32,000 nucleotides of DNA from Staphylothermus marinus F1. Lineage in GTDB: Archaea > Thermoproteota > Thermoprotei_A > Sulfolobales > Desulfurococcaceae. The first letter of the stretch is position 1. Each line of letters begins with the position of its first letter. Position numbers and translations under genes: made by a program. The notes under the pieces are model-generated. The model was not told the origin of the DNA. It saw only the letters and a list, made by a program, of their open reading frames with translations, and did not search any database. The stretch is from contig NC_009033.1 of NCBI RefSeq assembly GCF_000015945.1, positions 1,410,001 through 1,442,000 on the forward strand, read 5' to 3'. Below, piece by piece: positions 1 through 32,000 of the stretch.

Positions 1-2504
1 TTACATTCAACGGTTTAAACCTCGATAATATTGAATCTGATCATCTAGTATTTAACCTCTCAATCAATGCAGTCATGGAGCATGAGAACGGTGTATATGA
101 AGCTAATAAGTCTATAACAGTATTTTTAAGTATTAATTCACCATTTAAACCCTTGATAGTATTGGGTGTGAGAACAACTTATCAAGGACAACCATCACCT
201 CTGCTACCAAACAGTAATGGTGAAGCCATTAGTTTTGTATTATTAAACAATTTCAGAAACACAATTAGCTCCCTAAAAGCCGAACTGGAATCTCCTAGTG
301 GAATAGAAGTTATTGGTTCTAATACTCAGTTCATAAATAATTTGCTAAGTGGATCCTCCACAACAATATCATATATGTTAAGAGTAGGGAATATTACACC
401 AGGAACTTATACGTTAAAACTGAATATTGAAATGATCATTGATAGTAATGGTGCTTTAGTAAGACAGGATCAAACAATCTATTATAATATAACAATAGAA
501 GATCCTTCAAAATATGTTTCTAGAATACTGCTTATTAGAAGCTATTGGGGAACAACCACTCCCTCCACCATATATCCTGGTGATAAGAAAGCACCATTAA
601 CACTAACATTTCTCAACATAGGTGAATACACAGTATATGCTTTTAGATCAAAGTTGATACCCATGGATAAATCAATAAAAGTTTTAAATAATGATCAAGT
701 TTGCAACACGCTAGCTGTTGGTTCAACATGTACTGTTACATTTTATTTAGATCTACAAAATACATCTGCTGGAATGAAAGAGTTTATTGTTAAAACTAGT
801 TATCTCCAAGGAATATATGGATCATACAATAACATAGAGAAAGAATATAATATAAAATTAGATCTGCCAAGCTTTAATGCACAAATTAATAATAGTAGTA
901 TATACTTGGTTTCAAGTGGTTGGAATAATAATTGGCCTGTATATCCTAGATCGGAGAAAACAATTTACACAGTTACACTAGCTAATCTCGAACCATACAG
1001 TATAGGCTCAATAGTAGTGAAAATATTGCCTCCAAACAATATAGTACCCCACAACACATATGATGATACATACTATGTTGAGGGACCAATACCATCTCTA
1101 CAAACATTCACTGCATCATTTACACTTGATGTTGGAGACATTGATCCAGGAATATATGATGCAAAAATCATTGTTGATTATTATGTGTATGCAAATAATG
1201 GAGGATATAGGAAATCCATAATTATTCCAGTAGTATTAGAAGTAAAGGATCCCGAAAAAGCATTAACAACTATACAGTATGGTTGGCTCGGAGGCCAGCC
1301 CCCATTAGTAATTCATGGTGCAACCTATTACTTCATTATTAGAAACAATGAGATACCATCAATGAATGGCATATACTTTACTGGAGTACTACCAGAGAAT
1401 ATAACATACTCAATAACGGACACTAGACTAGTAAATGTGACGCCACAAGTAATAATACCATCTATTCAGGCATCACAGAATCTTCAACAACAACTAGCTA
1501 CATTTCTTATACAACAATCAATGCCTTCGAGACAATCGGCTGGCTTAGGAGATTATTTATCGTTTACACTAAAACTAAACCTTAACTTGTCAAAACCCTA
1601 TTATTCCAAAATACATGGAGCAATAAACTTCATCGATCACTGGGGCAGTGTACATGTAATCAATATATCAATACCCTTCATAGTTGTAGGTAAACCATTA
1701 GAAATAGATATTCTACCTAAAACTCCTCTAATAGTGTTCGATAATGGTACTGGATACATTGATTTAGTCATCGATAACCCAAGTAAAAACATTATTTATG
1801 ATACTTACATACTACTTATACCAGCATCCATGAACGCTATACCGCTAGACAATATTAAATACATAGGCACAATTCTAAGCCAAACAAACAAAACAATTAG
1901 ATACATGATAATCTATAATCCAGTATCTATAAGCTATGGAGGAGCATCAGTATCTTCTCTAACAGTCTCGTTTAGAGCCAACATAATATATAGAGATATT
2001 AGTGGAAGCGTTAATATCCTAAACACCACAGTTGCAGCTAGAGTTGCTCCATTTATTGATTTAGAAATTTCTCCAGACATTACTGTAAGATATAGTAGTG
2101 GAGAATTAGTAGTTAATGGCTTAATCATAAATTATGGTGTATCCAGTGCTAGAAGCGTATATGTTAAACTAATATATGAGAACTACTCAACACTATCATT
2201 TATAGGCGATATCGACCCAGCTTCACAAGCAGCATTTAGACTTGAAACTAAAATGGAGAAGCCTCCGACACATAACATTACATTGATCATAGGATATAGA
2301 GATGACTATAACGGGGTCTACGAGAAAGAGATTAGCCTACCTGTACAAATAGTTGAAGAAGCTAAAACACCTATTCCCACAGCTGAAAAACAAGATTATA
2401 CCATATACTATATTATAGTTACTGTTATGGTAGGCGTATTCTTATCAGCAATATTCTATGTACTACATAAATATATGAAGAAAAAGATAGGAATGTCGGG
2501 ATAA
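1..2504 (+). CDS. Large secreted/cell-surface repeat glycoprotein (CARDB/COG1361-like beta-sandwich modules by eye) with C-terminal TM anchor; 5'-partial, runs off the window
   Basis: ORF track gives 75..2504. Translating nt 3-74 by hand in the same frame shows no stop (..TFNGLNLDNIESDHLVFNLSINAV-MEHEN..), so the reading frame is open to the window edge. Recurrent modules with PGTYTLKLNIEM / PGIYDAKIIVDYYV-type strands and very many N-x-S/T sequons. C-terminal helix YYIIVTVMVGVFLSAIFYVL is followed by the basic KYMKKK. Only a 5-nt gap to the next gene. Confidence 0.6.
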   Translation, partial: TFNGLNLDNIESDHLVFNLSINAVMEHENGVYEANKSITVFLSINSPFKPLIVLGVRTTYQGQPSPLLPNSNGEAISFVLLNNFRNTISSLKAELESPSGIEVIGSNTQFINNLLSGSSTTISYMLRVGNITPGTYTLKLNIEMIIDSNGALVRQDQTIYYNITIEDPSKYVSRILLIRSYWGTTTPSTIYPGDKKAPLTLTFLNIGEYTVYAFRSKLIPMDKSIKVLNNDQVCNTLAVGSTCTVTFYLDLQNTSAGMKEFIVKTSYLQGIYGSYNNIEKEYNIKLDLPSFNAQINNSSIYLVSSGWNNNWPVYPRSEKTIYTVTLANLEPYSIGSIVVKILPPNNIVPHNTYDDTYYVEGPIPSLQTFTASFTLDVGDIDPGIYDAKIIVDYYVYANNGGYRKSIIIPVVLEVKDPEKALTTIQYGWLGGQPPLVIHGATYYFIIRNNEIPSMNGIYFTGVLPENITYSITDTRLVNVTPQVIIPSIQASQNLQQQLATFLIQQSMPSRQSAGLGDYLSFTLKLNLNLSKPYYSKIHGAINFIDHWGSVHVINISIPFIVVGKPLEIDILPKTPLIVFDNGTGYIDLVIDNPSKNIIYDTYILLIPASMNAIPLDNIKYIGTILSQTNKTIRYMIIYNPVSISYGGASVSSLTVSFRANIIYRDISGSVNILNTTVAARVAPFIDLEISPDITVRYSSGELVVNGLIINYGVSSARSVYVKLIYENYSTLSFIGDIDPASQAAFRLETKMEKPPTHNITLIIGYRDDYNGVYEKEISLPVQIVEEAKTPIPTAEKQDYTIYYIIVTVMVGVFLSAIFYVLHKYMKKKIGMSG

Positions 2505-2509
2505 AATGG

Positions 2510-3733
2510 TTGATAACAATGTTTATCAGCGACATTATTAGGTTAGCGATGAAGACACTATCAGAAAAGAAAGTAAGAGCTATTCTCACAATTATTGGAA
2601 TAGCTATTGGACCATTAGCACTAATTACAATCAATAGTGTTACTAGTGGTTACTCACGCTACATTGTTCAACAAATACAAGGGTTCGGCCAAAACCTTGT
2701 GGTGGTGATGTCTACTGAAGAATATACTGTTACAAGAGATGATCTAGAACTTTTGAAAACAATTAATGGAGTAGTGGATGCATCACCATTCTATTCAACA
2801 CAGGGAACAATGAGGATTGGAGGCGAAGAGAAAGATGTATTTATCTACGCTGTTGATTATGATTTCCTCTTCAAAGCAATACCAAGTCTAAAAATAGGTG
2901 AGGGAGAAATACCTTCATCTACAGAAATAAGTAAATGTATTGTTGGACATGATATAGCATACAATGATGAAGGTAAAGAAGTATACAAAGTAGGAGATGT
3001 GATTAGCATAAGAGTAGTCAAGGTAAAGAGTGGAGGTAAACTGGAAATAAAACATGTAAGCCTCGCAATATCGGCTATATTAGAAAAATATGGTGGAGCC
3101 GCATTATTAAATCCTGATAAAACAATATTTATGAGCATGAATGGGGCTGAGAAGCTTTTAGGAGTTAAGAAATGGTCCGGGATTCTCTTATATGTTAAGG
3201 ATCCCTCCATGATCAATAATGTAACAAACACTATAAGAAACATATATGGTAGAAGCGTAGATGTCATATCTTTCCTGGCTTTTGCTCAAATAGCTTCATC
3301 AATATCAAACGCTGTTAACTTCATGACATTCTCTGCTAGCCTAGCAGCCTTTGCAGTAGCAATTGCAGGTGTAGCAGCTACTATGATAACATCCGTTATT
3401 GAGAGGACTAGAGAAATAGGTGTTATGAAAGCTCTCGGATTTACGGATGGCCAAGTACTCGTCTTAATTATTGCTGAAGGAATAGTTATGAGTCTTATAG
3501 GCGCAGTTATAGGTATAACACTAGGTGTTGTTGGGGCATACGCTCTAGCATCGAGAGGACTAGTGATCTCTAGTGGGACAAGCAAAATTGTAATCAACGC
3601 TCAACCAGACATCAATGTATTCAATGTATCTTTAACTATAATATTAACTATCATGGTTGGAATAGTGGGTAGTATTTTTCCAGCTTATAGAGCCGCAAAA
3701 ATTCCTCCTGCTGTGGCTTTGAGATATGAATAA
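2510..3733 (+). CDS. ABC transporter permease, MacB/FtsX family (N-terminal TM, large extracytoplasmic domain, C-terminal 3-TM FtsX domain)
   Basis: N-terminus ..LAMKTLSEKKVRAILTIIGIAIGP. C-terminal ERTREIGVMKALGFTDGQVLVLIIAEG..IFPAYRAAKIPPAVALRYE is typical of COG0577-type permeases. TTG at 2510; the ATG at 2519 (MFISDII) is an equally likely start. Confidence 0.85.
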   Translation: MITMFISDIIRLAMKTLSEKKVRAILTIIGIAIGPLALITINSVTSGYSRYIVQQIQGFGQNLVVVMSTEEYTVTRDDLELLKTINGVVDASPFYSTQGTMRIGGEEKDVFIYAVDYDFLFKAIPSLKIGEGEIPSSTEISKCIVGHDIAYNDEGKEVYKVGDVISIRVVKVKSGGKLEIKHVSLAISAILEKYGGAALLNPDKTIFMSMNGAEKLLGVKKWSGILLYVKDPSMINNVTNTIRNIYGRSVDVISFLAFAQIASSISNAVNFMTFSASLAAFAVAIAGVAATMITSVIERTREIGVMKALGFTDGQVLVLIIAEGIVMSLIGAVIGITLGVVGAYALASRGLVISSGTSKIVINAQPDINVFNVSLTIILTIMVGIVGSIFPAYRAAKIPPAVALRYE

Positions 3734-3741
3734 TAAGTTTT

Positions 3742-5145
3742 CTAATCAATAATTCTCTTAGTCCAATTACCCTTAAATACCCATAGTAGAGCTAGTAATC
3801 CAGCAACAATATTACTTATAGTCATCGCTACCCATATACCAATAGTCCCCAATCCCATAACTAGAGCTAATAAGTAGCTAAGACCAATTCTCAATACCCA
3901 TAGCCGAATAATTGATATTATAGCGAAGATCTTTGTATGACCAGAACCTCCAGCAACTGCTCCGCCTAGAAAGAATAATCCGAAGAAAGGTATAGACCAT
4001 GTAAATATAGCTAATACCATGCTTCCCTCCATGATCACATCTTTTTCAGGCACAAAAAATGCAACAGTTAAATCTCTTGTTAAGAAAATAAATACTGAAC
4101 CTATTGCTAATATTAGAGTCGTTAACCACATTGTTTTTTTAACAATAGCCTTTGATCTATCATAGTATTCTGCTCCAAGGTTTTGTCCAACCATTACTGA
4201 TAATGCCCTATTTATCCCCCATGTAAATGCTGATAATACATCGATTATTCTAATGGCTACACCATAAGCAGAAACAGCTACTGATCCAAATCTGCTAACT
4301 ATACTCATCATAATCGTGAATCCTAGAGAATTAGATGATTGCTGTATTGTCAGCGGTGTTCCTATTGATACTACTTTTTTAATCCACCATTTCTCAATTC
4401 CTAAATCACTAAATGTAATTTTTATACCATGATATCCTGTAAATAGTAGATATGATCCTACAAATGATACTATTGATCTAGATAGAATAGTTGCAATAGC
4501 CGCTCCCTTAACCCCCATTGCGGGAAAACCGAGATATCCAAAAATAAATAATGGATCCAAAACCATGTTTGTAAAAGACGATACTATATTAATATAGGTA
4601 GGTGTCCGAGTATCTCCCAAGCTATTCGCAATAGTATTGAATGCAAAACCAATAAATGATAAGGGTATTCCTATAAAGATTATACGTATATATTCGACAG
4701 CATTAGGATAAATATCCGGTGGAACACCCATTAAACTAAGTATGGGTGGAGATAAAAAGTATCCTGTTATACTAATTGATAAAGCAATAAGTGCCATAAA
4801 TGATAAAAGATTACCAGCTGATTTATTAGCCATTCTTAAATTTCCAGCTCCAACATATTGTGCAATCAATGATATTCCTGCACGTGAGAATCCAAAACCT
4901 ATAGAGTAGAAAAGCATTATTAAAGGCCAACTAACAGTAGGTGCTCCAAAAGCTTCTTTACCAAGTTTTCCTAGCCAGTAAGCATCTATAAGATTATACG
5001 ACATATTAACTAGATTCGCTACTATTATAGGCCAAGCTAGCCATAAGACAGTCCTAATAATGTCTCCCTCTAGTATTTTCTTCCTAAGCACATGTAAGTC
5101 TTCGCTTGAGCCTCTATGCAATATATTCCACCAGAATATATTCAA
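3742..5145 (-). CDS. MATE family multidrug/toxin efflux transporter
   Basis: 467 aa, about 12 hydrophobic helices. N-terminal RTVLWLAWPIIVANLVNMSYNLIDAYWLGKLG and a second-half repeat ..VMVGQNLGA.. are typical of NorM/DinF-type MATE proteins. The 5145 start is TTG; a GTG near 5091 (VLRKKILEG) is an alternative. Confidence 0.85.
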   Translation of the reverse strand: MNIFWWNILHRGSSEDLHVLRKKILEGDIIRTVLWLAWPIIVANLVNMSYNLIDAYWLGKLGKEAFGAPTVSWPLIMLFYSIGFGFSRAGISLIAQYVGAGNLRMANKSAGNLLSFMALIALSISITGYFLSPPILSLMGVPPDIYPNAVEYIRIIFIGIPLSFIGFAFNTIANSLGDTRTPTYINIVSSFTNMVLDPLFIFGYLGFPAMGVKGAAIATILSRSIVSFVGSYLLFTGYHGIKITFSDLGIEKWWIKKVVSIGTPLTIQQSSNSLGFTIMMSIVSRFGSVAVSAYGVAIRIIDVLSAFTWGINRALSVMVGQNLGAEYYDRSKAIVKKTMWLTTLILAIGSVFIFLTRDLTVAFFVPEKDVIMEGSMVLAIFTWSIPFFGLFFLGGAVAGGSGHTKIFAIISIIRLWVLRIGLSYLLALVMGLGTIGIWVAMTISNIVAGLLALLWVFKGNWTKRIID

Positions 5146-5207
5146 ACAGAAGATATTTATATGGCTAGATTAAAAATCTTACTGGATAAAATATTTTAAT
5201 AAATATT

Positions 5208-5636
5208 GTGGGAATAAAAATGCAAGCTAAAAAGAAGTTTAGAAGCGTTTTTAAAATCAAAGTTTTAGGAATTATTATCAAGAATAAGGAAATACACGGT
5301 TATGGAATATACAAAGAGCTATTGAGCCTCATACATGGATTAGAGCTAATAGAGAAACCCTCAATTGGTACAATTTATAGAATACTGAATGAACTTCTCG
5401 AAGAAGGATATATTGAAGAGAAGATACAGTACAAAGGCAAGAGAAAAATCATACTATACCACCCCACACCAAAAGGAATAAATGAATTCCTTAGAATAAG
5501 CAAGGCGTTTCTAACAAAGACCCTTATAGGATTAAAGCTCGTCATATCAGCTATCAATAGTATAGATGAAAAGCAACCTGTTATCGATGAGATTAGGGAT
5601 AGACTAAAGAGAATACACAATATAACCAGTACTTAG
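5208..5636 (+). CDS. PadR-family winged-helix transcriptional regulator
   Basis: IHGYGIYKELL....PSIGTIYRILNELLEEGYIEEKIQYKGKRKIILYHPTPKG matches the PadR wHTH pattern, with a C-terminal helical dimerisation tail. GTG at 5208, ATG at 5220. Divergent from the MATE gene. Confidence 0.75.
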   Translation: MGIKMQAKKKFRSVFKIKVLGIIIKNKEIHGYGIYKELLSLIHGLELIEKPSIGTIYRILNELLEEGYIEEKIQYKGKRKIILYHPTPKGINEFLRISKAFLTKTLIGLKLVISAINSIDEKQPVIDEIRDRLKRIHNITST

Positions 5637-5657
5637 AATAATTAGCATTTATGTAGA

Positions 5658-5757
<100 letters not shown>

Positions 5758-5822
5758 ACACCATAATATTTTAAGACTAACTTTTTGCCTTTATATTTGT
5801 AATGAATTATTTTTAGAAAAAA

Positions 5823-6710
5823 CTACTTGGTTAGTGAAACAAGTTTTTCCATTAGGTCCTTTATGGGTTTAGGCTGTAACGGTAAATACGCGAGCGGCGG
5901 GTTCTTCTTGATTGGTTCTAGTAATTCCTCCATTGTAGGCTTTTCTTCTTTGTAGATTATCCCTATGGGTATTCGGTCTCCCCACTCATATGCTTTTTTC
6001 ATTGCTTCCTCCCAGTTGGTAGGATCGTGTCCTGTCTCCTCTAATTTATATATGCGTTGCCTATACCATGTATATGTATGTAGTTTATCGAATGTAACAC
6101 ATGGTTGTAAAACGTCTATGAAGCTGAATCCTTTATGTTTAATGGCTTCCTTAATAATATACTTCAAATGCTCTACGTCTCCAGCAAATCCTCGAGCTAC
6201 AAAACTAGCTCTTAGAGCAACCATCATAGCTATAGGATTAATTGGTTCCTCCCACTGGCCCCAAGGGGTTGTCCTAGTAACTTGTCCTCTTTCAGTTGTA
6301 GGTGAAGCTTGTCCTGTAGTGAGACCATATACTGTATTGTTATGTACTATCAATGTTACATCAGGATTTCTCCTAACAACATGGGGAAGATGCCCTACAC
6401 CGATTCCATACTGATCCCCGTCGCCGGCAAAACCAACGACAACTAGATCCTTATTAACAGCCTTAATAGCTGTCATCATCGGCAATACTCTTCCATGTAT
6501 TGTATGTATAGAATTAACATTGATGTAATTAGCTAATTTACCGTGACAACCTATACCAGTCACTATTGCGACTCTATGAGGCTCAATACCTAACTCGTTT
6601 ACAGCTTTCTTAAATGCTTGGAGAATTCCGAAATTACCGCATCCAGGACACCATGTAATAATTGCTCCAGTTTCGGAGATGGGTTGTCTATATACGGACA
6701 TATTATCCAC
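5823..6710 (-). CDS. 2-oxoacid:ferredoxin oxidoreductase, beta (TPP-binding) subunit of a two-subunit enzyme
   Basis: WCPGCGNFGILQAF, GIGCHGK, GFAGDGDQYGIG (TPP/Mg motif) and NNTVYGLTTGQ. The likely true start is the ATG at 6701, preceded by GGAGGGGTG plus a 6-nt spacer. Follows the alpha subunit by about 12-20 nt. Confidence 0.9.
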   Translation of the reverse strand: MDNMSVYRQPISETGAIITWCPGCGNFGILQAFKKAVNELGIEPHRVAIVTGIGCHGKLANYINVNSIHTIHGRVLPMMTAIKAVNKDLVVVGFAGDGDQYGIGVGHLPHVVRRNPDVTLIVHNNTVYGLTTGQASPTTERGQVTRTTPWGQWEEPINPIAMMVALRASFVARGFAGDVEHLKYIIKEAIKHKGFSFIDVLQPCVTFDKLHTYTWYRQRIYKLEETGHDPTNWEEAMKKAYEWGDRIPIGIIYKEEKPTMEELLEPIKKNPPLAYLPLQPKPIKDLMEKLVSLTK

Positions 6711-6722
6711 CCCTCCACTTCT

Positions 6723-8504
6723 TTATGTTTTTAAAAATTCTTTGATCTTAGAAGCAAGGTCTTCTGCTCTAAACGGTCTTCCATCAACTTTTCCTATGTG
6801 CCCACTTGTCTTCACACCTGTCTCCATATATGCTAGGATCCCTAGTTGTCCACGATAATTGTATTCTATAGATACAATAGGCTTATCCATGTATTTCTTC
6901 ATCGTTTCTATAAATGTTCTTCTTGGGAAAGGCCATAGATAAATCATTTGTACTATACTCAAATTGATGCCTTCCTTAGACAATAGTTTCTTCGCTTCTA
7001 GGCTTGCCCATGTTGCTGAACCCCATGTTAAAATGACTAGATCAGTTTTATCTGGTTCTTCACCATATACTCTTAGTACTTCGTATTTTTCTTCAAGTTC
7101 TCTTCTAAGGAACTCTTCCTTCTTCATTCTCCTCCTATACTGTTTATCAGCATTGACGGGATCTTCGGTTACAATACCTTTTTTATTGTGTTCACTACTA
7201 TCAGCCTTAACTAATGCACCCTTCGTACCAGGTGGTACCCATGGTGGAACACCTGTTTCAGTATCCATGTAAGGTTTAAACTCCCATCCCTCCTCAATTC
7301 GTTTCTCGGCTTCTTCTTTCGGTATTAATGCTCCGTATTCAAGGCTTAGATCCTCTCTAAATGCTGGAACTGATCTAATGCTTTCAGCTAGGTGTTTATC
7401 AACTAATATTATTGCTGGAACACGGTATTTCCAGCCAAGGTTTAATGCTTCAATCGTTCTATAATATGCATCCTCTTGATCAGCCGGAGCAACAACTATT
7501 CTCGGGAACTCTCCGTGTCCAGCAAATAAACTATAGAGCATATCTTCTTGTGCTGAATGAGTAGCCATTCCAGTACTTGGACCAGGCCTCATAGCTAAAA
7601 CTATGATTAGCGGTAACTCTAACATACCAGCTTCACTAAGTGTTTCATTCATTAATGCAAATCCACCACCACTTGTACCTGTAGCAGCTCTAACCCCAGC
7701 CCACGTAGCTGCGAGAGCCATTTGTGCAGCAGCTATTTCGTTCTCCGCTTGTATTACTGGTATATCCTTATCCTTCATCACTCTAACCATGAAGTGTAAG
7801 AGTGGAGAAGCAGGAGTCATGGGATACGCAACATATAGTCTTAAATCTCCTTTGACGAATCCTAAGCCTATTGCTTCATTACCTGTCAACAGTATTCTTG
7901 GACCCCATGGTTTTGCTGGTTCTAAACGGTAAGCCTGTATCGGCAATGGATGCTTTGCTACGTATTCATAGCCATACATAGCTGCTTTAACGTTTTCTTC
8001 CGCAACTTTTTCTTTTTCCTTAAACTGATACCTTATCGACCACACCACTTCCTCTAAGGGGAGCCCCATTAATCCTGCAATCACTCCTACAGCTAACATG
8101 TTCATCGTTATAGGTTTTAATTTGTTCTCGCGAATAATTTTTCTCATAGGAACCTCGTATTTAATTCCTCGCGGAGGATCACGTTTTACAAGATCAGGAT
8201 CAAATACTACAATACTGTCTCCGCGGAAATCCTTTTCTTGCCTAGTATACGTTGCTTCATCAAATGTAACAATATAATCACTTGTTCTATATAATTCATA
8301 GATCTTTTCTACCCCGGCTCTAACCCAATATACAGTATGACCTCCCCTTATAAGACTGGGATACTCAGATACACCTATTACGTGATACCCTAGCTTATGA
8401 AGTGCTCGAGCAATAACTAAACCACTTGTAATGTTTCCGCTTCCAGCTGGACCCGCGAATAGGACCTGGACAGAATTCTTTGTGGTCATACATGGGTCAC
8501 CCAT
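6723..8504 (-). CDS. 2-oxoacid:ferredoxin oxidoreductase, alpha subunit (fused gamma-alpha type)
   Basis: N-terminal gamma-like FAGPAGSGNITSG..EYPSLIRGGH. Alpha-like core YVAYPMTPASPLLH (YPITP-motif variant), TSGGGFALMNE, and the length (593 aa) fit Sulfolobus/Aeropyrum-type two-subunit OFORs. Substrate (pyruvate, 2-oxoglutarate or broad) cannot be told from sequence. Alternative start is the ATG at 8489. Confidence 0.9.
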   Translation of the reverse strand: MGDPCMTTKNSVQVLFAGPAGSGNITSGLVIARALHKLGYHVIGVSEYPSLIRGGHTVYWVRAGVEKIYELYRTSDYIVTFDEATYTRQEKDFRGDSIVVFDPDLVKRDPPRGIKYEVPMRKIIRENKLKPITMNMLAVGVIAGLMGLPLEEVVWSIRYQFKEKEKVAEENVKAAMYGYEYVAKHPLPIQAYRLEPAKPWGPRILLTGNEAIGLGFVKGDLRLYVAYPMTPASPLLHFMVRVMKDKDIPVIQAENEIAAAQMALAATWAGVRAATGTSGGGFALMNETLSEAGMLELPLIIVLAMRPGPSTGMATHSAQEDMLYSLFAGHGEFPRIVVAPADQEDAYYRTIEALNLGWKYRVPAIILVDKHLAESIRSVPAFREDLSLEYGALIPKEEAEKRIEEGWEFKPYMDTETGVPPWVPPGTKGALVKADSSEHNKKGIVTEDPVNADKQYRRRMKKEEFLRRELEEKYEVLRVYGEEPDKTDLVILTWGSATWASLEAKKLLSKEGINLSIVQMIYLWPFPRRTFIETMKKYMDKPIVSIEYNYRGQLGILAYMETGVKTSGHIGKVDGRPFRAEDLASKIKEFLKT

Positions 8505-8512
8505 TAAAGAAA

Positions 8513-8824
8513 TTAAGAAGAGGATTTACATGCATAAGAAAAATTCTCATTAACATAATTAGTCCAATTCGTGAGATCAATTGGTTTAATATCGTGGAAC
8601 TCGTTTTCAACAGTTATTGTACATTGTTCTATCACAACATAATCATCCTCAATTCTACCCTTAATTTTAAACTGTACTCCGCCTGGAACTTCGTCGATAA
8701 CGACTGGTAAAAATATCTCTACAGTATGATCCTCAACAATAATGTGTCCGCCGGTCTTCCTAATATATTCTTCAATAGCACACCTCAGTAGTTTAACATC
8801 TTCAACGTTGCTGATAAAAATCAC
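8513..8824 (-). CDS. Small conserved-looking hypothetical protein (103 aa), first gene of the two-subunit OFOR transcription unit
   Basis: ORF with a GTG start at 8824. Its stop lies only about 9 nt upstream of the OFOR alpha start. A TATA-like ATTATATACATTATAAATG sits about 17-35 nt upstream on the same strand. No motif I recognise. Soluble, acidic, with alternating beta-like pattern. Confidence 0.5.
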   Translation of the reverse strand: MIFISNVEDVKLLRCAIEEYIRKTGGHIIVEDHTVEIFLPVVIDEVPGGVQFKIKGRIEDDYVVIEQCTITVENEFHDIKPIDLTNWTNYVNENFSYACKSSS

Positions 8825-8841
8825 CCCTTACGAGTTCTAGG

Positions 8842-8860
8842 CATTTATAATGTATATAAT
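8842..8860 (-). promoter_or_regulatory. TATA-box-like element positioned for a (near-)leaderless transcript starting at the 8824 GTG
   Basis: The minus strand reads ATTATATACATTATAAATG, followed by 17 nt and then GTG. The spacing is typical of archaeal TATA-to-TSS distance. Position only, no experimental support. Confidence 0.3.
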
Positions 8861-8885
8861 CCCTCGTATTTAGAACTATCTTCAA

Positions 8886-8949
8886 TGTCAGCGGGTAGTC
8901 CCTGCGAAATCATTCCGTTCACGGTCATATGCGTCATCTCTCTTCATCC
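8886..8949 (-). ncRNA. Candidate C/D-box sRNA (2'-O-methylation guide) whose D-guide is complementary to the conserved 16S rRNA '806' region
   Basis: The minus strand reads TGG-ATGAAGA-GAGATGACGCAT-ATGA-CCGTGAACGGA-ATGATTT-CGCAGGGACTACCCG-CTGA-CAT. There is a C-like box (AUGAAGA, or the alternative GAGAUGA), a D'-like box (AUGA/GUGA), a degenerate C' (AUGAUUU) and a perfect D box CUGA. GGACTACCCG directly 5' of the D box equals the start of the archaeal 806R primer sequence, so it is complementary to 16S CGGGUAGUCC. Weaknesses: imperfect C and C' boxes, and 15 nt rather than 12 nt between C' and D. Confidence 0.4.
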
Positions 8950-9149
8950 ATGGACACTATGATATTTATTCTCATGCTATCCTTAAAATATTACATTTAT
9001 CGATCAGCTTTTCCATATAAATATATTGAAAATCAAAATATGTCCTCTTATAGAATAGTTTTGTTTTATAATATGTTTCAGGGCTAGATTTATTTTCTAA
9101 AGTCATATAATATTTATATTATTGATCAAATAAATTTTGGTGTATTAGA

Positions 9150-9485
9150 ATGGCAAGTGATAAAGCAATCGGTTCCGGATTGCTAATATTATCTATTATA
9201 GTGATCATAGCATATATATGGCTAGTATTCTTCCCGCCCATCGCTGGTTTGGATTGGCTAGTCATTAAATTAACTAATGTTGTAATTATCCTCGTAGTAT
9301 TCGGTATACTAGCTTGGATCGGATATACTCTAGCAACTACACCACCACCCAAACCAATTGAAGAGATAGAAAAGGAAGTTGAAGAAGAACTTAAGAAATT
9401 AGAGAAAGAAAAGGAAGAAGAGAAAACAGAGGAAGAACAAACTTCAACTAAAGAAACAAGTGAAACGGCTAAGGAAGAAGGCTGA
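9150..9485 (+). CDS. Small membrane protein: two TM helices plus a highly charged Glu/Lys-rich C-terminal tail
   Basis: GLLILSIIVIIAYIWLVFF and VVIILVVFGILAWIGYTLA helices, then PPPKPIEEIEKEVEEELKKLEKEKEEEKTEEEQ... ATG start. Sits alone between the two OFOR operons. Confidence 0.55.
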   Translation: MASDKAIGSGLLILSIIVIIAYIWLVFFPPIAGLDWLVIKLTNVVIILVVFGILAWIGYTLATTPPPKPIEEIEKEVEEELKKLEKEKEEEKTEEEQTSTKETSETAKEEG

Positions 9486-9708
9486 TTAATAATACGATAA
9501 ATTACTAATATAAACTCGATCTCAGAATATTATTAGAGTTTTTTAAGTAATATCATAGTTCCTTTAAATTTTAACTGGAAAACTGGACCTTTATTCTTAT
9601 CTATTTTATGTTGATAGAAAGGTGTATTTAACTATTTGAGTCGAAGGATTAATAAGCAATACTTTACTCCAAATAATATGAGAAACACTTTTCATGGTAG
9701 TGGTGAGG

Positions 9709-10269
9709 TACATGCTTGAGGTTCGTTGGCATGGTCGTGGTGGTCAGGGTGCTTGGACTGCTGCTAATTTATTAGCAATGGCGGCTGCATATGATGGCAA
9801 GTATGTTCAGAGTTTTCCAGCATTCGGTCCGGAAAGATCTGGTGCGCCTATTCTAGCATTTACGCGTATTAGTGATGAACCAATAGATTTACATAGCATG
9901 GTGTATGAACCGGACATGGTAGTTGTATTAGATCCTACATTGTTGAAGAATGTAAACGTGGTTAGCGGTTTAAAAAAGAATGGATTAATCGTTGTTAACT
10001 ATGAAGGTGATACTGATAAACTCTATAATATGCTTGGCATTAAGAAGGGCGAATATAAAGTAGTGGTAACACCTGCTACAAAGCTAGCACTAGAGATTCT
10101 TAAGAGACCCATCACAAATACCCCCATGATCGGGGCATTAATAAAGGCTGCACCAATAGTTAGTTTTGAAAGTATAGAAAAAGCTGTGAAGAAAAGGTTC
10201 CCTGGCCCCATAGCTGAGAAAAATGTTGCATTAATAAAAGAAGCTTATAAGTTAGCTAAGGAGGTGTAA
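9709..10269 (+). CDS. porG: Pyruvate/2-ketoisovalerate:ferredoxin oxidoreductase, gamma subunit
   Basis: MLEVRWHGRGGQGAWTAANLLA...FPAFGPERSGAP is the canonical gamma N-terminus. The ORF track starts at 9694, but the ATG at 9709 is preceded by GGTGAGGT and matches the family N-terminus. POR versus VOR is not distinguishable by eye. Confidence 0.9.
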   Translation, partial: YMLEVRWHGRGGQGAWTAANLLAMAAAYDGKYVQSFPAFGPERSGAPILAFTRISDEPIDLHSMVYEPDMVVVLDPTLLKNVNVVSGLKKNGLIVVNYEGDTDKLYNMLGIKKGEYKVVVTPATKLALEILKRPITNTPMIGALIKAAPIVSFESIEKAVKKRFPGPIAEKNVALIKEAYKLAKEV

Positions 10270-10274
10270 AAGAT

Positions 10275-10565
10275 ATGGCTTCTACACCTAAAGAACCCCG
10301 TGGCTGGAAAGACTTACCTATAGGAGCAGTCCCCTATAGATTATCAACAGATTATAAAACAGGAGATTGGAGAGCGCTGAGACCAGTTGTTGATCAAGGT
10401 AAATGTGTTAAATGTATGCTGTGCTGGCTGTTCTGCCCCGACATGGCGATTATATGGGATGGAGAAAAAATCGTTGTCAACTATGATTATTGTAAAGGAT
10501 GCGGTATATGTGCACATGAATGCCCAGTTAACGCGATCAGCATGGTTCCCGAACCAACTGAGTGA
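10275..10565 (+). CDS. porD: POR/VOR delta subunit (2x[4Fe-4S] ferredoxin-like)
   Basis: Two cluster motifs, CVKCMLCWLFCP and CKGCGICAHECP. AGGAGGTG lies 7 nt upstream of the ATG. Confidence 0.9.
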   Translation: MASTPKEPRGWKDLPIGAVPYRLSTDYKTGDWRALRPVVDQGKCVKCMLCWLFCPDMAIIWDGEKIVVNYDYCKGCGICAHECPVNAISMVPEPTE

Positions 10566-10579
10566 AGAGGTGGGACTAT

Positions 10580-11839
10580 ATGACTGAAGCAGTTAAAACC
10601 CCCAAAATTCCCCCCGAAGAACAAGAACTACTAACCATTAATGGAGACGAAGCAGTAGCATATGCTGTTAAGCAGAGCTTAGTAGATGTTGTCGCAGCCT
10701 ACCCTATTACTCCGCAAACAATTATTGTTGAGAAATTCTCAGAGTTCGTGGCAAACGGCGAAGTACATACAGAGTTTGTACCAGTAGAATCAGAGCATTC
10801 AGCTATGAGTGCAGTTGTTGGAGCAGCAGCTGCTGGTGCTAGAGCTTTCACAGCAACTGCAGCTAATGGATTAGCTTTAATGTGGGAGATCCTATATATT
10901 GCTGCAAGCCTTAGATTACCTATAGTGTTAGCTGTTGCCAACCGCGCATTATCAGCTCCAATCAATATCCACTGTGATCACAGCGATGCTTATGGAATGA
11001 GGGATTCTGGATGGGTCCAATTATTCGTTGAAAACGTTCAGGAAGCATATGATACAACTATTCAAGCATTCAAGATCGCTGAAGATGAAAGAGTATTATT
11101 GCCTGTAGCAGTAAACCTTGATGGATTCTTCCTAAGCCATACACTAGAGAACATTAGGTTATTGCCTGATGAAAAAGTACATGAATTCCTAGGAGGATAC
11201 CGTAAAGTACCAAAGGTAAAAGTTGATTATTTCGATGAAGAAGTACCATTAATGCTGAACCCTGCGAGACCATTAAGCTTCGGACCATTAGATCTATATG
11301 ATTATTATTTCGAGCATAAAATGCACCAAGTAGAAGCAATGAAGAGGGTTCCAGAAGTAGTACGAGAAGTCAATGATAAATGGTATGAATTAACCGGTAG
11401 AAAGTATGGTGATGGAATACTTGTACCGTATGAGGTAGAAGATGCAGACATAGTAGTTACTGTGCTAGGAAGCACTGCTGGAACAGTTAGACATGTAGTT
11501 AAGAAGCTGAGGAGAGAAGGAAAGAAGGTGGGAATGGTTAGGATAAGAATGTTTAGACCGTTCCCCCACGAAGAACTGGCTAAGTTACTAAAAGACGCTA
11601 AGGTCGTGGGAGTGATGGATAGAGGCATAAGTTTTGGAAGCTATGGTCCAAGCTTCCTCGAGATCAATACAGCACTATATGATTACAAGGAGAAACCACT
11701 ACTAGTAAACTATGTATATGGATTAGGAGGAAGAGATGCCCCACCAGAGCTCATAGAGAAAATGTTTGAGGAATTACTAAAAGATGCGGAGAAAGGAGTT
11801 GTTGAAAACAAGCTTAGATTCCTAGGTGTGAGGGAGTAA
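10580..11839 (+). CDS. porA: POR/VOR alpha subunit
   Basis: INGDEAVAYAVKQSLVDVVAAYPITPQT (YPITP motif), SEHSAMSAVVGAAAAGARAFTATAANGLALM. The ORF track starts at the GTG at 10562. The ATG at 10580 has GAGGTGG 6 nt upstream. Confidence 0.9.
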   Translation: MTEAVKTPKIPPEEQELLTINGDEAVAYAVKQSLVDVVAAYPITPQTIIVEKFSEFVANGEVHTEFVPVESEHSAMSAVVGAAAAGARAFTATAANGLALMWEILYIAASLRLPIVLAVANRALSAPINIHCDHSDAYGMRDSGWVQLFVENVQEAYDTTIQAFKIAEDERVLLPVAVNLDGFFLSHTLENIRLLPDEKVHEFLGGYRKVPKVKVDYFDEEVPLMLNPARPLSFGPLDLYDYYFEHKMHQVEAMKRVPEVVREVNDKWYELTGRKYGDGILVPYEVEDADIVVTVLGSTAGTVRHVVKKLRREGKKVGMVRIRMFRPFPHEELAKLLKDAKVVGVMDRGISFGSYGPSFLEINTALYDYKEKPLLVNYVYGLGGRDAPPELIEKMFEELLKDAEKGVVENKLRFLGVRE

Positions 11840-11855
11840 TTAGGAGGTGGATCAT

Positions 11856-12914
11856 ATGCCTGCTCAAACCCTACCCCAAATCCCCATAAAGAAGGGAGAA
11901 CCCGCATATAAGCTGTGGATATTCGAGCCTGGATGGAAAGGAGAATTACCATTAATATTGAATCTTAGACAAATGGCTGAACAAAAAAGACCTGCAATAC
12001 TACCGGGACATAGATTATGTGCAGGATGCGCAGCACCAATAATAGTTAAACTAGCAAGCTTCGCCTTCCGCGGACCAACAATAGTTGTAAACGCTACTGG
12101 TTGCTTAGAAGTAGCAACAACAATATTCCCATATACGAGCTGGGCTGTTCCATGGATACACAACGCTTTCGAAAACTCAGCAGCTACAGCTAGCGGTGTT
12201 GAATCAGCTATTAAAGCATTTAAGAAAACAGGCAGACTACAATGGGATCACGTAGACGTAGTAGTATTTGCTGGAGATGGAGGAACATTCGATATAGGAT
12301 TACAGAGCTTAAGCGGCGCAGCTGAAAGAGGACACGACTTCCTATACATCCTATACGATAACGAAGCATATATGAACACCGGTATACAGAGAAGTGGTGG
12401 AACACCAAAATATGCATGGACAACCACAAGCCCTGTAGGAACAGTATTACCAGGTAAGACCCAGAATAAGAAGCCAATAGCAGATATAATGGTGGCTCAT
12501 AGAATACCATATGTAGCAACAGCTACTCCAGCCCACTGGCTAGACTTCATCAAAAAAGTAAGAAAAGGCATAGAAGTAAATGGTCCAGCATTCATACATG
12601 CACTTAGCAGCTGTGATCGTGGATGGAGACACGATACATCACTAACAATAGAGATATCACGTAGAGCAGTAGATACATGCTATTTCCCACTATGGGAGTG
12701 GACACCTAAGACAGGATACCTACTAACCGACCGTAGCCTAGCCATAGCAAGAAACCCCAAACTCAAACAACCAATAGAGAAATTCCTAGAAATACAAGGT
12801 AGATTCAGACACCTATTAAAACCAGAAAACAGACACTTACTCAGAGAACTACAAGAATACGTAGATAGTGTATGGGAAGACCTATTAAACCGTGCAGCGA
12901 ATGCTCCACGGTAA
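11856..12914 (+). CDS. porB: POR/VOR beta subunit (TPP-binding)
   Basis: LCAGCAAP..., VVFAGDGGTFDIGLQSLSGA (GDGG TPP motif), YDNEAYMNTGIQRS. The ATG at 11856 is preceded by TAGGAGGTG plus a 6-nt spacer; the ORF track GTG is at 11847. Confidence 0.9.
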   Translation: MPAQTLPQIPIKKGEPAYKLWIFEPGWKGELPLILNLRQMAEQKRPAILPGHRLCAGCAAPIIVKLASFAFRGPTIVVNATGCLEVATTIFPYTSWAVPWIHNAFENSAATASGVESAIKAFKKTGRLQWDHVDVVVFAGDGGTFDIGLQSLSGAAERGHDFLYILYDNEAYMNTGIQRSGGTPKYAWTTTSPVGTVLPGKTQNKKPIADIMVAHRIPYVATATPAHWLDFIKKVRKGIEVNGPAFIHALSSCDRGWRHDTSLTIEISRRAVDTCYFPLWEWTPKTGYLLTDRSLAIARNPKLKQPIEKFLEIQGRFRHLLKPENRHLLRELQEYVDSVWEDLLNRAANAPR

Positions 12915-12924
12915 TTATTTTTTA
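12915..12924 (+). terminator. Oligo-T tract immediately after the porB stop (possible archaeal intrinsic terminator)
   Basis: TAA (12912-12914) is followed by TTATTTTTTA, with a T6 run at 12918-12923. Archaeal RNAP terminates at oligo-T. Position only. Confidence 0.3.
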
Positions 12925-13033
12925 ATAATGGTTCATCAACTCTTTCTTCAAAAACTAATCTTTATAACGAGATTATGGACATTATAGATATTATTATAGA
13001 GAAACAGTCAAGTGAAATATTGAGGTAAGAAAT

Positions 13034-13357
13034 ATGAAAGAAATAATAGCATTTTTAAGAGTAGAAGCTGGCAAAGAAAAAGAAGTATTAGAAAAACTAT
13101 CAAGTCTCAACGAAGTGAGAGATGTATGTATAGTTTTTGGCGAATATGATATCATAGCACATTTTAGAGTAGATATAGAAGAAGATTTACTCCCGCAAGC
13201 AACAATTATTAAAGCACATAAAATAATATCGGAGAAGCTACACAATATAGAGGGGATTGTTGACATAGTATTTTTACCAGTAAGTGAGTCACTTATAAAA
13301 AAGAGAGGGCCTGTTCAAGTAGAAATACCTGTTCCAATAAGTAATCCAGTCGACTAG
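13034..13357 (+). CDS. Stand-alone Lrp/AsnC-type ligand-binding (RAM) domain protein, no HTH
   Basis: MKEIIAFLRVEAGKEKEVLEKLSSLNEVRDVCIVFGEYDIIAHFRV...IEGIVDIVFLPV matches the beta-alpha-beta-beta-alpha-beta RAM/AsnC_trans_reg pattern. The protein starts directly with this domain. Confidence 0.7.
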   Translation: MKEIIAFLRVEAGKEKEVLEKLSSLNEVRDVCIVFGEYDIIAHFRVDIEEDLLPQATIIKAHKIISEKLHNIEGIVDIVFLPVSESLIKKRGPVQVEIPVPISNPVD

Positions 13358-13381
13358 TCTCTTTCCTTAATATTTTATTTT

Positions 13382-13909
13382 ATGGTTACAAAAATGATCA
13401 TGTCAACGCTTGATCAGATAAAAGTTTTTCTCGAAAAAATTATGTGTAAAGATAAAACTGTTATTGCATGTGTTGGTAGCCCGCTGAGATCAGACGATCG
13501 TTTAGGTTTATTAATTTATGATAAAATAAAAGATCTAGCTAATAATAACATATCTATTATAGAGTGTGAATATGGATTAGAGAATTGTTTTACAGAAATA
13601 GTTGCAGAAAACCCAGCGACCTTATTAATCATAGATGCTGTCTATAATGAATCATTAAATCCTGGGACAACGGTTTTAACAAGTATAGAAAATATAAGAG
13701 AAAAAATATCTCTAGCAACCACACATACAATACCGTTAAGAATGATATTAGAACTAATTATGAAGAAAACCAACATAAAGAATACTTACATACTAGGCAT
13801 AAGAGCTAAAAACCTCGATATAGGTATGCATGTTTCTCCAGAAATTAAAAAAGTAGTAGAGGATTTCGCTAAAATACTTAAAGAAATAATTACTTCTTGC
13901 GGAAAGTAA
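13382..13909 (+). CDS. hycI: Hydrogenase maturation endopeptidase (HycI/peptidase A31-like)
   Basis: VIACVGSPLRSDDRLGLLIYDKI (GNxxxxDDxxG-like motif), LLIIDAV (conserved Asp) and SLATTHTIPL (conserved His) in the HycI order and spacing; about 170 aa. Several in-frame ATGs at the 5' end. Confidence 0.7.
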   Translation: MVTKMIMSTLDQIKVFLEKIMCKDKTVIACVGSPLRSDDRLGLLIYDKIKDLANNNISIIECEYGLENCFTEIVAENPATLLIIDAVYNESLNPGTTVLTSIENIREKISLATTHTIPLRMILELIMKKTNIKNTYILGIRAKNLDIGMHVSPEIKKVVEDFAKILKEIITSCGK

Positions 13910-14999
13910 TTATTTCTGAAAACAATAGTGGAGAAACAATTAAAGTCTTAAATAAAAGTCTCATATGCTTATCATAATCAATCTCGCTAAGTAAGCCTAC
14001 TTCATGAATTTTTGAAACAATAACAGATGGTATCCAATACCCTATTGTTCTTGATAATTTGGACAAATAGTATTCTAGGACGAAATCTCTTCTAATAAAG
14101 CTATAGTAGTTGCTGAGTTCTTTAATATTATCTTCATCAACGGATTTTCCGAGAACAGGAGCATAAATAGATATACCATGCAATCCTCCTCCAGTATATG
14201 TTTTAGTTAATGGTATAGAGTCCCCGACAAAGAATATTTTATTCTTGAACCCCGGCTTACTAAGGGGTTTATCGAAAGGGATTAATCCACCAAATGTTTT
14301 AATAGTCGATCCAGCACTAACCCCCACCTTACTAATTATTTTATAGAATATCTTTTCAGGATCAACCATATGCTTTGTTGTTCCATAACCTATCAATGCT
14401 ATATCGTAGTCTAGAGGAACAAACCACTTGAAAAACTTTGGTGTATAATTATTGTATAATACATGGAAAACATGTGGATCAACATTACTTGTTCTAATAA
14501 GTCTCTGCACACCATATATGTAGTTCTTTATTTTCCCAAAATATCTTAGTCTAAATACACTGCTTGCTCCATCACTAGCTATTATTTTGTCCACAAGAAA
14601 TGATCTATCTCCAGCCCTGAAACCCCCCAGTTTCACTCCAGGCTTCACACGAACACCAAAATATACAACATGCCCCAAACCATATACCTTATCCAATAAC
14701 TTCTCCTCTAGAAGGGGGCGCTTGATATGATAAGCTATGGGTTTCCTAAAATACAGCTTGAATACGCCCATTGGAGTATGAAAAAATATACTGTAAAAAA
14801 CATTATCTATAATTTTCCATCCGAGAATCTTTGTAAAAAAACTCGCTGTTTCAACACCGATTAACCCTGTGCAGTGTTCTGGCACACCTACTTGTTTATG
14901 TTCTTCAAAAATATAGGCATCGTTGTTGCGAATGAATAAGCTTGTTAAGAGCCCTGCTGGTCCTGCACCTATTACTGCTATTCTACCATATTGGATCAT
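13890..14999 (-). CDS. FAD-dependent oxidoreductase of the geranylgeranyl reductase family (short paralogue)
   Basis: N-terminal Rossmann IAVIGAGPAGLL..IFEE, HCTGLIG, C-terminal FVGDS. 369 aa, and lacks the long C-terminal helical domain of the 466-aa paralogue at 22725. The 3' end overlaps hycI by 20 nt (convergent). Confidence 0.7.
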   Translation of the reverse strand: MIQYGRIAVIGAGPAGLLTSLFIRNNDAYIFEEHKQVGVPEHCTGLIGVETASFFTKILGWKIIDNVFYSIFFHTPMGVFKLYFRKPIAYHIKRPLLEEKLLDKVYGLGHVVYFGVRVKPGVKLGGFRAGDRSFLVDKIIASDGASSVFRLRYFGKIKNYIYGVQRLIRTSNVDPHVFHVLYNNYTPKFFKWFVPLDYDIALIGYGTTKHMVDPEKIFYKIISKVGVSAGSTIKTFGGLIPFDKPLSKPGFKNKIFFVGDSIPLTKTYTGGGLHGISIYAPVLGKSVDEDNIKELSNYYSFIRRDFVLEYYLSKLSRTIGYWIPSVIVSKIHEVGLLSEIDYDKHMRLLFKTLIVSPLLFSEIITFRKK

Positions 15000-15002
15000 C
15001 TA

Positions 15003-15410
15003 CTATACCCATTCATAGCTTCTATCACTTGTTTTAAGCGTATATTTCTTAGCTCTTAAACTTTTCACTATATAAAGATAAGCAGACACAGGATCACCTG
15101 TTTCTCCACAAGTATACACATCTACCGTTGCGAAACCATATTCTGGCCATGTATGTATTGATATATGGCTCTCCAAAACTATCCCCACAACGCTAACACC
15201 TGGACTAATACGCCACGCTTTAACATCCAGTAATGTAAATCCCCCTATTTCTGAAGCTTTTCTAACTATTTCTACAAGTTTTTCAGCATCACTTAGAATC
15301 TCCGGATCACAGCCGTATAGTTCGCCGTATACGTGTTTGCCGATGACTGGCTTCTCAGTGTTTTCTTTTAATAACATTTCTCTCTCCATAAGCATATTCA
15401 TCACCTCCAC
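15003..15410 (-). CDS. speH: Pyruvoyl-dependent S-adenosylmethionine decarboxylase proenzyme family (SpeH-type; could be the crenarchaeal arginine-decarboxylase paralogue)
   Basis: GKHVYGELYGCD..., VLESHISIHTWPEYGFATVDVYTCG (self-cleavage Glu-Ser site and HTWPE motif). GTG at 15410. The ATGs at 15401/15395 follow a GGAGGTGA motif. Confidence 0.85.
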   Translation of the reverse strand: MEVMNMLMEREMLLKENTEKPVIGKHVYGELYGCDPEILSDAEKLVEIVRKASEIGGFTLLDVKAWRISPGVSVVGIVLESHISIHTWPEYGFATVDVYTCGETGDPVSAYLYIVKSLRAKKYTLKTSDRSYEWV

Positions 15411-15419
15411 ATATAGTTT

Positions 15420-15493
15420 CCCCGGGGGATAATAAAAATATTCCCCCCTCTCCCCAACAATATTTTTCTAAAGAAGTTCTCCCCCGGGGATAA
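15420..15493. promoter_or_regulatory. Two copies of a palindrome-containing 13-mer (CCCCGGGGGATAA / CCCCCGGGGATAA), 61 bp apart, in the speH/mutase divergent intergenic region
   Basis: Copy 1 is at 15420-15432 and copy 2 at 15481-15493. Copy 1 abuts the TATA-like TATTTTTATTAT (minus strand, 15429-15440). On that strand it lies between this TATA and the speH start, the classic position for an archaeal repressor operator. Confidence 0.35.
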
Positions 15494-15649
15494 AGAGTTG
15501 TATGAAGCTAATAATTAAATAATACCACTAATATGTCACGGTCTCTTTCAACATATTGAACTAACTAAATAAAACATTTTTATCATTAATATTATCTATG
15601 CAAGCACTAATCAGTACTGAATCCTGCTAAGTATTAGAAGGTGACACAT

Positions 15650-17050
15650 ATGAAGTTGTTTGGAACAGCAGGCATAAGAAAAAAATACCCCGACAACCTC
15701 GATCCTATACTAGCTTATAAGCTTGGTTTGGCAGTGGCAGGAATTCGTGGTTGGAGAAGAGCATATATAGTTTATGATTCCCGAACTACTAATCATTTAT
15801 TCACTTATAGTATAGCTTCAGGTCTTATGGCTGGAGGAATTGATACATTCATTATAGGCTTAGCTCCAACACCCATAGCTGGATATGCGGCTATGAAGTA
15901 TGGCTCACTAGGAATATCTGTTACGGCAAGCCATAATCCTCCAGAATATAATGGGTTTAAATTCTATGACGATGAAGGATATGAGTTTACAAGGGAGCTA
16001 GAAGCAGTTGTTGAGAAGAGAATAGATGAAAAAATAGAACCTGTTAATTGGAGCAATGTTGGACGAATAAGTTATCGGCCGGAGATAGTAGAGGAGTATA
16101 TTCATGATATGATACAGAAAATTAATATAGAGAAAAAAAGTTGGAACCCATATATAGTTGTTGACCTAGCCAATGGAGCAGCATATAATGTAACTCCTAG
16201 AATTATACGATTACTTGGAGGTAAACCATTAACAATAAACGCTAACCCAGACGGATTCTTTCCCGTAAGACCGCCTGAACCACGTAAAGATGCTTTAGAA
16301 AAATATCTTGACCTATATAGATCAGTTAACCCACCACTAATACTAGCTCACGATGGCGACGCTGATCGGCTAGCTGTCCTAGACCCGTATAAAGGGTTTA
16401 TTAGACAAGATAGAATAATAGCATTCTACGCTTATCTATTATTACAAGATAGAAAAGGAAAAGTAATTGTTTCAATCGATACAGGAAGAGTAGTCGATGA
16501 AATAGTAGAGAGAATGAATGGACAAATAGAAAGATATATTCTAGGCAAGACTCATGAAAGAGTAAAACAACTCGGCAAAAACAATATTGTATTAGCAGCT
16601 GAGCCCTGGAAACTAATTGATCCAAAATGGGGTCCATGGGTTGATGGCATATGGCAAGTTGCATTACTCACTAAAGAAGTAATAGAGAGAGGTAAACCAT
16701 TACTGAAAGTACTTGATGAAGAAAAAATACCTGATTACCCATGGGATAGGAGAAGCTATAAGATAAAACCTGTAGAGAAAAGAGAGGTTATCTATGAGGA
16801 ACTAGTCGAGGAGCTCAAAACGCTTCTCGGAGAACCATTAAATGTATTAACAATAGATGGTTATAGATATGAATACAAAGATTACTCGTGGATACTTATA
16901 CGTAAAAGCGGGACAGAACCAAAGATAAGAGTCTATATGGAAGCCTTAACAAGGACTAGACTAGAAGAAATGATTAACAAGTTTGAAGACAAGTTAATAG
17001 AGATAATTAAAAAACACGGTGCCAGAATAGTTGAGAAAACAATAGGATAA
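15650..17050 (+). CDS. Phosphohexomutase family enzyme (phosphoglucomutase/phosphomannomutase or phosphoglucosamine mutase)
   Basis: MKLFGTAGIRK, active-site loop GISVTASHNPPEYNGFKF, Mg site AHDGDADR, and C-terminal IRKSGTEPKIRVY phosphate-binding loop. The ORF track starts at the GTG at 15641; the ATG at 15650 matches the family N-terminus. Confidence 0.85.
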   Translation: MKLFGTAGIRKKYPDNLDPILAYKLGLAVAGIRGWRRAYIVYDSRTTNHLFTYSIASGLMAGGIDTFIIGLAPTPIAGYAAMKYGSLGISVTASHNPPEYNGFKFYDDEGYEFTRELEAVVEKRIDEKIEPVNWSNVGRISYRPEIVEEYIHDMIQKINIEKKSWNPYIVVDLANGAAYNVTPRIIRLLGGKPLTINANPDGFFPVRPPEPRKDALEKYLDLYRSVNPPLILAHDGDADRLAVLDPYKGFIRQDRIIAFYAYLLLQDRKGKVIVSIDTGRVVDEIVERMNGQIERYILGKTHERVKQLGKNNIVLAAEPWKLIDPKWGPWVDGIWQVALLTKEVIERGKPLLKVLDEEKIPDYPWDRRSYKIKPVEKREVIYEELVEELKTLLGEPLNVLTIDGYRYEYKDYSWILIRKSGTEPKIRVYMEALTRTRLEEMINKFEDKLIEIIKKHGARIVEKTIG

Positions 17051-17233
17051 CTACTTTAGTAAACCTTTTTTCTTCAACAACGAGCTAACTTTTACTCTAT
17101 CAACTAAATCCTCATCTCTAAGTGTATTGAGAAACCTCCTAGCTTCGTCACGTATGCCTGGATCTAAATCTTTAAGTATTTGTTCAATGATCTTCCTACG
17201 ATCAATAGTTTTTCCGGGTTTGAAAAGAGACAA
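17051..17233 (-). CDS. Small basic/helical hypothetical protein (60 aa)
   Basis: ORF with an ATG start 27 nt downstream of the amidohydrolase stop on the same strand. Charged helical sequence. No motif recognised, so it could be spurious. Confidence 0.35.
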   Translation of the reverse strand: MSLFKPGKTIDRRKIIEQILKDLDPGIRDEARRFLNTLRDEDLVDRVKVSSLLKKKGLLK

Positions 17234-17260
17234 GGCATTCCTCCCCGAATATATTTTGTG

Positions 17261-18808
17261 TTAAAGGGGTTTTATTTTTAGACTCAGTATTTCTTTTGGA
17301 TCATTTATTACTAGTGGGTTTTTATTCATTAGTATTGGGTCAGCGTAGCATCCTTCATATAGGCATCCAAGTTTATCATCGTTTAAAGCGTAAGCTGATC
17401 CACGTGTATAAGCATATAGTGCTTCTATTAGTTCTATTTTTTCATTAGCAGTAATTATTCCATGGGATAATCCCTCGTTTATTCCTCTCGTAACTGCTGC
17501 ATAAATTGTTTCTCTAGGATCAATTGGTTCGACGGGGGAATCTGTTGATAATGCTATAAATGTTTTTTCACTAAGAGATTTGAATCTATAAGCCCATTTT
17601 ACACGTTCATACCCTATTCTATCAATTAACCATTTATCAGATAATACGAATCTTGGTTGGATAACGATTACAGGTTTTACTTCATTTATGATCCTCAATT
17701 GATCATCTCTAACAAGTGATGCATGCTCTACTCTATGCCTCAAAAACTGGGTATCCCTACTGATTTTAAGGAGAATATGCAATACATGGTCTAAACATGC
17801 ATCACCTATGCAGTGAACGGCTAATTGTAATCCCAGATTGTTTGCTCTATACATTATTTTTTCTAATTGTTCAGGATCACATAGTAAAAGCCCCCTATTA
17901 GATCGATCATCACTATATGGTTGGGAGAGATAAGCAGTTCGAGTCCCTAATGCTCCATCTAATATAATTTTTACACCATTAATTCTCAGTCTTCGACCAT
18001 GATTTCTAGAAATTAATGCTTCTCGAGCAACTTTATCTATTTCCTCTAATTTATGGATAAACATGTATACATATATATGTATGGGTATTTTATCGGCTTT
18101 ATCTAGTTTCTTCAATGCTTCTAGGCATTTCCAGTTACAACCAGCAACTCCTATTGCTACAACACCTTTTTCTCGAACATAACTAATGCTTTCTTCTAAT
18201 AAATTCATATATGTTTGGGGAGATAGATTATCTATTATATAATTGTAGAGAATTGTAACTGCATCTTCGAATATCCAGCCGTTTCTTATATCAATTTTAT
18301 TCCTCACGGTATCTCCAGATATTTTTAATAATATATCTAGAGCAACACTGTTAACTATGCCCATATGTCCTGATTTATGAATTACAAATACTGGTTCGTC
18401 TTTGAAGATAGAATCTAAATCTTTGAGGGTTGGTGGTTTCTTTTCGTCCATGAATAAATTATGGTCGAAACCCCTACCAATAATCCATTCTCCAAGCTTT
18501 TTCCCAACAGCCAGTTTCTCCAATAATTCTTTTCGTGTGGAGATTTTTTCAAGATTATTTGTTGATAACAGTATTCCTAGGCTATCAATATGCATGTGTG
18601 CATCGATGAATCCAGGAGCGACAACTCCACTATAATATTCTGGCTCAACACCGATCTCTCTAGCTATTTTCTTTATTGTTTCCTTATCCCTACACAGTAC
18701 TATTTGATCACTTGCTATAAAGACTGCTCCGCATTTTTTGAAAGGCTTATACGAAGTTATAACGCCTTTTTCAGGTATAATAGCTCTATAACTATATATA
18801 TCATGCAA
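17261..18808 (-). CDS. Metal-dependent amidohydrolase (Amidohydro_3 / COG1574-like TIM-barrel hydrolase)
   Basis: APGFIDAHMHIDSLG (HxH metal site), later HCIGD and EHAS, ..STDSPVEP (Asp near C-terminus). 515 aa, consistent with the family. Confidence 0.8.
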   Translation of the reverse strand: MHDIYSYRAIIPEKGVITSYKPFKKCGAVFIASDQIVLCRDKETIKKIAREIGVEPEYYSGVVAPGFIDAHMHIDSLGILLSTNNLEKISTRKELLEKLAVGKKLGEWIIGRGFDHNLFMDEKKPPTLKDLDSIFKDEPVFVIHKSGHMGIVNSVALDILLKISGDTVRNKIDIRNGWIFEDAVTILYNYIIDNLSPQTYMNLLEESISYVREKGVVAIGVAGCNWKCLEALKKLDKADKIPIHIYVYMFIHKLEEIDKVAREALISRNHGRRLRINGVKIILDGALGTRTAYLSQPYSDDRSNRGLLLCDPEQLEKIMYRANNLGLQLAVHCIGDACLDHVLHILLKISRDTQFLRHRVEHASLVRDDQLRIINEVKPVIVIQPRFVLSDKWLIDRIGYERVKWAYRFKSLSEKTFIALSTDSPVEPIDPRETIYAAVTRGINEGLSHGIITANEKIELIEALYAYTRGSAYALNDDKLGCLYEGCYADPILMNKNPLVINDPKEILSLKIKPL

Positions 18809-18883
18809 TGTACATACACCAGATACATATATATCAAATAATTATTAGTCTTATTAGCAGAATATATTCTTGGGCGATGATTC

Positions 18884-19444
18884 TTGGAGAAATACATTGT
18901 CTTCCATAATAATAAGGTGGTTGGACAATATACTAGGTTCATAGATGCTTTCAAAACCGTTATCGAGATTGGCGGGGGAGAAATTTATCGCGGAGAACTC
19001 GTAATGAAGCTTTCACCAAGTGAGATCGCTGAATTGAAAGATTTTATATCATGGATACCTGTTGAGCCTGTCGAAGCACCTGTTGCTAGTAAGAGGAAGG
19101 TTGCAATAGTTCTTGACCAAATGTTTAAAGGCTTCTATACGGAGGTGCTTGCAAGAGAATTTAAAGACTACGAAATACATGAAATAGTTGGTAAAGGAGT
19201 TGATAAGCCCATAAGGAGTGGTAACATAGTTAGAGAACCGGCTGAGAACGATTTAGATATAGTTAAGCTTATACAGTCCCTAATAGATAAAAGCTACAAA
19301 GTATACTTTTTCACTGGAGATAAGAAATTATATATGCATACCTCAACTATTCCCGGAGTCAAATCTTACTACATGCCTCCAAGCGAGTATCCCAGCAAAG
19401 AAAAACTAGTTCTAGAAATGATCAAATATGTTAGGGAGGGATGA
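18884..19444 (+). CDS. Hypothetical protein; the C-terminal half is vaguely PIN/Mut7-C-like (weak)
   Basis: 186-aa ORF with a TTG start; the next in-frame ATG is at 19004. KVAIVLDQMFKGFYTEVLAREF...VYFFTGDKKLY resembles small nuclease-fold domains only loosely. Ends in a tandem TGATGA stop. Confidence 0.4.
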   Translation: MEKYIVFHNNKVVGQYTRFIDAFKTVIEIGGGEIYRGELVMKLSPSEIAELKDFISWIPVEPVEAPVASKRKVAIVLDQMFKGFYTEVLAREFKDYEIHEIVGKGVDKPIRSGNIVREPAENDLDIVKLIQSLIDKSYKVYFFTGDKKLYMHTSTIPGVKSYYMPPSEYPSKEKLVLEMIKYVREG

Positions 19445-19543
19445 TGAACTCTTTTATGAGGAATCGCTAGGTAATCTATTTTTTTCCCGAGTAATATAAT
19501 AGAATATTTTGAGGAATAAGTTCCTGGTTAACATATAAAGTAT

Positions 19544-20113
19544 ATGAGTTGGTTTATGGTGGAAAAGTTAAAAGAAACAAGAAAAACGAGAAGAAGAGAT
19601 ATTATCGATACCGAATTAATTTCTGAAATTTTAGATATGAAGATAAATGATTTTATAAAAAAATACCGTCCTCCCCCAACTATATATATTACTGTTAAGA
19701 AGGGTACAAAACTCTATAATGTATTGAAAGCGATTGCAACAGGACATCCCGTAATGATTATTGTAGTAGATGAAGACAGGAAGCCTATAGGTTATTTAAC
19801 AGATTACCATATTCTATCCAGTTTCGCACGTAGATCACGTCCTAGAAGCATCCTAGCATCCTTTTCTATCTCCCAGATCAGTATACCGATAGAAAAATCG
19901 CTCGATATACCCGTAGAAGATTTAATGGATAAACGTCCACCGTTAATTAGTTTAGATAATAAAGTAAAAGATTTGATAAGGACTATTAGGAGCTTAGGTG
20001 TCCCTGCCGTAATAATTGTTGATAAAAACAATATTATTAGAGGAGTAATTGATAGGAGATTCCTCGTTAAAACTCTCTTGAACAACTTGTTAGGAGAACC
20101 TACAATGTTCTAG
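19544..20113 (+). CDS. CBS-domain pair protein
   Basis: Two CBS-like units: ..VMIIVVDEDRKPIGYLTDYHILSSF and DLMDKRPPLISLDNKVKDLIRTIRSLGVPAVIIVDKNNIIRGVIDRRFLVKTLL. Confidence 0.75.
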   Translation: MSWFMVEKLKETRKTRRRDIIDTELISEILDMKINDFIKKYRPPPTIYITVKKGTKLYNVLKAIATGHPVMIIVVDEDRKPIGYLTDYHILSSFARRSRPRSILASFSISQISIPIEKSLDIPVEDLMDKRPPLISLDNKVKDLIRTIRSLGVPAVIIVDKNNIIRGVIDRRFLVKTLLNNLLGEPTMF

Positions 20114-20247
20114 TCGGATATATTGTTTTATTAAGCAATTACATAATATTCTTGATACATAAAAACAGTTTTGTACGGGAAAACTATTTTCATATTCGTT
20201 CTAAAGAAAAAAGGTAAAAAATAAATAAAAGATGCTGTTTAAATAAT

Positions 20248-21198
20248 ATGTTGCCTCCCGCTAAGGTGGGGCAAAAACTGTTAGAGGTTATTGATATGGA
20301 CGAACATATCACGTCTAGACATTTTACTGCTGAATCTATTGATGTAGATATTGGTAGATCAATCGTTATAATAAATGCACAAGATGCACAGGAGCTTGGT
20401 TTAGGCCCTTCTTCAAAGGTTAAGTTGACGAAGGGTGATCGAAGCAGAAGCGCAGCAGTAGCAATAACTAAGACCATGGTTCCCAGAGGCAAAATACTAG
20501 TATCTAAAGATATCGCGTGGGCACTTAAGCTATCCGATGGAGAATTAATAGGTTTAAGACCCTATCCTGTTCCACCAAGCTTTATGGCTCTACAAAAAAG
20601 GCTTCATGGCGAGCGTATCAGCCAAGATGAAATGTACCGGTTGATAAGAGACATTGTTGATGGAGCATATGGTGAAGCAGAAATTGCAGCTTTTCTCACA
20701 AGCCAAATATACTATGAGCTTAGCGAGGACGAGTTACATTCTCTTATTAGAGCTATGGTTGAAACTGGTAGTAAAATAGAGTTTGAAGACACAGTATATG
20801 ATGAACACAGTATAGGTGGTGTGCCAGGTAATAGTAAAGTAGCATTAATAGCTGTACCCACAGTAGCTGCTGGCGGACTACTTATTCCAAAAACAAGTAG
20901 TAGAGCTATAACAAGCCCGGCAGGAACAGCTGATACAATGGAGGTTCTAGCACGAGTTGATTTCGCAGCTGACGAAATAAAAGAGATAGCTAGAAAAGTA
21001 CGAGCAACACTGGCTTGGGGCGGCAAATTAAATCTTGCACCCGCAGATGATATATTTGTGGGAATAGAGAGAAAACTAAGCATTGATCCATGGCATCAAA
21101 TGGTGGCAAGCATTCTAGCGAAGAAAGCAGCTATGGGTGTAGATAATCTCGTCATAGACATACCTGTTGGGAGAAAAGCTAAAGTTAAAAAAAGTTGA
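20248..21198 (+). pseudogene. deoA: AMP phosphorylase (thymidine-phosphorylase family, DeoA-type), N-terminal 315 codons, terminated by a frameshift in an A7 tract
   Basis: EHSIGGVPGNSKVALIAVPTVAAGGLLIPKTSSRAITSPAGTADTMEV, WGGKLNLAPADD, and LVIDIPVGRKAKV (phosphate/nucleoside-binding motifs). Includes the archaeal-specific N-terminal extension. The frame stops at TGA 21196-21198, directly after A7 (21187-21193). Confidence 0.85.
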
Positions 21199-21826
21199 TG
21201 AAGCCGATCAATTAGCTGGAATATTCATTAGGCAAGCAGCAAGACTAGGTATGAGGATCAGAGTAGCCTTAACATTTGGTGGACAACCAATAGGTGCAAC
21301 AGCAGGACCAGCTCTCGAAGCTAAGGAGGCATTAGAGACAATGATTAATAGGAAGGGGAAGAAGAGCCTTGTCGATAAAGCATTATCCATTGCTGGACTA
21401 GTATTCGAGCTCAGTGGAAAAGTACCTCCGGGTAGAGGGGTAGAGGTTGCTCGAGACATATTTCTAAGCGGTAAAACATATGAGAAATTCAAGGAGGTCG
21501 TTGAGGCTCAAGAAGGTGATCCAAACATTAAACCAGAAGATATCCCCCTAGGTAAACATACATATACAATAGAGTCTCCAATAGAGGGGGCAGTAACATA
21601 TATTGATAACGCAGCAATAACAACTATTGCGAGAGCAGCGGGTGCACCATTTGATAAAGGTGCGGGAGTATATCTGCATGCAAAGATTGGTTATAGAGTA
21701 AACAAGGGTGATCCGTTACTAACTATTTATAGTAGTAGTTCTGCTAGGCTAAGAGAAGCAATAAACTTAGCATCTAGGTATTCTCCACTAATAGTTGAAG
21801 GAATGCTCTTAAAAATATTGCCTTAA
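21167..21826 (+). pseudogene. deoA: AMP phosphorylase, C-terminal ~210 codons in the +1 frame (continuation of 20248..21198)
   Basis: From 21194 onwards: VDEADQLAGIFIRQAARLGMRIRVALTFGGQPIGATAGPALEAKEAL...EGDPNIKPEDIPLG...ARAAGAPFDKGAGVYLHAKIG. This is the contiguous C-terminal half of the same family. The only 'start' in this frame is a TTG at 21167, with no ATG near the junction. Confidence 0.85.
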
Positions 21827-21833
21827 ACTCTTT

Positions 21834-22673
21834 TTACTCCATTATAAACTCTATTTTTATCCTTTTAGGTTTCTCTGTTGTTTCAACAATACTACCTATG
21901 AATCCCTCTAACAAGCTAGCCGCTATTCTAGCAATTTTAGGATCTAGCTCTACAATTTTGCCATCAACATATATTCTAAGTGGAAATGCAAACGGGCATT
22001 CATAAGGCATTATAATACCGTGAAGTATTTTCTCAGCAATCTCCGTCCACGAGCCAGCACCACAAGTATCTGGTGATCCCTTAAACTTTGAAGCAATCAA
22101 TCTTAGAGCATCCTTGTATATCTCACCAGCCAAATGCTCTGTTTCATCTATTAGGAGAGCATTGAAACCTATACTCTTAGATTTCTCGACCAGTTCATAA
22201 TCATTACTTACAATATACCATAGACCCTTCTCAACTTTTATTAAAGAATTAATCTGCGATGGATCTGTTACTATTGCTATTGCTTTACCAACATTTGATC
22301 CCAGGAATCCCTCAGCTAATACTAGTGGATGATACTTCATTGCATAGATGATTTCCTTCAATCCCGTAAAGGGTTCCCTATATATTAATGTAAGCTCAGG
22401 ACTGGAAACAAATACCGTTTGTGCACCGGCAAGCTTATATCTTCCAGGATCACTTAGTTCATCAAGTATTTTCTCATGTGTTTGCTTAACAACAGCTAAT
22501 TTAACACCTCTACGTGATAATTCGGATACAAGCTCTGTTCCCAAACTTGTTTTTCCAACACCTGAAGCCAACGCTACAATTCTATAAACAGGAGTTAAAC
22601 CAACTATTTCCTCAATACTGGGCAAAGCATACACCATACAAGGTATTAATTTTTTCATAAATAATATATACAT
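21834..22673 (-). CDS. mobB: MobB-like P-loop protein (molybdopterin-guanine dinucleotide biosynthesis adapter family) with an extra ~150-aa C-terminal domain
   Basis: RIVALASGVGKTSLGTELVSELSRRGVKLAVVKQTHEKI..DPGRYKLAGAQTVFVSS matches the MobB P-loop/IKHxHH/GKDS-like layout, with degenerate His residues. The C-terminal part contains C-x-A-G-S-W...PYECPF. Start uncertain (ATGs at 22673, 22658, 22637). Confidence 0.6.
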   Translation of the reverse strand: MYILFMKKLIPCMVYALPSIEEIVGLTPVYRIVALASGVGKTSLGTELVSELSRRGVKLAVVKQTHEKILDELSDPGRYKLAGAQTVFVSSPELTLIYREPFTGLKEIIYAMKYHPLVLAEGFLGSNVGKAIAIVTDPSQINSLIKVEKGLWYIVSNDYELVEKSKSIGFNALLIDETEHLAGEIYKDALRLIASKFKGSPDTCGAGSWTEIAEKILHGIIMPYECPFAFPLRIYVDGKIVELDPKIARIAASLLEGFIGSIVETTEKPKRIKIEFIME

Positions 22674-22724
22674 AGAAGTTTAAAAGGATAAAACAACAAT
22701 TATCCTATTCAATGCTGAGAAAAC

Positions 22725-24125
22725 TTGAGCATTGGGGGGTATAGAGGTTTGAAATATGATGTTATAGTTGTTGGTGCGGGAGTAGCTGGTTTAAATGCTG
22801 CATTCGTACTAGCATCTAAGGGGTTCAATGTTGCAATTATTGAGAGTAAACCTAGGAGTAGGATTGGAGATAAAACATGTGGGGATGCTATAGGTGTTCA
22901 CCACTTCAAAGAGCTAGGTTGGTATCCTCCCGAGGAAACAATAGATCATAGGTATAAAGGTGTGAAAATCTATAGTCCCAGCGAAAAATACAGTATTATT
23001 GTTTCAGGCGAGGGGGTTAGTGTTAATAGGTTAAAGTTCGGGCAATGGCTACTGAAAAGAGCAGAAGATAATGGAGCTGTTCTCTTAGATAAACATGTAT
23101 TACTAGGAGTTAAATTCAATGATAACGGTATACAATCTATTAAGGTAAAAGAGCTGGGCAAACCAGGGCTTAAAGAACTAGTAGCTGATGCATTCATAGA
23201 TACTAGTGGAGCCAAGCCAGCGCTTAGATCTAAGCTTCCACTAGAATGGCCTATTTCTGAAAGACCATACATGACTGATTATAATATTGCTTACCGCGAA
23301 GTATTGGAGATAAATGAACCTGTTAATGACGAAGATGTAGATTATGCAGTAATCTATCTAAACACAATCATTGCCCCAGGAGGTTATTGGTGGTTTTTCC
23401 CAAAGAATCCAAGCGGTAAAATAGTTAATGTTGGATTAGGAGTGGTATGGGGTGTCGACGACTATAATCCGAGACACAACTACAATAAATATTTGAAGCC
23501 CAGATTCAAGGGAAAACTCCTCCACGCAGGCGGGGGAATGGTGCCAACACGTAGACCTCTACCAACACTTGTATGGAGAAACGTTGGCGTAGCAGGTGAT
23601 GCAGCATACACTGTTAACCCAGTACACGGCGGAGGAATAGGCTCGTCTCTACAAGCATCGGCTATTGTCGCAAAATATATTGGAGACGCGTTGGAGAAGG
23701 GAATAGTTGATGAAACAACTACATGGCAAGCTAATAAGGAATATATGCAGGCATATGGTGCTAAACAAGCTGCTCTAGACATATTAAGAATGTATCTCCA
23801 AAAACTAAGCAATGAAGAATTCGAATGGATAATGAAGAATAAAATAGTAGATGGCAAATCAATATATGATCTAGGAACACATGCTAGGTTAATAGAAGAA
23901 GTAGTTCATGGAATATCAAGCATGTTAAGACTACTATCTAAGCCAACACTGCTAAACCAGTTAAGAATTGTTAGAAACTACATGAATAAAGTCAAAGAAC
24001 TATATCTCGATAAGTATCCTGAAACACCAGAAAAACTATATGAATGGATGGAGGTTGTCGAGAAAACCTATAATGAATATAGAGCCCAAATAAAATATGA
24101 TCCAGGACAGAAAGTGAAATGGTAA
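22725..24125 (+). CDS. Digeranylgeranylglycerophospholipid (geranylgeranyl) reductase, archaeal membrane-lipid saturation
   Basis: KYDVIVVGAGVAGLNAA, RIGDKTCGDAIG, APGGYWWFFPK, VPTRRPLPT, GDAAYTVNPVHGGGIGSS, YGAKQAALDILRMYLQKLSNEEF. From memory these align nearly motif-for-motif with the crystallised Sulfolobus acidocaldarius GGR (~452 aa). TTG starts at 22725 or 22749. Confidence 0.9.
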   Translation: MSIGGYRGLKYDVIVVGAGVAGLNAAFVLASKGFNVAIIESKPRSRIGDKTCGDAIGVHHFKELGWYPPEETIDHRYKGVKIYSPSEKYSIIVSGEGVSVNRLKFGQWLLKRAEDNGAVLLDKHVLLGVKFNDNGIQSIKVKELGKPGLKELVADAFIDTSGAKPALRSKLPLEWPISERPYMTDYNIAYREVLEINEPVNDEDVDYAVIYLNTIIAPGGYWWFFPKNPSGKIVNVGLGVVWGVDDYNPRHNYNKYLKPRFKGKLLHAGGGMVPTRRPLPTLVWRNVGVAGDAAYTVNPVHGGGIGSSLQASAIVAKYIGDALEKGIVDETTTWQANKEYMQAYGAKQAALDILRMYLQKLSNEEFEWIMKNKIVDGKSIYDLGTHARLIEEVVHGISSMLRLLSKPTLLNQLRIVRNYMNKVKELYLDKYPETPEKLYEWMEVVEKTYNEYRAQIKYDPGQKVKW

Positions 24126-24658
24126 TCTTTGCAGGATTAGACCCTGCTGGAACAGAGAAGAGACCTACCGGTTTAGCAATAATTAAAAACAATATTTTCA
24201 TTTTTATTGGAAAACTATATCGAGACAACGAGATAATAGACAAGATCCTATTCTATAAACCAGTTGTTTTAGCAATAGACTCGCCATTATCATATTCTAA
24301 GGGGTACCGGGAAGTAGACTTATTAATGAAGAAACTTGGATACAAAGTATTACCTCCAGGATGGCGAAGTATGCAAATACTAATCCATAGAAGTCTCCGC
24401 ATCAAATCTATACTTGAAAAACGAGGTGTTAAAGTAATAGAAACACATCCACTAAGCGCTTTAAAATCTAGTGGATGCAAAACTCTAGATGAACTCTTAG
24501 CTAAGCTAAATATTAAGCTAGAAACCAAGAATCTAAGCAAAGATGAAAAAGACGCTGTAATAGCTAGTTTGGTTGCAAAATTCTATTATGAAAATAAATC
24601 ATATATGGTTAAAGCTAAAGATGGTATAATTCATTTATTACCTAAAATATGTAGTTAA
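24119..24658 (+). CDS. Predicted RNase H-fold protein (DUF429/COG2410-like)
   Basis: MVIFAGLDPAGTEKRPTGLAII....VLAIDSPLSY....ETHP... has the acidic-residue spacing of the DUF429-type RNase-H-like fold. The ATG overlaps the GGR stop (ATGGTAA). Confidence 0.5.
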   Translation: MVIFAGLDPAGTEKRPTGLAIIKNNIFIFIGKLYRDNEIIDKILFYKPVVLAIDSPLSYSKGYREVDLLMKKLGYKVLPPGWRSMQILIHRSLRIKSILEKRGVKVIETHPLSALKSSGCKTLDELLAKLNIKLETKNLSKDEKDAVIASLVAKFYYENKSYMVKAKDGIIHLLPKICS

Positions 24659-24670
24659 TCATATGCGGAA

Positions 24671-25888
24671 GTGATAGTGATGCATGAAGCTCTTATAGCA
24701 TCAATATTGATAATATTAATGCTTCCCTTAACAATAGCTAGTCTAACAGGTTCAACAACAGTATTAATTAGAGCTAATGGAACCTTCTCTATGAGCTCCG
24801 AAATAATTTATAGAATTAATTCAACTATGAATTCCAAACTTGAAGGATCATTTATAAATGGAGAAATGATCAGCATAAATATTTCTCAATCAACTATGCA
24901 AAAGGAAAATATTAATGTAAGCTTCGAAATGTTCAGGAAAAATACAATATTTTATGGAAATCTAACTGAAAACTATAGAGGAGCTGATAAATCATTTTAT
25001 AATAGAGAAACCTTTTACACGATAAAACTAATCAACAATAACAAGATGAATATTTCCTACTTAACCATTAATGTTACATCAAATAATAAGAAAATAATTC
25101 TTCACTGGAACATCACACTATTATCAATAGCACTGCTAACACATAATGAGAGTATAACAACAAGGTATAAATACTCGAACAACTTATATAAGTTGAAGAT
25201 TACAATTAGAAATGGAATAGTAAATTTAAATAACGAAGCCAAAAAATTATTTACTCAAATATTATTCACTAGATACAATTATACTCTTATATGGAACATT
25301 CTTCCCCGTGTCAACAAGATAAAAACAATAATCAATACTGTGGATAAGAGAATGAATATGCAGTTATACTATTCTATTAATGGCTTAGATCTTCCTACTA
25401 ATAAATCTAAGTATGTTCTACCAATTATAATTCAAATAAGAAACAATACACTCAGCATAATCAATATTCCTATTGGTTTAATCAACTACGTACTGTTTAC
25501 ACGTGCATCATGGAATTCTACATGCATAAATGGATTGATTAGAAGCAATATATATGCTGAAGGTATTGGTTTAAAAACACAGGGTTTTGATAAAATACAC
25601 TCAATAATATATTCAGCAACCCGATCAATAGGATCAATATCAAATACCACCATAGTTGGTTCAAACATATATTTCAACATTAATGGTAATATAACAAATA
25701 AATTCATACTAACTCCAAAAATGAATATTTCAACAATAAATATTGTTTATAACACAAATACTGGAAAAACCACGTCGGCTAGAGAAGGCGAACAAGTAAC
25801 TTGGTTAATTATAATTGGTTCTGTGATAACAATTATGATTATCCTATACGTTCTATACCGATATCGCGTATTTTCTCGACGAGCTTAA
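24671..25888 (+). CDS. Secreted, heavily N-glycosylatable Asn/Ile-rich protein with signal sequence and C-terminal TM anchor
   Basis: N-terminal ALIASILIILMLPLTIASLTG and C-terminal VTWLIIIGSVITIMIILYVLYRYRVFSRRA. More than 15 N-x-S/T sequons. Very AT-rich codon usage. The ATG at 24680 is the probable start. Confidence 0.55.
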   Translation: MIVMHEALIASILIILMLPLTIASLTGSTTVLIRANGTFSMSSEIIYRINSTMNSKLEGSFINGEMISINISQSTMQKENINVSFEMFRKNTIFYGNLTENYRGADKSFYNRETFYTIKLINNNKMNISYLTINVTSNNKKIILHWNITLLSIALLTHNESITTRYKYSNNLYKLKITIRNGIVNLNNEAKKLFTQILFTRYNYTLIWNILPRVNKIKTIINTVDKRMNMQLYYSINGLDLPTNKSKYVLPIIIQIRNNTLSIINIPIGLINYVLFTRASWNSTCINGLIRSNIYAEGIGLKTQGFDKIHSIIYSATRSIGSISNTTIVGSNIYFNINGNITNKFILTPKMNISTINIVYNTNTGKTTSAREGEQVTWLIIIGSVITIMIILYVLYRYRVFSRRA

Positions 25889-26837
25889 GCATTATGTATT
25901 CTTGAATTGCATTGTTTGAGAAAAATGATTTCAACCTAATAATTAATGGTATTTTGATCTTGAACCCTGCTGCCCTAGAATGCCCGCCTCCCCCAAAGGC
26001 TAGTGCTAGATTCCTAATATTTATGTTTCTGCTTCTAAGACTAACTTTTCCATCTTTCGAAACAACAGCTACAATATCAGCGTTTGTCCTACCCATAGTA
26101 TAGGACGCTGTAAAACTGTTTTCAATGCTTTTATTTTGTAGAACTACTGCTATTCTTATATCATTTATTTCTCTGGTTAGAATTGTATCATCAACCATTT
26201 TATAACCATATAGTTCTTTTTCAAATCTCTCAACAACCTTAGCTGTGAATTCTTCATCCCATAAGACTCCTCTACTAATTTTCTCTAATACTTTGAGACG
26301 CCACTCTGGATCATCATGCCTCCTTATGAGGCGGAGATACCATGGCCCCCTCCAATGATCAAATCTCCACAGATCTCCTGCACATACTCCTCTCACAAGT
26401 TCCGATACAAAATCCTCGTCTACATTGTTTCCATATTGTCTAGCATATTTTGCAACTACTCCTACTGCACATGTTGATCTATCTATATATATTTTAACAC
26501 CTAGCTCCTTCAATTTATTAATCCAATCTTCATCCCACACATGGTGATCAAACCATTCTATATCGATGTTTTTGCCGCGAAGAATCCTTATATACTCTAT
26601 GATCTTGTCCATAGTGTTCTTATTCATACCTAAATCCATTAACGCAATATTTTTTACTGCATAATCTGATCCAACAATTTTCTTCAACGTTTTATATAGA
26701 AGGTATGGTTCGGTGAAATAGATTTTTTCCGGTGGTTTATTATGTAAGTATATGTAGAGAGCGGCCGATCCAACACCATCCATATCAGTATGTGTTACTA
26801 TAATGTAATTATCGTTTACACTCATCTTATCAACCAT
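25839..26837 (-). CDS. DHH/DHHA1-family phosphoesterase (RecJ-like / nanoRNase-like)
   Basis: Motif I THTDMDGVGSA, motif II MDLG, motif III FDHH, and DHHA1 motif GGGGHSRAAGF. 332 aa. The 3' end overlaps the convergent gene by 50 nt. Confidence 0.8.
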   Translation of the reverse strand: MVDKMSVNDNYIIVTHTDMDGVGSAALYIYLHNKPPEKIYFTEPYLLYKTLKKIVGSDYAVKNIALMDLGMNKNTMDKIIEYIRILRGKNIDIEWFDHHVWDEDWINKLKELGVKIYIDRSTCAVGVVAKYARQYGNNVDEDFVSELVRGVCAGDLWRFDHWRGPWYLRLIRRHDDPEWRLKVLEKISRGVLWDEEFTAKVVERFEKELYGYKMVDDTILTREINDIRIAVVLQNKSIENSFTASYTMGRTNADIVAVVSKDGKVSLRSRNINIRNLALAFGGGGHSRAAGFKIKIPLIIRLKSFFSNNAIQEYIMLKLVEKIRDIGIERIG

Positions 26838-26867
26838 AATGTTTTCTTGAATCTCTGAATCTATTCT

Positions 26868-26998
26868 ATAAGGGGATAATAAAGATTTGTTATAAAATAT
26901 TTAACAATATTTCTTTTTTATGCAATTGTATAGGGGAGTAAATATTAATAGGGGATACTATCGCAGTAATTAATAAATAGGTAAAACATCAGGTAAAA
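26868..26998. promoter_or_regulatory. Array of short repeated motifs in the divergent promoter region between the DHH gene and the 27.0-kb cluster
   Basis: ATAAGGGGATAATAAA (26868-26883), ATAGGGGAGTAAATA (26930-26944) and ATAGGGGATACTATC (26948-26962), plus AGGTAAAA twice (26979-26986, 26991-26998). GGGGATAATAAA is also present at the speH promoter (15425-15436). Confidence 0.25.
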
Positions 26999-27014
26999 GT
27001 AGGGCGTCGAACCA

Positions 27015-27476
27015 TTGTTTAGAAGAATGAGGAAAAGGAAATACAGTGATATAACGTCAGTAAGTAGTAGGTTTGAAGCAGAGAAGCTGTTACGTGATCT
27101 AAGCAATAAAGAAAAATCTATACTATATATATTGACAAGCAAAATAGATGATAAGAAGAAAGAGCTAATCAATAATTATTATAAATTTACTGGTAATAAG
27201 CCTCAAGTTGTTGAATTGGAAAATTACAAAGGAAAAACACCGGTAATACTAGCAGAAAGACTTGATAAAGTTGCGAAAACAGTAGAGAAAGATAATAAGG
27301 ATCTAATTGTATTTGTTGACATAGATGATCTAGGAGCTAAAGACAATACTCAAAAATACTTAGTTGTACGAACAATTATCGAAGCACTAGATAAACATCC
27401 TCATATAAAGAAAGCGGTATTTTTCACTCAAAGAAAAGATGTTAAAGATTTAATTGATTATTTCAATACAGAGTAA
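27015..27476 (+). CDS. Small soluble hypothetical protein resembling a P-loop-less RecA/KaiC-derived (DUF835-like) domain
   Basis: No Walker A, but a strand-acidic motif DLIVFVDIDDLGAKD followed by YLVVRTIIEALDK...KKAVFFT. This is the same layout as the C-terminal domain of 28366..29718. TTG at 27015; the ATG at 27027 is the more likely start. Confidence 0.5.
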   Translation: MFRRMRKRKYSDITSVSSRFEAEKLLRDLSNKEKSILYILTSKIDDKKKELINNYYKFTGNKPQVVELENYKGKTPVILAERLDKVAKTVEKDNKDLIVFVDIDDLGAKDNTQKYLVVRTIIEALDKHPHIKKAVFFTQRKDVKDLIDYFNTE

Positions 27477-27579
27477 TTTAAAGCAATTACTCTTTCATAT
27501 ATTGATTTAGATAACATGTTTATATATATCGTTAACTAATAACATTAATTTATGATACTAAAAATATTATTTTAATAGG

Positions 27580-28365
27580 GTGATAATTTTGCCTCGTCTA
27601 AAATTTGTAAAAACAGGTATGTCTGATATCGATGAAAAAATATTAGCAAATAAGGGGCTTCCAAGGCCAGGAACAATATATATTTTGGGGCATCCCGGAG
27701 TCGGTAAAACAACCTTTGTTGCTACATACTTAGTCAATAGAGCTAAGGAAGGAGAGAAGGGAGTATATGTATCTCTTATTGAGAACAAAGAATTATTTAT
27801 AGAGCATTTTAGAGAATTCTCATTCTACAATGATTTAGCAAAGTTTATTGAAAATAATACAATATATTTCGCAGGTGCGCCTCCTGTATATGGTTATGAT
27901 TCTAAGAGAATATTAGACCTATTTGAAAACGTAGGGAATTTAATAAATAGTCTAAATGCTAAGAACTTAGTTATAGATAGCATTAATGCTTTAACACTAT
28001 ATCTTAAAATGCAACAAATAAGAACACTCATTACTCGACTATATTATTTAACAATAGATAATGATTTAACAATAATATTAATTGGTGAGTTACCATTATT
28101 CTCTACATCAACTTATTCATGGTCTGAAGAGTTTATAGCAGACATAGTATTATTAATGGATTATGTATGGATAATATCAGGAGTTCCCAGATTAGCTGTG
28201 AGACTTGTACCAGTAAAGTCGCGAATGTTTAATGTAGCTAAAATACCTTACGAAGTCCAAGTAGATTATAATAATGGATTAAAGCTTATACATGAATTAA
28301 TCGAGCCATATGTCCCCTTCGCTAAGGAAGTTAGTCGTGGCGCGGGTTATATGGAGGAGCGTTAA
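27580..28365 (+). CDS. Single-domain KaiC/RadA-like (RecA-superfamily) ATPase
   Basis: FVKTGMSDIDEKIL..GLPRPGTIYILGHPGVGKTTFVATYLVNRAKEGEKGVYVSLIEN (TGIxxLD-like entry, Walker A, catalytic Glu region), Walker B NLVIDSINAL, and C-terminal ..LVPVKSRMF (KMRG-like). GTG start at 27580; the ATG at 27619 would remove the conserved N-terminal strand. Confidence 0.8.
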   Translation: MIILPRLKFVKTGMSDIDEKILANKGLPRPGTIYILGHPGVGKTTFVATYLVNRAKEGEKGVYVSLIENKELFIEHFREFSFYNDLAKFIENNTIYFAGAPPVYGYDSKRILDLFENVGNLINSLNAKNLVIDSINALTLYLKMQQIRTLITRLYYLTIDNDLTIILIGELPLFSTSTYSWSEEFIADIVLLMDYVWIISGVPRLAVRLVPVKSRMFNVAKIPYEVQVDYNNGLKLIHELIEPYVPFAKEVSRGAGYMEER

Positions 28366-29718
28366 TTGGGAGAATCTACTAGTTTGATTAGTATCTCCAT
28401 ATTGTCTCTTGAGAAATCTTGGTTTATAATATTTCTATCACTATATCTACTACTTATGTGTTTATACAACTATAACAAGTATATACATTATGCAAGATTT
28501 TTTCGAGGAATTACGAGATTTCTCAACATACATATTATTGCATATTTAGTATTCACAGGTTTATTGATATACTCTACTATTATAGAGTCCCGTCTGATCT
28601 TGTTCCATATAATAAATATATTCTCAATTCTCATATTATTTTTATTGCTCACGTATAAGATTGCTTCTTTTTGGGCGCTGGGCAATGAGTTCGATATTTT
28701 CGCTGAAATTGTAAATATGTTTAGCTTTAGCAAAGAAAAAGATCTAGAATACAAATTTAATGCCATAGTAAGCACAAATGTTACCACGGTAACTATTACG
28801 AACGTGTTAATTAGCATATATCTATTATTTAATAATTCATATATAGCGTTCAAATTATTCGTGATACTAATATTCTTTATACTCTACATTTCTAAAGCAA
28901 TACTCTTATTGTATTATAAGGGTAAAAATTCTCTATACATAATGCAGTCACATTTAATACTGATTGATGCCTTGTTAATATTCTCTTTACTTATGTATTC
29001 GACAAGCTACTGTACTGATGTTATCAGCATATTAATAATGATAGGATATATTATATTCTTCTACAATATCCACTTCATCGATTTATCTACCCCATTATAT
29101 TTCTCTGTTAAGAAATTATCTTTGAAAAAATCGGGTTCAATCATAGTATTAGCTAGAAGTAAAAAACCTAAATCTGAAAAGATCATGGAGATCATAAGAG
29201 AAGTAGTGAACACTATGAATGACGGCAAGAAAGTTGTAATGTTTATAAGTAGGCCTCATTCTATGACTTGGAGAAAATTTTATTCAAAAATAATAGCTAA
29301 TATGGATATGCTGAGAAAACTAGGAATTGCTGAGATACATAGGGTTAGTATTAGTCACGGATTAGAATCACTATATCGAATGGAAGCAAGCACGAAGTGT
29401 GTATCCTCTATCTGTTTTAAGGAATATAAATTGTTTGCAGACAGTTCTGTCCTTATAAGAGGTGTTAGAGAATTGTTTTCACACGGTTTTTCACCTATTA
29501 TATTAATTGAGGATTTATTGGATTTCATGATGAGTCTTGGTGGATGGAAAGAAGTTTATAAATTAGTAAACTTCTTGATTAACCTAAACACTAGTAATAC
29601 TCAAAAAATAAGTATTATAATGGTTATTAACACTAGTGTTCCAGAACCTTATAGGGCAGATTTAAAATTGTTGTTTTCATCCCTAATGCCTAGATCGCAG
29701 ATACTGGTTTCATTATAA
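28366..29718 (+). CDS. Polytopic (~7 TM) membrane protein with a C-terminal cytoplasmic P-loop-less RecA-like (DUF835-like) domain
   Basis: About 7 hydrophobic helices in residues 18-237. Then GSIIVLARSKKP...GKKVVMFISRPHS...FSPIILIEDLLDFMMSLGGWKEVYKLVNFLINL...ISIIMVINTSVPEP, i.e. beta-strand/Walker-B-like IEDL with no GKT. The TTG start directly abuts the KaiC-like TAA stop, and GGAGGAG lies 6 nt upstream (28353-28359). Confidence 0.65.
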   Translation: MGESTSLISISILSLEKSWFIIFLSLYLLLMCLYNYNKYIHYARFFRGITRFLNIHIIAYLVFTGLLIYSTIIESRLILFHIINIFSILILFLLLTYKIASFWALGNEFDIFAEIVNMFSFSKEKDLEYKFNAIVSTNVTTVTITNVLISIYLLFNNSYIAFKLFVILIFFILYISKAILLLYYKGKNSLYIMQSHLILIDALLIFSLLMYSTSYCTDVISILIMIGYIIFFYNIHFIDLSTPLYFSVKKLSLKKSGSIIVLARSKKPKSEKIMEIIREVVNTMNDGKKVVMFISRPHSMTWRKFYSKIIANMDMLRKLGIAEIHRVSISHGLESLYRMEASTKCVSSICFKEYKLFADSSVLIRGVRELFSHGFSPIILIEDLLDFMMSLGGWKEVYKLVNFLINLNTSNTQKISIIMVINTSVPEPYRADLKLLFSSLMPRSQILVSL

Positions 29719-29745
29719 TTGTGATTATAAGGAATGACTAAGCTT

Positions 29746-29765
29746 ATATCTAGTATTCTAGATAT
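29746..29765. promoter_or_regulatory. Perfect 8-bp-arm palindrome ATATCTAG-tatt-CTAGATAT between the membrane protein gene and the next ORF
   Basis: Read directly: arms at 29746-29753 and 29758-29765. Lies 28 nt after the stop at 29718 and 27 nt before the TTG at 29792. Could be an operator or a transcript-end hairpin. Confidence 0.25.
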
Positions 29766-29791
29766 CTATTTATCAAGAGCCATTAATAGAC

Positions 29792-30604
29792 TTGATTTAT
29801 TTAAGGTATTATTCTTTTAAACTCCAGTATGTGAGGAGCAGAGATTTGGGGGAGGAAGAGAAAGAGGTATATGAGGTTATAGCGTCTCTTCCAATAGATA
29901 TGAATAGAATGAATATTTTGAATGATATTACATTTGAAGCTCAACTACTTATGCGTAGCAAGTTTTTAAAGAAGATAACACTAGGATACAAAGATTTGCT
30001 TAAGATACATGAACTTGGTAAAGATAAAGAAGTATTATTGACTACAGAGTTTAACAATAAAAGATATATCATATATATTGATCACGGAGTAATAGTCTCT
30101 TCTGCCGAAACAGATCCTGAGAAGGATACGAGAATAGTTGGTTTAAGACCTTTAGCAACACTTATACTCGCATCTAAAATTAAACCCATAACCTTCAAAT
30201 TATTCGAGATACAACCATATGAGGAAGAGAAAACCCAGGAAGCACCTAAGACTGTATACAGGGAATTCATTACTAAGAAAAAAATAGTGCCTCCAACAAT
30301 CCCTGTTAGCAAGAAAAAGGAAACTAGAATAATGGATTTCTCTAAGATGCTCAAGGAATTAATCGATAAAACTAAGCAAGATGTTGAAGATATTGCTCCA
30401 CTATATGGTTGTAAACTCGTAGATGTAAAACTAGCGATTAGTCGTGGAACTATATATATTAGAGTCTATGTTAAAAAGAAGAGCTTCCTGGGTAAATGCT
30501 CTATTGAAAAATTAATGGAAAATATTAAGAATGATCTAGAAGTAATAACTTCGATGATAGATCTAAATCTACCTTATAAAGTAGAAGTGATTCAAATAAA
30601 ATAA
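29792..30604 (+). CDS. Orphan two-domain hypothetical protein with a Lys/Pro-rich linker
   Basis: 270-aa ORF. Start ambiguous (TTG 29792, GTG 29831, ATG 29900). The N-domain (..KRYIIYIDHGVIVSSAETDPEKDTRIVGLRPLATLILASK) is loosely Roadblock/LC7-like. The linker is EEEKTQEAPKTV..KKKIVPPTIPVSKKKE. The C-domain is about 90 aa alpha/beta. No catalytic motif recognised. Confidence 0.5.
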   Translation: MIYLRYYSFKLQYVRSRDLGEEEKEVYEVIASLPIDMNRMNILNDITFEAQLLMRSKFLKKITLGYKDLLKIHELGKDKEVLLTTEFNNKRYIIYIDHGVIVSSAETDPEKDTRIVGLRPLATLILASKIKPITFKLFEIQPYEEEKTQEAPKTVYREFITKKKIVPPTIPVSKKKETRIMDFSKMLKELIDKTKQDVEDIAPLYGCKLVDVKLAISRGTIYIRVYVKKKSFLGKCSIEKLMENIKNDLEVITSMIDLNLPYKVEVIQIK

Positions 30605-30670
30605 AGAACTATAGATTATAAAAATTTTCCCCCAAGAATATTTTAATCATCGATTAGGACCTTTATATAT

Positions 30671-30699
30671 TATACAAGATTAATAATATATCTTGTATA
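30671..30699. promoter_or_regulatory. Perfect 10-bp inverted repeat TATACAAGAT-(9 nt)-ATCTTGTATA embedded in the TATA-rich promoter region of the ACT-V4R gene
   Basis: Read directly: arms at 30671-30680 and 30690-30699, 19-47 nt upstream of the GTG at 30718. Confidence 0.35.
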
Positions 30700-30717
30700 T
30701 ATAGTGTCTAATCCTAG

Positions 30718-31626
30718 GTGATAATATTGAGTTTTTGGAAAATAGTATTAAAGAGAAAAGGCCCTTTAGTTAAAAAAAGAGAAAAGGATATACCTGATCT
30801 CTACTTGGATACTGTCTATTTCTCCGAGAATAAACCATTATCACTATTATTATTAAAGGCTATAAATAAGCCGGGAATAATATTCAAGGTCACCGAGATA
30901 ATAGCTGGTAAAGGCAAAAATATCATTAAGCTTAACGTGCCAGATATAGCATTTGGCGATTATGGTTTTGTATTGATCCTCATTGATAATTGTGATGAGT
31001 CTTGTGGTGAAGATTTGAAAAAGGAAATAGTGAATAGATTGGGGAATGATATTATAAAGATAGATGTGTTCACTTCTACTAATAGCTATGTTTTTCTAAA
31101 ATACAATAGGTTATTACTGCTTGACGATGAATCAATTGTTATGACGAAAAGAATGATTGAAAGAGCTATTTATTATGTGTATAAGAAGGGAATGTTTAAT
31201 GCCACTGCTTTCTTAACAGATTTTGGTAGGGGTATAGGAGAGTCAATCTATGATATATTTATATCTGAGCTAATGAAGGATGTTGAGAGAAAATATGAAG
31301 AAAGACTGAGAGATTCTCTCAAAATGTTTACTTATATATATAAAGCTCTAGGATTAGGAGATATGTTGATAGAAGGTTTAGAAGAGCTTGGAAACAGTTA
31401 TAGGATTATTATTAGAAATAATTATGAATGCACTGCACTTGCAAAATATGGTTCGAAACATGGTTTTGTCGGAAAAGTTGGAAATATGACTAAAGGCGTT
31501 ATAGAGGGGTTCTTCAGGAAATTGTTTAATAGAGAAGTTAGTGTAAAAGAAATTGAATGCGTTCTTGAAGGAAGACAAGCAGATGTATTTACAGTCGATC
31601 TTAGAGAATATGCTTTTGAGTTGTAG
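30718..31626 (+). CDS. ACT-like domain + V4R (4-vinyl reductase-type) small-molecule-binding domain protein
   Basis: N-terminal LSLLLLKAINKPGIIFKVTEIIAGKGKNIIKLNV...FVLILID (ACT-like beta-alpha-beta-beta). C-terminal YRIIIRNNYECTALAKYGSKHGFVGKVGNMTKGVIEGFFRKLFNREVSVKEIECVLEGRQADVFTV matches the V4R signature (..ECxxxx....GxxxGxxxxxxxxxVxxxExxCxxxGxxxCxFxV-like). No ATG near the 5' end: GTG at 30718, or TTG at 30727 after TAGGTGAT. Confidence 0.7.
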   Translation: MIILSFWKIVLKRKGPLVKKREKDIPDLYLDTVYFSENKPLSLLLLKAINKPGIIFKVTEIIAGKGKNIIKLNVPDIAFGDYGFVLILIDNCDESCGEDLKKEIVNRLGNDIIKIDVFTSTNSYVFLKYNRLLLLDDESIVMTKRMIERAIYYVYKKGMFNATAFLTDFGRGIGESIYDIFISELMKDVERKYEERLRDSLKMFTYIYKALGLGDMLIEGLEELGNSYRIIIRNNYECTALAKYGSKHGFVGKVGNMTKGVIEGFFRKLFNREVSVKEIECVLEGRQADVFTVDLREYAFEL

Positions 31627-31660
31627 ATTAAATATAAAATAAGAATAGGATTTTACTCCT

Positions 31661-32000
31661 CTACTTTTCAAGCTCTCTTGTTCTCTCAAATAATTCTTTA
31701 GTTGCTTCACCCATTTCCTTAGTTCCGCCCACTAATTCCTCTGTGGAGGCAACTTCTTCTGGAGCAACCATTGTTGGAACACCTGCTTCACGACCAGCTT
31801 CTTCAAGCTCTCTAACAGCTCTCTTATATACTGAAACAGGATCATAGTAGTAGTTAAATATTATTCTTGAAACATCCCATACATTAAATATGTTCTTATA
31901 GATCATCCAGTTTAATACAGTTGCTTTACGATATATTTCATCAATAATGTCTTCAAGCTCTAATCCACGCTTTGCAGCAATATCCCTTAAATGCAGGCTT
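31661..32000 (-). CDS. Hypothetical protein, 5'-partial (reading frame continues beyond the window end)
   Basis: ORF track gives 31661..31906. Translating 31907-31999 by hand in the same frame shows no stop (SLHLRDIAAKRGLELEDIIDEIYRKATVLNW-MIYKN..), so the gene probably starts outside the window. No motif recognised. Confidence 0.5.
   Translation of the reverse strand, partial: SLHLRDIAAKRGLELEDIIDEIYRKATVLNWMIYKNIFNVWDVSRIIFNYYYDPVSVYKRAVRELEEAGREAGVPTMVAPEEVASTEELVGGTKEMGEATKELFERTRELEK

Follow-up and report, generated by a model that had tools for sequence, protein, structure and literature searches.

Five genes of the window, the whole 32,000-nucleotide stretch of DNA analysed, form a composite block rather than one indivisible unit, and our tentative reading is that they make up a sensory module that controls the pilus motor encoded by the type IV pilus locus beside them. 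The initial annotation had described a KaiC-like signalling cluster. Its ATPase (gene 2), the fold assigned to gene 3 and the sensor (gene 5) hold up, whereas the unity of the five genes does not, and the adjoining pilus locus had been overlooked. If our reading is true, the five genes are an uncharacterised switch for surface pili, and the block adds a variant to a type of signalling predicted earlier for archaea (Makarova 2016, 2017). All five open reading frames lie on the plus strand, at the positions given here together with their neighbours:

25839..26837, minus strand: DHH/DHHA1 phosphoesterase gene, divergent; persistent upstream neighbour of gene 4 or of the inserted block
27015..27476, plus strand: gene 1, soluble protein of ~150 aa without P-loop; ATG at 27027 is a likely start
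27580..28365, plus strand: gene 2, predicted single-domain KaiC-family (RecA-superfamily) ATPase; TTG at 27589 is the likely start
28366..29718, plus strand: gene 3, polytopic membrane protein; start codon abuts the stop of gene 2
29846..30604, plus strand, within ORF 29792-30604: gene 4, two domains and a disordered linker; AF2 pLDDT 85
30671..30699, no strand: perfect 10-bp palindrome, TATACAAGAT-N9-ATCTTGTATA
30727..31626, plus strand, within ORF 30718-31626: gene 5, predicted ACT plus V4R protein (Pfam)
31661..32000, minus strand: 3' end of a T2SSE-type (PilB/ArlI-like) pilus assembly ATPase gene, convergent to the block

Judged by its motifs and profile matches, gene 2 encodes a single-domain ATPase of the KaiC family whose Walker A (GHPGVGKT, nt 27688-27711) and Walker B (NLVIDS, nt 27964-27981) motifs are intact, in agreement with the first assignment. 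The protein matches the Pfam KaiC model (PF06745) with E=3.2e-30 and 105.7 bits, and the catalytic Glu lies within SLIEN (nt 27772-27786). In the PDB, it matches stretches of the KaiC CI domain and PH0186 best, FlaH is a further significant match (E=2.6e-6), and the RadA/RadB models fit far more poorly than the KaiC family (E of 5.5e-4 to 0.01). All KaiC orthologues carry the P-loop, and none of the flanking partners does.

The membrane part of gene 3 comprises residues 1-241, with seven to eight transmembrane segments (~7 hydropathy peaks, eight long helices in the model). It is followed by an alpha/beta domain without P-loop (residues ~259-450, nt 29140-29715), which contains the acidic strand IILIEDLLD (nt 29497-29523). 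The AF2 model is of moderate confidence only, with pLDDT values of 58-77 for the C-terminal domain and below 50 for the membrane part. The top Foldseek match of the C-terminal domain is the KaiC CI domain (E=7e-4, prob 1.0), with further matches to Rho, F1-beta, a DnaB-type helicase and Psy3-Csm2; the top PDB match in a profile search, FlaH, is non-significant (E=0.12). On this model, the cytoplasmic domain appears to have a RecA/KaiC-like fold that lacks a P-loop. Hydropathy and Foldseek thus support the initial description of a ~7-TM protein with a P-loop-less RecA-like domain. The resemblance to DUF835 that had been proposed with it is rejected, since the Pfam model was matched neither by eight family members and the window protein (E≤1) nor by the P0001-P0003 orthologues and the family consensus (E≤10). 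No Pfam model matched the gene 3-type partners.

Hydropathy and a motif scan confirm that gene 1 encodes a soluble protein with a Walker-B-like strand (LIVFVDIDD, of the hhhhDxDD type, nt 27303-27329) and without the [AG]x4GK[ST] motif. It has only four orthologues in the alignment and no Pfam, NCBIfam or PDB link, and no profile search ties it to the RecA/KaiC fold. The cytoplasmic domain of gene 3 had been thought to repeat its layout, but no similarity is detectable between the two, or between gene 1 and KaiC. In other lineages, the gene 1 position is occupied by multi-TM proteins of 438-485 aa. Genes 1 and 3 evolve in parallel and are the fastest-evolving of the block.

The strongest conservation within the block is that of gene 4, for which an exhaustive phmmer search returned homologues in only 15 clusters. 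Its N-terminal domain (nt 29846-30226) bears a distant resemblance to PATAN/DUF4388 and DUF2226; residues 128-162 (nt 30227-30331) form a disordered linker rich in K, P and E that leads to a small alpha-beta-beta-alpha-beta domain (nt 30332-30601) that is RimP-N-like according to Foldseek. The AF2 model agrees with the two domains and Lys/Pro linker originally described, but the protein is not entirely an orphan: DUF4388 is the top Pfam match of the family consensus (E=6e-4) and is borderline for family member P0021 (24.9 bits, cut-off 25), and P0028 reaches 22.6 bits against DUF2226 (cut-off 22). The window's own protein matches neither of these two Pfam models, which counts against the pilus reading, and Foldseek matched no solved structure to the N-terminal domain.

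Gene 5 is predicted to be a double ligand-binding protein, with ACT and V4R domains as initially assigned. It scores 31.5 bits against Pfam V4R (cut-off 31) and 23 bits against ACT_AHAS_ss, below the cut-off of 27; its orthologues match ACT more clearly. The V4R region matches NCBIfam MsvR with E=5.6e-9, although the 36 bits fall well short of the MsvR cut-off of 220. Four cysteines are invariant in the alignment, C89 and C93 (which form a CxxxC motif, nt 30991-31005), C235 (nt 31429) and C278 (nt 31558), and suggest redox or metal sensing. The palindrome lies directly 5' of a TATA-like box and the gene 5 start and is an uncertain candidate operator, which S. hellenicus does not clearly share.

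At the end of the window, the translation of 31661..32000 shares 95% identity with the C-terminal end of a S. hellenicus T2SSE protein. The rest of the neighbouring locus (T2SSF, pilin-like genes) falls outside the window. The locus belongs to the Aap-like type IV pilus loci (subclade 4A) of Desulfurococcales; it is seen in full in L001, L004, L006, L007, L015 and L016, and it is the most likely output of the block. Wherever downstream sequence is available, the full block stands tail to tail with the pilus assembly ATPase gene, and T2SSE adjoins gene 4 or the gene 4-gene 5 pair in 17 distinct loci, L027, L028 and L031 among them. KaiC-family ATPases are recurrent neighbours of archaeal type IV pilus loci and predicted regulators (PMC4858521); the arl genes are repressed by the KaiC-like protein CirA, whose gene lies beside them in the opposite orientation (PMC10983859); and the PATAN domain binds PilB1 and PilC (bioRxiv 10.1101/2021.06.11.447907).

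In the mechanism that we propose, the pseudo-ATPase domain of gene 3 would tether gene 2, presumably a hexamer, to the membrane, as would, in most lineages, a second membrane protein encoded at the gene 1 position. The polytopic parts would supply a membrane or envelope input, and gene 5 would detect a small ligand or a redox state. The nucleotide state of gene 2 and the state of gene 5 could then be relayed to gene 4, which would dock on the ATPase or the platform of the pilus and tune pilus assembly, by analogy with the binding of bacterial PATAN to PilB and PilC.

The block could also be a general KaiC-centred signalling hub, with transcription or another process as its output and the pilus adjacency as inherited synteny. 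We regard this as somewhat unlikely. Every locus belongs to a single order, and the wider arrangement (AMP phosphorylase, GGR, DHH, gene 4, T2SSE, T2SSF) is syntenic too, from GGR to T2SSE throughout that order, so that the adjacency of block and pilus genes is not independent evidence. The block converges with the pilus ATPase gene rather than being co-transcribed with it, and gene 4 lies away from any pilus locus in L013, L022, L023 and L024, both of which count against control of the pilus motor. The V4R region of gene 5 resembles the transcription factor MsvR, and KaiC-like ATPases with inactivated homologues are reportedly predicted to be general hubs. Against such a hub, none of the five proteins showed a DNA-binding domain or any other output domain in Pfam and NCBIfam searches; sensor genes gather at gene 4, which stays against T2SSE at a gene 4 identity of only 27-33%; and PATAN and KaiC proteins provide precedents for pilus control.

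Whether the five genes belong together at all is a second question. Each is a real gene, as shown by orthologues in other genomes whose amino-acid sequence is conserved. Their order is shared by at least seven Desulfurococcales lineages (Staphylothermus, L004, L005, the L006 group, L007, L012 and L029), with KaiC identity as low as 36%; co-occurrence elsewhere, which the initial annotation had named as its own test, is thus found with the order kept. The full block reads gene 1-like, KaiC, gene 3-like, gene 4, gene 5, T2SSE (minus strand), T2SSF (plus strand) and pilin-like genes, and its known distribution is a subset of Desulfurococcales. It had been called compact, and strand and genes are as described, but its parts are separable: genes 2 and 3 are the sole abutting pair, and the gene 1/gene 2, gene 3/gene 4 and gene 4/gene 5 spacers measure 100-130 nt, each with its own A/T-rich, TATA-like box. 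In the more distant lineages L027, L028 and L031, gene 4, here only 27-33% identical, stands alone between the DHH phosphoesterase and pilus ATPase genes, without KaiC, gene 3 or gene 5; in at least three loci (L013, L017 and L026), in otherwise differing contigs, it is paired with gene 5 only. An extra V4R gene inserted beside gene 4 in L029 and the recurring gene 4-gene 5 pair argue for sensor accretion around gene 4. Gene 4 is older than the block and is its ancestral core; the gene 1-gene 2-gene 3 module looks like a later insertion upstream of it, and we infer that the module grew by accretion, with gene 5 inserted on the 3' side and genes 1-3 on the 5' side.

The spacers with their boxes and the occurrence of gene 4 without the others would also fit two or three independent neighbours, namely genes 1-3, gene 4 (possibly with the DHH phosphoesterase) and gene 5 as a stand-alone sensor. 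The DHH gene, which is possibly linked functionally to gene 4 or the block, stays beside gene 4 even without T2SSE in L022 and L023 (co-directional and 79 nt apart in the latter). We nevertheless consider independence unlikely: the order of the five genes is unbroken although protein identities drop to 20-36%, the gene 4-gene 5 pair recurs, and insertions have occurred on both sides of one gene. It is highly improbable that the block is a DNA-repair or recombination module, with gene 2 as an aRadC-type RecA paralogue accompanied by P-loop-less paralogues near a DHH/RecJ-like nuclease: the DHH protein is weakly like archaeal RecJ and NrnA, the L006 group and L029 carry Nre_N/Nre_C genes between DHH and the block, and Psy3-Csm2 is among the gene 3 matches, but the partners are polytopic membrane proteins, gene 2 fits KaiC far better than RadA/RadB, neither the window nor the Staphylothermus-type loci contain Nre, and the ACT-V4R and PATAN-like domains are signalling domains.

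Read as a pilus-motor control module, the block has several known relatives. Makarova, Galperin and Koonin (mBio 2017) are said to have described archaeal KaiC-like ATPase hubs with inactivated homologues (iKaiC: DUF835, MEDS). Like the block, these hubs combine an active single-domain KaiC ATPase with membrane-anchored P-loop-less partners and ligand-binding domains and are predicted to act in signalling, whereas the block's partners match neither DUF835 nor any other Pfam model, and the block is flanked by PATAN-like and ACT-V4R proteins at a pilus locus in a subset of Desulfurococcales. A passage of PMC5847659 cites the Makarova 2017 prediction of KaiC-like signalling hubs. ArlH (FlaH) of the ArlH-ArlI-ArlJ motor is, like gene 2, single-domain, KaiC-like and linked to a T2SSE-type ATPase and a T2SSF-type platform. 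Unlike ArlH, gene 2 has membrane-anchored pseudo-ATPase partners, scores only 27 bits against the ArlH model (cut-off 215) and lies convergent to and outside the pilus operon, at an adhesion-pilus (subclade 4A) rather than an archaellum locus. CirA of Haloferax volcanii, likened to gene 2 as a KaiC-like protein, alters archaellum transcript levels in a euryarchaeon (PMC10983859) and lacks partners of the gene 1, 3, 4 or 5 type. In the PATAN (PatA_N, DUF4388) regulators PixG, PixE and LsiR of Synechocystis, a small output domain docks on the pilus extension ATPase and platform (bioRxiv 10.1101/2021.06.11.447907); the gene 4 family shares DUF4388 as its best Pfam match, borderline and absent for the window protein, but has no receiver domain, carries an extra RimP-N-like C-terminal domain and is archaeal. 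Psy3-Csm2 and Rad55-Rad57 likewise pair RecA-fold proteins without functional P-loops with an active RecA-family ATPase, but are soluble DNA-repair factors, whereas the block's partners are polytopic and its ATPase is of the KaiC branch. Finally, the V4R region of gene 5 resembles that of the redox sensor MsvR, from which gene 5 differs by lacking a DNA-binding domain and by its N-terminal ACT domain with CxxxC.

The five same-strand genes named in the initial annotation are all present in the window as open reading frames on the + strand, in DNA of about 33% G+C. The window proteins are 72–90% identical to their counterparts in Staphylothermus hellenicus and 95–98% identical to those of a second relative's assembly, which assigns the window to a Staphylothermus (Desulfurococcales). 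Directly after g5, the window closes with the 3' end of a gene for a type II secretion-type (T2SSE) pilus assembly ATPase.

27015/27027–27476, + strand: g1, soluble protein; orthologous gene calls suggest a somewhat shorter version
27580/27589–28365, + strand: g2, KaiC-type protein; orthologous gene calls suggest a somewhat shorter version
28366–29718, + strand: g3, membrane protein; open reading frame and orthologous gene calls
29846–30604, + strand: g4, two-domain protein; open reading frame and orthologous gene calls, which suggest shorter versions
30727–31626, + strand: g5, ACT-V4R protein; open reading frame and orthologous gene calls, which suggest shorter versions
31661–32000, - strand: T2SSE-type ATPase gene, 3' end only

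Pfam and NCBIfam scans were run on the five proteins, on each member of their families and on the consensus sequences of these families. In these scans, g1, g3 and g4 gave no match to DUF835 or KaiC and none to Roadblock/LC7, which leaves the Roadblock/LC7 idea among the suggested checks unsupported. PDB sequence-profile searches with g1, the g3 C-terminal domain and g4 yielded nothing significant.

The protein g2 had been described as a single-domain KaiC/RecA-like ATPase with intact Walker motifs, and this is what we find. It matches the Pfam KaiC family (PF06745) with 105.7 bits (cut-off 26.6; E = 3.2e-30), consists of one KaiC domain in 258–261 aa, and in the window retains Walker A (GHPGVGKT), Walker B (NLVIDS) and the catalytic glutamate (SLIE(N)). 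Walker A is present in all seven orthologues examined. KaiC chains in the PDB match g2 with E-values down to 5.8e-18; the best matches are KaiC chains over the CI part (chain residues 8–225 and 31–209) and the single-domain protein PH0186, and FlaH/ArlH is found at E = 2.6e-6. An assignment as ArlH/FlaH equivalog was rejected (NF052589 ArlH, 27.3 bits; cut-off 215), as was one as bona fide circadian KaiC, since g2 lacks the CI+CII tandem and reaches 29 bits with NCBIfam circ_KaiC, whose cut-off is 546. A circadian clock reading of the block was likewise discarded: g2 is single-domain, and there is neither KaiB nor KaiA.

Hydropathy assigns about seven transmembrane segments to g3, in line with the initial annotation, and its AlphaFold (AF2) model comprises eight long helices (residues 2–241) followed by an alpha/beta domain (residues 259–448). 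Confidence is low for the membrane part and moderate for the C-terminal domain (pLDDT 58–77). A Foldseek search of the PDB with this model gives KaiC CI as the top match (6x61_C; E = 7e-4, probability 1.0, target-normalised TM-score 0.46), followed by Rho, F1-beta, DnaB-type helicases, SF2 RecA-like domains and the P-loop-less Rad51 paralogues Psy3-Csm2. The top PDB match of the sequence profile of the C-terminal domain is FlaH, which is non-significant (E = 0.12). The motif [AG]x4GK[ST] is absent from all seven g3-position proteins, and the only conserved element of the domain is an acidic strand, xIEDLxD (IILIEDLLD in the window). With moderate confidence, the model points to a RecA/KaiC-like fold without a P-loop, that is, an inactivated KaiC homologue in the broad sense, as had been proposed. 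The additional resemblance to DUF835 (PF05763), which we take to be a family of inactivated KaiC homologues, is not borne out. The Pfam model matches neither the window protein nor eight family members at E ≤ 1, and neither the orthologues P0001–P0003 nor the g3 family consensus at E ≤ 10; the sole DUF835 label is the UniRef name of the S. hellenicus orthologue. Word-indexed homologue searches yielded just three to six proteins for g3.

By hydropathy and motif scan, g1 is soluble, lacks a P-loop and contains a Walker-B-like strand (LIVFVDIDD), just as first described. It has four orthologues only. BLASTP, hhalign, Pfam, NCBIfam and PDB profile searches gave nothing significant between g1 and KaiC, the g3 domain or any family or structure, and neither hhalign nor BLASTP detected similarity when g1 was compared with the g3 C-terminal domain or with KaiC; the best match, V-ATPase subunit F, is non-significant. 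Elsewhere, the g1 position is occupied by multi-TM proteins of 438–485 aa that are likewise without a P-loop. In L029 (the L numbers denote homologous loci from other Desulfurococcales, L001 being that of S. hellenicus), the proteins in the g1 and g3 positions show local similarity around the acidic strand (E = 7e-5). Pairwise tests of the window-type g1 with the membrane-type proteins of L006 and L007 detected no similarity, and the pairing that MAFFT produced between soluble g1 and the C-terminal ends of membrane-type proteins was rejected as unsupported by these tests. Because pairwise similarity is absent, we treat the two types as positional equivalents only.

The g4 family comprises 15 clusters at 50% identity in an exhaustive phmmer search, with the same length and layout throughout. 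The AlphaFold model of g4, built on the alignment of these clusters, is confident (mean pLDDT 85) and contains an N-terminal domain (residues 1–127), a disordered K/P/E linker (residues 128–162) and an alpha-beta-beta-alpha-beta C-terminal domain; pLDDT is mostly above 90 in both domains and dips to 87–88 in two stretches of the second. Foldseek matched the C-terminal domain only, weakly, to the RimP N-domain, the S3 N-domain, RbfA and the CDF C-terminal domain, and weak RimP_N Pfam matches of g4 agree with this result. Window g4 itself has no Pfam match to DUF4388 (PF14332) or DUF2226 (PF09987). Among its relatives, P0021 reaches a borderline 24.9 bits with PATAN/PatA_N/DUF4388 (PF14332; cut-off 25, E = 2.2e-5), DUF4388 is the top match of the family consensus (E = 6e-4), and there is also a precomputed 'PatA_N (faint)' label. 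DUF2226 is matched by three of the 15 members, among them P0028 (PF09987; a borderline 22.6 bits, cut-off 22) and P0023 (E = 0.0024). The two domains and linker of the initial annotation are thus seen in the model, whereas its view of g4 as a pure orphan has to be modified, as these borderline matches suggest a remote relationship to the PATAN/DUF2226 group.

Both domains proposed for g5 were recovered. The V4R model (PF02830) scores 31.5 bits (cut-off 31), and ACT_AHAS_ss reaches 23 bits in the window protein (cut-off 27); ACT families (PF01842/PF22629) are clearer in the orthologues, with E ≤ 1e-5. The V4R region resembles that of MsvR (NCBIfam). An alignment of ten ACT-V4R homologues reveals four cysteines that are invariant or nearly so, a CxxxC pair at the ACT end and two in V4R; C278 is graded nearly invariant only since the truncated L017 sequence is without that region.

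30991–31005, + strand: C89 and C93 of g5
31429–31431, + strand: C235 of g5
31558–31560, + strand: C278 of g5

This conservation suggests that the four cysteines might form a metal or Fe-S centre, or a thiol redox switch. Archaellum FlaJ has a convergent neighbour in Aeropyrum pernix and A. camini, listed as 'ACT domain containing protein' (arCOG01806; PMC4858521, supplementary file 5); the place of this gene at an archaellum locus may, by position, parallel that of g5 at a pilus-type locus.

In S. hellenicus and other long contigs, T2SSE is followed by the divergent gene for the pilus platform (T2SSF) and then by a number of genes whose N-termini resemble class III signal peptides; downstream open reading frames have K-G-hydrophobic N-termini. 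PF00437 and PF00482 are both found in L001, L004, L006, L007 and L027–L031, which identifies archaeal type IV pilus loci. By text and tree, the Staphylothermus ATPases fall into clade 4 of Makarova et al. (2016), who assign the Desulfurococcales systems to subclade 4A, with extra components that cannot be traced, and list KaiC-family ATPases as recurrent predicted regulators of type IV pili (PMC4858521). From that text and tree, we infer that the neighbouring locus belongs to subclade 4A. In several lineages, the T2SSE gene contains one or two inteins (Intein_splicing, LAGLIDADG), with products of 1039–1600 aa.

L003, 5687–8896: intein-bearing T2SSE gene
L004, 14108–17314: intein-bearing T2SSE gene
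L005, 5433–8552: intein-bearing T2SSE gene
L007, 10802–15334: intein-bearing T2SSE gene
L009, 2025–6434: intein-bearing T2SSE gene
L012, 11396–16195: intein-bearing T2SSE gene

No intein is found in T2SSE of S. hellenicus, L006, L015 or L016. The window gene probably has one beyond position 32000, since a 96%-identical relative carries one.

The order g1-like/KaiC/g3-like/g4/g5 recurs across several Desulfurococcales lineages, so that the genes of the block do co-occur elsewhere. In Staphylothermus, L004, L005, the L006 group, L007, L012 and L029/L030, it continues into T2SSE (- strand) and T2SSF. Across these full-block lineages, identities drop to 36% for g2, 20–28% for g1 and g3, 33% for g4 and 29% for g5; g4 evolves slowest, and g1 and g3 evolve fastest, changing in parallel. 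L027, L028 and L031 have g4 between a DHH/DHHA1 phosphoesterase (DHH) gene on the - strand and T2SSE (- strand)/T2SSF, with KaiC, g3 and g5 absent, and g4 and g5 occur as a pair in L013, L017 and L026. In L029, an additional V4R gene is inserted before g4. The block is a composite unit with three nested states: g4 alone, g4 with g5, and the full block with the KaiC module. In the simplest history, an ancestral g4 was flanked by the DHH gene and the gene for the pilus ATPase; sensors (g5 and the additional V4R gene) and the KaiC module (g1-g2-g3) joined it later by insertion on either side.

In some lineages, though not in the window, a putative DNA-repair gene of the Nre family (Nre_N/Nre_C) separates the DHH gene from the KaiC block.

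L006, 3–449: Nre gene
L012, 4318–5556: Nre gene
L015, 4904–6142: Nre gene
L029, 1598–2833: Nre gene

Farther upstream, the window encodes a 405-aa Asn-rich protein (24671–25888, + strand) with an N-terminal hydrophobic segment, a C-terminal membrane anchor and no family match; in the matching position, L004 and L007 have genes of comparable length (400 and 404 aa), the likeness being one of size and position.

Within the block, g2 and g3 form the sole abutting junction (28365/28366). The other junctions measure 100–130 nt and are A/T-rich, with TATA-like boxes at leaderless distance; a sigma-70 promoter scan was set aside as inapplicable to archaea. Short palindromes occur in every spacer, the best one before g5.

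27470–27493: smaller palindrome at the g1 stop
29746–29765: smaller palindrome in the g3/g4 spacer
30671–30699: perfect palindrome TATACAAGAT-N9-ATCTTGTATA, closely followed by a TATA-like box and the start of g5

These palindromes may be due to chance in A/T-rich DNA, or they may be operators and terminators. In S. hellenicus, the spacer that separates the g3 and g4 orthologues contains a GC-rich insertion of about 300 nt (L001, 11385–11700) that the window lacks. Rfam gave no match to it, but its predicted folding is clearly better than that of shuffled sequences (- strand, z = -3.9, MFE -128 kcal/mol; + strand, z = -2.8), and its - strand has a 76-aa open reading frame call; the insertion may be a structured RNA that has escaped annotation, or else a mobile element. 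The single Rfam match in the window is a tRNA (5661–5757, - strand), whose 97 nt against a 71-position model suggest an intron or a long variable arm.

We tentatively propose that the g1–g5 block as a whole could control the neighbouring pilus. A ring of g2 would be tethered to the membrane by RecA-fold pseudo-subunits or caps from g3 and, where it is membrane-bound, by the position-1 protein as well. The polytopic domains and the ACT-V4R protein g5 would provide the inputs, and g4 would pass the output to the pilus ATPase or platform. The fuller picture is more doubtful: a device of parts unseen together until now, in which an active KaiC-type ATPase, anchored at the membrane in a mixed ring with one or two polytopic pseudo-KaiCs, would combine an envelope signal with a ligand or redox signal (the latter through the four-cysteine ACT-V4R protein) and act on the type IV pilus motor via an archaeal relative of the bacterial PATAN domain.

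The block might instead be a generic KaiC hub with an output other than the pilus. Hubs of KaiC and inactivated KaiC are already published, as is the occurrence of KaiC near type IV pilus loci, and the g4-g5 pair of L013 is without upstream g3 and without downstream pilus genes. The genes might also belong to modules that lie side by side but work independently, one of them possibly a g4-DHH pair. Distant g4 homologues lie beside a DHH gene with no pilus genes nearby in L022 (8733–10705) and L023 (6047–7873), the two genes being co-directional and 79 nt apart in L023; in L024 (7252–8729), g4 and a CdvB1/B2-like ESCRT-III gene point away from each other. Adjacency by itself carries little weight as evidence, because the genomes are all related and T2SSE (71–75% identical across the compared loci) and the wider order of AMP phosphorylase, GGR and DHH genes are conserved as well. 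A DNA-repair role is unlikely, because the partner proteins are membrane-anchored.

Pilus control by the block would bear on two largely open subjects, the regulation of archaeal surface pili and the roles of many KaiC-like ATPases. The locus is a compact, phylogenetically traceable case with three nested states, and it leads to specific predictions: a membrane hetero-complex of ATPase and pseudo-ATPase, a PATAN-like adaptor on the pilus motor and a cysteine-based sensor. Against this stand prior publication of the general idea, a narrow clade for which genetic tools are lacking, and the borderline nature of several links. Our searches of the literature found no description of this architecture, the g4 family or DUF2226, and the locus offers a first hint of function for this undescribed archaeal family and its relatives. 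If the fuller picture is correct, it would define the first KaiC-based input pathway for a non-archaellum pilus, and PATAN-type motor adaptors would either have arisen before Bacteria and Archaea diverged or have been passed between these two domains.

To our knowledge, only ArlH and CirA have experimental footing among archaeal KaiC-like ATPases and in pilus regulation. ArlH with ArlI is one precedent for the proposed mechanism. Circadian KaiC has two tandem domains (CI+CII) with Ser/Thr phosphosites in CII, whereas g2 has a single domain. Two further precedents are CirA, which represses the arl genes opposite which it is encoded (PMC10983859), and PATAN domains, which bind PilB1 and PilC (bioRxiv 10.1101/2021.06.11.447907). 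PATAN regulators bind the N-domain of the pilus ATPase or the platform protein; docking of g4 on the motor is proposed here by analogy.
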